From an uncultured Armatimonadetes bacterium (GTDB lineage Bacteria; Armatimonadota; UBA5829; DTJY01): a stretch of DNA of 64,000 bases. The notes below the pieces were generated by a model that had not been told where the DNA came from, did not search any database, and saw only the letters and a list, made by a program, of their open reading frames with translations. The stretch lies in contig OY970325.1 in NCBI GenBank assembly GCA_963717145.1, positions 320,001 through 384,000 of the forward strand, read 5' to 3'. This document shows positions 1-64,000 of this stretch, piece after piece; the first letter of the stretch is position 1, and the number at the start of each line of letters is the position of its first letter. A program made the position numbers and the translations under genes.

Positions 1-1837
1 ATGCGAATATGGTAGAGCTGACTGCGTCGTAGAAATCCGAGTTCGGTCTGGACTCATCATTTGTGGAGCGGTAGCTGTACGTCACCATTCCTTCCGCTCC
101 CGCATCCCGCGCATACTGCATCTGGATGATGTTGTTCCCGATCGAGTTCATGTATGCGCCCTGGCCTTTGGCCAGGTGTCTGCCGTGGCGATTGTCCACG
201 AAGAAATCCGTCCAGTCGCGATAGTCACGTGCCGATGTGGCAATATCCTCGTCCTTGTAGCCCATGGGTGTCAGGAGGTCCAGGATTCCCTCTTCGGCCC
301 AGGCCGGCCAGTTCTGGAAGACGTCGTTGTATGTCGATGTGTTGGTGAAATCGTACGTCGGATACAGTCTGCCTCCGCCGGTGAGGCAGGTGGACATCTT
401 GATGCCGGGCCTGATTGCCGTTGCTTCCAAATAGCACTTTCGGACCAGATCGGTCACCTGGGTGCGCCTGTAATCACACCAGTTGTCCCACTGAGCACCG
501 TTGTCACTCGCCGGCGGGTAGTAGCCGTACTCGTTGTAGAAGCGCTGCTTAGCGATATCGTTGTAGCCCCACTCCGCGCCCATGTAGCGGATGTAGTCGA
601 AGTTGAAGCCGTCGATCTCATACTTGCCGACGATGTCCTTGACGACTTCGCACACGTAGTCCTGGACTTTGGGCAGCCCGGGATCGAGGAAGTAGCTGGA
701 TCCATCATTGTTAGCGCCGGTCGTGCTCAACATCGCCCATTCAGGGTGCTGCGCCCAGATGTGAGACGGAGGTGCTGCTCCCCATGCCGGTCGCCAGATC
801 CGATATGTCACTATCCAGGCGTGGACCTCGATCCCCTCGGCGTGCGCCTTGGTGATGAGATCCGCCAGCGGATCCCACGGTGCGGGCTGTGAGATGTTCG
901 AGGCCCTCGGCTCGTACTCCGAGTCATAGTAGGCGTCGCCGGCTTTTCTGACCTCGGGTATGATGACGTTGTAGTGACTATTCTTGGCCGTGTTGACGAG
1001 TGTGGTGACCTGACTGGGGCTGAGGAACCCTTCGCCCCAGGCATCGACCCACATGGCGCGGTATTCGGGGAGAGGCGCGCTCGCCGTCGCGAACGTCAAA
1101 TCGCCGGATGCCCCGAGGTTTCCCGCGCTGTCTTCGGACTTGGCACGGTAATGATAGAGCGTGCCGGGCAACAGGTTGGTCAGATAAACTATGTGCTGAG
1201 TCACCACATCGGTGTCCTTGGTCGTCTGGCTGCCATACCCGGTCGTCAGTCCGTACTGAACCTGAGATGTCGCGGCCTCGTTCGTTGCCCATCGGATCGT
1301 GGCGGACATGTAGTCAGGTTCGGCTTGAACGCCCGAGATCACCGGTGGAGTGGTGTCAACGCCGCCCGACGCCGAGTAGAACCTGAAGGCATCGGCCATC
1401 ACGTTCTTGCCCTCTGACCCCAAGTTTGTGATCCGCGCGTATCCGCCTGTTCCGGCGAGGAATGAGTAAGTACCGACCAACAGCCACTGTCCTCCGTTGA
1501 TCTGCTGGTTGATGTAGACGTAGTTGTCGCCGCCCGCTGAGTGGATCAGGTACTCGGCCTGCGTGGGACGGTTCGTACCTGCGGGATACCACGTGTAGAC
1601 CGCCCAATCGCTCGACGTGACCGGGATGCTCGGCGTGTAAGTCGCCGTCTTGCCTCCCGAGACATTCTGGGCGCACCAGTAGTAGTCGCTGCCGTATCTT
1701 CCGGCCGCAGTCGTGCCGGTAGCCCACGTGCCGACCAACTCGGCACTTGCGTTGTCCATGATGACCTCGTTCGACGCTCCGATCGTCGGGGCCGTCAGAA
1801 TCAGGATCGCGACTATCGCAGACAGTATTCTCAGCAT
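1..1837 (-). CDS. Secreted GHL10/DUF187-family glycoside hydrolase with N-terminal Golvesin/Xly-like and FN3-like domains; 3' end lies outside the window
   Basis: Manual translation from ATG 1837 is open to the window edge: signal peptide MLRILSAIVAILILTAPTIGA, WAVYTWYPAG..ADAFRF, PEYRAMWVDAW, VRKAGDAYY, AHAEGIEVHAW, DGFNFDYIRY. Not in the ORF track because it has no stop codon in the window. Confidence 0.85.
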   Translation of the reverse strand, partial: MLRILSAIVAILILTAPTIGASNEVIMDNASAELVGTWATGTTAAGRYGSDYYWCAQNVSGGKTATYTPSIPVTSSDWAVYTWYPAGTNRPTQAEYLIHSAGGDNYVYINQQINGGQWLLVGTYSFLAGTGGYARITNLGSEGKNVMADAFRFYSASGGVDTTPPVISGVQAEPDYMSATIRWATNEAATSQVQYGLTTGYGSQTTKDTDVVTQHIVYLTNLLPGTLYHYRAKSEDSAGNLGASGDLTFATASAPLPEYRAMWVDAWGEGFLSPSQVTTLVNTAKNSHYNVIIPEVRKAGDAYYDSEYEPRASNISQPAPWDPLADLITKAHAEGIEVHAWIVTYRIWRPAWGAAPPSHIWAQHPEWAMLSTTGANNDGSSYFLDPGLPKVQDYVCEVVKDIVGKYEIDGFNFDYIRYMGAEWGYNDIAKQRFYNEYGYYPPASDNGAQWDNWCDYRRTQVTDLVRKCYLEATAIRPGIKMSTCLTGGGRLYPTYDFTNTSTYNDVFQNWPAWAEEGILDLLTPMGYKDEDIATSARDYRDWTDFFVDNRHGRHLAKGQGAYMNSIGNNIIQMQYARDAGAEGMVTYSYRSTNDESRPNSDFYDAVSSTIFA

Positions 1838-1947
1838 AAGCCTATTGCAGTATCAGCGTCACATCGTTCACATGAGTCTGCACCCAGTTGGGGTGCGAGC
1901 ATGACAAGTGCTATGAGAGTTATCACAACTGGTAACGTTTTTCTCAT
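1831..1947 (-). CDS. Putative 38-aa secreted micro-peptide (MRKTLPVVITLIALVMLAPQLGADSCERCDADTAIGLC)
   Basis: AGGAG RBS upstream; signal-peptide-like N-terminus; its stop overlaps the next ATG (ATGCTGA). Confidence 0.45.
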   Translation of the reverse strand: MRKTLPVVITLIALVMLAPQLGADSCERCDADTAIGLC

Positions 1948-2011
1948 CTGCTCTTCTCCTGCAGGTGAGCGGAAGCGGCGGGCACGGAGGCGCGGCCACC
2001 ATACGACGGGT

Positions 2012-4656
2012 TCAGCGGAATATCAGAGACAGGTTGTCCACATTGGTCTGTATCCAGTAGCTGTGCCACGGGAGCAGGGTGTTCGCACTGACGAAATCCT
2101 CAGGGAGTCCCATGTCGCACAGGGACTGGGTTTCGCTGTCCCACCAGAAGCCCACGGAGTTCAACCAGTTGTTCGATCTTGACGCAGCCAGCATAGGATG
2201 AACTTCCACGCCGTTGGTGACGAGAGTGTCAGCCCACAACTTCTCCGTGGTAAACGGATTGCCGACGATGGTCCATCCGGCTGTCGGCAATCCCACGAGG
2301 AAGTCGGCCTCGGAAGCGCCGTGGATCATCACATCCAGTTGCGGATATGCTGCATCCTCCTGAAGCCAGTATCCGTCCCCTCGCAAGATGCCGCCGAACC
2401 TCTCCGGCGACCAGGAATCGTAGATTAGCAATCCTTGTGTGCGGGCATCCCACAGGTATAGTCGCCCGTCGATCGGAACCGACCCGAACGTGCTCGACGG
2501 CGAGGCCTCGAGGGGGGAACCTGGAATCGTCAGCAGACCCCACCCGGCCGGCATGGTGTTCGCCGGTGCATGGATCATCACGCCCGGGTCTGGGAGGATG
2601 TCGCTCTGGTTCCGCGGCAGCAGAACGCTGTGATGACCGCCGGAAATGCTCTCAATACTGCTTATGCCTCGGATGCGCACGTATGAGTTGAATGGTGGTG
2701 GAGCCAGCGAGTTACCATCCGCAAGATCCGAATACCGTACCCGCAGTCCCGCAGTGACGGTTCCATCCCTGACGCAGCCGCCATCGTCCACATAGAAGAA
2801 CTTGGCCAGTTCATCTACGGCGGTGACCTTGCCCACAGTTTCGATCAGGAGGCTCGTCTTGCTGATGTCCGCACCGGAAAGCGGCAGGTTCGGTGATGCA
2901 GCCGCCAGGTCGCGCCCCCTCATCTCGATCGGTTCCACGACGCCGACATCGGTCTCAACGGTGTAGACCAGAGGATTTACGATTCGTCGCTCGCCGCCCG
3001 ACGTGGTTCCAAGCGCGCCGTAGACTCTCACGATATCTCCCGGTTGCACCAGCACGTCGGAATCAATCGGCAGTTCGACCATGATTCCGGCGGCACGGTC
3101 CGGATCCTCGATGTAGAACTTGTCCAGGAGCTGGTTGTTTCCCGCAGTCACCGTCATCTGCGGCAGGGCGACTCCGACGCCATCTGCCAACTGCTTCGCT
3201 GCCGAGATGCTCGCCGCATCGACTCCGGATGCCAGGAAGTCCAAGGTCTGGATAGCCCCGCCTACGATCGTCACGGGCTTGGTCTGGGTGTATGAGCCCT
3301 TGGTGGCCGTGATGTTGTAGTCCCCCGGTGCGAGATTCATGTAGGCATAGAATCCCGTGCTGTCACCATAGGTCCCATATCCGCTGCCTCCGCCTGCCGG
3401 GATCACGGATATCCATGTGGTATCGACTCCGGCGCCCTGGAGGGTATCGATTATCCGTCCCTTGATATGGCCCACAGCCGTCGAAGTCTTCCAGGGCATG
3501 TCGGGCAGTCCTACCGGCTGTGTGAATACCTGCGAGGTCAGCGAGGAATAGAAACTCGGCTCGTCATCGAGCGAGGTGTTCGGGTCGCCGGCGTACGTGA
3601 AGCCATACCTGTAGACCCCGATCCCCTTGGCGCCATTTGTGCGCGCCAGGCCCATCTGAGTCATACTATTGGTGACAGTATTTAGATACGACCCTTGCAG
3701 AACATAGGTGTGTCTCGATCCGCCGTTCGCCACACAGTCGCCGACGCGAGTGATGAAAGTCGTGTTGCTTGTCGTGTAGATCATCGGATGGTTGCAGTCG
3801 AGGATCCCGCCGATCATCCATGAGCGCCAGTCCTGGAATGCGGCGTTGTAGGCGTCTGGTCTGTTTCCGATCGTTGCCGCACCGATCACGAGTTGAGGCT
3901 TGACTGCCATGGCATTAGCGTATACCTTGCGCACGAAATGAGTTATCTGCTCTCGGCGCCAAGCCGACCACAGGCCATCGGTATTGCTGGGGACGTAGGT
4001 TCCCGCGTAGCCGTACCTCTCTCGGAATCTCTGCAGAGCGGTGTCATTGTAGCCTGCGTTCGACGAAGGATAGCGAATGTAGTCGAAGACCAGGCCGTCG
4101 ATAGGATAGTGGAGTACCAGGTCCATAGCCGTATTGTAGTTCCACTCAGCCGCCCGCGGATGGCCGGGATCCGTGTAGTATCCTTCGCCTGAGTACAGTG
4201 TGCCTCCCGAGATGGTCTCGGTCAGCCAGTCCGGATGGCGATTCATGAGGTGGTCGGATTCGGGATCCGGGATGCTGCTCGCGATCCGCTCTGCCACGAC
4301 CCATGCGTGGACCTGGATGCCCTCCGCGTGGGCCTGTGTGCACAGATCGAGAAGGGGATCGTAATCGAGGGCAACTTCTGCCTCCGGTGGTCGGATATCA
4401 CGATTGGGGCGGGTGGGGAAGTAGTAAGCATCGCCGGTCTTGCGTATCTGTGCGGCGATGACATTGCAGTTGGAGAGCTTGGCCCGGTCTACCAACTCAC
4501 TGACCTCGTTGGCGTTCTTGAAGCCGGGACCCAGGCGAACGCCCACAGCGCACGGTGCTCGGGGGCCTGCTGTGCGCTCGCCGGCACGGACACCGCCAGT
4601 GCGGTGGCAATGACAAGCACTATCAGCGCGGCTCTGATTGTTGCTCCCATTCCCAT
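2012..4656 (-). CDS. Secreted GHL10-family glycoside hydrolase with carboxypeptidase-regulatory-like domain, OB-fold-like repeats and a conserved C-terminal module; one frameshift near 4531
   Basis: The real N-terminus MGATIRAALIVLVIATALAVSVPASAQQAPEHRALWAFAW is in a different frame and joins GPGFKNANEV if one G is added to TGGGT. Motifs QIRKTGDAYY, AHAEGIQVHAW, DGLVFDYIRYP. Confidence 0.85.
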
Positions 4657-4888
4657 AGTTTGACCCAGGTGTGAAGGCACGTGCTGCCTGATCGAACGCA
4701 AAAAGACCAATGCCGGGCAACTTCTCATGGGCCGTCCAGGGGGGCTGAACCGGGGTGCGCTTACTGCCCAAACAGCTCGGAGAACGGCGAATGTCAAAGG
4801 CCCACTACTTCCACCACCCGGAGACGGGTCTCAGAATTGACATAATGTAGCCGGACAGCGACCAACGTCCGACTAACCGCGCACTTCA

Positions 4889-4917
4889 AGTATACCCCCA
4901 AAACGTCGGATTGTCAA
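4889..4917 (-). promoter_or_regulatory. Sigma70-type promoter for the GHL10 genes
   Basis: Minus strand TTGACA-17 nt-TATACT. Confidence 0.7.
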
Positions 4918-5246
4918 GAAAACGTCACAAAACAGGTAATTGTGCCTATTCCCGTCGTTGCGCATGTCGGTTATCATCGAACAAGGATTCTCTGACCCAT
5001 GGGGTCCGGGCCGGCGCAGACGAACGATAGGTCACCTGCTTCCCGGTATAATTACCAGTTTTTTGACAATGTGTCGCCAGAATCATGCAGATGTAGTATA
5101 ATGGGCGTGTACGCCGTGCGAACCCCAGAAAGACAAGCGTCTGTCGGAGTAACCTGCCGATCGTCCCTGTCGCGCGGAGGCCTATCTTGCAGCAGGTTCA
5201 AGAACGATAACCATCGAAGAATGGGATGAATGAGGAGGGGGATGGG

Positions 5247-8200
5247 ATGAAGGTCATACGGGTCTGCGTCCTGGTAGCCCTACTGCTGGGTCTAGTTGCT
5301 TCCGCCAACGCCAAGATTGTTGTGTATGAGCCCGTCGGCTGGGCTCAAAGCAGCCTTGCAAAGGTATCCTATCGCCTCAACTCCGGCGCAGCGCTTGTAA
5401 CCGTTACCATTCGTGCGGCTGATGAGAACGGCAACCCTGTCGGTCCGCCCGTGCAATCCGAAACGTACTACGAGGAGGCCAGGGGTTACCACGAGCGGTT
5501 TTACTACGGTCTTGCCCCGAACACGTATGTTGCCACGATTGTCGCGAGCGGCAATACCGAGAGCCAGTGGCATCCGATCGAAGGCATCTACAAGTTCGAT
5601 GAGCCCACGATCGAGTACCCACCGCCCAATCCCACCGCCCCCGACATCGAAGGCTGGTATGGTATAGCAATCAACACGAGATCAGCCAGCCCGTATTTCG
5701 GCTACACCTACGTGCCTCACAAGAGCTATCAGGACATCTACGTCTATCGCGGCGACGGCTCGTTTGTTCGCACCGCGAACGACGCCGGCATATACTGGGG
5801 TGCAAGTGCTCCGTGGGACGCATCCGTCGCCGGAGATGACTACGTCTATGTGAGCGATCGAAGCAACAAGTTTGTCTACTGCTTCAAACCGGACGGCAGC
5901 GGGTTCGAATCTGTCTCGCCCGGTGTCACCTATTCGAGAGGCATCTACGCGCGCACGGACGCCGGGGTAACCCACGTGTATGTGTCGGGCGGATTCGGCG
6001 ACGTCTACGAGATCACACTGCAGTCGGATCACACCACATGGGGGACGCCGGCCGTAATCGCTACTCTCGGTACCGGTCTTAGTGACGACAACTTCAAGAT
6101 CGGTGGACTGTGGGTGAACTCATCCGGTGACATCATGTACGTCTGCTACGACGGCAAGGTGCACAAACTCGTCAAATCCGCAGGAGTCTGGACTCAGGCG
6201 GCTTCTCCATGGCCAGTAGCCATTACCGCGTGCTGGGATATCGACATGTCGCCCGACGGAACCAAGCTGTGGGTATCCGCCAACACCGAGTACAATCCAC
6301 CTGCGAGCTACGTCGTGTACCAGATCAACCCGTCGACCGGCGCCGTCACTCCGATGGCCTATGATACCGTCACCTGGGGGCACATGGTTAAGACTGACGC
6401 TGTGGGGAATGTGGCCTTCACATACGGGAAATCCACTCCCACGTGGGCGCAATACTACTGGGCGACTTTCACGGAATCTGGCGGATCGAGTTACGAGACG
6501 AAGACCAATGTTTTCTCCACGACCGGTGATCATCTCCCCGTGATGACATACTATGCAATGCAGCCGACGAGTGTGCCCGGAGACAACGCTACCACCTCCA
6601 CTCTGACAGCCTGGGTCTATGACGGGGCCGGCTGGGACGATCTGCAGCAGATCACGGTAGATCTGGATGCTGTTGGGATCTCTGAGGACATCACCAGCAC
6701 GGATAGAGAAAGAGGCATGAGCGATCCTTCCGGCAAGACCGCCATATTCACGGTCACGGGTCTGAAGGCCGCGGTTGGGGCCAGGGTTGCCACACACGAG
6801 CTTCCCATCACGATCTCGGACACCGTCGGTTCGGTCAACGACTCCGTCATGCTGGGTGTTACAGGAACCACGCTGACCTTCACTGTCAGGCACAACGAAA
6901 CAAACAGACCGATTCCTAACGCCTTTGTGCGGGCGGTGGGAGGCATGTCGGGCCTGCCCGGGTACCCCTATGAGTATGTATCGCCGCTGACAGGCTCGAA
7001 CGGTGTCACCACCCTTCCGCTCAGCCAGGGAACATATGACGTTCAGGCCATCAAGTCAGGATACGGCAGCCTATCCGCTGTTCAGGTCGTTGTGGGATCG
7101 AATCCCACGTCTGTCGATCTCTATGTTCGAGCCTGCACGGTTGCAGAGGCGAGGGCGCTCCCGGATTCGACCCAATGCAACGTCAAGGGAGTTGTCTATG
7201 CTGCGACCAGCGGGCCGTATACTCCTCCCGCTCCGCCGGCAGTTCTGGGCCTGGCTGAACGTAAGGATCTGACGAGTTACTGCTATCAATGGTATGTCTG
7301 CGATCCTAACGATCCGAGCAAGGGAATCCTGATGGTATTTCCCGTGCCTACTCTGTTCGCCTACCAGATGGACAACCCGCTGGCAATCAAATACGTCGGA
7401 CCGAGACCGCGAGTGGGGGATACGGTCAGAGTTACAGGCATGCTCGCCACGCCGGGAGGACACGAGCGGCGAGTTCGAGTTGACACGACCCTTGCGAACG
7501 CGAGCGATGTGTACTCCAACTCTGGCAACATTGGCGGGCTTCCCGTGTCACCCATGGGCATCACGATCCCTGAGTTCATGCACGGCAACATCTCTTCCCA
7601 CCCGTCGTGGGGCAGGTATTCCATGGTCATGGGTGTGCAGGTCCTGAAGAACTTCCCAGGCGGTGAGCCCTCCGGCACGGGTCTCGGCGACCCGGTTCCC
7701 TATGCGGTGATCGCCGACATGTCCGGCAATATGGCTGAGTTGGCCATAGAGACCCCTCTCACGACCGGCGCGAGCGTTTGGCCGGAACCAGGCGCCACCT
7801 ACACTTTCCAGGGACCGATAGGTCGGAGAGCCCGGTACGGAAATGGGTGCATCAGGATCCGTGGCGCTTCCGACATGATGATGGTCGATCCCGCTGGTGG
7901 AAGGGGCGACTCCGTGGCCTCGGTACGCGATCTACCCGATGGCAGCTATGTGAACGTCGAGGGAATCGTCACCGGTATTTGGGCCACATGCTTCTTCATC
8001 GAATCGGCCGACAGAAGCAGTGGCATTCGAGTGAACTCCGACGTGCAGTACTACGTGAAACGAGGGGATATTGCCCAGGTGCAGGGCATCCTGGGCATCA
8101 CCGATGGTGAACGCGCCATCAACCCGGCCGCGCCGGTCGTCGTGCATGGGAACACGACCGTGCCCGGCGCCATAGGACTCCGAAACCGGGACCTCGGCGG

Positions 8201-9095
8201 AGCAGATGCCAGTCCGGACAACCCCGGCGTGACCGACGGACGTGGCGCTCTCAACGTGGGCCTGCTGGTCAAGACGACCGGCACTGTCACTCATTCCGGG
8301 ACGGGGTTCTTCTACCTATTCGACGGCTCAAACGATAGCGACGGGCCATACGATGACGGGTCCGGCTTCGGTGGCGTCCGAATCACAACGAATGTCATAG
8401 GGCCCTTCAACCAGCGCGTGGAGGTAACCGGAATCTCCAGTGCAGATACGTACAACGTTCCCGGCAAGACCATTCCGACGATCATGCCGAGGGATGTGCT
8501 CGACGTTGTGATCAACCCCGGGCTGACACAGGTCGCCAGTCCTCCCGGTACGATAGCGGCCGGTTGGAACCTCTTCACGGTTCCCGCGATACCTGGAAAT
8601 CCGGATCCCGCGAGCGTCCTGTCGGGCCTACCGATCGATGGAGCGCTGTACCGCTGGGAGGCGTCCACCGGCAGCCTGGTTCTCTACGATACCTGGAGTC
8701 CGGAGATGTATGGCGGCCTAACATTGGGTGATGGTCACTGGCTGCAAACCGCGGCAGCGGGCGCCATCTCATACCAGGGCCGATACCAGGCGGAGGACCA
8801 GTGGATCACATTGCCGACTGCGGGCTGGGCGCTGATTGGGCAGCCGTTCGACCACAGTATCGAGTGGGCCGACGTCATCGTCCACAACGGTAAGTCAGCA
8901 CTATCGATGTACGATGCCAGTCGTGTCGAGTTATGGTTGAACTCGATGGGGTACTGGTGGGACAGCTCGACTCAGAGCCTGTGCGATTTCGGCCTGCCTG
9001 AGGATTTCGTTACGAGTGAGACCCTCGAACCGTGGCATGGCTACTGGGTCGAGTACTATGCCGACAACCTCGCGTTGATCGTTCCGGCGAACTGA
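5247..9095 (+). CDS. Large secreted protein: beta-propeller-like region, Ig/carboxypeptidase-regulatory-like domain, OB-fold-like repeats and conserved C-terminal module
   Basis: 1289-aa ORF; signal peptide MKVIRVCVLVALLLGLVASANA after a GGAGG RBS; C-terminus clearly homologous to that of 2012..4656. Confidence 0.8.
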   Translation: MKVIRVCVLVALLLGLVASANAKIVVYEPVGWAQSSLAKVSYRLNSGAALVTVTIRAADENGNPVGPPVQSETYYEEARGYHERFYYGLAPNTYVATIVASGNTESQWHPIEGIYKFDEPTIEYPPPNPTAPDIEGWYGIAINTRSASPYFGYTYVPHKSYQDIYVYRGDGSFVRTANDAGIYWGASAPWDASVAGDDYVYVSDRSNKFVYCFKPDGSGFESVSPGVTYSRGIYARTDAGVTHVYVSGGFGDVYEITLQSDHTTWGTPAVIATLGTGLSDDNFKIGGLWVNSSGDIMYVCYDGKVHKLVKSAGVWTQAASPWPVAITACWDIDMSPDGTKLWVSANTEYNPPASYVVYQINPSTGAVTPMAYDTVTWGHMVKTDAVGNVAFTYGKSTPTWAQYYWATFTESGGSSYETKTNVFSTTGDHLPVMTYYAMQPTSVPGDNATTSTLTAWVYDGAGWDDLQQITVDLDAVGISEDITSTDRERGMSDPSGKTAIFTVTGLKAAVGARVATHELPITISDTVGSVNDSVMLGVTGTTLTFTVRHNETNRPIPNAFVRAVGGMSGLPGYPYEYVSPLTGSNGVTTLPLSQGTYDVQAIKSGYGSLSAVQVVVGSNPTSVDLYVRACTVAEARALPDSTQCNVKGVVYAATSGPYTPPAPPAVLGLAERKDLTSYCYQWYVCDPNDPSKGILMVFPVPTLFAYQMDNPLAIKYVGPRPRVGDTVRVTGMLATPGGHERRVRVDTTLANASDVYSNSGNIGGLPVSPMGITIPEFMHGNISSHPSWGRYSMVMGVQVLKNFPGGEPSGTGLGDPVPYAVIADMSGNMAELAIETPLTTGASVWPEPGATYTFQGPIGRRARYGNGCIRIRGASDMMMVDPAGGRGDSVASVRDLPDGSYVNVEGIVTGIWATCFFIESADRSSGIRVNSDVQYYVKRGDIAQVQGILGITDGERAINPAAPVVVHGNTTVPGAIGLRNRDLGGADASPDNPGVTDGRGALNVGLLVKTTGTVTHSGTGFFYLFDGSNDSDGPYDDGSGFGGVRITTNVIGPFNQRVEVTGISSADTYNVPGKTIPTIMPRDVLDVVINPGLTQVASPPGTIAAGWNLFTVPAIPGNPDPASVLSGLPIDGALYRWEASTGSLVLYDTWSPEMYGGLTLGDGHWLQTAAAGAISYQGRYQAEDQWITLPTAGWALIGQPFDHSIEWADVIVHNGKSALSMYDASRVELWLNSMGYWWDSSTQSLCDFGLPEDFVTSETLEPWHGYWVEYYADNLALIVPAN

Positions 9096-9106
9096 CGGAG
9101 AGCCGC

Positions 9107-9595
9107 TCACAGGGTTTCCCCACCAATCGGCAGTCCGGACATGCCGACGACCTTCCACGATTTCGCGGGGAAGACGAGATACCGCCTTGCGGATTCGCTC
9201 TTCAGCCTGATGGTGACCGGCCCGTCGAATACCTCACGCCTCTCGCCCCTTTGCAGAGAGGCAATCGTTACGACGCTCCGTACGTCCGCAGTATCTCCTG
9301 CTATGCTGATCCCCTCAGTCCGCAGGGATACGTCGTAGCCGTCGGACGCCCGGAACGCCTCGATCACCTGGAGACGCAATCCGTCCCGGTTGAACCCGGC
9401 GGGATCGGTGTACTCACTGGAGACGCAGGCAAGGGCATCTCTGATGCTCCTGCGCTCGATCGCTCTCTCGCCGTCCGCCAGGAGAGCGGCGATCTGCGCC
9501 TCGTCCGATGGTAGTGGCGATGAGAGCCTCTGATAGGTGAGCACGGCTCCCAGGCCAAGAACGATTGCGAGCACTATCCAGGACGACTTCCGCAT
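9107..9595 (-). CDS. Membrane-anchored NTF2/SnoaL-like protein
   Basis: N-terminal TM helix, then SDEAQIAALL..AIERRSI..CVSSEY..WKVV pattern; GGAGG RBS. Confidence 0.6.
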   Translation of the reverse strand: MRKSSWIVLAIVLGLGAVLTYQRLSSPLPSDEAQIAALLADGERAIERRSIRDALACVSSEYTDPAGFNRDGLRLQVIEAFRASDGYDVSLRTEGISIAGDTADVRSVVTIASLQRGERREVFDGPVTIRLKSESARRYLVFPAKSWKVVGMSGLPIGGETL

Positions 9596-9718
9596 TTGAG
9601 TCCCTCCGTTCCATCAGAGATCGGTTCACCTGTTTAGACGCCCTCAACCGCCCGCAAGTTCGGCATCCGCAGGAATAGCCTTGCGCACTGGGTAAAGACA
9701 CAGACAGAGGGAACTCCG

Positions 9719-10810
9719 ATGCCATTGCAGACACCAGGGGAATGGATGCCGCATATCGAGGAGATCATAGCGTCGGGCGGCGTGATCGTGGTTGTCGGCG
9801 CGGCTGACGTCGGCAAGACGTCTCTCTGCGCGATCCTGGCGAACCGCTCGCACGAGGCTGGGATTCCCACCGCCGTCGTTGATGCCGACATGGGCCAGTC
9901 AGAGATCGGGCCGCCGACCACATTCGGCATGGGCATCGTCGAATCGACCATCCGCAGCCTGAGCGACCTCCACCCGCGGGGACTCCACTTCATCGGCTCG
10001 ACCTCGCCTGTCGGGCACATTGCCGATTCGATCACGGGCGCACGGGCGCTTGTGGATCGATGCCGGGAAGTCGGGTCGAAGCAGGTGATCGTCGACACCA
10101 CCGGGCTCGTGAAGGGGTTGATCGCCCGGCAGCTCAAGACCCGCAAGATCGAGCTGCTGAGGCCGACGCACATCGTTGCCCTCCAGAGATTCGGCGAGGC
10201 GGAGCACTTCCTGCGCCTCTTCGACATCTGGAAGGACTGCACGGTCCACCGGCTGCCGGTGTCGCACCTCGCGCACCCTAAGTCCCAGACACTCAGGACG
10301 CAGCGCCGGGCGGTCAGGTTCGCCCAGTACTTTCGGGAGGCGAAGGTGATCGAGTTCCATCTCAATGACTTGGCAACCGGAAACACCTATCTTCGGACCG
10401 GCGACCCCATCCAACCCAAGTATGCCAAGTTTGCGTCGATCGCGCTCGGGACCGAGGTGATCCAAGGAGAGTTCATGGGCGGAACGGTCAGACGACCAGG
10501 CGGCATCCATCTCGTGACGACATCGGAGCACGACAGGCAAGGCGTCGAGGAACTGAAGCAGGAGTTCGGCACCTCGGCCATCGCCATCGTACCTGCGACC
10601 AAGTATGGGAATCTGGTAGTCGGCCTGATCGACGACCGGCTCCACACGCTCGCGATTGGAATACTAAGGAAGATCGATTTCCGCACGATGGTGGCGTCGG
10701 TGCTCACTCCGCTCAAATCGGTGCATATGGTCAGGGCGATCAAGTTCGGGGTCTTGAAGCTGCGTCCGGACGGCGTCGAGATCGCCCGCCTCCGCCCCGG
10801 CGAGGTCTAG
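9719..10810 (+). CDS. Clp1/Grc3/Nol9-family polynucleotide 5'-OH kinase
   Basis: Walker A GAADVGKTS, DADMGQSEIGPP, DTTG, and an Arg-rich lid (LRTQRRAVRF). Confidence 0.8.
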   Translation: MPLQTPGEWMPHIEEIIASGGVIVVVGAADVGKTSLCAILANRSHEAGIPTAVVDADMGQSEIGPPTTFGMGIVESTIRSLSDLHPRGLHFIGSTSPVGHIADSITGARALVDRCREVGSKQVIVDTTGLVKGLIARQLKTRKIELLRPTHIVALQRFGEAEHFLRLFDIWKDCTVHRLPVSHLAHPKSQTLRTQRRAVRFAQYFREAKVIEFHLNDLATGNTYLRTGDPIQPKYAKFASIALGTEVIQGEFMGGTVRRPGGIHLVTTSEHDRQGVEELKQEFGTSAIAIVPATKYGNLVVGLIDDRLHTLAIGILRKIDFRTMVASVLTPLKSVHMVRAIKFGVLKLRPDGVEIARLRPGEV

Positions 10811-11916
10811 CAGCGCACGTACACCCTCGGGACGCGCTTGCTCACCGCGCAGATGATCTCATAGGAGATCGTCCCGAGGATCTCCTCGATCTCCTCCATC
10901 GCGATCTCCTGATCCCCCTGCCTGCCGTAGAGCACGACATCATCCCCGACCGACACGCCCGGCACGTCGGTCACGTCGAGCATCGTCTGGTCCATGCACA
11001 CTCGTCCGATGATCGGCACGCGCGCGCCTCGAACGAGCGTGTGGCCTCGGTTCGAGAGCCGGCGATTGTACCCATCGGCGTAACCGATCGGGATTGTCGC
11101 CACGACCGTCTGCCTGGTGGTGGTATATGTGCGCCCGTACCCGACGGTTCGGCCCGGCGGAAGCTCCTTGAGGAAAGCGACTCTCGACTTGAGCGTCATG
11201 CTCTGGCGCAGTTCGACCTCGCGGGAGACGAACTCTGAGTCGTAGAGTCCGTAGAGCATGATCCCCGGGCGGACCATGTTGAAGTAGGAGTTGGCGCAGT
11301 TCAGCAGGCCGGCGCTGTTCGCCGCGTGACGGAGTGGGACTTCCACACCCGCGGCTTCGACCTCCTCAACGATCCCGGCGAACTCATCGATCTGGCGCGA
11401 GGTGAACGCCAGGTCCTCCTCATCAGCCGATGGAAAGTGGGTAAACATGCCCTCCAATTGGACGCCCGGAAGGTCCGCGAGTTGGGCGGCGAACTCTGGC
11501 GCGCTCTCGGGCTGGATACCGACCCTTCCCATCCCGGTATCGACCTTGAGGTGGACACTACGCTTCGTCGTCGATTGGCGGGAGAGCTCTCGCGCGAACC
11601 CCATGTCGCACACTGTTGTCGTCAGGTCGTAGCGGACGATCTCCGGGATCTGCTCGACGAACGCGGGCTGGAGGAGTATGATCGGCACGTCGATCCCCGC
11701 GTCGCGAAGCTCAATTGCCTCCTCGACGAACGCGACGCCGAGGATGTCGATTCCGGCATCGACCAGTAGGCGGCTCACCGGGACCGCGCCGTGGCCATAT
11801 GCGTCGGCCTTCACCGCCGGGCAGATTCTCACATCCGGCCCGACGATCCCCCGCACCTGGCGGAGGTTGAACTCTATCGCATCGAGGTCTATCTCAGCGT
11901 GTGTAGGTCTAATCAA
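10807..11916 (-). CDS. alr: Alanine racemase
   Basis: AVKADAYGHG (PLP lysine), HLKVDTGMGRVG, GYADGY, GRVCMDQ. Confidence 0.97.
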   Translation of the reverse strand: MIRPTHAEIDLDAIEFNLRQVRGIVGPDVRICPAVKADAYGHGAVPVSRLLVDAGIDILGVAFVEEAIELRDAGIDVPIILLQPAFVEQIPEIVRYDLTTTVCDMGFARELSRQSTTKRSVHLKVDTGMGRVGIQPESAPEFAAQLADLPGVQLEGMFTHFPSADEEDLAFTSRQIDEFAGIVEEVEAAGVEVPLRHAANSAGLLNCANSYFNMVRPGIMLYGLYDSEFVSREVELRQSMTLKSRVAFLKELPPGRTVGYGRTYTTTRQTVVATIPIGYADGYNRRLSNRGHTLVRGARVPIIGRVCMDQTMLDVTDVPGVSVGDDVVLYGRQGDQEIAMEEIEEILGTISYEIICAVSKRVPRVYVRC

Positions 11917-14134
11917 TGTACTGCCTTTCGATACGAAGGGCTTCCTCGTATGCCATGGGATACAGGGCCTTTTCGAGCAGCTTCTCGGCGGCGGCGAGGC
12001 CCGGCGCCCGTTTCGCTTTCAGTTCCCGGATGAGCGATTCGGCGTCTGCGCGCCAGGAGATCAAGAGACTCTGAGTGCGCTCTCGCCGGGAATCGGAGTA
12101 GAGCGAAACAACCGTGTTGCCATCGTTGTCCTTGAGCAGACCGAAATCCCCGCCGTCGCCGGCAATGACAAAGCAGGGCCGGCTGAACTTATCGGTCGGG
12201 ACGCAGTTCGGCAGATCGAATCGGAGCCTGCCCGCCTCAGTCACTGTTACCCGTCGGAAGCCGAGAGTACGCGTCTTTTCGGCGCTCTCGTAAACGGTCA
12301 GAGTGTACTCTCCGGGCGAGTCAGTGGCCAAGTTGACCTCATTGACCGTCGCCCAGTCGGTCGGTACCTCGACGGTGAACTCATGGCTGGGTCCGCGAGC
12401 GTAGTCGGTCGAGCCACCCGCCGGTCGGTCGAACACCATCGACCGCGGCTTGTCCTGGCAGAACGCGCGGACGTACTCGACCCAGCGGTCGGCCTGGTTG
12501 ATCGACTGCCAGTTGTAGAAGTTGTAGAACCTGCAGCCGTAAGCATAGCAGGCCCTCAGCGCGCGGAGATGGCGGTCCTTCCCGATCCCATTGTTCTCCT
12601 CGTAGTTCACCTGCGACCAGCGGCCCCACTCGCGGGTGACATCCGCCCATGCGGCCGGGCTCAGATTGTCGCGAAAATCGTACTCGATGCCGGACTTGCA
12701 GCCGCTCAATCGGTTCCACTCCAGGAGAGGGTGGTAGTCCGTGACCTCCTCCATCGGGTAGCCGTTCCGGGGGAACGAGTGCGAGTAGACGTCGTGCCAG
12801 AGGGCTCCGGTCGCGCATGGGATCGAGAGGTCCTTCAGCGCCCGAGCGTGGGCGTCGTAGGTCTCCTGCTGGTAGCGGGCGACGTTCTCGTGGAGCCACA
12901 GGCGCTCCTCCTGGTCGAGGCCGTCGCTCGGATCGAGGGTGACACCATCCGCTGAGGCATCGGCGACGGTCACCGGATTGAAGTCGGCCCAGAGTTTCTC
13001 GCGCTTGACGGGATACTTCTCGTCCGGGCACTCATGGTCCCAGTAGCGCGGCTCATTCTCCATCGCGATCCCGAGCAGGTATTGCCCGGAATCCTCGCCC
13101 ATAGCTTCCTTCAGGATGCCCAGCTTCTCCGCGATCGCCTTGTATCTGGCCTCTTTGAGCGTCGGATGGTTCATCGTCAGCCATGGGACGCTCGACCAGC
13201 GGTTCGGGATGCTGAGGCCGTATCGGAGATCGTACTTGTCGCCGAGCAGCTTCCTCAGGCCTTCGCCGTCATCATGGGTGTCCGTCTCCGACCAACAGAC
13301 CTGCTGATACTCGACATCCGAGAAGACCCCGCCTTTGCCGTCGGGATAGCGCATGGGAGTGCCGCCCCACCAACTGACGAACGAGAACGCGAACGGCATA
13401 TCATACTTGCGGCTGAGGCGGATCATCTCGGGGAACCGCTCGCGATAGAATTCGGCATCGCGGTTCATGTAGTAGACCTCCTGCGACCATCCCAGCTTGA
13501 CATCGCTGTTGCGGGTCGGCCGCAGATTGGCGCTCAATAGTCCGAACTGCTCTTCGGTCCTGGCGGGGTCGTCCCGATTCTCTTTCATCAGCGGCGCGAG
13601 GTAGAACGGCGTATCGAATCCGGCCGAATCGCAGTAGGAGGCGAAGTCCGACCAGGCCCAGATGCGGGCGATGCGGAACGGAGTGCTATCCCGGCGGTTT
13701 ACGAACTTGAGGGTGACCTGGTCGGTGGCTGTGATCCTTGGGTCGTCGAGGGTGATGAAGTAGCTGACCGGCCCGAACATGATGGCCGAGTAGTCTCTGG
13801 TGTAGACGAGCTTGCTGTTCGCGTGGACGTCATAAGTGTAGCGGATCCCCGGCGACTCGGGCGGATACGCCTCGGTGATCTGCACCGTGCAGGGCCGGTG
13901 TGCCGTCTTGCGAAGGGTGATGCGGAACGTCGCCCCGCCCTCGGGACCGCTCATCATGCATGGAATCTGCTCATCGACAGTGCCGATATGCGCCTTCAGC
14001 ACCTCGGTCTGCCCGGTCCCCTGGAACTTGTGGACGTCGAGCGCCTTCCGGTCGCCGAGGGACAGGGAGTCGGTCAGTCCACCTGCATGTGCCATACCCA
14101 TCGCCATCAGTCCAATCAAGAGTAGGAGTTTCAA
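11909..14134 (-). CDS. Secreted hypothetical protein, probable clan GH-A glycoside hydrolase
   Basis: Signal peptide; GIAMENEPRYW resembles the GH-A acid/base NEP motif. Confidence 0.55.
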   Translation of the reverse strand: MKLLLLIGLMAMGMAHAGGLTDSLSLGDRKALDVHKFQGTGQTEVLKAHIGTVDEQIPCMMSGPEGGATFRITLRKTAHRPCTVQITEAYPPESPGIRYTYDVHANSKLVYTRDYSAIMFGPVSYFITLDDPRITATDQVTLKFVNRRDSTPFRIARIWAWSDFASYCDSAGFDTPFYLAPLMKENRDDPARTEEQFGLLSANLRPTRNSDVKLGWSQEVYYMNRDAEFYRERFPEMIRLSRKYDMPFAFSFVSWWGGTPMRYPDGKGGVFSDVEYQQVCWSETDTHDDGEGLRKLLGDKYDLRYGLSIPNRWSSVPWLTMNHPTLKEARYKAIAEKLGILKEAMGEDSGQYLLGIAMENEPRYWDHECPDEKYPVKREKLWADFNPVTVADASADGVTLDPSDGLDQEERLWLHENVARYQQETYDAHARALKDLSIPCATGALWHDVYSHSFPRNGYPMEEVTDYHPLLEWNRLSGCKSGIEYDFRDNLSPAAWADVTREWGRWSQVNYEENNGIGKDRHLRALRACYAYGCRFYNFYNWQSINQADRWVEYVRAFCQDKPRSMVFDRPAGGSTDYARGPSHEFTVEVPTDWATVNEVNLATDSPGEYTLTVYESAEKTRTLGFRRVTVTEAGRLRFDLPNCVPTDKFSRPCFVIAGDGGDFGLLKDNDGNTVVSLYSDSRRERTQSLLISWRADAESLIRELKAKRAPGLAAAEKLLEKALYPMAYEEALRIERQYID

Positions 14135-15234
14135 GCAAGTATCTCCAATGCGATCTCGGCATAGAGCCGTGCCGCCTGATGGACCTGTGACAGCGAGACG
14201 AACTCATTGGCGGAATGAGCCCGGATCAATTCGCCGGGCCCGAAGACGACGGCGTCGATGCCCAGGCCCGACTGGAATGCCTCGGCCTCGGTCCATCCCC
14301 GCCAGCCGACGACTTCCTCATCGTGGCCGCCCAGCACGCGCCTGATCGCCTCGATCAGCGGCGTATCGAGCGGCGTATCGAGTGCTCCGCCCTGCTTCGT
14401 GATCCTGTACTCCGCCTGGTCGCCCCACCTGGTGAAAACGTCCTGCACGCGGTCGAGCACCCATTGGACCGTCATCGGCGGGACCAGTCTTATATCGATG
14501 GACGCCTCGCACCTGTCCGGCACGCGGTTCGGCCTGTCGCCGCCCCGGAGAATTCCGAGGCAGAGCGTCGGCGGTCCGACCTTGGGGTGGGGCGGATGGT
14601 CGGTCACGGCATCTCGAAGCTCGCCCACCAGTCGGTACATCAGTTCGATGGCGTTGACCCCGAGCATCGGGAGCGCGCCGTGAGTCGCCTTCCCGTGGGT
14701 CACGATGTCGAGAAAAACGAGGCCGCAATGCGCCGGGACGATCTGCAACTCGGTGCCCTCGCCTGTGATCGCCATGTCGCACCGATAGCCCTGAGGGATC
14801 GCGGTTCGAACGCCGGTCGCATCGCCCTCCTCGTCAACGGAGAGCAGGAGGTCGAGCGTGCCGTTGAGCTTGACCTCGGAATCCGCCAGCGCCTTCATCG
14901 CGCCGATCATCGCCACGATCGATGCCTTGTCGTCCATCGACCCAAGGCCGTATAGCGTGTCTCCCTCGACCCGTGCGTTGGGGGTCGAGTCCCCCGCCGG
15001 CTGGACGGTATCGCAGTGGGCGTTCAGGCACAGGATGGGCGAGCCCTCGCCGATCCGCACGAGGATATTCCATCTATCTTCCGTCACAGGATAGCGCTTC
15101 GTGTCAAAGCCCAGACGCGCCAGTTCCGCCTCGAGAAAGAGCAGGATCTCCTTCTCGTGCGGATACACACTCGGTATGTCCACGAGCTTTGTCAGCAGGT
15201 CGGTGAGGTAGTTGTTGTCGATTGGAAAGTGCAT
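14131..15234 (-). CDS. M20 family metallopeptidase/deacylase (ArgE/DapE-like)
   Basis: LNAHCDTV, GLGSMDDKA, DEE, AHSANE. Confidence 0.9.
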   Translation of the reverse strand: MHFPIDNNYLTDLLTKLVDIPSVYPHEKEILLFLEAELARLGFDTKRYPVTEDRWNILVRIGEGSPILCLNAHCDTVQPAGDSTPNARVEGDTLYGLGSMDDKASIVAMIGAMKALADSEVKLNGTLDLLLSVDEEGDATGVRTAIPQGYRCDMAITGEGTELQIVPAHCGLVFLDIVTHGKATHGALPMLGVNAIELMYRLVGELRDAVTDHPPHPKVGPPTLCLGILRGGDRPNRVPDRCEASIDIRLVPPMTVQWVLDRVQDVFTRWGDQAEYRITKQGGALDTPLDTPLIEAIRRVLGGHDEEVVGWRGWTEAEAFQSGLGIDAVVFGPGELIRAHSANEFVSLSQVHQAARLYAEIALEILA

Positions 15235-16131
15235 CTACTCCGCCACAACCGGATTCCGCAACACGCCAATCCCCTCGATTTCGACCTCCATGATGTCGCC
15301 GACCTGGACCGGCTTCATCCCCTCCGGAGTGCCTGTCGAGATCACGTCGCCGGGGAACAGCGTGTGGAAGCTCGATATGTAAGCGATCAGCTTCGGGATC
15401 TTGAACATCAGGCTGCTGGTGTTGTCCTTCTGCCGGACCTCGCCGTTCACTCGCGTCTCGAGGTCCAGCTCGATCGGTTCACGGATCTCGTCCGGCAGCA
15501 CGATGCACGGACCCATCGGCCCGAATGTGTCGATCCCCTTCGAGCGCATCCATGGGCTCGACTGCTTGAGGTCCTGTATCTGCATGTCGCGGGCCGTCAC
15601 GTCGTTCATGATCGTGTAGCCGGCGATGTACGAAGGCGCATTCTCTTCCGAAATGTTCGCGCCCTCCTTGCCGATGATCACCGCGAGTTCGCCCTCGGGA
15701 TCGACCCGCGTCAGAAACTTCTTGTAGATGACCGGCTCGTCCGGGCCGATGACCGATGAGTTCGCCTTGCTGAAGAAGACCGGCTCGGTCGGGATGTGGT
15801 AGCCGCTTTCGAGCGCGTGGGCCATGTAGTTCCGTCCGAGCGCCATGATCTTCGATGGGCGCGCGACCGGGGCAAGGAGCTTGTAGTCGCTGATGGTATA
15901 CTTTTCCGTCAGGCCGTGCTTCTCGGCGAAATCGAGCGCGCTCCGGAACGTCTCGACCGCGAAGAGGCCGCGCTCCATCAGTTCCACGGTGGAATGGATC
16001 GGGCACTCGCATATCCCGAGTTCCACCATGCGCATGGTCTGGTATGCCGTCGTGAAGTCGAACACCTTATCGGCGAGCAGTATGCCGATGCTCTCGTGAG
16101 AATTCTGGGTGGAATAACGGACGACTTTCAT
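15235..16131 (-). CDS. Fumarylacetoacetate hydrolase family protein
   Basis: GRNYMAHA, DPEGEL, NDVTARD, PGDVISTGTPEG. Confidence 0.92.
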   Translation of the reverse strand: MKVVRYSTQNSHESIGILLADKVFDFTTAYQTMRMVELGICECPIHSTVELMERGLFAVETFRSALDFAEKHGLTEKYTISDYKLLAPVARPSKIMALGRNYMAHALESGYHIPTEPVFFSKANSSVIGPDEPVIYKKFLTRVDPEGELAVIIGKEGANISEENAPSYIAGYTIMNDVTARDMQIQDLKQSSPWMRSKGIDTFGPMGPCIVLPDEIREPIELDLETRVNGEVRQKDNTSSLMFKIPKLIAYISSFHTLFPGDVISTGTPEGMKPVQVGDIMEVEIEGIGVLRNPVVAE

Positions 16132-16293
16132 GAATGCCTCCTTCGTCTCCTCGCGTGCAGATCATTCCGCCCCAATCATAGTCGCACGTCCGATCTGTGT
16201 CAATCTGCGCCAAAGGAATTTCCCGCCCTGGAGCCGAACTGAAAACCTTGGTATACACACCACCAATCAGTCGTTTACCGGAGGTTTCAGGAT

Positions 16294-17217
16294 ATGAAGG
16301 TCAGCATCATCGGCGGAGGCGGACGTGTCGGATCGAACGCGGCGTATGCCCTGCAGATCGGCGGACTGGCGAAGGAATTGGCGATCGTGGATGTCGCCCG
16401 CGATATGGCCGCGGGTGAGGCGCTCGATCTCAGGCACGGAGCGTCGGTCGCCGGCTCGCAGAAGATCTACGCCGGCGGATACGAGGCGGTCGAGGGCTCG
16501 GACATCGTCGTCATCACAGCCGGCCTTCGACGCAAGCCGGATGAGAGCCGACTCGACCTCATCAACCGCAATGTCGCGCTGTTCAGGGGCATTCTCGACG
16601 AGGTGAAGAAGGTCAAGCTCGCCGACGGAGCGATCGTCCTGGTTGTCTCGAATCCGGTGGACATATTGACTTACCTCACCGTCCAATCCGGCATCCTGCC
16701 CGCGAACCAGGTGATCGGCCTCGGCACGGTCCTGGACACGACGCGCTTCCGATCGCTTCTCGGAGAACACTTCGAGGTCGATCCGACCGACGTCGACGCC
16801 CTGATCCTCGGCGAACACGGCGACAGCATGGTCCCGATCTGGAGCAGCGCCACCATCAACGGCGTGCCTTTGTGCAGCTTTGCCAACTATGACGAGACTA
16901 CGGTGAGGGGCATTTTCGACTTCACGAAGAAGAGCGGCGCGGAGGTGATCCGTCTCAAGGGTGGCGCGGGATATGCAGTCGGGCTGGCGATCAAGGTGGT
17001 GGTCGATGCAATCACGCTCGACAAGAAAGCGATTCTCCCGGTTTCCTCTTTGATGAGGGGCTATATGGGTATAAGCGATGTGTGCTTCAGCGTGCCGACA
17101 GTCGTCGGTCGCGGCGGAGTCGAAAGGCTGATCGAGATCGTCCTCTCGGAGGATGAGAAGGCGGCGCTGATCGACTCCGCGGGTGTGTTGAAGCAAACGA
17201 TCTCCCAGGTTCAGTAA
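16294..17217 (+). CDS. mdh: LDH-like malate dehydrogenase
   Basis: GGGGRVG Rossmann motif; TAGLRRKP has Arg at the substrate-specificity position (malate type); GEHGDS; next to fumarase genes. Confidence 0.8.
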   Translation: MKVSIIGGGGRVGSNAAYALQIGGLAKELAIVDVARDMAAGEALDLRHGASVAGSQKIYAGGYEAVEGSDIVVITAGLRRKPDESRLDLINRNVALFRGILDEVKKVKLADGAIVLVVSNPVDILTYLTVQSGILPANQVIGLGTVLDTTRFRSLLGEHFEVDPTDVDALILGEHGDSMVPIWSSATINGVPLCSFANYDETTVRGIFDFTKKSGAEVIRLKGGAGYAVGLAIKVVVDAITLDKKAILPVSSLMRGYMGISDVCFSVPTVVGRGGVERLIEIVLSEDEKAALIDSAGVLKQTISQVQ

Positions 17218-17228
17218 CGGAGGGACAC

Positions 17229-17885
17229 ATGATAGTTCGATGGCTTGGACATGCCAGTTTTCTACTTCAGGCGGCGGGTGGTGCAAAGGTCATCACCGAC
17301 CCGTATGAATCCGGCGCATACAACGGCGGGATCATGCACAGATCGATCGACATCGAGCCGGATGTGGTGACCGTCTCTCACGATCATGCGGATCACGGCT
17401 ACACCGAAGGCGTCCCGGGCAACTTCGTGGTCATCAAGACCCCGGACGAGAAGACGATCAAGGGTATCTCGATCAAGGGAATCAGCGCCTACCATGACAT
17501 CGAAAAGGGCGCCGTTCGTGGCTCGAACGTGATGTTTCTCATCACGGTGGACGGGATTCACGTGGCTCATCTCGGCGATCTCGGCCACGAGCTGTCTGCC
17601 CGCGACATAGAGCAGATCGGCAAGGTCGATGTCCTGCTGATCCCGGTCGGGGGATACTACACGATCGGCCCGGAGCAGGCGACCAAGATAGTGGACGAGA
17701 TCAAGCCGAAGCTCGTCATCCCGATGCACTTCAAGAACGACAAGGTCAACATTACGATCGGCCCTGTAGATGATTTCCTGTGCGCGAAGCAGAAGGTTAA
17801 GTTGTCGGATACCTCGGAGATCGAGGTGACGAAGGAGACGCTCCCCGCCGCGACCGAGATCGTCGTCCTGAAGCCGGCGCTATAG
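17229..17885 (+). CDS. Metallo-beta-lactamase-fold hydrolase
   Basis: WLGHASF, SHDHADH, HLGDLGH, IPMHF. Confidence 0.9.
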   Translation: MIVRWLGHASFLLQAAGGAKVITDPYESGAYNGGIMHRSIDIEPDVVTVSHDHADHGYTEGVPGNFVVIKTPDEKTIKGISIKGISAYHDIEKGAVRGSNVMFLITVDGIHVAHLGDLGHELSARDIEQIGKVDVLLIPVGGYYTIGPEQATKIVDEIKPKLVIPMHFKNDKVNITIGPVDDFLCAKQKVKLSDTSEIEVTKETLPAATEIVVLKPAL

Positions 17886-17891
17886 AAAAGC

Positions 17892-17962
17892 GGAGTAATG
17901 GAGTACTGGAGTGATGGAATGCTGGATTTCCAACACTCCAGTACTCCAACACTCCAATCTCC
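17892..17962. repeat. Inverted arrays of 8-mer tandem units
   Basis: GGAGTAAT GGAGTACT GGAGTGAT GGAATGCT followed by CCAACACT CCAGTACT CCAACACT CCAATCT. Confidence 0.8.
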
Positions 17963-18811
17963 ATGCCTATGCGAGAGATACACGCCTCCGCGATAACCGA
18001 TGCCGTCGCCGAGTTGTGCACGGCCGCCAACTATGACCTCGGCGAGGACGTATACCAGGCCCTGAAAGACGGTGCCGCTGATGAGGAATCACCCGTCGGC
18101 CGGGAGGTCTTCGCACAACTCCTCGAGAACGCCGAGATCGCCCACGATGAACAGGTCCCGATGTGCCAGGACACCGGATTCGCGGTCGTGTTCGTCGAAC
18201 TCGGGCAGGACGTGCATATCACCGGTGGCCTGCTGACCGACGCGATCAATGCCGGCGTCGCGAAGGGATACACTGAGGGCTACCTGCGCAAGTCGATCGT
18301 CGGCCACCCGCTCGACCGAACGAACACCGGCGACAACACGCCCGCCGTCATCCACACCGAGATCGTGTTCGGCGACAGTCTGAAGATCACCGTCGCTCCC
18401 AAGGGCGGCGGAAGTGAGAACATGAGCGGCGTCCGAATGCTCAAGCCGTCCGATGGCGTCGAAGGCGTCAAGCGGTTTGTGATCGAGACGGTGAAGGCCG
18501 CGGGGGCGAATCCATGCCCGCCGATAATCGTCGGAGTCGGTATCGGCGGCACGATGGAGAAGGCGGCGATCCTGGCGAAGAAGTCGCTGCTTCGAAGGGT
18601 AGGGGAGCACAATCCCAATCCCTCGGACGCGGCGCTCGAGGACGAGCTTCTACGGCTGGTGAACGACACCGGCATCGGGCCCGCGGGCCTCGGCGGGCGG
18701 ATCACGGCGCTCGCGGTCAACGTCGAGACGCACCCGTGCCACATCGCCGGCCTGCCCGTCGCGGTCAACATCCAGTGCCACGCCGCCCGGCACAAGGAGA
18801 TCGTGCTGTGA
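17963..18811 (+). CDS. Class I fumarate hydratase, alpha subunit (FumA-N/TtdA-like)
   Basis: PMCQDTG, GYLRKSIV, KGGGSENMS, NPCPP, CHAARH. Confidence 0.92.
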   Translation: MPMREIHASAITDAVAELCTAANYDLGEDVYQALKDGAADEESPVGREVFAQLLENAEIAHDEQVPMCQDTGFAVVFVELGQDVHITGGLLTDAINAGVAKGYTEGYLRKSIVGHPLDRTNTGDNTPAVIHTEIVFGDSLKITVAPKGGGSENMSGVRMLKPSDGVEGVKRFVIETVKAAGANPCPPIIVGVGIGGTMEKAAILAKKSLLRRVGEHNPNPSDAALEDELLRLVNDTGIGPAGLGGRITALAVNVETHPCHIAGLPVAVNIQCHAARHKEIVL

Positions 18812-19356
18812 TCGAGAGGCTAAGTGGTCCCCTGACTGACGCAGATGTCGCCAAGCTCCGTGCCGGTGACCGAGTCCTTCTGAGCGGGGTGATCTACACC
18901 GGGCGGGATGCGGCTCACAGGCGGCTGTTTGAGCTACTGCAGGTGGGGAAGCCGCTGCCGGTCGATCTGCGCGGGCAGGTGATCTACTACGTCGGGCCGA
19001 CTCCTGCGAAGCCCGGACGCGTGATCGGCTCGGCCGGGCCGACGACGAGTGGCCGGATGGACGCCTATGCCCCGGCGCTGATCGCATATGGCCTGAAGGG
19101 GATGATCGGCAAGGGACTCCGCACGCAAGAGGTTCGTGACGCCATGATGGAGCACGGGGCTGTCTACTTCGGCGCGACCGGCGGGGCGGCGGCACTGATC
19201 TCCCGGTGCATCAAGAAGGCGGAGATCGTGGCGTACGAGGACCTCGGTCCGGAGGCGATCCACCGGCTGGAGGTCGAGGACTTCCCGCTCGTGGTGATCA
19301 ACGACGCGCACGGCGGCGACCTCTACTGCGAGGGCGTGAAGGCGTACGCGCGATGA
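18808..19356 (+). CDS. Class I fumarate hydratase, beta subunit (TtdB-like)
   Basis: GTG start overlaps the alpha stop; TGRDAAH, AGPTTSGRMD, DLGPEAI. Confidence 0.92.
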   Translation: MIERLSGPLTDADVAKLRAGDRVLLSGVIYTGRDAAHRRLFELLQVGKPLPVDLRGQVIYYVGPTPAKPGRVIGSAGPTTSGRMDAYAPALIAYGLKGMIGKGLRTQEVRDAMMEHGAVYFGATGGAAALISRCIKKAEIVAYEDLGPEAIHRLEVEDFPLVVINDAHGGDLYCEGVKAYAR

Positions 19357-20810
19357 TCGGATTCGAACATCGAACATCGAACATCGAACGTCCAACGTCG
19401 AAGGCAAATCCGAAGTCCGAAATCCGAAACTCGAAATCGCGCAGACTCGGGCAGTATTTCACGCCGGAACCTGTCGTCGAGTTGTGCTACCGGATGCTCC
19501 GAACGCTCGACCCGGATGCGGTCAACCCGAGCATCATCGATCCCGCGTGCGGTGAAGGCGCCTTTCTCACTTATGCTCTGGAGCATGACATCACGACCTG
19601 TGACCGTCTATTCGGCGTCGAAAAGGATGCCGCCGTTGCAGATGCCATCCTACCATGCGGTGTGAATCTCCTCATCGGCGACGGTCTCTCCCACACCCCC
19701 ATACTCCCACACTCCCATACTCCCAGTCCCCCATTCTCCGCCAACTGGGTCGTCGGGAACCCACCATTCGGCACTCAGGGATCGGTTGATTGCGAGCACA
19801 TCAAGGCCGACTACACCATCTGGCGAGGGAGCGGCACACGGGACCTCTCCCGTTATCCGATCGAGATTCTCTTTCTGGAGCGGTTTGTCCAGCTTACCAA
19901 ACCTGGAGGTCACATCGCCATCATCATTCCGGACGGCATCCTGGCCAACGCGCGGTTGTCATACGTCCGCGAATGGCTCTGGAAGCGCGCCGAGGTCAAG
20001 GCAGTCATCAGCCTCCCGCAGCATACCTTTCATCGGCACGGCGCCTCCGCGAAGGCGTCGGTGCTGGTGCTGCGCAAGAGGGAGAGTATGGGAGTGTGGG
20101 GGTGTGGGGGTGTGGGAGTGTGGGAGTACGACGGCTCCGGTCGCCCACACTCCCATACCCCCATACTCCCATGCTCTCCCAGCGACCGGCTCGATCCCGC
20201 ATACTACGATTCCGCCTTCGTGGAGAACCAGCGCTTTCTGGAGAGCCTCCCCAATACCGTGCGACTCGGCGACCTGATCGAGTTCACGACTTACGGCCAG
20301 GTTGGATCGCGAGAGTGTTCCGAGTCGGGCGTCCGATTGCTCACCCCGGCGAACCTGCCGGTCGCGGAGGACGGATTGGTGACCGGTGTAGACGTCCATA
20401 ACCCCGAGCGCTTCGTCCCTGAGGGATCGCGAAACGACCCGCCTCGGAGTCGCTTGCGGAAGGGCGACCTGCTCCTCGCTAACAGCGGGGTGGGGTGCAT
20501 CGGGCGGGCGGCGGTCTTCTACTCCGATGAGCCGTGCAACATCAGCCAGCACATCAATCTGATCCGGCTGAGAGGGATCGAGTCCGAGTACGTGGCAGCG
20601 TACCTCCAGACCCGGTTCGGACGCCTTCAGATCGACCGGGAGAAATGCGGTGTCGGTGCGTGCGGGATTAACTTCAGCCGGATAAGATCGATACTGATAC
20701 CCGTCCTGCCGCAAGAGCAGCGCCGGGAGATCGTGGATGGATACCGACGCGGTGATACCCGCCAGGTTGTCTATCAACTGGAGGAGTCCATCCTCCGCGG
20801 GTCGAAATGA
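19353..20810 (+). CDS. N6-adenine DNA methyltransferase fused to a single HsdS-like target recognition domain
   Basis: GQYFTP, DPACGEGAFL (motif I), GNPPF (motif IV), then RLDPAYY..KGDLLL..IPVLPQEQ TRD; contains in-frame simple-repeat segments. Confidence 0.8.
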   Translation: MIGFEHRTSNIERPTSKANPKSEIRNSKSRRLGQYFTPEPVVELCYRMLRTLDPDAVNPSIIDPACGEGAFLTYALEHDITTCDRLFGVEKDAAVADAILPCGVNLLIGDGLSHTPILPHSHTPSPPFSANWVVGNPPFGTQGSVDCEHIKADYTIWRGSGTRDLSRYPIEILFLERFVQLTKPGGHIAIIIPDGILANARLSYVREWLWKRAEVKAVISLPQHTFHRHGASAKASVLVLRKRESMGVWGCGGVGVWEYDGSGRPHSHTPILPCSPSDRLDPAYYDSAFVENQRFLESLPNTVRLGDLIEFTTYGQVGSRECSESGVRLLTPANLPVAEDGLVTGVDVHNPERFVPEGSRNDPPRSRLRKGDLLLANSGVGCIGRAAVFYSDEPCNISQHINLIRLRGIESEYVAAYLQTRFGRLQIDREKCGVGACGINFSRIRSILIPVLPQEQRREIVDGYRRGDTRQVVYQLEESILRGSK

Positions 20811-20838
20811 GCATCAGTCCAAGTGGAGGGCAAAGCTA

Positions 20839-21069
20839 TTGAGCAAGACATACCGGTTTCCCGTTATCATCGAGCAGGATGAAGACGGAATGTACGTCGC
20901 CACAGTTCCCGCACTGCAGGGATGTACTACTCAGGGACGAACGCTTGACGAACTCGAGACGAACGTTCGCGAGGCAATTGAACTCTGCCTGGAAGTCGAG
21001 CAGGACGGGAAGAACGACGTTCGGCACAACAGGTTCGTGGGCATTCACGAGATAGAAGTAGCGGCATGA
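20839..21069 (+). CDS. hicB: HicB-family antitoxin
   Basis: TTG start after GGAGG; VIIEQDEDGMYVATVPALQGCTTQGRTLDE. Confidence 0.88.
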   Translation: MSKTYRFPVIIEQDEDGMYVATVPALQGCTTQGRTLDELETNVREAIELCLEVEQDGKNDVRHNRFVGIHEIEVAA

Positions 21070-21299
21070 CGGGCCTCACGCCTGTGGCCGCAAAGACCAT
21101 GGCGGCCGTGCTAAGGCGTCTTGGATTTGTGTTGATTCGTCGGCGTGGCAGCCACGCCTTCTACCGGCATCCGGATGGCAGGAGCACGGTTCTGGCGATG
21201 CACTCCGCCGTCGATCTCGGCAAGGGCGCCATACGCGGCATCCTGAAGAACATCGACATTTCCGTCGAGGAGTTCGAAGGTCTGAGAAAGACGGTCTAG
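21066..21299 (+). CDS. hicA: HicA-family toxin
   Basis: LGFVLIRRRGSHAFYRHPDGR. Confidence 0.88.
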   Translation: MTGLTPVAAKTMAAVLRRLGFVLIRRRGSHAFYRHPDGRSTVLAMHSAVDLGKGAIRGILKNIDISVEEFEGLRKTV

Positions 21300-21426
21300 C
21301 CTCATTGATGCGCGTCACAGGATTCACGAGGTTCCCGTTCCGCGTGGCACGCCGGACGATACTCTGAAAAGCGAGAAAGCCGAGGTCAGATGACCTCGGC
21401 TTTCTTTGAGTGCGTATCTGTTGAAA

Positions 21427-23911
21427 CTAGACCTTCTCGAGTTCCACTTCGCACGGTGTGGGCGATGGCGGTGCATTCACATCGACATCGATTCCACCGC
21501 GCTTGCTCCACAGAGTCGCGCCGGTGAGCGCGAGAACCGCGACCACAACGATCGCTGTCCGCGCGCCCGTGGAGATCGGATGGATCGCTATCGGTACGAC
21601 CAGGATCGCGACCAGGTTCATGACCTTGATCAGCGGGTTCAGCGCCGGGCCGGCGGTGTCCTTGAACGGATCGCCGACGGTGTCGCCGACGACGCGCCGC
21701 CTTGTGCTCCGGCGTGCCCTTGCCGCCGAACATGCCGTCCTCGATCTTCTTCTTGGCGTTGTCCCAGAGGCCGCCGGTGTTCGAGAGGAAGACCGCCATC
21801 AACTGGCCGGTGAGGATCGCGCCGGCCAGGAATCCGCCGAGCGCCGCCGCGCCTCTGAGCGGATCGCCGTAGCCGAGGCCGAAACCGACCAGGATCGGAG
21901 CGCTCACGGCCAGGACCGCCGGGCTCATGAGCTCCTTCTGAGCGGCAGCGGTCGAGATGGCAACGCACTTCTGGTAGTCCGGCTTGCCCTTGTCGGAGCC
22001 GGAGCGCGGATCGTAGTCCATGATGCCCGACGATCTCGCGGAACTGCCGGCGCACTTCCTCAACGAGCTGGAACGCCGCGCGGCTGACCGCGTTGATCGC
22101 GAACGAGCAGAACAGGAACGGCACCGCGCCGCCGATCAGCAGGCCGATGAACACCTCGGTCCAGTCGACGCGGATGCCGAGATCGAGCAGACTCGGCATC
22201 CGCCATGAACGAGCGGAAGAGCGCCGTCGCCGCGATGACCGCGGTGGCGATCGCCAGGCCCTTGGTGAGCGCCTTGGTCGTGTTGCCGACCGCGTCGAGC
22301 TTGGCGACGATCTTGTGCGCGTTGCTGTCCTCGCCGTCGTCCTTCAGCGCGCCGGACATCTCGAAGATGCCGTTCGCATTGTCGGAGATCGGGCCGTAGG
22401 TGTCCATCGCGAGCATGAAGCCCGTGGTGGCGAGCAGTCCGAGGCCGGAGAGCGCGATGCCGTAAGCGGCCATCGCAGGATCGCCCTTGAAGAGCAGCAT
22501 CGAGCCGAGAGCATGGCAACCGCAGATCGCCACGACGCCCCACACGCTCGACTCCAGGCCGGAGGCGAAACCGCTCAGGATGATCGTCGCAGGGCCGGTC
22601 TTGGCCGCCTTGGCGCACTCGGTGACCGGCTTCTTGTCGATCGCGGTGAAGTGCTCGGTCAGTCTTGTCGATGACCAGCGCGAGGATGATACCGATCAGG
22701 TTCGCGGCGGCGAATCTCCACCACTCGAATCCCGCGATCGGGAGCTTGATCTCGAAGATATAGTAGGAGACTCCGAAGAACCCGACGACCGCGATGGCTG
22801 CCGATGCCCAGAAGCCGATGTTGATCGGCTTCATCGGGTTCATGTTCATGTCGTCCTTGCCGCCCACGCAGTAGATGCCGATGATCGAGGCGACGACGCC
22901 GACCGCTCTGATGAGCAGCGGGTAGACCACCAGCGCCGAGGACGGCCATGACCGCCGCCGCCGACAGTCCAGGACCGGAAGCCGCCGCGCCGAGGATGAT
23001 CGCCGCCACCAGCGTGACCTCGTAGCACTCGAAGACGTCCGCCGCCATACCGGCGCAGTCGCCGACGTTGTCGCCGACGTTGTCGGCGATGGTGGCGGCG
23101 TTGCGGGGGTCGTCCTCCGGGATGCCCTGCTCGACCTTGCCGACCAGGTCAGCGCCCACGTCAGCGGCCTTGGTGTAGATGCCGCCGCCGATCCTCATGA
23201 ACAGGGCGGCGAGACATCCGCCGAATCCGAAGCCGATCAGGACCTTCATCGACTGCTGCCGAACAGGAAGAAAACAGCGCATGCGCCCAGCAGGCCGAGG
23301 CCGACCGTCGCCATGCCGGAGACGCCGCCCGCGCGGAACGCCACGTACAGCGCCTTCTTGAAGCTGGTCAGCGCGGCGTTGGCGACTCGGACGTTCGCCC
23401 GGACGGCCATCATCATGCCGATGTAGCCGGCCAGATACGATGCGGCCACGCCGAGCACGAAGGCGATGCTGACGCCCACGTACACCGGGATGAAACCGAA
23501 CACCCGGTCCATATATTGGAATTCCGGGATCGGCTTATACAGGAAGATCAGGCCGATCGCGATCACGATGACGAACCAGATCATCGTGGACACCTGGCGC
23601 TTCAGGTAGGCCATGGCGCCCTCCTGGACCGCGTGTGATACGCTGACCATTCCCTTCGATCCCGGGTCCTCTTTCATGATCTGCCGGAACCACAATCCGC
23701 CGAAGACGAGGCCGATGAGCGCACATATGAAGACGATAAGGACGCTCGGCCACATGATATCGAGCTTGCCGAATTCCGGCAGCGCGATGGCTTCGGACGC
23801 GTGTGCAGTACTCTTCAGCGCCAGCACACCGATAGTTGTGGCGGCAACAACCGCCGACCGACTGAACAATCCTCGGAGCAGGTCCGAGACGCGTTCGGTT
23901 GCGTGAAGCAT
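21427..23911 (-). pseudogene. hppA: Membrane-bound pyrophosphatase, K+-independent type, broken by about 6 frameshifts
   Basis: [42 protein letters not shown] and [10 protein letters not shown] lie in successive different frames (shifts near 23260, 22935, 22660, 22195, 22030, 21693). Confidence 0.85.
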
Positions 23912-23955
23912 GGTAGATGATTCCTCCTTCTCTCAGACTAAGCAGACCGGTCCTG

Positions 23956-24013
23956 ACCGGCCCGCATGTAATACCTCTTTGCCCGGGTGGAAACAGCGCT
24001 CGCTAACCCGGAC
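23956..24013 (-). ncRNA. Candidate structured 5' leader of hppA (possible Na+/Li+-type riboswitch)
   Basis: CCGGGTT..ACCCGG stem followed by ATGCGGGCCG, between the promoter and the hppA RBS. Family resemblance is from memory only. Confidence 0.3.
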
Positions 24014-24031
24014 TGGTGGCAAACCCTACCG

Positions 24032-24060
24032 ATTATAGGGACATCGACCTCCCATGTCAA
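24032..24060 (-). promoter_or_regulatory. Consensus sigma70 promoter for hppA
   Basis: Minus strand TTGACA-17 nt-TATAAT. Confidence 0.85.
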
Positions 24061-24242
24061 CCAATCGGAACCGTCTCCCAAGCGTCCCACCTCGACGTGT
24101 TCCCGAAGTTTGCCTGGTGGACAAAGGAGAGCCGCTTCGGTATAATGGGAGCTGCAACAGAGTTGCCCCGATGAGGGCAGATCGAGGTGGCGGTGTGGCG
24201 AACGGGTTCGACCTGGCGGTAGATGCCTCTGAGCGGGCGATC

Positions 24243-25007
24243 ATGCGGCAGATCAACAGCTTCTTCGGGTTCCTGGGAGAAGCTACCCTGGTCGCAGGCG
24301 GCGCGATCAGACACATCATCCAGGGTGAGGTCAGCGTCAAGGATACCGTCAGCCAGATGGCGAGTATCGGCGTGAATTCTATCCCGATCGTCGTCGTCAC
24401 AACCGCTTTCTCGGGAGCGGTCTTCGCACTCTATACGACACAGCTACTCGTTCAGTATGGCGCCGGCAATCTTGTCGGAGGAGGCATCTCACTCTCAGTG
24501 GCAAGGGAGCTGGCTCCGGTCCTGACCGCCATAGTTGTCGCCGCGCGAGCGGGATCGGCGATTGCGGCAGAGATCGGTACGATGAAAGTCACCGAGCAGA
24601 TAGATGCACTCCGGTCGCTCGGCACAAGTCCCATTCAGTACCTGGTCGTGCCGCGCTTCCTGGCTCTCATCATCATGCTGCCCGTGCTCACGATGATGGG
24701 GATGATCATAGGCAGCTTCGGCGGCTATGTCGTCGCGACTATGAACGGCGTTTCCGGACCGACCTACATGAACTCGACAAGAGTCTGGGTTCTTGTCTAT
24801 GATGTTGTGATGGGCCTGCTGAAGACGGTTTTCTTCGGTGCGTTCATAGCTACTGTCGGCACTCAGCAGGGACTGGCCACCACCGGCGGCGCTGCAGGAG
24901 TCGGCAACCGCACGATGAATGCCGTCGTCCTCTCGATGGTTCTCATCTATATCTCGAACTTCTTCCTGGCAGATATCATGTTCGGGGGAAGGGCGACGGG
25001 GTTCTGA
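24243..25007 (+). CDS. mlaE: MlaE-family ABC permease
   Basis: RELAPVLTAIVVAARAGSAIAAEIGTMKVTEQIDAL. Start site inferred. Confidence 0.92.
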   Translation: MRQINSFFGFLGEATLVAGGAIRHIIQGEVSVKDTVSQMASIGVNSIPIVVVTTAFSGAVFALYTTQLLVQYGAGNLVGGGISLSVARELAPVLTAIVVAARAGSAIAAEIGTMKVTEQIDALRSLGTSPIQYLVVPRFLALIIMLPVLTMMGMIIGSFGGYVVATMNGVSGPTYMNSTRVWVLVYDVVMGLLKTVFFGAFIATVGTQQGLATTGGAAGVGNRTMNAVVLSMVLIYISNFFLADIMFGGRATGF

Positions 25008-25020
25008 GAGAGTAGTCGGT

Positions 25021-25088
25021 TGTAGTGGCCGCGCCTCTGTGCCGGCCATACAATGGCGGATGGCCGGCACAGAGGCGCGGCCACTACA
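25021..25088. repeat. GTAG-type REP-like palindrome
   Basis: 29-bp perfect arms TGTAGTGGCCGCGCCTCTGTGCCGGCCAT; related copy at 55513. Confidence 0.85.
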
Positions 25089-25097
25089 GGGGTTGGA

Positions 25098-25853
25098 TTG
25101 ATTACTGTCCGAGGTCTGCACTATCGAGTTGATGGTCGAGAGATACTGAACGATGCGAACCTCCACGTCCGAGCGGGGGACACGGTTTCCGTAATGGGTA
25201 TATCCGGCTCAGGGAAGACGACGCTGCTCAAGATCATGTCGGGGCTGATCAGGCCCTCGTCCGGGCAGGTGATTCTCGATCAGACCGATACCACAAAGCT
25301 TCCTGAGCAGGAGTTGAACCGCATCAGGCACCGAGTCGGAGTCGTCTTCCAGTTTGGAGCGCTCTTCGACTCGATGACGGTCTATGAAAACGTGGCATTC
25401 GCTCTGTCGCGGCACACTCAGCTCAGTTCCGCGGAGATCGACGACATAGTGGCCCAGAAGCTGGAGTTGGTCGGGCTCCCGGGGACGGAGAGCCTGATGC
25501 CCTCGCAGTTAAGCGGGGGAATGAGAAAGCGAGTGGGGCTTGCACGGGCGATCGCGATGAACCCCCAGTTGCTGTTCTATGACGAGCCGACGAGCGGACT
25601 CGACCCGGTCATGACGAAGGTGATCGGGAACCAGATAACGGATATGAGGGATAAGCTGGGAGTCACTTCAGTGGTAGTATCCCATGACATAAAGAGCATT
25701 TTCTCGATCTCCGACCGGATAGCGATGCTCCACGAGGGGACGATCATCGCCTACGGGACGCCCGACGAGATCCGGGCGTCCGAGGACGAGAGGGTGCAGC
25801 AGTTCATCCAGGGCCGGGCCGAAGGTCCGATCCAGCCATCCATGAGGGAATGA
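25098..25853 (+). CDS. mlaF: MlaF-family ABC ATPase
   Basis: GISGSGKT, FQFGALFDS, LSGGMRKRV, DEPTSGLDP. TTG start inferred. Confidence 0.92.
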   Translation: MITVRGLHYRVDGREILNDANLHVRAGDTVSVMGISGSGKTTLLKIMSGLIRPSSGQVILDQTDTTKLPEQELNRIRHRVGVVFQFGALFDSMTVYENVAFALSRHTQLSSAEIDDIVAQKLELVGLPGTESLMPSQLSGGMRKRVGLARAIAMNPQLLFYDEPTSGLDPVMTKVIGNQITDMRDKLGVTSVVVSHDIKSIFSISDRIAMLHEGTIIAYGTPDEIRASEDERVQQFIQGRAEGPIQPSMRE

Positions 25854-25860
25854 CGATATC

Positions 25861-27183
25861 ATGGCGATAAGGCCAGCAGTAAGAGTCGGCATACTGGTTT
25901 TTCTGGCGTTCGTAGCATTCGTTCTGGTGTTCCTGTTCCTCAGAGGCTATGCGCTTCTCGCGAACAGATACATCGTCGTCGTCACGTTCGACAATGCGCT
26001 GGGGCTCATCGAGGGTGCGGAAGTCAGGATGGCCGGTGTCCCGATAGGACGAGTCGCCAGCGTGACGCTTGATGAAAACCAACGTGCCAGAGCCGTTCTG
26101 GATATAAACCGCAAGTATCGCATACCGAAGGGATCCAAGTTCATCATACAGACCGGTCTCCTGATCTCTCAGCAGTTCGTTGAGGTCTTCCCGAACCGAA
26201 AGGGGAAGGAGTACATCAGGGACGGGGCCAAGCTGGAAGGCGAGATGCCGGTAAGAGTGGAAGAACTTCTGCCCAGGGCTGTGGTCATCCTCGACAACCT
26301 GGCCGAGTCAACTGCCCATCTGAGGAATCTCGTCGGCGACGAGTACTTCCAGCATGACGTTCGGCAATCAGCCAGGAACATCGAGGAACTGACCGCCAAG
26401 CTGGACAAGACCGTGGGGCTCATCCAGGGCAACATGATCCGCTCCCGGGACGACTTCGACGCCATCGTGTCGAACCTGCGACTCGCCAGCTCAAACGTTC
26501 GGAATATGACGGCGGATCTCGAGTCCTTCGTCTCGGATTCCGAGCTTCAGGGGAATATGCGGGAGACTCTGGTCGCTGCTCGGCGATCGGCCGAGACACT
26601 TGAGGAGGTTGCTGCAAGTGTCGAACGTTCGGCGACGAGCATCGAGGCACTGGTAACCGCCCCGGAGTTTCAGAAGGATATTCGCGAGACCGTTTCCGAT
26701 GCGAGGCAGACGGTCGAGGCGGCTCGTGATGCCGTGGAACGGGTGAACAAGCTGCTCGGCGGTGGCGGCGGACCGAAGTTCAAGATTCCGACCAGGGATA
26801 CGAATCTGGACGTGCTCTACGTCCCGGACGACGACAGGTTGCGAGTAGACCTGGCGACCTCGGTCCCGCTCTCCGACAGCGGGTTCCTCTCGCTCGGCCT
26901 GTACGATCTGGGGGTCAGCAACAAGCTGATCCTTCAGGCGGGAAAGCCTCTCGGAAGCAGGACCGATCTGCGCTATGGCCTGTACGCGTCCCGACTGGGG
27001 GTCGGGTTGGACTATAACTTCTCGCCGAGATCGTTCGGGCGCCTCGATCTCTACGATACGGAGAATACCAAGCTGAACATGCGGGCCGGTTATCGTTTCA
27101 GCGAGAGCCTCGGCATGCTGATAGGCGTTGACGACTTGCTTGGCGAGAACAAGGCGACCATCGGCCTGCAGTTTGCCAGATAA
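25861..27183 (+). CDS. mlaD: MlaD/MCE protein with long helical region and C-terminal beta-rich domain
   Basis: TM helix, then FDNALGLIEGAEVRMAGVPIGRV; ends in alternating beta strands. Confidence 0.85.
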   Translation: MAIRPAVRVGILVFLAFVAFVLVFLFLRGYALLANRYIVVVTFDNALGLIEGAEVRMAGVPIGRVASVTLDENQRARAVLDINRKYRIPKGSKFIIQTGLLISQQFVEVFPNRKGKEYIRDGAKLEGEMPVRVEELLPRAVVILDNLAESTAHLRNLVGDEYFQHDVRQSARNIEELTAKLDKTVGLIQGNMIRSRDDFDAIVSNLRLASSNVRNMTADLESFVSDSELQGNMRETLVAARRSAETLEEVAASVERSATSIEALVTAPEFQKDIRETVSDARQTVEAARDAVERVNKLLGGGGGPKFKIPTRDTNLDVLYVPDDDRLRVDLATSVPLSDSGFLSLGLYDLGVSNKLILQAGKPLGSRTDLRYGLYASRLGVGLDYNFSPRSFGRLDLYDTENTKLNMRAGYRFSESLGMLIGVDDLLGENKATIGLQFAR

Positions 27184-27213
27184 CGGCCGTGCATTGTGCC
27201 GGCCATTCACAGA

Positions 27214-27280
27214 TGTAGGGGCGAAACATTTGCCCACCTTGTAGATCGTGCTGCCGGACCTGGAGCAAATGGTTCGCCCG
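27214..27280. repeat. Degenerate GTAG-type REP-like element
   Basis: TGTAGGGGCGAAACATTTGC ... GCAAATGGTTCGCCC. Confidence 0.6.
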
Positions 27281-27303
27281 GCGAGGAGTAGAAGGGAGAA
27301 AAC

Positions 27304-27750
27304 ATGAAAGTTATACTAGTACGAGAGGTCAAGAGTCTGGGGAAGCCGGACGATATCGTGAACGTCGCCGAAGGTTATGCGAGGAACTTCCTGTTCCCTC
27401 GCCAGTTGGCTGTACCGGCGGATGCCGGTCACATGGCCGAGTTGGAAAAGCGGCGCAAGAAGGAAGAGCTGAAAGGCGAGAAACTCCTCGAAGAAGGCAA
27501 GTCACTCGGAGAGAAGCTCGAGGGCAAGCACGTCACGATCAAGGGCAAGGTCGGCCAGGGCACGAAGCTATATGGCGCGATCACCTCTGCCGATATTGTC
27601 GAAGCCATTCAGGCGCAACTCGACCTGAAGGTCGACAAGCGCAAGATCGAGACCGAGGACGCGATCAAGACCATCGGCTCTCATGACATCAAGATCCACC
27701 TCCATCGGGATGTGATCGTAGGCATGCAGGTCGAGGTAGTGGGGGAGTAA
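27304..27750 (+). CDS. rplI: 50S ribosomal protein L9
   Basis: MKVIL..GYARNFLFP..KLYGAIT. Confidence 0.97.
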   Translation: MKVILVREVKSLGKPDDIVNVAEGYARNFLFPRQLAVPADAGHMAELEKRRKKEELKGEKLLEEGKSLGEKLEGKHVTIKGKVGQGTKLYGAITSADIVEAIQAQLDLKVDKRKIETEDAIKTIGSHDIKIHLHRDVIVGMQVEVVGE

Positions 27751-27759
27751 CAACTCCTC

Positions 27760-27838
27760 CCTCATACTCCTACTCGTACTCGTAATCGTACTCGAAACGG
27801 CCTTGAGTATGAGTATGAGTAGGAATAGGAGTATGAGG
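27760..27838. repeat. Inverted arrays of 6-mer units (TACTCG / GAGTAT)
   Basis: CTCATACTCCTACTCGTACTCG ... GAGTATGAGTATGAGTAGG. Confidence 0.8.
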
Positions 27839-27855
27839 CAGAGCAGACAAGAACT

Positions 27856-29253
27856 ATGCAGGCAACACAGCTACTTGATCGAGTCCCACCGCAGAACCTC
27901 GAAGCCGAGCAGTCGACGCTCGGCTCGATGATGATCGACCGATCCGCCCTGGAGAAAGGTCTCGACATCCTCCATCCCGAGGACTTCTACCGGGAGGCGC
28001 ATCAGGTTATCTTCAAGGCGCTCATGTCGCTCGCCGAGCGGGATGAGGCGGTCGATATCATCACCATGCAGGAGGAGCTTCGTGGCAGCGGCAAGCTCGA
28101 CGCCGTCGGTGGCATCGACTACGTCATGACGCTGATCGACATGGTGCCGACCGCGTCGAACGTCGAGTATTACGCGCACATCGTCGAAGAGAAGGCGATC
28201 CTCCGCCGCCTGATCGACGCCTCGATGCAGATCATCGGCATGAGCCACGGCGAAGTCGAGAGCGTCGATGACGTCGTGGACAAGTCCGAGCGCATGATCT
28301 TCCAGGTCTCCCAACGAAGGATCGGGCAGTACTTCTTCCCCATCAGCAGTCTCTCTCAGGAGGCGTTCGAGCGCATCGAGAAGCAGTACAACGAGAAGGC
28401 CAAGGTCTCCGGGCTTCCGACCGGCTTCCACGACCTCGACAGCATCACATCCGGCCTGCAGACCTCCGACCTGGTCATCGTCGCCGCTCGTCCTTCCATG
28501 GGCAAGACCGCGTTCGCGCTCGATATCGCCCGGCATACGGCCATCAAGGAGCAGAAGCCGGTTGCCGTGTTCAGCCTCGAAATGTCGAAGGAGCAGCTTA
28601 CCCTCCGCCTGATCTGTTCCGAGTCGCACGTCGATGCGCACCGCCTTCGTACCGGCTACATGGAGAACCGCGACTGGCCGAAGCTCGCCGACGGAGTCGG
28701 CAGGCTCTACACCGCTCCACTCTATATCGACGACACGACCGATTGCACCGCGCTTCAGATGCGCTCGAAGTGCCGGCGGCTGAAGGCCGAACATGGGCTC
28801 AGTCTCGTGGTAGTCGACTACCTCCAGTTGATGCAGTCACACCGCAGGGTCGATAACCGCACCCAGGAGATCGCGGAGATAGCTCGCGCGCTGAAGAGCC
28901 TTGCCCGCGAGATGCAGGTGCCCGTGATCGCTTGCGCCCAGCTCAGCCGCGCGGTTGAGCAGAGGCAGGACAAGCGGCCGATGCTCTCCGACCTCAGGGA
29001 GAGTGGATCGATCGAGGCCGAGGCGGATGTCGTCATGTTCCTTTACCGCTCGGACTACTACAAGCAGAAAGAAATCATCATGGACGATGAGGGAGCGCCG
29101 GAGGACCAGCCGCCGGTGGACGGGGCTGAGAAAGACATCACGGAGATCATCATCGGCAAGCAGCGGAACGGTCCGACCGGCATGATCAGGTTGAAGTTTC
29201 TGCCGCAATACACCTGTTTCGGCAATCTGGCATCGCAAAGGGAGGGACGTTGA
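27856..29253 (+). CDS. dnaB: Replicative DNA helicase
   Basis: PPQNLEAEQ, AARPSMGKT, VDYLQL, SDLRESGSIE, KQRNGP. Confidence 0.98.
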   Translation: MQATQLLDRVPPQNLEAEQSTLGSMMIDRSALEKGLDILHPEDFYREAHQVIFKALMSLAERDEAVDIITMQEELRGSGKLDAVGGIDYVMTLIDMVPTASNVEYYAHIVEEKAILRRLIDASMQIIGMSHGEVESVDDVVDKSERMIFQVSQRRIGQYFFPISSLSQEAFERIEKQYNEKAKVSGLPTGFHDLDSITSGLQTSDLVIVAARPSMGKTAFALDIARHTAIKEQKPVAVFSLEMSKEQLTLRLICSESHVDAHRLRTGYMENRDWPKLADGVGRLYTAPLYIDDTTDCTALQMRSKCRRLKAEHGLSLVVVDYLQLMQSHRRVDNRTQEIAEIARALKSLAREMQVPVIACAQLSRAVEQRQDKRPMLSDLRESGSIEAEADVVMFLYRSDYYKQKEIIMDDEGAPEDQPPVDGAEKDITEIIIGKQRNGPTGMIRLKFLPQYTCFGNLASQREGR

Positions 29254-30539
29254 TGAACGTGCTGATCGTCGGCTCGGGTGGACGCGAGCATGCCCTGGCC
29301 TGGAAAGTCGCGCAGAGTCGCAAGGTCGAAAGGCTCTTCTGCGCCCCGGGGAACGCGGGGATGGCTCAACTCGGCGATTGCGTGGACATCAAGGCGACGG
29401 ACATCCCCGCACTGCTCGATTTCGCCAGGATGAATCGCGTGGAGTTGGCGATCGTCGGCCCGGAGTCGCCGCTGATCAAGGGTCTCTCCGACCAACTTCG
29501 TGCCGCGGGTATCCGCACGTTCGGTCCCAGCCAGGCCGCCGCCGCCATAGAAGGCAGCAAAGTCTTCTCGAAGCAGCTCATGGCGAAGTACGGAATTCCA
29601 ACCGCCGGCTTCGACGTCTTCGATGCTCCCGGGCCTGCGCGCGCACACATCGAGCGCATTTCCGGCAGTTCCGGCGCATGTCCGATCGTGGTCAAGGCCG
29701 ATGGTGAGGCCGCCGGGAAGGGCGTGTTCGTCTGCGACACCAGGGACGAGGCGCTCTCCGCGATCGAGACCATCATGGTCGAGCGGGCTTTCGGCGAGTC
29801 CGGCGACCGGATCGTGATCGAGGAGCGCATGGAGGGCCAGGAGGCGTCCCTGATGGCGATCACCGACGGCGTGACCGTCGTCCCGATGACGCCCGTTCAG
29901 GACTACAAGCGCGCGCATGACGATGACAAGGGGCCGAATACGGGTGGAATGGGATGCTACACGCCGGTTCCGATCGTGACCGCCGAGATCTTCGAATACT
30001 CGCTGGAAAAACTCATCAAGCCGACGATCGACGCCATGAGGGCCGAGGGCAGGCCGTATACCGGCGTGCTATACACCGGCATCATGCTTACCAAGGACGG
30101 CCCGAAGGTGTTGGAGTACAACTGCCGCTTCGGCGATCCGGAGACTCAAGTCGCGCTCCCGATGCTGCAGACCGACCTGATCGAGGTGATCGAGGCGTCT
30201 ATTGACGGTCGGCTCGACTCGCTCGACATTAGATGCTATAATGGATGTGCCGTGTGCGTCGTGTTGGCATCCGGCGGCTACCCGGGCAAGTACGAAACGG
30301 GCAAGCCGATCACCGGCTTGGAGGACGCCGCCTCGATCGAGGGAGTGACCGTCTTTCACGCGGGCACGAAGCTCGTCGGCGGTGAGGTCGTGACGGCCGG
30401 GGGGCGCGTGCTCGGAGTCACAGGCATGGGCGAGTCGTTCCGCGAGGCCCGAGACAAGGCCTATGCGGGGGTCGGCCGGATTAAGTTTGAAGGCATGCAC
30501 TACCGTAAGGATATTGGCAGGAGGGAAGGGCTGAGATAG
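29253..30539 (+). CDS. purD: Phosphoribosylamine-glycine ligase
   Basis: GSGGREHAL, GPNTGGMG, RFGDPETQ. Confidence 0.97.
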   Translation: MNVLIVGSGGREHALAWKVAQSRKVERLFCAPGNAGMAQLGDCVDIKATDIPALLDFARMNRVELAIVGPESPLIKGLSDQLRAAGIRTFGPSQAAAAIEGSKVFSKQLMAKYGIPTAGFDVFDAPGPARAHIERISGSSGACPIVVKADGEAAGKGVFVCDTRDEALSAIETIMVERAFGESGDRIVIEERMEGQEASLMAITDGVTVVPMTPVQDYKRAHDDDKGPNTGGMGCYTPVPIVTAEIFEYSLEKLIKPTIDAMRAEGRPYTGVLYTGIMLTKDGPKVLEYNCRFGDPETQVALPMLQTDLIEVIEASIDGRLDSLDIRCYNGCAVCVVLASGGYPGKYETGKPITGLEDAASIEGVTVFHAGTKLVGGEVVTAGGRVLGVTGMGESFREARDKAYAGVGRIKFEGMHYRKDIGRREGLR

Positions 30540-31013
30540 TTGACCGGTAAAGTCGCCATCATCATGGGGAGCGATTCCGATCTCCCCGTCATGCAAGACG
30601 CAGCGGATATGCTCAAGGACCTCGGCGTTCAGTGCGAGGTCACAATTGTCTCTGCGCATAGAAGCCCTCACTTGGCGGCATCATTCGCCGAGGGGGCAGA
30701 GGTCGCCGGGTTCGACGCCATCATCGCCGGCGCAGGTGGAGCCGCTCACCTGGCGGGAGTTGTGGCATCATTGACCCCGCTGCCGGTGATCGGAGTGCCG
30801 ATCAAGTCAGCAGCGCTGAACGGCATGGACTCGCTGCTCTCGATCGTCCAGATGCCCTCGGGCGTCCCGGTGGCGACCGTCGGCATCAATGGCGCGAAGA
30901 ACGCAGGCATACTCGCCGCTCAGATGCTCAGCCTGAAGTATCCCGAGCTGCGTCAGAAGATAAAGGAATACAAGGCCAAGCTCGAAAAGACCATCGAGGC
31001 TAAGAACAGATAG
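30540..31013 (+). CDS. purE: N5-CAIR mutase
   Basis: [24 protein letters not shown]. Confidence 0.97.
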
Positions 31014-31015
31014 GC

Positions 31016-31046
31016 ACTTTCGACTCTAGACTCTAGACTTTCGACT
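31016..31046. repeat. 7-mer tandem array between purE and purB
   Basis: ACTTTCG ACTCTAG ACTCTAG ACTTTCG ACT, directly before the purB ATG. Confidence 0.8.
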
Positions 31047-32336
31047 ATGATTCTACGCTATTCACTACCGAAGATGAGGGGCATCTGGGACCAGCACAAC
31101 CGCTTCCAGAAGTGGCTCGATGTCGAGATCGCAGTCGCCGAGGGACTGGCGCACTACGGCTACATCCCCAAAGACGCACCCGCCAAGATCAAGGCCGGCG
31201 CGAAGTTCACCGTCGAGCGCATCCTCGAGATCGAGGAGACCACTCAGCACGACGTGATGGCCTTCGTGAAAGCCGTGACCGAGAACCTCGGCGAGGAGGG
31301 CAAGTACGTCCATTACGGCGTCACCTCGTATGACATCGTGGACACGGCGCTCTGCCTCCTCATGAAGGAATCCGCCGACATCATCATCGACGACCTCGGC
31401 CGCCTCGGTGAAGTGATCGCCGAGCGCGCCCGGGAGCACAAATACACGCTGATGATCGGGCGGACCCACGGCATCCACGCCGAGCCGATCACATTCGGGT
31501 TCAAGCTGGCGGGCTGGTATGCCCAGGTCCTTCGCGATATCGTCCGGATGAACGCCGCGCGGGAAGCGATCAGTTTCGGCAAGGTTTCCGGCGCGGTCGG
31601 AATCTACGCAAACATCGATCCGCGGGTCGAGCAGTACGTCTGCGGCATCCTCGGGCTCGAAGTCGCCGAGCATTCGACGCAGATCATCGCACGCGACCGT
31701 CACGCCCAGTTCATCACGACTCTGGCGATCATCGCCGGGTCGCTCGAAAGCTGCGCCACAGAGCTTCGAAACCTCCAGCGGACAGAGATACTGGAGGTCC
31801 AGGAGTATTTCGCGAAGGGCCAGAAGGGCTCGTCGGCCATGCCGCACAAGCGCAACCCGCGGCTTTCCGAGCAGGTCGCCGGCCTCGCGAGAGTCGTGCG
31901 AGCGAACGCGTTCCCGGCGCTGGAGAATATCACGTCCTGGCACGAGCGCGACCTGACCAACTCGTCGGTCGAGCGGATCGTCATCCCGGACAACTGCATC
32001 CTGGTGGATTACCTGCTGAACACATTTGCCAAAGTCGTCGAGCGGATGATCGTCTACCCGGAGAACATGGCGCGCAACATGAAGCAGATGGGCGGCCTGG
32101 TGTTCTCCGAGCGGATCATGCTCAAGATGGTCGAGAAGGGCCTCTCACGCGAGGACGCGTACATCATCGCGCAGGAGAACGCCGCGAAGGCCTGGGAGGG
32201 CGAGGACTTCCGCCGGGCGCTCGAATCCGACCAGCGCGTCTCCGGCCCGCTCACTGCGGAGGACCTCGACGAGTTGTTCGACTACAAGCACCACGTCCGC
32301 AACGTGGACATCATCTTCGACAGACTGGGACTTTGA
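31047..32336 (+). CDS. purB: Adenylosuccinate lyase
   Basis: GRTHGIHAEP, GSSAMPHKRNP, WHERD. Confidence 0.97.
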   Translation: MILRYSLPKMRGIWDQHNRFQKWLDVEIAVAEGLAHYGYIPKDAPAKIKAGAKFTVERILEIEETTQHDVMAFVKAVTENLGEEGKYVHYGVTSYDIVDTALCLLMKESADIIIDDLGRLGEVIAERAREHKYTLMIGRTHGIHAEPITFGFKLAGWYAQVLRDIVRMNAAREAISFGKVSGAVGIYANIDPRVEQYVCGILGLEVAEHSTQIIARDRHAQFITTLAIIAGSLESCATELRNLQRTEILEVQEYFAKGQKGSSAMPHKRNPRLSEQVAGLARVVRANAFPALENITSWHERDLTNSSVERIVIPDNCILVDYLLNTFAKVVERMIVYPENMARNMKQMGGLVFSERIMLKMVEKGLSREDAYIIAQENAAKAWEGEDFRRALESDQRVSGPLTAEDLDELFDYKHHVRNVDIIFDRLGL

Positions 32337-32347
32337 GGAGGACTACC

Positions 32348-32578
32348 ATGGGTCTGGAGCGCATATCGGTTGATCCTGAAGTCTGCCACGGAAAGGCTTG
32401 CATAAGGGGCACGCGAGTACCAGTCTATCTGATCCTCGAGATGATGGCAGCCGGCGAGAGCACCGAGGGGATTCTCGAAGCATATCCGTTCCTATCAACG
32501 GACGACGTCATCTCTGCTCTGGAGTATGGTGCGACTCTAGCCAGAGAAGAGATCGCGAGCTTGCCGGGAGCTGCCTAG
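32348..32578 (+). CDS. DUF433 antitoxin-like protein
   Basis: ISVDPEVCHGKACIRGTRVPV. Confidence 0.9.
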   Translation: MGLERISVDPEVCHGKACIRGTRVPVYLILEMMAAGESTEGILEAYPFLSTDDVISALEYGATLAREEIASLPGAA

Positions 32579-32947
32579 ATGCGTTTCCTGACAGATGAGA
32601 ACCTGCCGCGTATCGCAGTCGAACTGCTCAGAGAGCTTGGGCACGATGTGCTCGATATCCGAGAGGCAAGCATGGGTGGTGCATCCGATTTGCAGGTTGC
32701 TGAAGTGGCGATGGAGGAACAGAGGATATTGGTGACTCAGGACCTCGATTTCGCGAACATCCTTCAGTATCCGCCGGATGAGTATGCAGGCATTGTCGTC
32801 TTGAGGGTTCCGCGGCCGACACAGCACAGAGTAACGGAGACTCTGCGGGGTTTCCTGTCTGTGGTCGATGCCAAGATGATTCACAGCGCGCTCGTTATCG
32901 TTGAACCGGGCTCATACAGAGTTCGGCGGAGTCTAGAGGTGTCCTAG
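32579..32947 (+). CDS. DUF5615 PIN-like toxin
   Basis: MRFLTDENLP..GHDV..ILVTQDLDF. Confidence 0.88.
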   Translation: MRFLTDENLPRIAVELLRELGHDVLDIREASMGGASDLQVAEVAMEEQRILVTQDLDFANILQYPPDEYAGIVVLRVPRPTQHRVTETLRGFLSVVDAKMIHSALVIVEPGSYRVRRSLEVS

Positions 32948-32974
32948 GGTCTCGCAGAGAGGGAACGGAAGATT

Positions 32975-34462
32975 TTGCAGTACCAATCCGACCATCCACA
33001 CGAAGAATGCGGAGTATTCGGCGTTTACGCCGAGGGAGAAGACGTCGCCAGGCTGACGTATTTTGGCCTGTTCGGCCTCCAGCACCGAGGGCAGGAGAGC
33101 GCCGGCATGGCGGTCTCCGACGGCGACAAGATCCGTATGTTCAAGGACATGGGCCTCGTGACCCAGGTGTTCGACGAGCATATCCTCGCCGAACTCAAGG
33201 GCCACATCGCCATCGGACATAACCGCTACTCGACCACCGGATCGAGCGTCCTCTGCAACGCCCAGCCGGTGATCTGCGAGTCGTCCTGGGGGACGATCGC
33301 GCTCGGCCACAACGGGAACCTGATCAACGCCGCCGAGCTTCGCGCCGAACTCCAGGCACAGGGTGAGACCTTCGAGTCGACCAGCGACACCGAGGTGATG
33401 GCCCGACTGATCGCACGCAGCACCGAGAGCACCATCGAGAAGGCCGTCGAAGAGATGATGGGCAAGGCGAAGGGCTCATACTCCCTGGTCATCCTCACCC
33501 GGGACAAGCTGCTCGGAGTCCGCGATCCATTCGGGATTCGACCACTCACGCTCGGACGGCTGAACCACAAAGGCTACGTTCTCTCATCGGAGACGTGCTC
33601 GCTCCATCTCGTCGGCAGCAGGTACGCCCGCGAAGTCGAGCCGGGTGAGATGGTCGTCATCGACAAGACCGGCATCAAGGAGATCCAGGCCATGCCGACG
33701 CAGCGACACGCGCTCTGCGTCTTCGAGTTCATCTATTTCGCGCGACCCGATTCACACATGTATGGCAAGACGCTCCATCTCGCCCGGCAGCGCATGGGCC
33801 ACGAACTGGCACACGAGTTTCCCGCGGACGCCAACGTCGTTATCCCGATCCCCGACACCGGCACGCCGGCCGCGATCGGTTATGCCCAGGCATCGCGCAT
33901 ACCTTACAGCGAAGGGGTCATCAAGAATCGCTACGTCCACCGCACGTTCATCGAGCCCGACCAGAGGATGCGCGAACTCGGCGTCCAGATGAAGTTCGCA
34001 CCGCTCAAGGAGACGCTCTCCGGCAAGAAGATCGTGATGGTCGAGGACAGCATCGTGCGGGGGACCACCACCGGCCCGACGATCAAGATGCTGAAGGACG
34101 CAGGCGCGCGCGAGGTCCACGTTCGGATCAGCTCGCCGCCGATCAAGTATCCGTGCTTCTACGGCATCGACATGGCCAAGCAGAAGGAACTGATCGCTTC
34201 GGGCAGGACGAACGAGGAGATCAAAGACCACATCGGCGCGGACAGTCTGGGGTATCTCAGCATTCCGGGGCTGGTGCGGGCGCTCGGCTGCAGGCGTGAC
34301 AAGTTCTGCATGGCATGCTTTGACGGCAAGTACCCGATCGAGATCCCCGACCATGTCAAGGTATCGAAGTTCGCCCTCGAGGACAACGACGAAGGGCACG
34401 GGATCGATGACAGCAAGGCGCGCCTGCTGAGTCGCAGGAAGCCGAAGGAACGCGTGGGTTAA
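32975..34462 (+). CDS. purF: Amidophosphoribosyltransferase
   Basis: Propeptide then EECGVFG, LQHRGQESAG, EDSIVRGTT, PCFYGID. Confidence 0.97.
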   Translation: MQYQSDHPHEECGVFGVYAEGEDVARLTYFGLFGLQHRGQESAGMAVSDGDKIRMFKDMGLVTQVFDEHILAELKGHIAIGHNRYSTTGSSVLCNAQPVICESSWGTIALGHNGNLINAAELRAELQAQGETFESTSDTEVMARLIARSTESTIEKAVEEMMGKAKGSYSLVILTRDKLLGVRDPFGIRPLTLGRLNHKGYVLSSETCSLHLVGSRYAREVEPGEMVVIDKTGIKEIQAMPTQRHALCVFEFIYFARPDSHMYGKTLHLARQRMGHELAHEFPADANVVIPIPDTGTPAAIGYAQASRIPYSEGVIKNRYVHRTFIEPDQRMRELGVQMKFAPLKETLSGKKIVMVEDSIVRGTTTGPTIKMLKDAGAREVHVRISSPPIKYPCFYGIDMAKQKELIASGRTNEEIKDHIGADSLGYLSIPGLVRALGCRRDKFCMACFDGKYPIEIPDHVKVSKFALEDNDEGHGIDDSKARLLSRRKPKERVG

Positions 34463-34466
34463 GGGG

Positions 34467-34551
34467 CTACTCGTGAATCCTACTCGTACTCGTAGATCCT
34501 ACTCGACTGCGAACCAGCCGATTGACGAGTACGAGTAGGATTCACGAGTAG
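34467..34551. repeat. 27-bp perfect inverted repeat built from TACTCG-like units
   Basis: CTACTCGTGAATCCTACTCGTACTCGT and its reverse complement at 34525-34551. Confidence 0.85.
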
Positions 34552-34576
34552 GAACAGCCGCCAAAGGAGGGACCTC

Positions 34577-35611
34577 ATGGACGACATCTCGACCTACAAG
34601 GATGCAGGTGTAAACATAGACGCGGGCAACGAGGCCGTGATGCGGATGAAGGAGTTCATCCGCTCGACCTTCAATTCGAGCGTTCTCGCGGATGTCGGCT
34701 CGTTCGGCGGCATGTTCCAACTCGATGTCAGCGGCATCAGCCAGCCGATACTCGTCTCCAGCATCGACGGCGTTGGCACGAAGCTCAAGATCGCGTTCGC
34801 CATGAACAAGCACGACACCGTCGGCATCGACCTCGTGAACCACTGCGCCAACGACATCCTCGTCCAGGGCGCGAAGCCTCTCTTCTTCCTCGACTACTTC
34901 GGGACCGGCCAACTGATGCCGTCGGTCGTCGTCGATGTCGTCAAGGGCCTCTCGGAGGCGTGCAAGGCGCATGATTGCGTGTTGATCGGGGGCGAAACCG
35001 CTGAGATGCCCGGCCTCTATCTTGCGGGCGAGTATGACCTCGCAGGGTGCATCGTCGGTGTCGTGGACCGGGAGAAGATCGTGGACGGCTCGAAGGTCCT
35101 GCCGGGCGACGTGCTCATCGGCCTGTCATCGAACGGCCTGCACACCAACGGCTTCTCACTCGTGCGCAATATCTTCCTGGAGAAGGCCAAGCTCCGGGTG
35201 GATCAGCATATTCCCAATCTCGATATGACCCTCGGCGAAGAGCTTCTGCGCCCGCATAAGAGCTACTATCGGCAGGTGCAGACGATCCTCAGCGAGTTCG
35301 ATGTCCACAGCATGGCCCACATCACCGGCGGTGGGTTCTACGACAACATCCCGAGGGCGCTCCCGGCCGACTGCATGGCGGTGGTCGAGCGCCGGACCAT
35401 CGCTCCGCCCACGATCTTCCAGTTGATCCAGGAACTCGGCAACGTCTTGGAGCATGAGATGTTCCGCACGTTCAACATGGGCATCGGCTACGTGCTGATC
35501 GTCCCGAAGGACCAGGAGTCCGCCGTCCTCAGCCGACTCGGGGAGATCGGGGAATCCGCCTGCTACATCGGCGAGGTCCGCAAAGGCAGCCGCGAAGTCC
35601 AGATCGTCTGA
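34577..35611 (+). CDS. purM: Phosphoribosylformylglycinamidine cyclo-ligase
   Basis: YKDAGVNIDAG, DGVGTK, GGETAEMPG, HITGGG, FNMGIG. Confidence 0.97.
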   Translation: MDDISTYKDAGVNIDAGNEAVMRMKEFIRSTFNSSVLADVGSFGGMFQLDVSGISQPILVSSIDGVGTKLKIAFAMNKHDTVGIDLVNHCANDILVQGAKPLFFLDYFGTGQLMPSVVVDVVKGLSEACKAHDCVLIGGETAEMPGLYLAGEYDLAGCIVGVVDREKIVDGSKVLPGDVLIGLSSNGLHTNGFSLVRNIFLEKAKLRVDQHIPNLDMTLGEELLRPHKSYYRQVQTILSEFDVHSMAHITGGGFYDNIPRALPADCMAVVERRTIAPPTIFQLIQELGNVLEHEMFRTFNMGIGYVLIVPKDQESAVLSRLGEIGESACYIGEVRKGSREVQIV

Positions 35612-35625
35612 CCCGCTCTCACACC

Positions 35626-35739
35626 ACCGACAGTCCTGAGTGCGCCGGTGAATGACGGCGTGTATCGAAGGACGGCTCGTACCGCAAGGCCGTCCTTCGA
35701 TACACGCCGTCATTCACCGGCGCACTCAGGACTGTCGGT
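35626..35739. repeat. 51-bp perfect inverted repeat (MITE/REP-like, possible bidirectional terminator)
   Basis: Arms at 35626-35676 and 35689-35739; half copy at 53371-53421; followed by (ACTCTAA)x4 at about 35750-35780. Confidence 0.85.
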
Positions 35740-35778
35740 CGCTTGCTCAACTCTAAACTCTAAACTCTAAACTCTAAA

Positions 35779-36678
35779 CTACTGCCCCGGCTGCTGACCC
35801 GGGCCCATACCCAGTTCCTTCATCACCTCCATCGCATCCTCCTGCATCAGCTTCTGCTGCTCCGGGGTGATCATCTGCATCGCCTGGATCTGCATCCGGA
35901 TCATCGCGCGCCGGTCCTCGACGGGCATCTTGAACATATTGTCCATCGACGACTGGATGATCCCCTGATACGTGTCCGGGTTCTTCATCAGCGCCTGCAT
36001 CGACATATTCATGTAGTTCGGATCCATCTGCTGCATGAGTTGCATGCCGGCCGCCATCGCCTGCTCGCGCTCCTCGGGCGTCATCTTCATGAACAGGTCC
36101 ATGGCCTCCTTCTGGAGCTTGGCATACTTCTCCGCGTTCGTGTTCGCCTTCTCGCTCGCCTTCTTCGCCGCCTTGTCGTTCGTGATCAGGTAGATCGCGA
36201 CCATCCCCATATCCTTGCGCAGGGTGATCGGGACTGCATCCACCGCCGGCTTGTTGGCGACGTGGACCAGGTTCTCGGCAGCGGAAGTCCTCTGGATGAT
36301 AAGGTCCGGGAACTTGAGGCCCTCCATCATCCTAAGCGTCGCGGCGAGAGTCTCGGGATTCTTCAGGAGCGGCGAATCGGCCCTGATGTAGATCTGACGC
36401 CACGCCAGGTCGCCGGCTTTGGTGATGACGCTCAACGCCTCCTCGACCGGCATGTCGGTGACGTTCGCCGTGATCTTCACCTCGGCGGACTTCTCGAGCA
36501 GGATGCGCACTCCCGCCTGCTTGACTATATCGTCGGTCGCCTTACTGAGCTTCTCGTCATCGAGCGCGAACGACACCAGCTTCGGGGCATCAGCCGCCGG
36601 CGTCGTCGTCGCCAGTTGTGCGAACCCCGCCGACGCGACCAACAGGATGCACAGCAGAAGAATAGAATATCGGATCAT
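35779..36678 (-). CDS. Secreted hypothetical protein with STN-like N-domain and Met/Gln-rich helical tail
   Basis: Signal peptide MIRYSILLLCILLVASAGFA after GGAGG; KITANVTDMPVEEALSVI. Confidence 0.65.
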   Translation of the reverse strand: MIRYSILLLCILLVASAGFAQLATTTPAADAPKLVSFALDDEKLSKATDDIVKQAGVRILLEKSAEVKITANVTDMPVEEALSVITKAGDLAWRQIYIRADSPLLKNPETLAATLRMMEGLKFPDLIIQRTSAAENLVHVANKPAVDAVPITLRKDMGMVAIYLITNDKAAKKASEKANTNAEKYAKLQKEAMDLFMKMTPEEREQAMAAGMQLMQQMDPNYMNMSMQALMKNPDTYQGIIQSSMDNMFKMPVEDRRAMIRMQIQAMQMITPEQQKLMQEDAMEVMKELGMGPGQQPGQ

Positions 36679-36714
36679 TACTTCCTCCCTTACGCGGAAC
36701 GTGCTCACGGCGCT

Positions 36715-36892
36715 GTCATTCTGAGCGCACAGGGTGTCATTCTGAGAGCAGCGAAGAATCTGTCTCCCGCGCGTCATGCTGAACTCGGTTCAGCATCCAC
36801 CCGCTGGCGGCGGTAGGCCCTGAAACATCCTGAATCAAGTTCAGGACAGGGTGACGCGCACGAAAGGCACTCTTCGCTGCGCTCAGAATGAC
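36715..36892. repeat. Composite palindromic MITE-like element
   Basis: TGTCATTCTGAG(A/C)GCAGCGAAGA ... TCTTCGCTGCGCTCAGAATGACA with nested hairpins. Confidence 0.75.
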
Positions 36893-37038
36893 AGGCCACC
36901 AGAGATATAGACTCACTCCGCCCCCAAAAAGTTGCCTCTCCCGGCCGGTTATTCCTCTCCGCTGTCTCCTGTTTATCCGTTGACGCGCCGGGGAATAGAA
37001 TCCCGTATCCGAAAGCTAGAGAATGGAGGATGATTTCG

Positions 37039-37308
37039 ATGCCACACTTCGTTGCGGAAATGCCGCACACTGAGGAGCAGTGCGCCGCCGCTCTGGGCGA
37101 AATGGCTGCGGACGTTCCGGAGCTGTTCGACAGCGTCCATTGGGGCTGCCATCATGGGGTTCATGACGGCTGGGCCATAGTGGAAGCAGACAATGCGTCT
37201 GAGATCACTGACATGATCTCGCCGATCCTTCGCGATCAGGCAAAGATCACGGAAGTGGAGCATATCCCTTCCGAGAAGATGAGGGAGATGCACCGACAGG
37301 CGGCGTAG
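37039..37308 (+). CDS. Small hypothetical protein, His/Cys-containing
   Basis: GGAGG RBS; PHTEEQC..HWGCHHGVHDGWAIVEA. Confidence 0.7.
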   Translation: MPHFVAEMPHTEEQCAAALGEMAADVPELFDSVHWGCHHGVHDGWAIVEADNASEITDMISPILRDQAKITEVEHIPSEKMREMHRQAA

Positions 37309-37414
37309 GGAATGGTTGATGGTTAATGGCTGATGCCGGACGCCGGAATGGTTGATGGTTGATGGGGCGGGGACGATCGTGTCTCCGCCCTTCCTTCTTT
37401 CTATCCTCAACCGG

Positions 37415-37695
37415 TTTCTTGGCATCTGGGAGAGCGTCCACAACTCGGACTTCAATTATGGCGAATTCGCCATAATTAGAAGTCAGGCAGGCCTCAACAG
37501 GGCAATATCCGCGACTACGCGAATGTGTCGCAACTCGTGTGTCTCTCGAACCTGGAGAACCTGAACGCCCTCTTCATCCAGGAGAAGCTGCCCCAGCCGG
37601 AGCGCCTGCGCAAGCTGAACCGGATCGCCATCCAGCAGATGAAACTCCTGTCGGAGGACGCCGGGATCAGGCAGCTTGAACCCGGTGACAGATGA
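37415..37695 (+). pseudogene. Internally deleted KilA-N-domain gene relic
   Basis: FLGIWESVHNSDFNYGEFAIIRSQAGLN joined out of frame to GNIRDYANVSQLVCLSNLENLNALFI..QQMKLL; no start codon. Confidence 0.7.
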
Positions 37696-37797
37696 GTCGC
37701 GAACGCCGAATCAGGAACCTCCACTCTAGACTCCGGCGATTCACCGGAGATCCGTTGGTAGCCGTATGGCTAATGAAGAGCACGCCTAGCACCCAGC

Positions 37798-37826
37798 TTG
37801 ACAATACATGACTAGCCTCGTACAAT
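37798..37826 (+). promoter_or_regulatory. Sigma70 promoter, probably the original promoter of the TIR-caspase operon
   Basis: TTGACA-17 nt-TACAAT, ending 26 nt upstream of the CTAG IS insertion site. Confidence 0.75.
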
Positions 37827-37856
37827 GAACTGGAGTCCTGATTAACGAAGAGCTAG

Positions 37857-39444
37857 CAGCCTGTCTGAGAATTCCCCGCTATGTGGGTGAGTTTCCCATC
37901 TGCGGGGTCGCGCTGGCTGCTGTTCGATAGTGTTTTTCGCCGGATTTCCGGCGAGGGTCTGTAAAGACCCCTTGTACCTTGATAATCAGCCTGATCCAGG
38001 TCATATATCTACGTATCGAAGATCGATTTCCGGTCGCCGTATCGGTATAGCTTCAGCATGTTGTGCCCAAGACACGCAAGCGTCCACTCCGACTTCGCTT
38101 TCGCAAGGCCTCGGAGTAGGAAGCCTCGGAAGTTCCGTGCGCTCTTGATCTGGCCGAACACCGGCTCTACCGTCTCCTTCCGCCTCCCGTAGATCTTTCG
38201 GCCAAGAGGAGTCAAGAGCTTTGCTCTCTGGCGATCTGCGGCGGATTGCTTTGCCGGATCAAGGCAGGAAGGCGCCGTCGGCTCTTTGCCATGACGTTGT
38301 CTGTCAGGCGGTATATAAGCGTCGATCCCTTGCTGCTCGACCATCTCTATGTTGTCGCTGCTGAAGTATCCGGCATCGGCGGATAGTTCTTCCGGTTTCT
38401 TTCCGGTGTTCTCCTTGATTGCCTCGATCATGTCACTAAGATGCGGTGAGTCCGCTGCCTGGTTCGTGAGATCACACGCCACTACAATCTGATGATCTGC
38501 GTCTACCGCAGCTTGTCCGTTGTATGCCTGCACGAAGGCTTTCTTTGCGTCCTTCATTATCCGGCTTTCCGGGTCTGTGAAGTTCCGCTGTGCCTTCCCT
38601 TCCGGCTCTGTCTTTACGGGCCCCGGCTCTCTGCCGCGAGGCTTCTTCCCGGATGCTTCCTGCTCCGCCTTCTCTTGGGCTCGCATCGCTTCTTCGGCTG
38701 ATGCTCGCTCTTTGGCCTCGCGCTCCAGCGCTTCTTTTGCTTCCCTGATCTTGGCGAGCCGCTTCTCTCTGGTTGCGAGTTCCTCCGGGAGTTCGTCTCC
38801 TCGGCGGTCAAGACCATATTCCGCGTCTTCCTGGTCGTCCACAGAAAGACCCTTCGCAAGGAGCGCCTCGATCTCAGCCTGAAGCTCTTTTTCTTTCTCG
38901 ACCATCCGAGAGTAGCTCATGGCGGAGTGCTTGCTTGCGTTGGCAAGCAGCTTTGTTCCGTCTATGGCTATGTGTTTCATCGACACAAGCCCGGCGCTTG
39001 CGCATAGCCTGAGCACTTGCACAAACAGGTCCGCAAGGGACTTGAGATGCCTCTTCCTGAACTCGCTTATCGTGCGGAAGTCGGGATGATTTCCTGCCGC
39101 AAGCACCCGGAAGGCTACATCTTCATACGTGGCCAGGGAGAGCTTTCGAGATGAATACACTCCCCGGCACAAACCGTAGAATATGATCTTTGTAAGCATT
39201 GCCGGATGGAACGGCGGCGCTCCTCGGGCCTCTTTCTCGTATGAGGCGTATATCGCGGAAAGGTCGAGACTGTCTACGACATCGCTCACAAAGTATGCGA
39301 GATGTCCCTCGGGCAGCCACTCCGACATCAAGGGCGGCAACAGCAATATCTGGTCAGGTTGATAAGGAAGGTATGGCTTGCTCATACCCGTATTTTACTA
39401 CATACCTGGCACCTTGCGCCAGAGGTTATTTCATGGACAGGCTG
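37857..39444 (-). mobile_element. IS1182-family insertion sequence
   Basis: Terminal inverted repeats CAGCCTGTC / GACAGGCTG, each flanked by CTAG (37853-37856 and 39445-39448). Confidence 0.88.
38009..39385 (-). CDS. IS1182-family DDE transposase
   Basis: LLPPLMSEWLPEGHLA, PDFRTISEFR, IDGTK, NFTDPESRIM, ADAGY, VEPVFGQIK. Confidence 0.95.
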   Translation of the reverse strand: MSKPYLPYQPDQILLLPPLMSEWLPEGHLAYFVSDVVDSLDLSAIYASYEKEARGAPPFHPAMLTKIIFYGLCRGVYSSRKLSLATYEDVAFRVLAAGNHPDFRTISEFRKRHLKSLADLFVQVLRLCASAGLVSMKHIAIDGTKLLANASKHSAMSYSRMVEKEKELQAEIEALLAKGLSVDDQEDAEYGLDRRGDELPEELATREKRLAKIREAKEALEREAKERASAEEAMRAQEKAEQEASGKKPRGREPGPVKTEPEGKAQRNFTDPESRIMKDAKKAFVQAYNGQAAVDADHQIVVACDLTNQAADSPHLSDMIEAIKENTGKKPEELSADAGYFSSDNIEMVEQQGIDAYIPPDRQRHGKEPTAPSCLDPAKQSAADRQRAKLLTPLGRKIYGRRKETVEPVFGQIKSARNFRGFLLRGLAKAKSEWTLACLGHNMLKLYRYGDRKSIFDT

Positions 39445-39457
39445 CTAGGAGGTAACT

Positions 39458-39844
39458 ATGGCAAAGAAGAATCGTATTTTCATCAGTTTCGCCGTTGAGG
39501 ACAAGACCTACCGTGATCTCCTCGTCGGACAGGCAAGGAATGAGAAGAGCCCGTTTGAGTTCATGGACATGTCTGTCAAGCAGCCGTGGGACAGTGCCTG
39601 GAAGACAAGCTGCCGGACGAAGGTCAAGGGATGTGATGGCATCATCGCTCTCGTCAGCAAGAATACCGCCAACGCCACCGGACAGCTCTGGGAGGTATCG
39701 TGCAGCAAGGAAGAGGGCATTCCGCTGCGCGGCATCTACGTGGATGCCGATAACAAGCCGGCCTCCCTTCCCGCCGAGTTCTCAGGTATACGTGTCGTCA
39801 ATTGGACATGGGAGAATATCTCAAGCTTCCTGGACTCGCTCTAG
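39458..39844 (+). CDS. Stand-alone TIR domain protein (ThsB/DUF1863-like)
   Basis: RIFISFAVED, CDGIIALVSKNT, putative catalytic Glu in QLWEV; GGAGG RBS. Confidence 0.85.
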   Translation: MAKKNRIFISFAVEDKTYRDLLVGQARNEKSPFEFMDMSVKQPWDSAWKTSCRTKVKGCDGIIALVSKNTANATGQLWEVSCSKEEGIPLRGIYVDADNKPASLPAEFSGIRVVNWTWENISSFLDSL

Positions 39845-39853
39845 GAGGGATGT

Positions 39854-40813
39854 ATGACTAAGGTCGCATTACTTGTCGGAATCGACGATTATCCGAGTTC
39901 ACCACTCGCCGGTTGTGTCAAGGATGCAACACGCATGGCGGAACTGCTGAGTCGCCACCATGACGACTCGCCGAACTTCGACTGCCGAACACTGACCGCT
40001 CCGGCTCACACCCCAACGACTGTGACTCGACCGATACTGAAGCATGCGGTGGAGGAAGTGTTCACGCGCAGAGCCGACGTCGCGCTTTTCTACTTCTCGG
40101 GGCATGGAACTGTAAACAATCTCGGCGGTTACCTTGTTACGCAGGATGCAAGCCGGTATGATGAAGGGTTGAGCATGACCGACGTGCTGGTGTTCGCCAA
40201 TGGCTCGCCGGCCAGGGAGAAGATCATCGTGCTTGATTGCTGCCACAGCGGAGCTATGGGTCAGTTGCCTGCCATCAACAACGACGCCGCCATGCTCAGA
40301 GAAGGCGTCTCTATTCTGAGCGCCTGCCGGGAATCCGAGGTGGCGCTAGAAACGAATGGCGGAGGACTGTTCACCTCGCTGGTCTGCGATGCATTGAATG
40401 GTGGGGCCGCCGATGTATGTGGCAGAGTCACTATAGCTGGAGTCTATGCCTACGTGGATGAGGCGCTCGGCGGATGGGACCAGCGACCGCTCTTCAAGAT
40501 ACACGTGTCCAAGCTTGTTCCGTTGCGTAACTGCATGCCGGCGGTAGATCCCGAGATCCTTCGCATGCTTCCGAAGTATTTCAAGGCTCCGAAGGATGAG
40601 TATCCCCTTGATCCTTCGTATGAGCCGATGGAGAAACCGCGCCATGAGGAACACGAGAAGGTATTCGGTCATCTGCAGAAGCTTCGCGCGGCGCGACTCG
40701 TCAGTCCTGTGGGTGAGGAACACCTCTACTTCGCAGCTCTGAACTCGAAATCCTGCCGGTTGACTGCTCTTGGTGCCTTCTACTGGCGTTTGGCCAACGG
40801 CGGGAAGATCTGA
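39854..40813 (+). CDS. Caspase-like protease (peptidase C14)
   Basis: KVALLVGIDDY, GCVKDA, His-Cys dyad FYFSGHG / LDCCHSG, GLFTSL..GGAAD. Confidence 0.93.
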   Translation: MTKVALLVGIDDYPSSPLAGCVKDATRMAELLSRHHDDSPNFDCRTLTAPAHTPTTVTRPILKHAVEEVFTRRADVALFYFSGHGTVNNLGGYLVTQDASRYDEGLSMTDVLVFANGSPAREKIIVLDCCHSGAMGQLPAINNDAAMLREGVSILSACRESEVALETNGGGLFTSLVCDALNGGAADVCGRVTIAGVYAYVDEALGGWDQRPLFKIHVSKLVPLRNCMPAVDPEILRMLPKYFKAPKDEYPLDPSYEPMEKPRHEEHEKVFGHLQKLRAARLVSPVGEEHLYFAALNSKSCRLTALGAFYWRLANGGKI

Positions 40814-41298
40814 TGACAAAGGTCGGCATCACAGGGCATCAGCGATTGGATGATCCCGGATCATGGGGCTGGGTCGAGTCAACAATTGCCGCTGAACTCG
40901 CTCTGCTCAGCCCTCCTCTTACCGCACTCAGTTCTCTTGCGGTTGGCGCTGACCAGATGTTTGCGCTCATGCTCTTGCGTCTCGGTGGAGGAGTTCGCGC
41001 AGTAATCCCGTTCGTCGACTACGAGCGCACCTTCGGAAGCGAGACCATCGACACATATCGAGACCTTTTGTCCAGATCAGAGTCCGTAGACGTACTCCCG
41101 AAACAGGATACCGACGAGGAGTCATACTTGGCCGCAGGCAAGCGCGTTGTAGACCAAGCTGACGTAATCGTGGCGGTTTGGAATGGATTCCCTGCCAAAG
41201 GAAAGGGCGGTACCGCCGATATTGTCGCGTATGCCATCGGCAAGGGGATCCCCGTCATTCATATTAACCCTGTCGAGCGGACGGTGACCCGGAAATGA
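40813..41298 (+). CDS. SLOG-superfamily (YspA-like) nucleotide-binding protein
   Basis: VGITGH, LAVGADQ, AVWNG..GGTADIVAYA; start overlaps the caspase stop. Confidence 0.8.
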   Translation: MTKVGITGHQRLDDPGSWGWVESTIAAELALLSPPLTALSSLAVGADQMFALMLLRLGGGVRAVIPFVDYERTFGSETIDTYRDLLSRSESVDVLPKQDTDEESYLAAGKRVVDQADVIVAVWNGFPAKGKGGTADIVAYAIGKGIPVIHINPVERTVTRK

Positions 41299-41414
41299 AT
41301 GCGTGGGCGTAGGCAATGGCGTGAGGTCCCCCGTGCTCACTTGAAATCGTCCCGTCGGCACGGGTCTAAATGAGGTCTGCGTATCCGCTGGTTCGTTGGA
41401 GGAAGGAGTACTAG

Positions 41415-42780
41415 GTGTGCAAAGCAGTCTGGAGTGACGACAGGGTTCGCTATTTCATAGAGAGGGCTGAGCTGTATGCTGAACGGGGTCAGCATTCGAA
41501 AGTCTCCGCATGTCTGGAGACTGCTCTATCCATCGGGGCGGATCTTCCGGAAGGCGAGCAGGCAAAGCTTCATGTTCGGTTAGCTGAGGCTTTCCGGAAT
41601 CTCCAGCAGAATCGGGCTGCTATCCGCCACTACGAGCGCGCTCTGGAATGGAGTGGCCTTGATTGTCCTGGCGACATCATACACGCGATCGGCGCCTTGT
41701 ATCATCGCCAGCGTGAGCATGAGGTGGCGCTGAAGTACTACGCGGATGCACTATTGCGGAATCCGTCCCTCCCTGGTGATGTGTACTACGACATGGCCGC
41801 GACGTACCGGCGCATGGAAGAATACGAGCGTGCTCTGGGGTGCTATGATCTCAGCCTGGCTTGTATGTCTGGCAAGGAACGCTCCGTGATGGACTGGGAG
41901 ATCGAGCGGAGCCGTGGCGTTGTACACTGGCATAATGGGGATCTGGGGATTGCGGAGAGTTGCTTCCGCAGTGTACTGAAGTCTGGGCTGTGTGATATCC
42001 CAGGCAACGTGTACAATGATCTCGGCATAATCCACCATGCCCGCGGTAGACTGAAGGAAGCCGAGGATTGTCTAGACAAGGCGGCGGCCGATACCCAACC
42101 TGATACGAGCGCGTCAGGGTTATTTCACCTTGGCGAGCTGTATGAAGCGCAGGGTAGATATGGTGAGGCGGCGGTGAGTTACCGACAAGCGGAGAAGAAC
42201 TACCTGTTGGCGAATACCCTCGGGATCACTAGTCCCAAGTCCACCGAGTCCAATCTCAGCAAGGCTCGTGGGAGGATAGCGGTTCTGCAGCACAGGCAGA
42301 TACTCGACTGCTACAAGGTGGGTAAGGAGTGTCCTCACAATGTTGCGGACCTCCAGATGAATATGGTGTTCGTGGCGATGCCATTTGGGCAGGACCGGGA
42401 GAAGGATGGTCTGGGACCACATATACCAAGCCGGGATCAAGCCAGCGATCGAGGAGGTGGCCAGGCTAACGTGCACTAGAGCGGATGAGATCCATTATCC
42501 TCCCGACGATATGTGCAAGGTGTGCCTTGGTATACAGAAGGCTGGAATGGTTGTAGCGGACCTTACGGATGGGAACCCGAACGTCTTCTATGAGGTGGGT
42601 CTCGCCCATGCCTTGCAGAAGACCGTGGTTCTGGTGGCCCGGTCAGGCCAGAAGCAGCCTTTCGACCTGAAGAGCATGGACTGCATCCACTATGGGAAGC
42701 CTGAGGAGTTGAGGCAGGTCCTTGGGGAACGTCTCAGGGGTATACTGGAAGCCAAGCATTCGCAGTTCCCGCAGGAGTAG
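41415..42780 (+). CDS. TPR-repeat protein with C-terminal nucleoside 2-deoxyribosyltransferase/TIR-like domain; +1 frameshift near 42404
   Basis: About 6 TPR-like helical pairs, then VFVAMPF; continues in another frame as IKPAIE..RADEI..ADLTDGNPNVFYEVGLAHA..PFDL. Confidence 0.75.
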
Positions 42781-43050
42781 TGGGCCAACTGACGCCCCTC
42801 CAGTTGCTTCCGGCGGGCAAACCTCTGCGTTCCATCCGCGCCAGACCCTTTACTTCTTCCATTTTAATAAGGAAGAAAGCCTTCAAATTCTCCCTCCAGT
42901 ATTCCTACCAGTACGCCATAATGGGCAACATATCAAGTCGTTGCTAGCCTGCTTTCACGGCGGGCGAACCTTCCGCTGACGGAGTTCAGGACTTCGCGTG
43001 ATACGAACCTGATCGTTCTGTGATGCGAGCATTGAACCTCATCAAACCAC

Positions 43051-43079
43051 TTGCCACGGACGAGCCTTTCCGGTAGAAT
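43051..43079 (+). promoter_or_regulatory. Sigma70 promoter for purSL-purQ
   Basis: TTGCCA-17 nt-TAGAAT, followed by GGAGG and ATG. Confidence 0.7.
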
Positions 43080-43097
43080 ATGGCCGGAGGGTGACCA

Positions 43098-45892
43098 ATG
43101 GCGCTGGCAAACCTTTACGTTCAGTTCAAGCAAGACCCCGAGGCCGAGAGCCTCTCGAAACAGCTACGGGAACTCGGCTATCACGTCGATGATGTGCGGA
43201 TCGAGCGGGTCATCCGCCTCGAAGGGGATATGGATGTCGGGGAGCTGACACCGCTCCTCGTCAACCCGATCTACCAGACCTCGTCCCGCGAGTCGGCGCT
43301 CGACCCCGCGGACGGCCCGATCGTCGAGATCGGATACCAGCGCGCGGTGACCGACCCCGAGACTCCCTCGATCTTCGACGGCGCGAACGCCCTGAGGGTC
43401 GAGGGCCTCGAATGGGCGCGACTCAGTCAGCGGTACCAGTTCATCGGCGCGTCACCCGATGAGGCGAAGCGCATTACGAAAGAAAACCTTTTCAATCCCA
43501 TCGTCCAGGCCCTCATCGAGAGCGAGCATCCCTGGGATTCCCTTCGTCCGCACGGAATGCCCGACCCGGTGAAGCAGATCTCGCTCGCGGGACTGTCCGA
43601 CGAACAACTGATGAAGCTGAGCGCCGACGGCTCATGGTACGCGCCTTTGAGTCAGATGAAGGCATTGCAGCAGTACGAGCGCAGATCGGCCGCCCGCTCA
43701 CCGATGCGGAGATCGAGATCACGGTCCAGTCCTGGTCGGACCACTGCTATCACACGACCTGGCGGAGTCTGAAGCTCCTGGAAAAGCTCCAGGCGGCGAC
43801 GGCGAAGATCAACCATCCCTCGGTCGTCTCCGTGTTCAAAGACAACGCCGGCGGGATGAAGTTCTACGACGGCGAGGTCATCCTCATCAAGGGCGAGACC
43901 CACAATTTTCCCTCCTCGATCGCCACATTCGGCGGAGTCGCGACCAAGCACGGCGGCGTGATCCGCGACGCGATCGGCTTCGGGTAGGGCGGATATCCCA
44001 TCGGCGGCTCGACGATCATGGGCACGATGGACCCGCGCATGAAGTCCGAGGATGTCCCCGGCGGGGCGCTCCATCCGCGCGTGATCCTGCTCGAATCGAT
44101 CCGCGCGACGGCGTACTACTGCAACCCGATGGGCATCCCGATGATGTACCCGATCTACCGCATGCATCCCGGCTACCCGAAGTGCCTGGCGCTCGGGCAC
44201 ACGCTCGGCATCATCCCCGAGAAGTACGCGCTCAAGGACGACCCGCGTCCCGGCGATTCCCTCGTGCTCTTCGGCGGCCGCACGGGCCGCGACGGAATCC
44301 ACGGCGCGACCGCCTCTTCCGCCGAGATGACCGGCGAGACGATCCACAAGGAGGCCGCCGCCGTGCAGATCGGCCACCCGATCACCGAGCGGAAGTTCAT
44401 GACCGCCGTGCCTGAGCTGCGCGACGCGGATTGTTTGCGCTCGTTCACCGATCTCGGCGCGGGCGGACTCTCATGCGCGGCGGGTGAGATGGGTGCGGAG
44501 ACCGGAGTCCGCGTCGATCTGGCGACGGTCCCGCTGAAGGACGAAAGCCTCGCGCCGTGGGAGATCCTGCTCTCGGAGTCGCAGGAGCGGATGGCGGTGG
44601 CGATTCCTCCCGAGAAACTCGAGGAGGCGCTCGAAATCCTGCGGCGATACGACATCGAGTACGCGGTGATCGGCGAGTTCACGGACACGCACAAGCTCAC
44701 GGCATTCCACGGCGACCAACTCGTCGCCGATCTCGATATGCAGTTCCTCTGGAAGGCCTGCCCGATCGACCCCATTGAAGTGAAGCAGCCGATGAGACGG
44801 ATGGGACGGATGGGACGGATGGGACCGAAGAGCCCGTCGGAGTGGCAGGATGCCGTCGAGAAGGTGCTCGCTCACCTCCACTGCTGCGATCAGTCGCGCG
44901 CGGGGACGCAGTTCGATTCGACGGTCCAGGGGCGCACGGTCATCGGCCCGTACGGCGGGAAGAACGGCCGCATGCCGACCAACGTGTTCGTCTCCGCGCC
45001 GATACGCGGGAAGCCCTACGGCGTCGCCACGACCCTGGCGTTCAACCCGTTCTACGCGGAGATCGATCCCGCGGGAATGGCCCGGCTCTCGATGGTCGAG
45101 GCGATCGCAAAGGCGGTGGCGGTGGGCGTGAGCCTCGACGACATCGCGCTGTGCGACAATTTCTACACGCCGAAGATTCGCCCCGAGAGCGCCTGGGAGC
45201 TGAAGGAGATGGTCGAGACGATCGCCGACCTCTCGATGATCTTCGGGACACCGTTCATCTCGGGCAAGGATTCCAGCTCCGGCACGTTCAAGTCGGACAC
45301 CGGGGAACTGATCGACGTGCCGAACACGCTCTGCGTTTCGACGCTCGGCCGGATGCCGGATGTGCGCAAGGCCGTCACCAAGGAGTTCAAGCAGGCGGGG
45401 AACAAGCTGATCGTTCTCGGCAGGCTCGATCCTGAGCGGCTCGGCGGCTCGGTCTACCTCGATGCATACGGCGAGCGCGGCGACAAGCTTTCCGATTGGG
45501 GACAGGAGTGGACGAAGGACCTCGTCGTTCTCTACAATAAGCTGCATCAGATCTACTGGAACGACAATCCGATCCGGTCGGCCTCCGCGATCGCCGAGGG
45601 TGGGGTGCTCCTCCGCCTGTTCGAAGCGTCGATGGGAGGTGGATTGGGCGTCGAGGTCGAGAGTAAGGCGGCTGGCATGCTCTTCACCGAGGCGGTCGGC
45701 GCGCTCCTGCTCGAAGTAGATGCCTCCGCCGATCCGCTCCAACTCCTGAGCGGCCTGCCGTGGATCGAAATCGGCCGGGTGACCGAATCGTCCGAGTTGG
45801 CGATCACCGATGGGGGCCGGGAGGTCTTCCGTGAGCCGATCGCCGATCTCGTCAAGGTCTGGGAGAAGCCCTTCGCGGAGGTAGTCGGATGA
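43098..45892 (+). pseudogene. purL: PurS-like/PurL fusion (FGAM synthase) with one frameshift (about 43683) and an in-frame TAG (43985-43987)
   Basis: QSWSDHCYH, KGETHNFPS, GRDGIHGAT, DLGAGG, SESQERM, FISGKDS. Confidence 0.85.
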
Positions 45893-46641
45893 ACCCGCAA
45901 CCCATAACCCATAACCCAAAACCCGTCGTCGCCGTCCTCTATGGTCCGGGCATCAACTGCCACGAGGAAGCGGCGTTCGCCGTCGAAGCCGCCGGTCTCG
46001 ATGCGAAGATCGTCAACCTTGAGACCGTCCTGGCGGGCGAGGACAAGCTCACCGACTACCAGGCGATGATCGTCCCCGGCGGATTCTCATGGGGCGACCA
46101 CCTCGGCGCGGGCCGCGTCTTCGGCGTGCATCTCACCGCGCGGCTGACCGATCAGCTCAACGAACTCGTCGAGACCGGCAAGCCGATCCTCGGCATCTGC
46201 AACGGATTTCAGATCATCGTCGAGGCCGGACTGCTCCCCGACCGGACCGTCGGCCATCGGACCGCCGCTCTCCTCCAGAACCGGTCCGCGCGCTTCGAGA
46301 GCCGCTGGGTCGAACTCGTCGTCACCGACGCCGACAGCATTTGGACGAAGGGACTCGAGGGGCGAATCCTCCGCATGCCGGTTGCGCATGGTGAGGGCCG
46401 ATTGTTCCGGGATGACGACAAGTCGTTCCGCGCGGCGCTCTGTTACGCCAAGGAAGGCAAGCCGACGGAGGAGTACCCGGCGAACCCCGGCGGCACTCCC
46501 GGCGGCATCACCGGCATCTGCGACTCCACCGGCCTGATCTTCGGCATGATGCCGCACCCCGAGCGCGCCTGCCTGGACTGGCACGGCTCCTCCGACGGCA
46601 TGGAACTCTTCAATAACCTGACGAGGTATCTCCGTGGCTAG
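45889..46641 (+). CDS. purQ: FGAM synthase glutaminase subunit
   Basis: PGGFSWGD, GICNGFQ, AHGEG, MMPHPER. Confidence 0.96.
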   Translation: MNPQPITHNPKPVVAVLYGPGINCHEEAAFAVEAAGLDAKIVNLETVLAGEDKLTDYQAMIVPGGFSWGDHLGAGRVFGVHLTARLTDQLNELVETGKPILGICNGFQIIVEAGLLPDRTVGHRTAALLQNRSARFESRWVELVVTDADSIWTKGLEGRILRMPVAHGEGRLFRDDDKSFRAALCYAKEGKPTEEYPANPGGTPGGITGICDSTGLIFGMMPHPERACLDWHGSSDGMELFNNLTRYLRG

Positions 46642-46957
46642 CATCGAGGAACGACAGATCATTGATCGAATGGTCGGGCGCATAGCGGAGATGTTCCACC
46701 CGGAGAAGATCATCCTCTTCGGCTCCATGGCGCGTGGTGATCAGACCGGCGACAGTGACGTGGATCTGCTGGTCATCGTCAGAGAGGTGAGCGACCGCCG
46801 CTCGTTGAGTGTGGCCATGCGTCGCGCGGTCAACGGCATGGGGTTGCCCAAAGACATCGTTGTGCTCACCACGGAGGAGTTCGAGCGCAAGCGGAACATA
46901 CCGGGGACTATCGCCTATCCTGCCGAGCATGAAGGGATGGTGCTCTATGCCGCCTAG
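46634..46957 (+). CDS. Minimal nucleotidyltransferase (MNT) antitoxin
   Basis: LFGSMARGD..SDVDLLV. Confidence 0.9.
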   Translation: MASIEERQIIDRMVGRIAEMFHPEKIILFGSMARGDQTGDSDVDLLVIVREVSDRRSLSVAMRRAVNGMGLPKDIVVLTTEEFERKRNIPGTIAYPAEHEGMVLYAA

Positions 46958-47363
46958 GGAAGTCATGGAAGAGGTCGCCGCCTGGATAGCCAAAGCGGAG
47001 AGTGATCTCAAGAACATAAAACTGGTATTGCCAGCAGAGGATGCGCCGTTTGACACTGTCTACTTCCATGCGCAACAGGCTGCAGAGAAGTACCTGAAGG
47101 CCTTGTTGGTCTTCTATGGGATACCGATCAGGAAGACACACGACTTATATGAACTGCTCATAATGTTGCCAAGTAGTTCCTCGGTCCCTGCGGAGGTCGG
47201 CGATCTGAGTGACCTAACGGATGCTGCGGTTGCTGCCAGATACCCGGAAATGGGCATCACATATGATCGGAAGACCGCCACCGACAAGCTAGAGGAAGCC
47301 GAGCTGGTCAAGGCATCTGTCCTCGATGAGTTGGCATCCCAAGGGTACGTCCATCCGACGTAA
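46947..47363 (+). CDS. HEPN-domain protein
   Basis: KAESDL, FHAQQAAEKYLKA, THDL, ARYP. Confidence 0.88.
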   Translation: MPPREVMEEVAAWIAKAESDLKNIKLVLPAEDAPFDTVYFHAQQAAEKYLKALLVFYGIPIRKTHDLYELLIMLPSSSSVPAEVGDLSDLTDAAVAARYPEMGITYDRKTATDKLEEAELVKASVLDELASQGYVHPT

Positions 47364-47371
47364 CCAGGCGC

Positions 47372-47584
47372 TCAGGTGATCTTCATGCACGCATACCACG
47401 GCTTGATCTGCATGTGGAAGTAGCTTCCGATCGCCGATGCCTTCATCAGGCTCTTGTACCTCGTCTCCGGGACGCCCGCGTACTGGTAAACGCCGCCACT
47501 CCCGAACTCGATCTCCAGGACCTGCGTCTTCGCATCGTATCCCACCGAGACGATGTTGGTCGAACGAACCGTTCTCCGCTCCAA
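47372..47584 (-). CDS. KTSC-domain protein
   Basis: VRSTNIVSVGYD..LEIEF..YQYAGVP..GSYFH. Confidence 0.88.
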   Translation of the reverse strand: MERRTVRSTNIVSVGYDAKTQVLEIEFGSGGVYQYAGVPETRYKSLMKASAIGSYFHMQIKPWYACMKIT

Positions 47585-47721
47585 GTCTTCCTCCCCGCCG
47601 AATGATCCGCGACAATCATAGCCGAAGAGCGGAGTGTCTGCAAGCAGTCGGCAGGAATCTCACCTTCGTTGGTCGAATATCTATTCATCCGCGTCCCCCA
47701 AGCAGATCCAGGAGAGATGTC

Positions 47722-49521
47722 ATGTCCACTCAACTCGGCAAGATGATCTGTTACATCGCACTTCTCCTCGCCCTGGCATGTTCACTCGCCGCCCAGGACC
47801 ACCAGCGCGTCTTCAAGCCCTACAAGCCTTTCGACGACCCGAGGCCGAAGCTCGCCGCCCAGATCACCGAGGACGCGCGCCTCGACGCCAAGGTGACCGT
47901 CCACGTCAAGAGCATGAATATGAAGGCGCTGTTCGACGGACTCAGCCGTGCCACCGGGGTCAAGCTGCGAGTCGGCCAGGAGATCCAGTCCGAGCGCCCG
48001 ATCGTCTACATGCGCGACCGCCCTCTCCGCGACGTCATGGTCGAGGTGGCGAACCTCTACGGCTACTACTGGCTCGTCAAGGGCACTCCCGGCGACCGGA
48101 CTTATGAGCTGTTCCAGGACCTCCGCCATGCCCAGAAGCGGGCGCAGCTTGCCCGCGAGAAGCTGGACATGCTCAACAACTGCCTCATGGAAGCCGTCAA
48201 GAAGGGCAAGGAACTGCTCGGCGATCCCGAGGCGATGCGTAAGGCAGAGCAGGACAACCCCGCGATGGCGAAGTCGCTCGCCGATCCCGCGAACAGGGAT
48301 TCTCTCAACATCCTCTCCCTCATGGACGAGGCTCTCCTCGGAAAGGTCCTGACGGGCAGCAAGCTGACTGTGCCCACGACCGATCTGTCCCCGGAGGTTC
48401 AGCAGGCCATGCTCGACTCCCTGAATTCCGGCATGAAGCGCTGGGAGGACGATCGCCGAGCGAATGGAGAGCAGTCGCAGGACTACCAGGTCTATGATAT
48501 GGATGATCTCCGGCGGACCGACATGACCATCGCCAGGAAGTTGCACAGCGTCTTCGGAATGCCGATGTTCGTCATGACCATTTTTCGAAACGGCGAGAAT
48601 AGGATTCGCAGTTCCCCGCTGCTGGCGATGTGGCCGAAGCCATTCGACATGGGCCTCTCCGAGTTGGACCTGCTCGCAGCGATGGTCGATCCCGGTTCAG
48701 CCGCGGAGAAGGTGATCGGCGATCCGCTCCCCGCCAAGCCGGGGATCACGATCGAGAAGGGCAGCAGGATCGAGAACGGGTACGCCGTTCGGCTTGGCGA
48801 TGCGCTCGAGGCGATCGCCGATCAGGCGAAGCTCGACATCATCGCCGACTACTACTTCCATCCCGTGTTCATGGGCACGGTCAACGACAGGCCGGTCAAC
48901 GAGTACGTCAAGGACGTCTGCGGCGCATTCGGTTACACGTGTCAGGTCGAGAAAACCACGCTCCGGTTCAGGAGCAATTCATGGTTCGACGTGGATCTGA
49001 TGCAGGAGCCGCCCGCCGAACTCGTCGACCGCGCGTGGTCTAGCATAGAGACGCTTGGGCGGCCCAAGATAAAGGACCTGCTGGAGCTTGCGAAACTCCC
49101 CGAGGCGCAGTTGGCGTGGGGCGGACTGAGGTTCGTGCCGGGTGTCAGCAGGGCACGGCTCTCCCCGACGAGCCTGCGGATATGGGCGATGCTCACTCCC
49201 GCGCAGGAGGCGGCGGCGAAGAGCGAGGCGGGACTCAACGCGACCGACCTTTCCGCCGAGCAGCAGGACAAGTACTACACGTGGGCGAAGATCATCAAGC
49301 CGCTGATCTCGATCTCCGACCTCGCCAAGTCGCGGCTGACCATCCGCACGTTCGACGAGGGGCATCTCAGGTACCAAGTCCGCATGCTCACTCCCGACGG
49401 AACCAATCCGAACGTCGAGATCATCATGCCGGACGCGCTCTCCGAGAAGGATCGCAAGGAACTCGCCGCCCAGCGCAGAGCCGATGCCGCCGCCGACAAG
49501 ATCGAGCGCGCCGCTCTGTAG
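47722..49521 (+). CDS. Secreted hypothetical protein with two STN-like segments
   Basis: Signal peptide; RLDAKVTV..LSRATGVKL and LGDALEAIADQAKLDIIADY. Confidence 0.65.
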   Translation: MSTQLGKMICYIALLLALACSLAAQDHQRVFKPYKPFDDPRPKLAAQITEDARLDAKVTVHVKSMNMKALFDGLSRATGVKLRVGQEIQSERPIVYMRDRPLRDVMVEVANLYGYYWLVKGTPGDRTYELFQDLRHAQKRAQLAREKLDMLNNCLMEAVKKGKELLGDPEAMRKAEQDNPAMAKSLADPANRDSLNILSLMDEALLGKVLTGSKLTVPTTDLSPEVQQAMLDSLNSGMKRWEDDRRANGEQSQDYQVYDMDDLRRTDMTIARKLHSVFGMPMFVMTIFRNGENRIRSSPLLAMWPKPFDMGLSELDLLAAMVDPGSAAEKVIGDPLPAKPGITIEKGSRIENGYAVRLGDALEAIADQAKLDIIADYYFHPVFMGTVNDRPVNEYVKDVCGAFGYTCQVEKTTLRFRSNSWFDVDLMQEPPAELVDRAWSSIETLGRPKIKDLLELAKLPEAQLAWGGLRFVPGVSRARLSPTSLRIWAMLTPAQEAAAKSEAGLNATDLSAEQQDKYYTWAKIIKPLISISDLAKSRLTIRTFDEGHLRYQVRMLTPDGTNPNVEIIMPDALSEKDRKELAAQRRADAAADKIERAAL

Positions 49522-49544
49522 AGGCTGTATGGAGTTGGCAGAAG

Positions 49545-49646
49545 TCAGGAAGCCAACTGGTAGATCGCCGGGCGGTAGCGGGGGCTGGGGATGGGCCTTC
49601 CTTCCGCTTTGGCGGCTTCGAGCCAGGCTTCCTTCGCTATCTCGAC
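49545..49646 (-). pseudogene. 3' remnant of a HicB-like antitoxin
   Basis: VEIAKEAWLEAAKAEGRPIPSPRYRPAIYQLAS-stop with no 5' half. Confidence 0.6.
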
Positions 49647-49669
49647 CAGGCAGACCGGAATGAGGTATA

Positions 49670-49981
49670 ATGAGAGCGGATCACGAATTGAGACATGAAC
49701 TTGGTCAAGACTTCGAATGGTATAGGGAGAAGGCCGATAGCAATCTGCGGAAGCATGGTGTCGGCTTTGAGGAGGCCATAACGGTTTTTTCGGACAAGCT
49801 GTCTCTTGTATCTCCTGACCCAGCCCATTCCCAACTTGAGGAAAGACTTGCTCTCATTGGAGTCTCAGCGGCGGGCCGATTGCTGGTGGTTGCCTATACC
49901 GAACGAGCCGCTAAGATTCGCATTATAAGCTGTTGGCGAGCAACTCGACATGAGAGAGAAGCATATGAAGAAGAAAGCTGA
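49670..49981 (+). CDS. BrnT-family toxin
   Basis: FEW..KADSNLRKHGVGFEEA..RIISCWRATRHER. Start uncertain. Confidence 0.88.
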   Translation: MRADHELRHELGQDFEWYREKADSNLRKHGVGFEEAITVFSDKLSLVSPDPAHSQLEERLALIGVSAAGRLLVVAYTERAAKIRIISCWRATRHEREAYEEES

Positions 49982-50270
49982 AGAGCAAGACGACATGCTG
50001 CCCGAGTATGATTTCCGTGCGGGAGTTCGCGGAGAATACGCTGACGCCTTTCGGAAAGGCTATACTGTGACCGTACACGAGGCGGACGGAAGTACCACTG
50101 TTCAGCACTTCAAGCCCGATGAAGAGGCAATAGTGTTGGAGCCGGATGTCCGCGAGTACTTCCCCGACTCGGAGTCTGTCAACAAAGCCCTCCGCTCTCT
50201 CATAGAGATCGCCCCCAGGCGAAGACGCAGAGCGCCTTCTGGTCCTGCCAGGGCCCGGAAAGCGGTCTAG
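49965..50270 (+). CDS. BrnA-like antitoxin
   Basis: MLPEYDF..GVRGEYA..LEPDVREYFPDSESVNKALRSL. Confidence 0.8.
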   Translation: MKKKAEEQDDMLPEYDFRAGVRGEYADAFRKGYTVTVHEADGSTTVQHFKPDEEAIVLEPDVREYFPDSESVNKALRSLIEIAPRRRRRAPSGPARARKAV

Positions 50271-50282
50271 CGATCGCTCACG

Positions 50283-50381
50283 ATGATGCCGTACCCCGAG
50301 CGAGCCTCCCTCCCTTGGCACGGCTCCTCGGACGGCATGGAGCTTTGCAAGAACCTGGCGAGGTATCTCGGGGAATGCTGA
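50283..50381 (+). repeat. Degenerate duplicate of the purQ 3' end (46546-46641)
   Basis: Encodes MMPYPERASLPWHGSSDGMELCKNLARYL versus purQ MMPHPERACLDWHGSSDGMELFNNLTRYL. Confidence 0.9.
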
Positions 50382-50414
50382 GGCTGAGTTGAGACGATAA
50401 GGGGAACGAGTGCC

Positions 50415-51338
50415 ATGAGGACTGGCAGGAACCAATCGACCACAATCGCCGATCTGCTTGAAGAGATCGGTTCGCGGCTACAAGCGGAATTTGTCGCCAC
50501 AGGTATTCCGCGCTCGCGGATCGTCGAGGAAGCCGAGCGGCTAGGATATGATCGTCGCAGTGTACTGCCGTCCGACTACTGCTATAACCTGATCAACACG
50601 TCCCCTTCCTCCTTTCGACATCCCCTGTTTGAGCAGATCGAGAAGGGGTACTTCCGCTTTATAGGCAAGGGCTATCCCTACAGTGGCTCAGTATGGTGGA
50701 TGCAGCGGAATGGCAGGAAGGAAGAGGTGGGGAAGTGGATATCTGGTGATTGCCGACTGCAGAGTGATCCGAGGAGGCTCAGATCATCCGGCCCGGACAC
50801 GCCTGCTGTCGGGTCCACGCTTGGCGAAGCCTCATCCGCTGTGCCATCAAAGGCAATCGCCGCTTCCGCAGGGGTATCGCAGTCAGTAATGGACTGGTCG
50901 AGGCTCTCAAAGCTTCAGATTGGACGCTATTCGGAGTACTTCGTGAAAATGGAGTTCACGCTGCATGGTTTTGATGTCTACTCATCTGAGGTCGACGACA
51001 AGGGTATCGACTTCGTCGTTCGCAAACATCCTGACAAGTACTATGACGTCCAAGTCAAGTCGGCCCGCATGCTGAAGTCGGGTAACTATATCTTCATGCG
51101 GAAGGACAAGTTCCAGCCGTGTAGCAACATCCTTGCAGCGATAGTGCTATTCTTCAATGAATGCACTCCCTACGTATATCTGATACCTTCTCAGGCGTGG
51201 CTCACTCCTGATTCGCTCTTCTGCGACCGTGATTACGAAGGAAGGAAGAGCAAGCCCGAATGGGGGCTCAACATCTGCAAGAAGAACATGCGACTGCTTG
51301 AGCCGTATTCCTTCACCAACATGGCGGCCACCCTCTAA
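50415..51338 (+). CDS. Two-domain protein with C-terminal PD-(D/E)XK nuclease (DUF4365-like)
   Basis: GRYSEYFV..VDDKGIDFVV..DVQVKS after a low-complexity linker; N-domain LPSDYCYN. Confidence 0.7.
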   Translation: MRTGRNQSTTIADLLEEIGSRLQAEFVATGIPRSRIVEEAERLGYDRRSVLPSDYCYNLINTSPSSFRHPLFEQIEKGYFRFIGKGYPYSGSVWWMQRNGRKEEVGKWISGDCRLQSDPRRLRSSGPDTPAVGSTLGEASSAVPSKAIAASAGVSQSVMDWSRLSKLQIGRYSEYFVKMEFTLHGFDVYSSEVDDKGIDFVVRKHPDKYYDVQVKSARMLKSGNYIFMRKDKFQPCSNILAAIVLFFNECTPYVYLIPSQAWLTPDSLFCDRDYEGRKSKPEWGLNICKKNMRLLEPYSFTNMAATL

Positions 51339-51339
51339 C

Positions 51340-51368
51340 TTGACAATCCCCTCCCTTCCCCCTATCCT
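51340..51368 (+). promoter_or_regulatory. Sigma70 promoter
   Basis: TTGACA-17 nt-TATCCT. Confidence 0.65.
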
Positions 51369-51398
51369 GTCCACAAACCAATCTCCCGGAGGTCAACC

Positions 51399-52649
51399 AT
51401 GTCTCAATATGCCATCCTGATCCTCGTGATTCTGCTCATCGTGTCCATCCCCTCGAGCGCCGAAGTCCCGCCGGTGGGGGAGAAGGGCGTTTACAGCGTC
51501 ACCAAGTTCGGCGCGAAGGGCGACGGAGCGACCGATGATACAGCCGCGTTCCAGAAGGCGCTCGACGCCGCTTCGAAGGACGGCGGCGGGATCGTCTTCG
51601 TCCCGACCGGCAACTACATGATCAAGACGCACCTCAGCGTCCCGGATCACGTCACGCTCCAGGGCGTCTTCACCGCTCCTCCCACAGGCGCGCAGATGAA
51701 GGGCAGCACGCTCCTCGCGGTCGAGGGCAAAGGCAACCCGGACGGCACACCATTCATCTTCCTGCACACGAACTCGACGCTCAAGGGCCTGACCATCTTC
51801 TACCCCGAGCAGGACAAGGCGAAGATCGTCCCGTATCCCTGGTGCATCCGAGGCCAGGGCGACGACTGCGCGGTCAGGGAGTGCCTGCTCGTGAACCCCT
51901 GGATGGCGATCGACTTCGGCACGCATCCCTGCGGCCGGCACTTCATCCGAGAGGTCTGGGCCCATCCGCTCCACAAGGGCATCTTCGTCGATCAGTGCTA
52001 CGACATCGGGCGCATCGAGGACGTCCACCTCTGGCCGTTCTGGAAGGCCGACGGTGAGATGCAGGAGTTCCTCACCAAGCAGGCGACCGCGTTCATCTTC
52101 GGCCGCACCGACTGGGAGTACGTCAACAACTGCTTCGCCATCTGGTACAAGGTCGGCTTCCAGTTCGGCGACTTCGGCCACGGCCCGGGGAACGTGGTCA
52201 TCAACACTTCCGGCGGGGATATCTGCCCGACCGCCGTATTGGTGGAGAACACCCAGGGCCATGCGGGCGTCGTGTTCACGAACTGCCAGTTCATGGCCGG
52301 CATCGAGGTCAAGGAGACGAACACCGGCCCGGTGAAGTTCTCCAACTGCGGCTTCTGGGCGATCCCGACCACGACCACTCAGGCGGACATCAAGGGCAGC
52401 GGGCACGTCTTCTTCAACCAGTGCCACTTCGCCTCGTGGGACCAGGCGGGGAAGGGGAGTCCCGCGATCCTGGCGAACGGGAACGGCCTGACGGTGAACG
52501 GCTGCGACTTCATGGAGCCGAAGAAGGCGATCGTCCTCGGCCCGGACTCGAAGGCGACGATCATCATGGGCACTCGCTTCCGTGGCGGGATGAAGATCGA
52601 GAACAACTCGAAGGGCAAGGTCGAGATGGGACTCAACGTGGAGGAGTAG
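51399..52649 (+). CDS. Secreted pectate-lyase-superfamily beta-helix protein
   Basis: Signal peptide; SVTKFGAKGDGATDDTAAFQKALD..VFVPTGNY. Confidence 0.85.
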   Translation: MSQYAILILVILLIVSIPSSAEVPPVGEKGVYSVTKFGAKGDGATDDTAAFQKALDAASKDGGGIVFVPTGNYMIKTHLSVPDHVTLQGVFTAPPTGAQMKGSTLLAVEGKGNPDGTPFIFLHTNSTLKGLTIFYPEQDKAKIVPYPWCIRGQGDDCAVRECLLVNPWMAIDFGTHPCGRHFIREVWAHPLHKGIFVDQCYDIGRIEDVHLWPFWKADGEMQEFLTKQATAFIFGRTDWEYVNNCFAIWYKVGFQFGDFGHGPGNVVINTSGGDICPTAVLVENTQGHAGVVFTNCQFMAGIEVKETNTGPVKFSNCGFWAIPTTTTQADIKGSGHVFFNQCHFASWDQAGKGSPAILANGNGLTVNGCDFMEPKKAIVLGPDSKATIIMGTRFRGGMKIENNSKGKVEMGLNVEE

Positions 52650-52652
52650 GCA

Positions 52653-52691
52653 TAGGTTGTGGGTGTTGGGTGTTAGGTGTTAGGTGTTGGG
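52653..52691. repeat. 7-mer tandem array
   Basis: GGGTGTT GGGTGTT AGGTGTT AGGTGTT. Confidence 0.75.
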
Positions 52692-52705
52692 GAAACTCCA
52701 AACCA

Positions 52706-53173
52706 TCACTTGCGCTCGGACAGCTCGCGGGCGGCCTCGCGTTCTGCGTCACGCCCGGCGATGGCCTCGCGCTTGTCGTAGAGCTTCTTGCCCTTCGCGA
52801 CGCCGATCTCCATCTTGGCGAACCCTCGCAGGAAGAAGATCTTCAGGGGGATCAGGGTCAGGCCCTTCTGCTCGGTGACCGCGCGGAGCTTCTCGATCTC
52901 GCTCTTGCGGAGGAGGAGTTGGCGGGGGCGCTTCGGCTCGAGGTTGAACCGGCTGCCGAACTCGTAGGGCGCGACGTACATGTTGTGCACCCACATCTGC
53001 CCGTCATCGACGCGCGCATAGGCGTCCTGCAGGCTGACCTTGCCCGCGCGGATGCTCTTCACTTCCGTCCCGGCAAGCTCGATCCCCGCGACGTAGGTCT
53101 CCTCGATGAAGTACTCGTGCCACGCCTTGCGGTTGACGGCGATGTTTCTCGGACCCTTCTCCTTCTCTGGCAT
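52706..53173 (-). CDS. smpB: SsrA-binding protein
   Basis: NRKAWHEY, GIELAGTEVKSIR, GKKLYDKR. Confidence 0.97.
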   Translation of the reverse strand: MPEKEKGPRNIAVNRKAWHEYFIEETYVAGIELAGTEVKSIRAGKVSLQDAYARVDDGQMWVHNMYVAPYEFGSRFNLEPKRPRQLLLRKSEIEKLRAVTEQKGLTLIPLKIFFLRGFAKMEIGVAKGKKLYDKREAIAGRDAEREAARELSERK

Positions 53174-53242
53174 GGCTATATTATACCAGATAGTCGGCCC
53201 TCGGCGCACGGGGGGATGACTCCGGAGTGCATCTCCGCAGAG

Positions 53243-53421
53243 TGGGTTGGCCTCTCGTTATGCCACCAGAGTGGCTACTCGAGGAGATCGGTTGGGTTCT
53301 ATCCCGGGCAGACCACCCAACCGATCTCCTCGAGTAGCCACTCTGGTGGCATAACGAGAGGCCAACCCAGGCCGTCCTTCGTTACACGCCGTCATTCACC
53401 CGCGCACTCAGGACTGACGGT
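53243..53421. repeat. 55-bp perfect inverted repeat plus a half copy of the 35626 element
   Basis: Arms at 53243-53297 and 53315-53369; 53371-53421 matches the right arm of the 35626 palindrome. Confidence 0.85.
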
Positions 53422-53514
53422 GGTGGTAGCGCACTCAGGACTAAGGGCGTGATCGGCCGCAAGGAAGGATTTCCCATCCATTTCCACTAACTATTCTTCA
53501 TCCTGCCTCTCTCG

Positions 53515-55506
53515 ATGGAGCCTGCACGCGGAATGCACCTGCTCAAGGAAACACTAAGCGATACCGAGCCCACCCCTGCGATCAAGCACGCAAAGGCCGT
53601 GACCTGGCGCTCGATCCTTCTCGGCGCGCTGCTCACCCCGATCAACGCCTACTGGGTCGTGCAGATGGAGGGCATCCGCTACTCAGCCCATCCCACGACG
53701 ATCTCGCTCCTGTTCAACGCCATCTTCATCATCCTGGTCATCAGCTTCCTGAACATGCGCCTCGCCCGACGCCGGCCCGGGTGGGCGCTCAGTCAGGGCG
53801 AGCTGATGGTCATATACATCATGGTCATGATCTCCTCGGCGGTCGCCGGGCACGACATGGTGCAGGTGCTCGTCCCGATGCTCTCCTGGCCGTTCCAGTT
53901 CCCCAACTACGCGAGCGGCTCGTTCGTCGACCGCCTGCCCAAGTGGCTGATGGTCTCCGATCCCGACGTCATCCGCGGGTACTATCAGGGGAACACCAAC
54001 CTCTACGACTGGAAGATACTGAGCGCGTGGATGAAGCCGGTCGCCATGTGGTCGGCATTCATCCTGGCGCTCCTCTTCGTGGGGCAGTGCATCAATGCCA
54101 TCCTCCGCAAGCAGTGGACCGAGCACGAGAAGCTCGCCTATCCCGTCGCGCAGGTGCCGCTGGAGATCACCGACGGCACGGATCAGGGCAAGGTGCCACG
54201 CATCTTCACCAACAAGCTGTTCTGGATCGCGTTCGCCGCCGCCGGCGCGATGGACATTATCAACGGCCTGAACCTCTATTACCCGAACCTGCCGAGGATC
54301 CTCGTCCCGGGCAACGGACTCGCGTTCATCGACATCGGCCCGCTCATCACGACCAAGCCATGGAACGCGATCGGCTGGACGCCGCTCTCGTGGTATCCGT
54401 TCATGATCGGATTCGGGATGCTCCTGCCGGTGGACCTGCTGTTCTCGTGCTGGTTCTTCTACATCTTCTGGAAGCTGGAGACGGTCGTGGCGGTCACGAT
54501 GGCCTTCGACATCGACCCGCGCATTCCATACGTGAGCAGCCAGGCGTTCGGCGCGTATGTGGCATTCTTCCTGTTCAGCATGTGGCTCAGCCGGAAGTAC
54601 CTCGCGGACGTGTGGCGATGCGCGCTCGGCATGTCATCGAGCCTCGACGATGCGAACGAGCCGATCCGGTACCGCTGGGCGCTGCTGGGGATCGTCGCCG
54701 GCACGGGCTTCCTCGTGTGGTTCTGCACGCTCGTCGGCCTCAGCCCCATGGTCGGCGTGCTCTTCATGGCGATCTACTTCGTCCTCGCGGTCTCGATCAC
54801 GAGGATGCGCGCGGAACTCGGGTCGCCGGTGCATGACCTCCATTTCACCGGGCCGGACTGGATCCTGGCCGATACGCTCGGGCAGCGGACCTTCGGGTCG
54901 CCGAACCTCATCGGCTTCTCGATCCTCTACTGGTTCAACCGCGCCTACCGATGCCACTCGATGCCGATGCAGTTGGAGGGATTCAAGCTGGCGGAGAGGA
55001 CCAAATCGAGCCAGCGGGCGTGGTTCTGGGGGATGATCCTGGCGGGAGTGATCGCGACTGGGGCGGCGTTCTGGGCGATGCTGCATCTCAACTACCAGTT
55101 CGGCGCGGTGGCGAAGGCGCGGAGTCACTTCGGGCCTGAGGCGTATGATCGGCTCGCCGGGTGGATGGTCGCGCCGAAGGGCCCGAACTCGCTCTCGACC
55201 ATCGCGGTATTCGTCGGACTCGGCGCGGCGTTCTTCCTGCAGTTCATGCGCACGCGCCTGCCCTGGTGGCCGTTCCATCCGCTGGGATTCGCGGTGGCCT
55301 CGGGGTGGGAGATGAACCTGGTGTGGATGCCGCTCCTCATCGCCTGGCTGCTCAAGCTGTTGCTTTTGCGATACGGCGGCCTCAAGGGCTTCCGCAACTC
55401 GCTCCCGTTCTTCTACGGCCTGATCCTCGGTCAGTTTGTTGTCGGCAGCCTGTTGAACATCATCGGCGTGATCCTGAATGTCCCGACCTATCAGTTCTGG
55501 CAGTAG
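53515..55506 (+). CDS. Polytopic membrane protein (DUF6785/DUF6784, OPT-like putative transporter)
   Basis: Many TM helices; RKQWTEHEKLAYPVAQVP, RMRAELG, WWPFHPLGF. Confidence 0.7.
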   Translation: MEPARGMHLLKETLSDTEPTPAIKHAKAVTWRSILLGALLTPINAYWVVQMEGIRYSAHPTTISLLFNAIFIILVISFLNMRLARRRPGWALSQGELMVIYIMVMISSAVAGHDMVQVLVPMLSWPFQFPNYASGSFVDRLPKWLMVSDPDVIRGYYQGNTNLYDWKILSAWMKPVAMWSAFILALLFVGQCINAILRKQWTEHEKLAYPVAQVPLEITDGTDQGKVPRIFTNKLFWIAFAAAGAMDIINGLNLYYPNLPRILVPGNGLAFIDIGPLITTKPWNAIGWTPLSWYPFMIGFGMLLPVDLLFSCWFFYIFWKLETVVAVTMAFDIDPRIPYVSSQAFGAYVAFFLFSMWLSRKYLADVWRCALGMSSSLDDANEPIRYRWALLGIVAGTGFLVWFCTLVGLSPMVGVLFMAIYFVLAVSITRMRAELGSPVHDLHFTGPDWILADTLGQRTFGSPNLIGFSILYWFNRAYRCHSMPMQLEGFKLAERTKSSQRAWFWGMILAGVIATGAAFWAMLHLNYQFGAVAKARSHFGPEAYDRLAGWMVAPKGPNSLSTIAVFVGLGAAFFLQFMRTRLPWWPFHPLGFAVASGWEMNLVWMPLLIAWLLKLLLLRYGGLKGFRNSLPFFYGLILGQFVVGSLLNIIGVILNVPTYQFWQ

Positions 55507-55512
55507 GGCGCA

Positions 55513-55607
55513 CATGTAGTGGCCGTGCCTCCGTGCCGGCCATCCGGGGGTGCCTCCGTGCCGGCTTCACCCCCGGATGGCCGGCACGGAGGCACGGCCA
55601 CTACATG
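55513..55607. repeat. GTAG-type REP-like palindrome
   Basis: 40-bp perfect arms, same family as 25021. Confidence 0.85.
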
Positions 55608-55611
55608 ATGT

Positions 55612-55640
55612 TTGACCCCGTTCCGCCGAGTTCCTATAAT
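55612..55640 (+). promoter_or_regulatory. Sigma70 promoter, probably giving a leaderless transcript
   Basis: TTGACC-17 nt-TATAAT, 7 nt before ATG 55648. Confidence 0.7.
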
Positions 55641-55647
55641 GGACCTA

Positions 55648-56316
55648 ATGGCGAATCCCTTTGAAGGAATACGCGCGGTGCTGTTCGACATGGACGGCAC
55701 GCTGGTTGAAACGGAGATAGACTTCGCCCTGATGAAGCGGGAGATGCTCTCACTCGGTGAGCGGCACGGCATCCCCGCCTCCGAACTGCAGGGGCTCGAT
55801 ATCCTGGCGGTCGTGGACGCCGTCGTCGCCCGGCTCGAACCGGATGAGGCCTCTCGAACCAGGCAGGAGGCGTTCGAGATACTCGAGCAGATCGAGCTGG
55901 CAGAGATCGACGCGGTGCACATCATCCCAGGCGCTCTCGAAGTCCTGCGCGCACTTCGAGACGCAGGTATCAAGATCGGCATCGTCACCCGCAACTGCCG
56001 GAACGCCGTGGAGCTATCACTCGAACACACGGGGGTCTTCTATGATGTCCTTCTCACGCGAGATGACGTCCGGAACACCAAGCCCCATCCCGACCATCTG
56101 TTACAGGCACTTGATGTCCTCGGCGTGGGGCCGGACGAGGCGCTCATGGTCGGCGATCACTGGATGGACATCCAAGCGGGCAGGGCGGCGGGCACGCGCA
56201 GCATCGGCTTCCTGCGCCCGGACCGACCGGAGGGTTTCTTCGACGTCTGCGCACCCGACCTCGTCATCCGCGACCTTCGGGAACTTGTGCCGGATGCGGA
56301 GCGTTTGAAGAAGTAG
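55648..56316 (+). CDS. HAD-family hydrolase
   Basis: FDMDGTL, VTRN, KPHPD, MVGDHWMDIQAG. Confidence 0.92.
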   Translation: MANPFEGIRAVLFDMDGTLVETEIDFALMKREMLSLGERHGIPASELQGLDILAVVDAVVARLEPDEASRTRQEAFEILEQIELAEIDAVHIIPGALEVLRALRDAGIKIGIVTRNCRNAVELSLEHTGVFYDVLLTRDDVRNTKPHPDHLLQALDVLGVGPDEALMVGDHWMDIQAGRAAGTRSIGFLRPDRPEGFFDVCAPDLVIRDLRELVPDAERLKK

Positions 56317-56325
56317 CGGTGTCCT

Positions 56326-57204
56326 ATGGTCCTGTCGATCATCATTGTGAACTGGAACACGCAAGACTACCTGCGCCGATGCCTCGCCTCGATCCGGGCG
56401 AATCCGGCCCGGGTCCAGTGCGAGGTGATCGTGATCGATAACGCGTCACCCGATGAGAGCGCGGACATGGTGCGTGCCGAGTTCCGTGAGGCGCGTCTGA
56501 TCGCCAATGACGAGAACGTCGGATATGCGGCGGGCAACAATCAGGGGATGGAGGTCGCTCAGGGACGCTACCTCCTGCTGCTGAATCCGGATGTCGAGGT
56601 GAAGCCGGGCGCGCTCGGTGCGCTCGTGGAGTTCGCAGAGAGTCACCCGGATGTGGCGGCCGTCGGATGTCGACTGGTAGGCTTGGATGGAAAGGTCCAG
56701 CGGTCGCTGCGCAGTTTCCCCGAGCCGTGGGGCGTCCTTTGTGAGTACACCAAGTTGAGCAAGCTCTTCCCCAGGAGCCGCCGATTGGCGAGCTACAGGA
56801 TGACCTGGTTCGACTACGACCGTGAGATGGAGGTCGATCAGCCGATGGGCTCGTGCCTGCTCATGTCCAGGAAAGCTATCGACGAGATTGGTATGTTTGC
56901 AGAAGAATTCCCAATATTCTTTAACGAAGTTGACTGGCTCTACCGTGCAAAGCAGAGGGGCTGGAAGGTTTACTTCACGCCGGCCGCTGAGATGATCCAC
57001 GCCGGGGGTGCGAGCACTCGCCAGCGGAGACCCGAGATGGTAGCGGAATCACATCGCTCGATGAAGCTCTTCTACGACAAGCACTACCGGGGGCACATCG
57101 CCGCCCCGGTGTACTGGTTTATCATCGCTGCCATCAGCATCAACTCGGTGCTGGCATCGTGGCAGGCGTCTCTCAGATCGAAAGGTCAATCTCATGGAGC
57201 ATAG
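56326..57204 (+). CDS. GT2 glycosyltransferase (WbbL-like)
   Basis: IIIVNWNT, IDNAS, LLLNPD, FFNEVDW. Confidence 0.92.
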   Translation: MVLSIIIVNWNTQDYLRRCLASIRANPARVQCEVIVIDNASPDESADMVRAEFREARLIANDENVGYAAGNNQGMEVAQGRYLLLLNPDVEVKPGALGALVEFAESHPDVAAVGCRLVGLDGKVQRSLRSFPEPWGVLCEYTKLSKLFPRSRRLASYRMTWFDYDREMEVDQPMGSCLLMSRKAIDEIGMFAEEFPIFFNEVDWLYRAKQRGWKVYFTPAAEMIHAGGASTRQRRPEMVAESHRSMKLFYDKHYRGHIAAPVYWFIIAAISINSVLASWQASLRSKGQSHGA

Positions 57205-58081
57205 GCCGGACCTCTCGGTGGTCATCGTCAACTGGAACACCTGCGAGGAACTGAAGGGCTGTCTTGAGTCGGCGCTCGCAGAGGATCCCGGATCGGCGGA
57301 GATCATCGTCGTCGACAACGCATCCACCGACGGGAGCGTCGAGATGCTCCACGGCGAGTTTCCCAATGTGCGCCTGATCCGGAACACCGAGAACCTCGGG
57401 TTTGCGAGGGCCAGCAATCAGGGCATCAAGGCGAGCAATGGCCGATATGTGCTGCTCCTCAACCCCGACTGCATCGTCCATCAGGGCGCATTCACGGAGC
57501 TTGTCCGCTTCGGGGACGCCAATCCGGATGTTGGAATCTTCGGCCTCAGAATACTTAACCCGAACGGCTCGGTCTTCGAGTCATGCCGCCGATTCCCGAC
57601 GCTGGCGGCGGGCATATTCCGCAACGCGATCCTGGCAAGGCTCTTCCCGAACAACCCGTACACCCGCGAGTACCTGATCTCCGACTGGGACCACGATGCG
57701 CCCAGGGAGGTCGATTGGGTATCCGGCGCGGCCCTGGTGATGCGCCGAGAGATGCTCGACGATATCGGTCTGCTTGACGAGCGCTTCTTCATGTACTGCG
57801 AGGATGTGGACATTGCCTACCGCGCCAAGCAGAAGGGCTGGCGGGTGATGTACTGCCCCACAGCGACGGTCATGCATCTCAGGGCGCGGAGCAGCGATCA
57901 GAATCCCGTGCGGATGATCGTCGCGTTCCATCGGAGCATGTACGCCTTCTTCAAGAAGCACTATTCGGAGAAGTCGTCCATTCTGACGCGCGCGATCGTC
58001 CCCCTGGGGCTGATCTTTCGGACGTGCCTGCTCGTTACGCATAACACGCTGAGCAGGTTGCTCAGGAGGAGGCGCACCTAG
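57194..58081 (+). CDS. GT2 glycosyltransferase (WbbL-like)
   Basis: VVIVNWNT, VDNASTD, LLLNPD, FMYCEDVD. Confidence 0.92.
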   Translation: MEHRPDLSVVIVNWNTCEELKGCLESALAEDPGSAEIIVVDNASTDGSVEMLHGEFPNVRLIRNTENLGFARASNQGIKASNGRYVLLLNPDCIVHQGAFTELVRFGDANPDVGIFGLRILNPNGSVFESCRRFPTLAAGIFRNAILARLFPNNPYTREYLISDWDHDAPREVDWVSGAALVMRREMLDDIGLLDERFFMYCEDVDIAYRAKQKGWRVMYCPTATVMHLRARSSDQNPVRMIVAFHRSMYAFFKKHYSEKSSILTRAIVPLGLIFRTCLLVTHNTLSRLLRRRRT

Positions 58082-58082
58082 A

Positions 58083-60149
58083 ATGCGACGCAGATCCGCA
58101 GATTCAGAAGCAGTACCTGAGCGTGATCGCCTGTTAAGCGTGCAGATCGGCCTGATCGTCGCTGCAGTTTTCCTCTCGCCGTTGGTCGCAGCCGGTCTAT
58201 CGCACAGTCACGTTCCCGAGATCTGCATGCAGGTGCTGATACTTCTCGCCGCCACCTTGTGGTTCCTCCGCACCAGGCGTCAGAGCTGGATCGAGATGCC
58301 CTCTCGGAGACTTGCCATGGTGACGGCTGCTCCGATCGTCGTCGGCTTGCTCTCGTTCATTGCGACGGTGAGCCTGCATTCGAGTCTGCTGGCTTACATC
58401 TCGCTCATCTGCTATGTGACCGTCTTCCTTATGGTTGGAAGTCTGAAGCGCTATCGGACGGCCGTCTACGGTCTGATCGGAGCGCTTCTCTTCTCGGCGA
58501 TCGCTGTGGGAGCGATCGGCCTGAAGGAACACATGCTCACGACGATTCCCGATTGGCGGGCATTCTCCACCTTCTTCAACCCCGATTTCCTGGCCGGCTT
58601 CATGGCGATCATCTTTCCCATCGCGCTGGCATGGTACCTTTCCGAGACCTCGTTCGGCATCTCGGTCGTCGGGGCGCTGGCTGTCGTGCTGTCGCTGGCG
58701 AACCTGCTCATGAGCGGATCGAGGTTCGGTGCGCTGGCGGCATCTGGTGGAGTGATCGTGTTCGTCGTACTCGCATTTGCGTCGAGGTCGGTACGACGCC
58801 CGCAGTTGGTCAAAGCGGGGATCATCCTGGCGCCGTGCATCGTGACGGCGATCCTCCTTGGTGGGACGCTCTTCAACCGCGTCGCCTCTGTGAACGCGGA
58901 ATCCCATTCGGGCGACTTTCGTATCCATACGTGGGAAGGCGTCGCGCGCATGGTGCGTGATCATTCGCTCCTGGGCACGGGACTGGGCACGTTCGAAGTG
59001 GCTTATCCCAAGTACGCTCAGGTCGGGTGGACGAGGCTCGCGCATAACAGCTACCTCCAGTACGCGGCGGAGGGCGGAGTCCTCATGCCAATCGCCTTGG
59101 TGGTTCTCATCGGGATGGCGGTCATTCCCGCTGTGATCGGCCTGCGCAGACGTCGCGAAGCCGAGACCACCTGTCCTGATTGGATGCCGAGCCGATCGCT
59201 GATGGTCATTGGACTGCTCGCCGGCGTGGCGGCGTCATTGGCTCGGAACCTCATCGATTCAGACTGGTACGTGGCCGCGATCGGGACGACGTTCTGGATC
59301 GTGCTTGGGGCTGCGGTCGCGCTCTCTGACCGAGAGTCAGTTGAGTTCCCGATGCCGGTTTGGAAGCGTTGGTCGAAGATTGGGACATTCGGTCTCATCA
59401 TGTTGTGGCTGCTCTCGGTGCTCGCGTCCCAATGGTACTACGCCGGCGGATGGGCGCTCCTCGGCTCGGGCGAGCGCGAGGATGCCCTCAAGGCGTTTCG
59501 GCGCGCAATCCGATACGACCCGCTTGATGCGGATCTCCATCGCAAGATGGGCGGGGTTCTGCGACTGATCTCCGAGGATTCCGGCAACGATGCGTATCTG
59601 GGAGAGGCCGAGCGGGAGTTGAAGCGCGCGGCGGAACTGGAGCCGACCGCGCCGAAGACGTACTACCAGTTGGGCAAGCTCTATGCGGGCGGCTTCCATG
59701 ACGACGAGAGGGCCGTGCACGCATACAAGGCTGCACTCGATCGAGACCCTCATGCGCTGCAGGTCTTGACGGTGCTCGCCGAGACCTATGAGAATATGGG
59801 GCGGCCATCGGATGCCCTGGGCGTCTACCAGCGGATGGCGGTGCAGGAGGACTCGGTCTACGAGCGCGTGCGGGCGATCCCGGAGATCGTCGAGCCCGGC
59901 TACATCTTCGCCCGCGAGGCCCTCGGGCGCAATGCCGAGTGTCTTGGGGATAGGGCTGAGGCCGTCAGGCAGTATCGCCGGGCCCTCGACCGCATGATTC
60001 GCTATCGACGGTCTGTGGAGGACATGGGCCCGGTCATGGAGCAGATGGGTTCTCGGGACAGAGACCTGGAGGCGCGGATCGAGGCACTGAGGACGCTCGT
60101 CGAGTCACGACTGATTGCACTGGGCGCATCCTTTTCTTCTCCTCCTTGA
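58083..60149 (+). CDS. O-antigen ligase (Wzy_C) family protein with C-terminal TPRs
   Basis: TM helices; FFNPDFLAGF, SGSRFG, GTGLGTF, AHNSYLQ; TPR tail. Confidence 0.85.
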   Translation: MRRRSADSEAVPERDRLLSVQIGLIVAAVFLSPLVAAGLSHSHVPEICMQVLILLAATLWFLRTRRQSWIEMPSRRLAMVTAAPIVVGLLSFIATVSLHSSLLAYISLICYVTVFLMVGSLKRYRTAVYGLIGALLFSAIAVGAIGLKEHMLTTIPDWRAFSTFFNPDFLAGFMAIIFPIALAWYLSETSFGISVVGALAVVLSLANLLMSGSRFGALAASGGVIVFVVLAFASRSVRRPQLVKAGIILAPCIVTAILLGGTLFNRVASVNAESHSGDFRIHTWEGVARMVRDHSLLGTGLGTFEVAYPKYAQVGWTRLAHNSYLQYAAEGGVLMPIALVVLIGMAVIPAVIGLRRRREAETTCPDWMPSRSLMVIGLLAGVAASLARNLIDSDWYVAAIGTTFWIVLGAAVALSDRESVEFPMPVWKRWSKIGTFGLIMLWLLSVLASQWYYAGGWALLGSGEREDALKAFRRAIRYDPLDADLHRKMGGVLRLISEDSGNDAYLGEAERELKRAAELEPTAPKTYYQLGKLYAGGFHDDERAVHAYKAALDRDPHALQVLTVLAETYENMGRPSDALGVYQRMAVQEDSVYERVRAIPEIVEPGYIFAREALGRNAECLGDRAEAVRQYRRALDRMIRYRRSVEDMGPVMEQMGSRDRDLEARIEALRTLVESRLIALGASFSSPP

Positions 60150-60161
60150 TAGTGAACGGGA

Positions 60162-60304
60162 AACCCCCTCGGCCCAGAGGCGTCGAGAGACGCCGGAGGC
60201 CGTCCCCAGAGGGACGCAGAGGCCGGTCCCCCTTCGTAAGGGGGACATAGCCGTCTGCGCCCCTCCTTACGAAGGAGGGGCCGGCCAGCAGGCCGGGGGA
60301 GGTT
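60162..60304. repeat. Palindromic MITE-like element
   Basis: AACCCCCTCGGCC ... GTCCCCCTTCGTAAGGGGGAC ... CCCTCCTTACGAAGGAGGG ... GGCCGGGGGAGGTT. Confidence 0.65.
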
Positions 60305-60334
60305 CGCTTGGCGATCTTGGCGTCTTGGCGGTTC

Positions 60335-60946
60335 CTACTTGCGGAGGTGGGTTGTCTGGTTGACCTGCTGGACCGTGATTCGGCCATCCTCGTCAACGTC
60401 CAGCACGTTGATCGCCGCGTTCTCCTGCTGGACCTGCTTGTACTCGTTGACGCTTCTGCCCATCACGCAGCAGAGGAGCATTCGGTTCGTGCTCTTGTGG
60501 GCAACGACCACGATCTCCCCGTGACGGTTCTCCTCCGCGATGCGCTTGAGCGCAGGATACGCCCGATCCCTCAGTTCGGCGAAGGTTTCCCCGCCGGGCG
60601 GACTCATCTCAAGCGGATTCGCTCGCCATTCCTTGTAGAACTCGGGACACTGAACCGGCGGCACGGCTTCGGGGATGCCCTCCCACTCACCGTAGTCTAG
60701 CTCGTTCAACTCCGTGACCTGGATCACCTGCAGTCCGAACCGATCGGCGATGGACTCGGCCGTTTGTCGGGCTCTCGTCAAGCCGCTCGAGTAGACCGCG
60801 CCGATCTTCTTATCAAGTAGCCAATCAGCGACGAGAGCCGCCTGGCGGAAGCCTTCATCGTTGAGCGGCATGTCGGTCGATCCTACGAATGCGGCAGCAC
60901 GGTTCGAGACCGTCTGGCCGTGTCGGATGAGATATATCCTGCCCAT
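60335..60946 (-). CDS. Histidine phosphatase (CobC/GpmB-like)
   Basis: LIRHGQT, RARQTA, ELDYGEWEG, VVAH. Confidence 0.92.
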   Translation of the reverse strand: MGRIYLIRHGQTVSNRAAAFVGSTDMPLNDEGFRQAALVADWLLDKKIGAVYSSGLTRARQTAESIADRFGLQVIQVTELNELDYGEWEGIPEAVPPVQCPEFYKEWRANPLEMSPPGGETFAELRDRAYPALKRIAEENRHGEIVVVAHKSTNRMLLCCVMGRSVNEYKQVQQENAAINVLDVDEDGRITVQQVNQTTHLRK

Positions 60947-60965
60947 TGTGTCTCCATATCAGCCG

Positions 60966-61034
60966 GTACGGGCGAAGCATTGGCTGCCGGTATCCATCAT
61001 AGTGGGCATTCGGTAGCCAGTGCTTCGCCCCTAC
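60966..61034. repeat. REP-like palindrome
   Basis: GTACGGGCGAAGCATTGGCT ... AGCCAGTGCTTCGCCCCTAC. Confidence 0.7.
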
Positions 61035-61118
61035 AGTAAACCTTAACATGCTCGGTCTGCTGAGGTCAACTCGGAGGAATTGCACCTGTCCTGCGCCGAA
61101 TACTACCAGGAGAACGCC

Positions 61119-62732
61119 ATGCTGCAAACACACTTCTCATGTTCCGACGAAGACCTGAACGACTTGTGGCGCTGGGTGGTCGCCTGCGCGCTGAATGACT
61201 TCGGCTACCGGAACATGGATGGCCGGGTCGTCGCGATGGGCCCTCCCTGGCTCAGGGATCACATCCACGAGATGAAGGCGTACAAGTACTTCGTCGAGGA
61301 CATGACCGGCGGCCTCGAGTTCTTCTTCCGCCACCAGCTTCCCGACGGCCAGTTCCCGGATTTCTTCGTCCCGATCGGCGACCAGCACCAGAAGTTCGTG
61401 CATCCCGACTTCGAGCAGGAGGATCCGGCGGAGAATCGGGTGTTCATCCGCGTGCCCGTCGAGGCCGACCTCGAGTACCTGGCGGTCGAGGGAGTCTATC
61501 AGGCATGGCAGGCGACGGGCAACACCCTCTGGATGTCGGATCAGATTCCCATTCTCAAGAAGGGCCTCAGGCATCTCACCTCGCACAAGTGGCGCTGGTC
61601 CGAGGAGCACGGCCTCGTCAAGCGGCCATTCACTCCAGACACGTGGGATTTCATCAACTGGTACGACGCCGACGATCACTTCAAGACCAACTGCGAGATC
61701 CGCCGAATGGACGACAGCATTCCGTTCTGCCTGTTCCACGGCGACAACAGCGGCCTCTACTCCGCCTGCATGATGATGGCGACGCTTGTAGAGGCGTGCC
61801 TTGTGCCGCCAGATCCGACATGCCGGGCGGCACAAGGCACGCCCCTACAACCATCGTACTGGTCTGAGTTCGGCGAGGGAGTCCGGGAGCGGGCGAACAA
61901 GCTCCTCTGGGGCGATGGGTTCTATATCCACCAGGTTCACCTCGATCCGGCGCTGGAGGCTGAGCATAACGAGCGCTTCCGCCTCAGCCTGAGCAACCCG
62001 TATGACATCAACCGAGGGATGCCGACGCACGAGATGGCCGTCTCGATCCTCGACGCCTATCCCGAGCGATGGAAGCTCCGGAGGGACACCCACATCGCCG
62101 AGTGGTTCACCATCGACCCGCCCTACGAGCCGCGGTTCAGTTGGTATCTCCCCGGCGAATATGTCAACGGCGGGCTCTTCGGAGCGGTCGCCGGCGAACT
62201 CTCGAAGGCGGCGTTCAATCATGGACGCGAGGCATACGCGGTCGATATACTGAGGCGTTACCATGCGCTCACCCGTGAGGCCGGCGAGGTCCGGTTCATG
62301 TGGTGGCCCGACGGACGTCCATACGGCGGAGGGCCGTCGGGATGGTGCGGGGCGGCGGTTGTTTCAGCGATGATGGAGGGCCTCGCGGGTATCAGGGATC
62401 GCGGGATCGGCATGAGCGACGTCGTGCTCTCCCCGCGATGGACGTCGGCAGGCGTCTCATCCGCCGGGATCAGAGCCCGATACCCGGCGTCGAACAGGAG
62501 TCTCAGCTATCTGTATGAGGCCGACTCCAAGCGAGTCAGCCTCAACTGCGCAGGCGACGGAAACCATTTGGCCATCCATCTCATGCTGCCGGACCGGGCG
62601 CAGGTTATGTCAGTCACCTGGGATGGGCGGCCGGTGAGTCATACTCTATCCCGCATAGAGGATAGCTCATATCTCGATATCGATGGTCTCTCCCAGTCTG
62701 GGGAGTTGGTTGTGGATCTAAGGAAGCACTAG
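61119..62732 (+). CDS. Six-hairpin (alpha/alpha)6 glycosidase-like protein
   Basis: PWLRDHIH, VEADLEY, DTWDF, GEYVNGG; fold assignment is an inference. Confidence 0.6.
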   Translation: MLQTHFSCSDEDLNDLWRWVVACALNDFGYRNMDGRVVAMGPPWLRDHIHEMKAYKYFVEDMTGGLEFFFRHQLPDGQFPDFFVPIGDQHQKFVHPDFEQEDPAENRVFIRVPVEADLEYLAVEGVYQAWQATGNTLWMSDQIPILKKGLRHLTSHKWRWSEEHGLVKRPFTPDTWDFINWYDADDHFKTNCEIRRMDDSIPFCLFHGDNSGLYSACMMMATLVEACLVPPDPTCRAAQGTPLQPSYWSEFGEGVRERANKLLWGDGFYIHQVHLDPALEAEHNERFRLSLSNPYDINRGMPTHEMAVSILDAYPERWKLRRDTHIAEWFTIDPPYEPRFSWYLPGEYVNGGLFGAVAGELSKAAFNHGREAYAVDILRRYHALTREAGEVRFMWWPDGRPYGGGPSGWCGAAVVSAMMEGLAGIRDRGIGMSDVVLSPRWTSAGVSSAGIRARYPASNRSLSYLYEADSKRVSLNCAGDGNHLAIHLMLPDRAQVMSVTWDGRPVSHTLSRIEDSSYLDIDGLSQSGELVVDLRKH

Positions 62733-62741
62733 GAGGCTACC

Positions 62742-63758
62742 ATGCACCGAATCTTGCTCATTGTCCTGATCGCACTCCTCGCGGTCTCATGCTCCGCCGC
62801 CGAGTTGAAGCGCGTCTTCGCCTACTACCAGGTCCCAGCGCTCGACCGATCCGCCGACGAGGCGCTGACCGCCTTCAAGGATGTCATCACCGACCTCTCG
62901 CCGACGATCATCGAGGTCATGGACGGCCTTGGGAGGGTCGAGGTCACGCCCGAGACGAAGTACCTTGACATCCTCCAGGGCGAGAAGACGCTCATTTCGC
63001 CGCTGATCCGCAACTACAACTTCGACAAGCAGATCGCCAAGTGGTCGCTGTTCAGTCCCTCGGCCCAGAAGAGCATGGTCGCCGGCACACTGGCTCTCCT
63101 CGAGGAGGAGAAGCGCTACTCCGGCGTCGTCATCGACATCGAGAACACCTCGCCGACGGACCGCGATCACTACTCCGCGTTCATCCGCCGGATGTACGAG
63201 GCGCTGCACCCCAGGGGGTTCAAGGTCTTCACCGTCGTCGGCCCGAAGGAAATGGACATCCCGAAGGCGATGTGGACCCGCGCTTTCGACTACAAGGAGA
63301 TCGGCAAGTACTCCGATTTCGTCATCCTGATGACCTACAACCAGCACTGGAAAGGCGGGCCTCCGGGGCCGTGCGCCGCCGTCGACTGGTTCGAGGCGTG
63401 CGTGAAGTACGCGTGCGAGTGCATGCCCAGGGAAAAGGTGATCGCCGGAATCCCGTTTTACGGCTACGACTGGCCTGCTACCGGGCCCGCAACCAGCCTG
63501 ACGCACAAGAAGGCGTCCGCGTTGATCGACCGCGTCAAGCCGGAGAAGATCGAGTGGAGCGAGCCGTGGGCGACCCCCTGGTTTGCATATACGGAGAACG
63601 GGGCGAGGCACGAGGTCTGGTTCGAGAATGTGCGCAGCATCGAGGCCAAGCTCGATGTCTGCCGGAAGCTCGGCGTCGGCGGAGTGGCCGCCTGGCGTCT
63701 CGGCGATGAGAACCCGAAGTTCTGGGAGGTCATCGGCCGATATTCGAGGGGAGAGTGA
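62742..63758 (+). CDS. GH18 family hydrolase (YdhD/SleL-like), possible lipoprotein
   Basis: GVVIDIEN, LMTYNQH, GIPFYGYDW, VWFEN, AAWRLG. Confidence 0.9.
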   Translation: MHRILLIVLIALLAVSCSAAELKRVFAYYQVPALDRSADEALTAFKDVITDLSPTIIEVMDGLGRVEVTPETKYLDILQGEKTLISPLIRNYNFDKQIAKWSLFSPSAQKSMVAGTLALLEEEKRYSGVVIDIENTSPTDRDHYSAFIRRMYEALHPRGFKVFTVVGPKEMDIPKAMWTRAFDYKEIGKYSDFVILMTYNQHWKGGPPGPCAAVDWFEACVKYACECMPREKVIAGIPFYGYDWPATGPATSLTHKKASALIDRVKPEKIEWSEPWATPWFAYTENGARHEVWFENVRSIEAKLDVCRKLGVGGVAAWRLGDENPKFWEVIGRYSRGE

Positions 63759-63761
63759 CCG

Positions 63762-64000
63762 ATGCTCCATGATGTGAAGGAGATCGTCTGCAAGTATAAC
63801 AAGCTGCTCTCGACCGAAGGGCTCGTGACGTGGACGGTCGGCAATGTGAGCGGGCGCGACCCCGATTCGGGGCTGGTCGTCATCAAGCCGAGTGGTGTCA
63901 ATTTCGAGGACTTGACGCCGGACATGATGTCGGTCGTGGATCTCGACGGCAATGTGGTGAAGGGGCGACTCAAGCCGTCCGTCGATACTCCGACGCACCT
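63762..64000 (+). CDS. araD: L-ribulose-5-phosphate 4-epimerase / class II aldolase; runs off the window
   Basis: GLVTWTVGNVSGRD..VIKPSGV..KPSVDTPTH. Confidence 0.85.
   Translation, partial: MLHDVKEIVCKYNKLLSTEGLVTWTVGNVSGRDPDSGLVVIKPSGVNFEDLTPDMMSVVDLDGNVVKGRLKPSVDTPTH

Follow-up and report, generated by a model that had tools for sequence, protein, structure and literature searches.

The 64,000-nucleotide stretch of DNA analysed here (the window) carries an island of the TIR-caspase-SLOG anti-phage type whose fourth gene codes for TPRs fused to a predicted N-glycosidase and is split in the source assembly by one extra base. The layout of this locus is rare and new; its parts are already familiar from Thoeris defence systems. 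The genes follow one another on the plus strand in the order TIR, caspase, SLOG and TPR-glycosidase (genes 1-4). The left edge of the insert is an IS-type DDE transposase gene on the minus strand (38009..39385; Pfam DDE_Tnp_1 at 4e-16, DDE_Tnp_1_6 and DUF772) with a GC content of 0.561. Across the four genes and the IS, GC is 0.548-0.569, compared with 0.61-0.65 for the pur genes on either side; genes 1-4 and the IS are a single low-GC mobile insert between pur genes. The same four genes are present on contigs of a relative that is about 90% identical (about 85% for one purL contig). Gene 4 starts at 41415 in the same orientation as gene 3, which ends at 41298, and the gap of 116 nt given by the first-pass annotation is the one measured. 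Simple scans of this gap found no promoter- or terminator-like site. Directly ahead of gene 4 lies a strong Shine-Dalgarno stretch of its own, GGAGGAAGGAG (41398-41408).

In the assembly, gene 4 is represented by two open reading frames of the plus strand, ORF1 (41415-42479, 354 aa, GTG start, frame 0) and ORF2 (42385-42780, 131 aa, frame +1), which overlap by 95 nt. The frame-0 part (41415..42389) codes for the TPR array (residues 9-297 or so), the Cys linker and the first strand of the glycosidase domain, FVAMPFG, and the frame +1 part (42409..42780) for the remainder of this NDT/DNPH1-like (DRHyd) domain, with R355/D357, N389/Y392/E393 and the PFD motif. Because FVAMPFG, whose end is at 42389, is read in frame 0 and WDHIYQAGIKPAI, from 42412, in frame +1, one extra base causing a +1 shift is placed within 42390-42411 by the frames of these flanking conserved motifs. 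This interval includes the position near 42404 at which the domain had been said to be split, and the relative's contig has exactly one base fewer, at 42410. All the motifs read at first pass (DCYKVGKECPH, FVAMPF, RADE, ADLT and NPNVFYEVGLAHA) were found in the sequence. Read through the break, gene 4 codes for 454 aa (P0001). Residues 300-454 of the read-through match the 454-aa protein P0002 (E 4.9e-31, 99% of the region covered) as well as P0003 (458 aa) and P0005 (456 aa). These three proteins are intact, all contain TPRs and align with the read-through over the whole length, with identities of 38, 37 and 33%, respectively; their encoding contigs measure 5.6, 2.6 and 6.2 kb. The suggestion that the separate TPR and NDT parts form one fusion is thus matched by three intact proteins of 454-458 aa with the entire layout, and gene 4 is, judging from these alignments, a single TPR-linker-glycosidase gene with a predicted product of about 454 aa and not two genes.

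In the population, gene 4 is likely to be whole. The extra base may be an assembly error, because purL is interrupted in the same assembly as well, from 1.3 kb downstream: within 1.6 kb there are two breaks, at 43680 and 43985-43987, across which other contigs read through. In 125 queries with conserved ORFs, the source assembly showed 13 frameshift-like junctions; the reciprocal control, with 231 queries, showed 5 distinct sites. This comparison is confined to frameshift-like junctions since in-frame stops are numerous in the control too. ORF-length statistics, used as a test of assembly quality, gave no clear difference from reference loci, and no common motif was found in the sequence context of the frameshift sites. 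A search of sequencing runs listed a single DNA holder, at a share of 0.06, and none for RNA. Recoding was rejected, as the in-frame stops use all three codons and stand opposite many different residues, and a programmed frameshift was set aside, as 42390-42411 shows no evident slippery sequence and a single frame runs through the orthologues and through the contig of the relative. A true pseudogene, in which the extra base is real, gene 4 is dead in this organism and the island works with three genes, is a minority reading of appreciable weight: the frameshift is present in this genome's only assembly, and three-gene TIR-caspase-SLOG versions are known, for instance on Agrobacterium pTi. The purL breaks and the count of frameshift-like junctions nevertheless speak against a lesion in the genome, as do the retention of every family-invariant residue, the lack of a second lesion across the 1.36 kb of the gene and its intact frame in the close relative, whose contigs cover genes 1-4. 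In either case the fusion will escape gene callers in the source assembly, whose indel lesions matter for annotation.

The N-terminal part of the protein consists of about seven classical TPRs. The repeats reported at first reading are matched in ORF1 by Pfam TPR_2, TPR_1 and TPR_12 (E 7e-25 to 6e-21). In the AF2 model of the homologue P0002 (pLDDT 90.1), helical repeats occupy residues 4-297, and the fold is matched best by LGN/Pins and designed TPRs (Z 25.7-23), these searches having used the full model with only the TPR matches listed. The repeats are followed by the linker DCYKVGKECPH (42306..42338, plus strand), whose C299 and C306 are invariant, together with a CxxC at 367/370, in an alignment of four TPR-linker-NDT proteins. 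None of the four cysteines is conserved across the wider glycosidase-domain family. A putative Zn site formed by the linker pair and the CxxC is possible from this pattern; model confidence is low in the linker of P0002 (pLDDT 58-67).

The C-terminal domain is a predicted Rossmann-like N-glycosidase of the NDT/DNPH1 ('DRHyd') superfamily in which the catalytic Glu is retained. Compared with PDB sequences, its profile matches DNPH1/Rcl (E 1.3e-5 to 7e-5) and the NDT 2a0k (E 0.033) and, on the TIR side, Cap12 (E 3.4e-4) and PycTIR (E 0.035), in agreement with the earlier description of the domain as NDT/TIR-like. The domain would be related to TIR at the level of the fold, with scores nearer to DNPH1. 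Its resemblance to DNPH1/Rcl and nucleoside 2-deoxyribosyltransferases (PDB 2klh, 4fyh, 2a0k) lies in these profile scores and in the aligned Glu of a YE(L/V)G motif. Those proteins are small stand-alone metabolic enzymes, whereas the domain of the window is fused to TPRs and stays below the PF05014 threshold: ORF2 does not reach the gathering score (E 0.0021, 18.6 bits for a cut-off of 28.8), and the full read-through has no PF05014 match at E <= 0.01. No Pfam TIR model matches gene 4; the PADLOC 'Effector TIR' model matches ORF2 at 8e-9 over 57 residues. In the profile alignment, the catalytic Glu of DNPH1 (GYELG), the nucleophile of that enzyme, stands opposite the Glu of FYE(V/L)G. In gene 4 the latter is E393 (FYEVG, codon at 42592-42594), and the RADE motif starts at 42478. 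Eight residues are invariant across 79 family members (R355/D357, N389/Y392/E393 and PFD), and the read-through of the window has their counterparts. In the P0002 model, strands and helices alternate over residues 317-453 with pLDDT above 90. The domain shares 40% identity (E 3e-20) with the N-terminal domain of an NDT-TPR-S-SLOG protein from another locus (L005).

The three upstream genes are recognizable components of defence loci. Gene 1 codes for a short ThsB-like TIR of 128 aa (39458..39844, plus strand; Pfam ThsB_TIR 4e-07, PADLOC ThsB 4.9e-06) that is 34-35% identical to the TIRs adjoining NDT-TPR-S genes in loci L030 and L007. Gene 2 codes for a caspase-like protease of 319 aa (39854..40813, plus strand; Peptidase_C14 5.5e-18) similar to ThsE of type IV Thoeris. 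Its family has invariant H84 and C130 and a conserved C-terminal half; the best 120 relatives listed have identities of 62-100% and lengths of 289-378 aa. On plasmids of Proteus, Bacillus and E. coli, full-length homologues (44-53% identity) follow short TIRs. A scan for the caspase found no relative in viral contigs, and no orthologue was found in the 400 genomes of the phylum searched. Gene 3 (40813..41298, plus strand), whose start overlaps the caspase stop, codes for a stand-alone YpsA-like SLOG protein of 161 aa. It has no Pfam or NCBIfam match by sequence, and the profile of its family found nothing significant among PDB sequences. The AF2 model (pLDDT 93.4) has YpsA 2nx2 as its best Foldseek match (E 5.4e-9, TM 0.79), followed by ShosA, DprA (E 1.5e-5) and the SLOG domain of ThsA 7uxs (E 2e-3), so that the SLOG gene previously placed in the operon is confirmed at the level of the fold. 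Gene 3 is also 44% identical (E 2e-40) to the gene that follows the caspase in B. subtilis pBS72. The prediction of a caspase-SLOG complex returned a score of 0.00 ('no answer') and counts for neither side. Plasmids of Proteus and E. coli carry TIR-caspase in a two-gene form, and TIR-caspase-SLOG recurs on plasmids, as three genes on Agrobacterium pTi and with an additional 92-aa ORF on pBS72. The four-component layout suggested earlier has analogues on Rhizobium and Methylorubrum plasmids, where the fourth position of the operon, next to TIR-caspase-SLOG, is taken by a second, small TIR. A further TIR is located near TIR-caspase-SLOG in Agrobacterium, on the opposite strand.

Thoeris systems are at present classed by the type of effector, and nearly every one is taken to pair a single TIR with a single effector. 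Type IV Thoeris is described as a short TIR and the caspase-like ThsE, encoded by two genes and signalling through N7-cADPR (10.1101/2024.10.24.620036). Genes 1-2 of the window share its layout, the conserved caspase C-terminal domain and the His/Cys dyad, a likeness drawn from these features and not from the published PsTIR/ThsE sequences. In contrast to the two genes of that description, the window and several plasmids add a SLOG gene and often a fourth gene; the main texts searched make no mention of SLOG, a 'third gene' or TPR as type IV parts. The effector of type VIII Thoeris, ThsI, is reported to consist of a 'CMP hydrolase' domain and TPR; the cognate TIR makes cADPR, canonical cADPR is described as the activator of ThsI, and cells expressing the system stop growing when cADPR is added (10.64898/2025.12.03.692087). 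ThsI is probably the protein annotated by PGAP as 'TRAFs-binding domain-containing protein' (PF13281 and PF20308). Proteins of the ThsI type, ThsI being known here by description, combine an NDT-superfamily glycosidase with TPR-type repeats as in the window, and the glycosidase domains are 35-40% identical. They are encoded with short TIRs homologous to that of the window, which lies three genes upstream of gene 4 on the same strand. Their glycosidase is N-terminal and followed by TPR-S, whereas classical TPRs, the Cys linker and lastly the glycosidase follow one another in the window, and their glycosidase clade is TPR-S-linked whereas the domain of the window falls outside it, in a sister clade. 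The read-through has no PF20308 or PF13281 match at E <= 0.01, while the proteins of L030, L007 and L019 match at 1e-47 to 6e-25. The window protein is not of the ThsI family.

A second described system, BcTir/BcTpr from Bacillus cereus, consists of two genes, a TIR and a glycosidase-TPR protein (10.1101/2023.05.26.542521). The N-terminal glycosidase of BcTpr is reported to deplete NAD+ and BcTpr to make a cADPR isomer, and YpsA, LSDAT (SLOG), calcineurin and caspase are charted as partners of the 'core Tpr' (10.1101/2023.05.26.542521). By description, BcTir/BcTpr resembles the window in its TIR gene and glycosidase-TPR protein and differs by an N-terminal instead of a C-terminal glycosidase and by two genes instead of four. 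The term 'undescribed' used in the first-pass annotation is too strong, because effectors that combine an NDT-like domain with TPRs and are encoded beside TIRs are already described in ThsI and BcTir/Tpr. The same four domain types (glycosidase, TPR, SLOG and caspase) as in genes 2-4 are also found in NDT-TPR-S-SLOG proteins with an adjacent caspase (in Rhodocyclaceae and others, such as L005), where three of the four are fused; the domain order, the TPR type and the glycosidase clade differ from those of the window.

The distribution of the glycosidase domain was surveyed in 160 loci kept from profile scans of genome and metagenome contigs, which are not independent of one another as many are from Rhodocyclaceae and some contigs were filed twice. 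The domain is fused to TPR-S and a SLOG homologue of gene 3 in 65 of the 160 loci; within 5 kb of it, a separate SLOG gene was found in 30/160, a caspase in 24/160 and a TIR in 23/160. The NDT-TPR-S-SLOG protein is paired with a caspase at 23 loci, and at 22 of these no TIR was found within 5 kb, a count in which the profile may have missed distant TIRs in Rhodocyclaceae loci. The TPR half of gene 4 was matched by none of the 160 loci, and no gene 4 orthologue was found in the 60 relatives searched. The domain is C-terminal, as in the window, in 14 loci: a caspase or SLOG gene lies within 5 kb in none of them and a TIR in one (L119). A quick maximum-likelihood tree of 173 rows separates a TPR-S/SLOG-linked clade of 40 rows from 133 rows that include P0001 (SH-aLRT 96, with midpoint rooting only), so that the domain of the window belongs to the sister clade of the TIR/SLOG/caspase-linked one. 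In the window's clade the N-terminal partners vary (TPR, HEAT, Hsp70-like, CheY and GAF) and the glycosidase is constant. The two plasmid members with a C-terminal domain that were examined both stand alone, one as a 252-aa protein located by integrases in Agrobacterium, the other as a 279-aa protein encoded directly behind a type II R-M system in Sphingorhabdus. The expected co-occurrence of TPR-NDT with TIR-caspase-SLOG holds in part: the domain as a whole is linked to TIR, SLOG and caspase genes, and the two examined plasmid members of the window's kind are not.

The reading that we put forward, tentatively and at somewhat less than an even chance, is that gene 4 belongs, as its fourth gene, to a composite Thoeris-type system, in which a TPR-gated N-glycosidase provides a second effector arm. 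The TIR would sense infection and activate the caspase by producing a signal derived from ADP-ribose. Engagement of the TPR array by a protein or peptide ligand would allow the glycosidase to cleave NAD+ or a nucleotide at the N-glycosidic bond, draining the cell for the phage, and the SLOG protein may act as a regulator that binds the nucleotide signal. A second effector arm is consistent with the intact proteins of the same layout, the uniform GC of the insert, the four genes shared with the relative, the links of the domain over the 160 loci and the second TIR as fourth gene on the Rhizobium and Methylorubrum plasmids. An effector role in particular is favored by the naming of ThsI as the type VIII effector and by the reported NAD+ depletion by BcTpr, as far as these sources describe them, and by the joining of a constant glycosidase to variable regulator-type domains in the window's clade. 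The reading is opposed by the classical TPRs in place of TPR-S, a domain order that is the reverse of that of ThsI, the sister-clade position (SH-aLRT 96), the two stand-alone plasmid members, the 14 loci with a C-terminal domain, none of them with caspase or SLOG within 5 kb, the strong Shine-Dalgarno stretch after the 116-nt gap and the frameshift in this genome's only assembly.

Several of these observations would also fit an independent one-gene defence, which is unlikely though well short of negligible and in which a phage protein would be sensed by the TPRs and infection aborted by the glycosidase, so that gene 4 shares the island with the other genes and exchanges no signal with them. 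It agrees with the stand-alone plasmid members (252 aa and 279 aa), the separation of the window's clade from the TPR-S-linked clade in the tree, the Shine-Dalgarno stretch and gap of gene 4 and the wide variation in N-terminal partners. TIR-caspase is moreover reported to function as two genes (10.1101/2024.10.24.620036), the form present on the Proteus and E. coli plasmids. Such independence is harder to reconcile with the presence of the same four genes in a related organism, with the uniform GC of the block and a gap without a terminator-like site, with the fourth slot being filled by another TIR-fold enzyme on the Rhizobium and Methylorubrum plasmids and with the tight linkage of the sister clade to SLOG, TIR and caspase genes.

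We consider it rather improbable that TIR-caspase-SLOG and a second TIR-fold enzyme make up a multi-component type IV Thoeris subtype not yet described, with SLOG and glycosidase as a signal-processing layer, or that gene 4 codes for a latent hydrolase freed by the caspase. In the first form, the SLOG protein and the extra glycosidase might set a threshold for, convert or destroy a signal of the N7-cADPR type. In the second, the Arg-specific caspase would cut the Arg-rich, Cys-stapled linker and release a latent TPR-DRHyd hydrolase of NAD+ or nucleotides, so that killing by proteolysis and metabolic killing would be linked.

Less plausible still is a part for gene 4 as second signal generator, in which the glycosidase would behave like a TIR and, upon TPR sensing, make from NAD+ an ADPR-derived messenger to be read by SLOG or the caspase; more phages would then be sensed, an effect also ascribed to additional ThsB genes: the small TIR in the fourth slot on the Rhizobium and Methylorubrum plasmids, the 22 of 23 caspase-paired NDT-TPR-S-SLOG loci without a TIR within 5 kb, which would therefore have a non-TIR starter of signalling, the cADPR isomer reported for BcTpr (10.1101/2023.05.26.542521) and the placing of DRHyd among messenger-generating domains (Kaur et al. 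2020) favor it, but in type VIII it is the TIR that is reported to make cADPR and the NDT-TPR protein that is named effector (10.64898/2025.12.03.692087), and TIRs may have been missed in the Rhodocyclaceae loci.

Overall, in this locus and in the plasmid loci a SLOG protein accompanies the TIR-caspase pair, and often another TIR-fold enzyme does so as well. Should all of them act together, as in the composite system proposed here, type IV Thoeris would have an unstudied regulatory or second-effector layer. The glycosidase domain of the ThsI type is reused behind quite different sensor domains, and this reuse therefore offers a handle on the role of the domain, presumably the cleavage of NAD+ or nucleotides, apart from TPR-S.

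The fourth gene of the island, coding for a TPR-glycosidase, lies on the plus strand of the source genome G000 (a single contig of 5.37 Mb, GC 60.6%) as two overlapping ORFs. ORF1 (41415-42479, 354 aa) starts with GTG, is preceded by the Shine-Dalgarno stretch GGAGGAAGGAG (41398-41408, plus strand) and sits 116 nt behind the preceding gene, as the first-pass annotation had stated. ORF2 (42385-42780, plus strand, 131 aa) is in frame +1 and overlaps ORF1 by 95 nt. Strong TPR matches are found in ORF1 (Pfam E down to 7e-25), whose end consists of the linker DCYKVGKECPH, the strand FVAMPFG and unconserved residues up to the stop. The start of ORF2 is unconserved and the motifs VWDHIYQAGIKPAIEE, RADE, ADLTDGNPNVFYEVGLAHA and PFD follow from 42409; the DCYKVGKECPH, FVAMPF and RADE motifs previously read in this region are thus present. 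ORF2 alone scored 18.6 bits against PF05014, below the cut-off of 28.8, and matched the PADLOC 'Effector TIR' model at 8e-9.

Joined across the break, the two ORFs code for a 454-aa protein, P0001. Of 1043 candidates (249-795 aa), 717 matched its residues 300-454 at E <= 1e-3. The three best matches bearing TPRs were P0002 (454 aa; E 4.9e-31 over 99% of the query), P0003 (458 aa) and P0005 (456 aa). These intact proteins align end to end with P0001 (38%, 37% and 33% identity, respectively), which confirms that the TPRs and the NDT-like domain belong to one gene. The linker cysteines C299 and C306 and the enzyme-domain CxxC (C367, C370) are invariant in these four proteins and not across the wider glycosidase family. 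They could form a putative zinc site stapling the linker to the enzyme domain; the linker has low confidence in the AF2 model of P0002 (pLDDT 58-67).

The frame of the conserved residues switches between 42390 and 42411, in agreement with the single extra base placed near 42404 by the earlier reading. The public metagenome run X1 contains contigs whose identity to the window is roughly 90% across genes 1-4 and about 85% in the case of one purL contig. They span the TIR, caspase, SLOG and TPR-glycosidase genes, so that the four-gene order is common to the window and a close relative. One of them, 931 nt long and covering 41828-42756, has exactly one base fewer, at 42410; the frame of gene 4 is therefore intact in this relative. 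In the window copy, all eight residues invariant among 79 family members have counterparts and no second lesion was found in gene 4. Assembly quality was assessed with 246 long ORFs from 400 kb of the same-family genome G008, 125 of which matched G000 at >= 40% identity. Along the 54,365 residues aligned for these 125 conserved queries, 13 junctions in G000 resemble frameshifts; the reverse comparison, made as a control on 231 query-locus pairs with 78,981 aligned residues, returned 14 rows, which fall at 5 distinct sites of G008. In-frame stops were numerous whichever genome supplied the queries, so their counts were not used. The G000 assembly probably carries indel errors, and it is somewhat doubtful that the extra base of gene 4 is real in the organism. 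The purS/purL region (43098-45892) is broken in the G000 assembly: purL, 1.3 kb downstream of gene 4, shifts frame near 43680 and meets an in-frame TAG at 43985-43987. Both purL lesion sites are read through by X1 contigs, one with an extra base behind 43680 and another, from a more distant organism, with different letters at 43984-43987.

The three preceding genes are also on the plus strand. Gene 1 (39458-39844) codes for a 128-aa ThsB-like TIR and gene 2 (39854-40813) for a caspase with a His/Cys dyad and a conserved C-terminal half. Of 7796 candidate proteins, 5618 matched the caspase at E <= 1e-3; the best 120 of these 5618 are 62-100% identical to it and 289-378 aa long, and Dehalococcoides, Nostocaceae and Actinophytocola are among the sources of the matches listed. 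Gene 3 (40813-41298) overlaps the caspase stop and had no match in Pfam and NCBIfam searches. It is assigned to SLOG by fold, its predicted model (pLDDT 93.4) matching YpsA best (2nx2, E 5.4e-9, TM 0.79), followed by ShosA, DprA, LOG-like carriers and the ThsA SLOG domain. An IS (38009-39385, minus strand) forms the edge of a low-GC block: the GC of the IS and the four genes is 0.548-0.569, versus 0.61-0.65 for the flanking pur genes. Simple scans detected no promoter-like or terminator-like site in the gap before gene 4. Searches for orthologues came back empty for gene 4 in 60 relatives and, at E <= 1e-30, for the caspase in another 400 genomes of this phylum. The four genes give the impression of having been acquired together as a single block. 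Downstream of purQ, two overlapping small ORFs (46634-47363) are, judging by eye, presumably a nucleotidyltransferase/HEPN-type toxin-antitoxin pair.

A profile of 42 glycosidase-domain sequences, run against PDB sequences, matched Rcl/DNPH1 (E 1.3e-5), Cap12 (E 3.4e-4), a nucleoside 2-deoxyribosyltransferase (2a0k, E 0.033) and PycTIR (E 0.035). In the profile alignment, the Glu of FYE(V/L)G is in line with the Glu of DNPH1 GYELG, which we take to be the DNPH1 nucleophile. The residues invariant in the 79 family members are R355, D357, N389, Y392, E393, P415, F416 and D417 (P0002 numbering). The AF2 model of P0002 (overall pLDDT 90.1) has helical repeats up to residue 297, then a linker shaped like a short hairpin, and at 317-453 strands that alternate with helices. 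Only TPR proteins were among the matches listed by two fold searches with the whole model: LGN/Pins and designed TPRs at Z 23-25.7 and Rap/NprR-type receptors at Z 19-20. The glycosidase identity of the domain is thus a prediction from sequence. It is the DRHyd domain, placed by Kaur et al. 2020 among those that generate messengers. Far from the window, G000 codes for two further proteins in which the domain is joined to a partner region, C-terminal in one (L002, 928-1803, 291 aa) and N-terminal in the other (L003, 997-1956, 319 aa).

The company kept by this domain was examined in 160 loci, obtained by scanning genome and metagenome collections with the full-length alignment; all matched the enzyme domain only. 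They are not independent, many being from Rhodocyclaceae and some contigs occurring in both collections. Neighbours were taken from six-frame ORFs with HMMs seeded with the four proteins of the window (three rounds, E <= 1e-5). The domain is N-terminal in 132 loci, C-terminal in 14, and mid-protein or spanning the whole ORF in 14. In 65 the same protein ends in a homologue of the gene 3 SLOG protein; this SLOG part shares motifs with gene 3 and never overlaps the glycosidase region. A separate SLOG-domain gene lies within 5 kb in 30 loci, often of about 550 aa and with DUF4231/SLATT. A caspase is found within 5 kb in 24 loci (23 with fused SLOG), usually directly downstream on the same strand, a TIR in 23, and both in 2. 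The TIR cases are typically two-gene pairs of a 130-180-aa TIR and a protein of about 460 aa with MAP3K_TRAF_bd and TPR-S by Pfam; TPR-S is also present in the glycosidase proteins of about 650 aa. Where the domain is C-terminal (14 loci), neither a caspase nor a SLOG gene was found within 5 kb, and a TIR occurs in L119 alone.

L005 (9989-12873) and about 22 similar loci code for a 650-aa glycosidase/TPR-S/SLOG protein followed directly by a caspase; for 22 of these 23, no TIR was detected within 5 kb. The L005 pair is flanked on one side by what we take, from their look, to be contractile-sheath-like genes and on the other by an 1865-aa ORF, presumably a CHAT protein. An extensive TIR island in a Nitrospira MAG (L030, 4288-15054) comprises a ThsB-like TIR, a TIR-TPR, a glycosidase-TPR-S, a TIR-like protein, a pYEATS-TIR and a caspase. 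On the E. coli IncP plasmid pKMi029_2 (L203), two TIR genes come after the gene for a 'TRAFs-binding domain-containing protein' (glycosidase and TPR-S), and a DUF4231 gene adjoins them; the arrangement resembles type VIII Thoeris with a second effector of the SLATT type.

According to a recent preprint (10.64898/2025.12.03.692087), type VIII Thoeris consists of a TIR and ThsI, which combines a 'CMP hydrolase' domain with the TPR for which Aravind predicted a part in TIR signalling. Its TIRs produce canonical cADPR, and cADPR in the medium stops the growth of carrier cells; manipulation of the nucleotide pool by ThsI is the authors' guess, and rare operons hold both ThsI and the SLATT effector ThsH. 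For BcTpr (N-terminal glycosidase and TPR), NAD+ depletion and production of a cADPR isomer are reported in another preprint, in which TIR, YpsA, LSDAT, calcineurin and caspase partners of 78 homologues are charted (10.1101/2023.05.26.542521). That the domain is linked in general to TPRs, TIR, SLOG and caspases has thus already been published, and the proposed signalling arm cannot in that respect be called undescribed. Type IV Thoeris is described as a short TIR and a caspase-like protease activated by N7-cADPR (10.1101/2024.10.24.620036). Judged by these descriptions, including that of ThsE, the locus is a type IV system extended by SLOG, to which a permuted, rare ThsI-like glycosidase is added.

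In contrast to ThsI as published descriptions present it, the window protein has classical TPRs in front, and no TPR-S/PF13281 match was found in P0001. A quick ML tree (173 domain sequences, 127 columns, midpoint root; locus rows > 70% identical to a kept row and hits < 100 aa left out) set apart a clade of 40 domains linked to TPR-S, some with SLOG fused and some not, the remaining 133 lying on the other side of the split (SH-aLRT 96). These 133 include P0001, P0002, P0003 and P0005 as well as domains fused to Mrr_cat, Hsp70-like, HEAT, CheY, GAF or TIR, and the domain is N-terminal in 74 and C-terminal in 47 of 121 on this side. Two plasmid members with a C-terminal domain stand alone, in Agrobacterium adjoining integrases and in Sphingorhabdus directly behind a type II R-M system. 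Because of its TPR type, the tree and the stand-alone kin, the window protein resembles ThsI in its parts without belonging to that family. Its nearest relatives offer no separate evidence of coupling to TIR or caspase.

Plasmids show what can follow a TIR-caspase pair. A tblastn search with the caspase gave 111 plasmid records, 50 covering >= 80% of the query, and the SLOG protein gave 48, 19 of them at that coverage. Proteus pPp47 and E. coli pCREC-591_1 hold TIR-caspase. B. subtilis pBS72 (L197) continues with a 162-aa protein, 44% identical to gene 3 (E 2e-40), and a 92-aa ORF. The order is TIR-caspase-SLOG on Agrobacterium pTiCFBP5877 (L199), a 168-aa TIR lying close by on the opposite strand, TIR-caspase-SLOG-second TIR (168 aa) on Rhizobium bangladeshense p3 (L200) and SLOG-TIR-caspase-second TIR on Methylorubrum pB146-1 (L201). 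By Pfam, the second TIRs belong to PF13676 (E 1e-8 to 6e-13); BLAST finds no similarity between them and P0001. The three-gene TIR-caspase-SLOG set thus recurs and its fourth place can hold another TIR/NDT-fold enzyme, a pattern which the TPR-glycosidase fits as an analogue, not a homologue. On a Novosphingobium plasmid (L202), a SLOG homologue accompanies a TIR without caspase, in the order TIR, 8xMP membrane protein, SLOG, HEPN protein. No description of the multi-gene type IV Thoeris of L197, L199, L200 and L201 was found in the main texts searched. SLOG as a system part, a 'third gene' and TPR are absent from two main texts, that of the preprint on type IV (10.1101/2024.10.24.620036) and that of a 2026 sponge paper (PMC13243611); supplementary tables may bear on this. 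In a literature search on YpsA with caspase and TIR, the only relevant works were the BcTir/Tpr preprint and Kaur et al. 2020.

Domain make-up, conserved active-site residues, island structure and domain-level associations are the observations upon which a working scheme may be built. By analogy with type IV, the TIR would sense infection and make an ADPR-derived signal activating the caspase. The SLOG protein, like the ThsA SLOG domain and the SLOG-SLATT neighbours, may bind this signal or a related nucleotide. The TPR-glycosidase would be a second effector, cleaving NAD+ or a nucleotide once a protein or peptide is bound by its TPR array. An effector is preferred to a signal generator since ThsI is named as the type VIII effector, and since the clade of the window protein pairs a constant enzyme with variable regulator-type domains. 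Signal generation by the TPR-glycosidase keeps weight because elsewhere a TIR takes the fourth slot and because no TIR was detected within 5 kb of 22 of the 23 NDT-TPR-S-SLOG and caspase loci. A module independent of its neighbours also keeps weight, as the closest kin examined stand alone. The observation is confirmed, and the interpretation first given is supported in part: the four-gene order of TIR-caspase-SLOG and TPR-glycosidase recurs in a relative, and coupling to TIR or caspase is not seen among the closest kin examined. The most useful outcome is a pointer to multi-gene TIR-caspase-SLOG(-X) systems.
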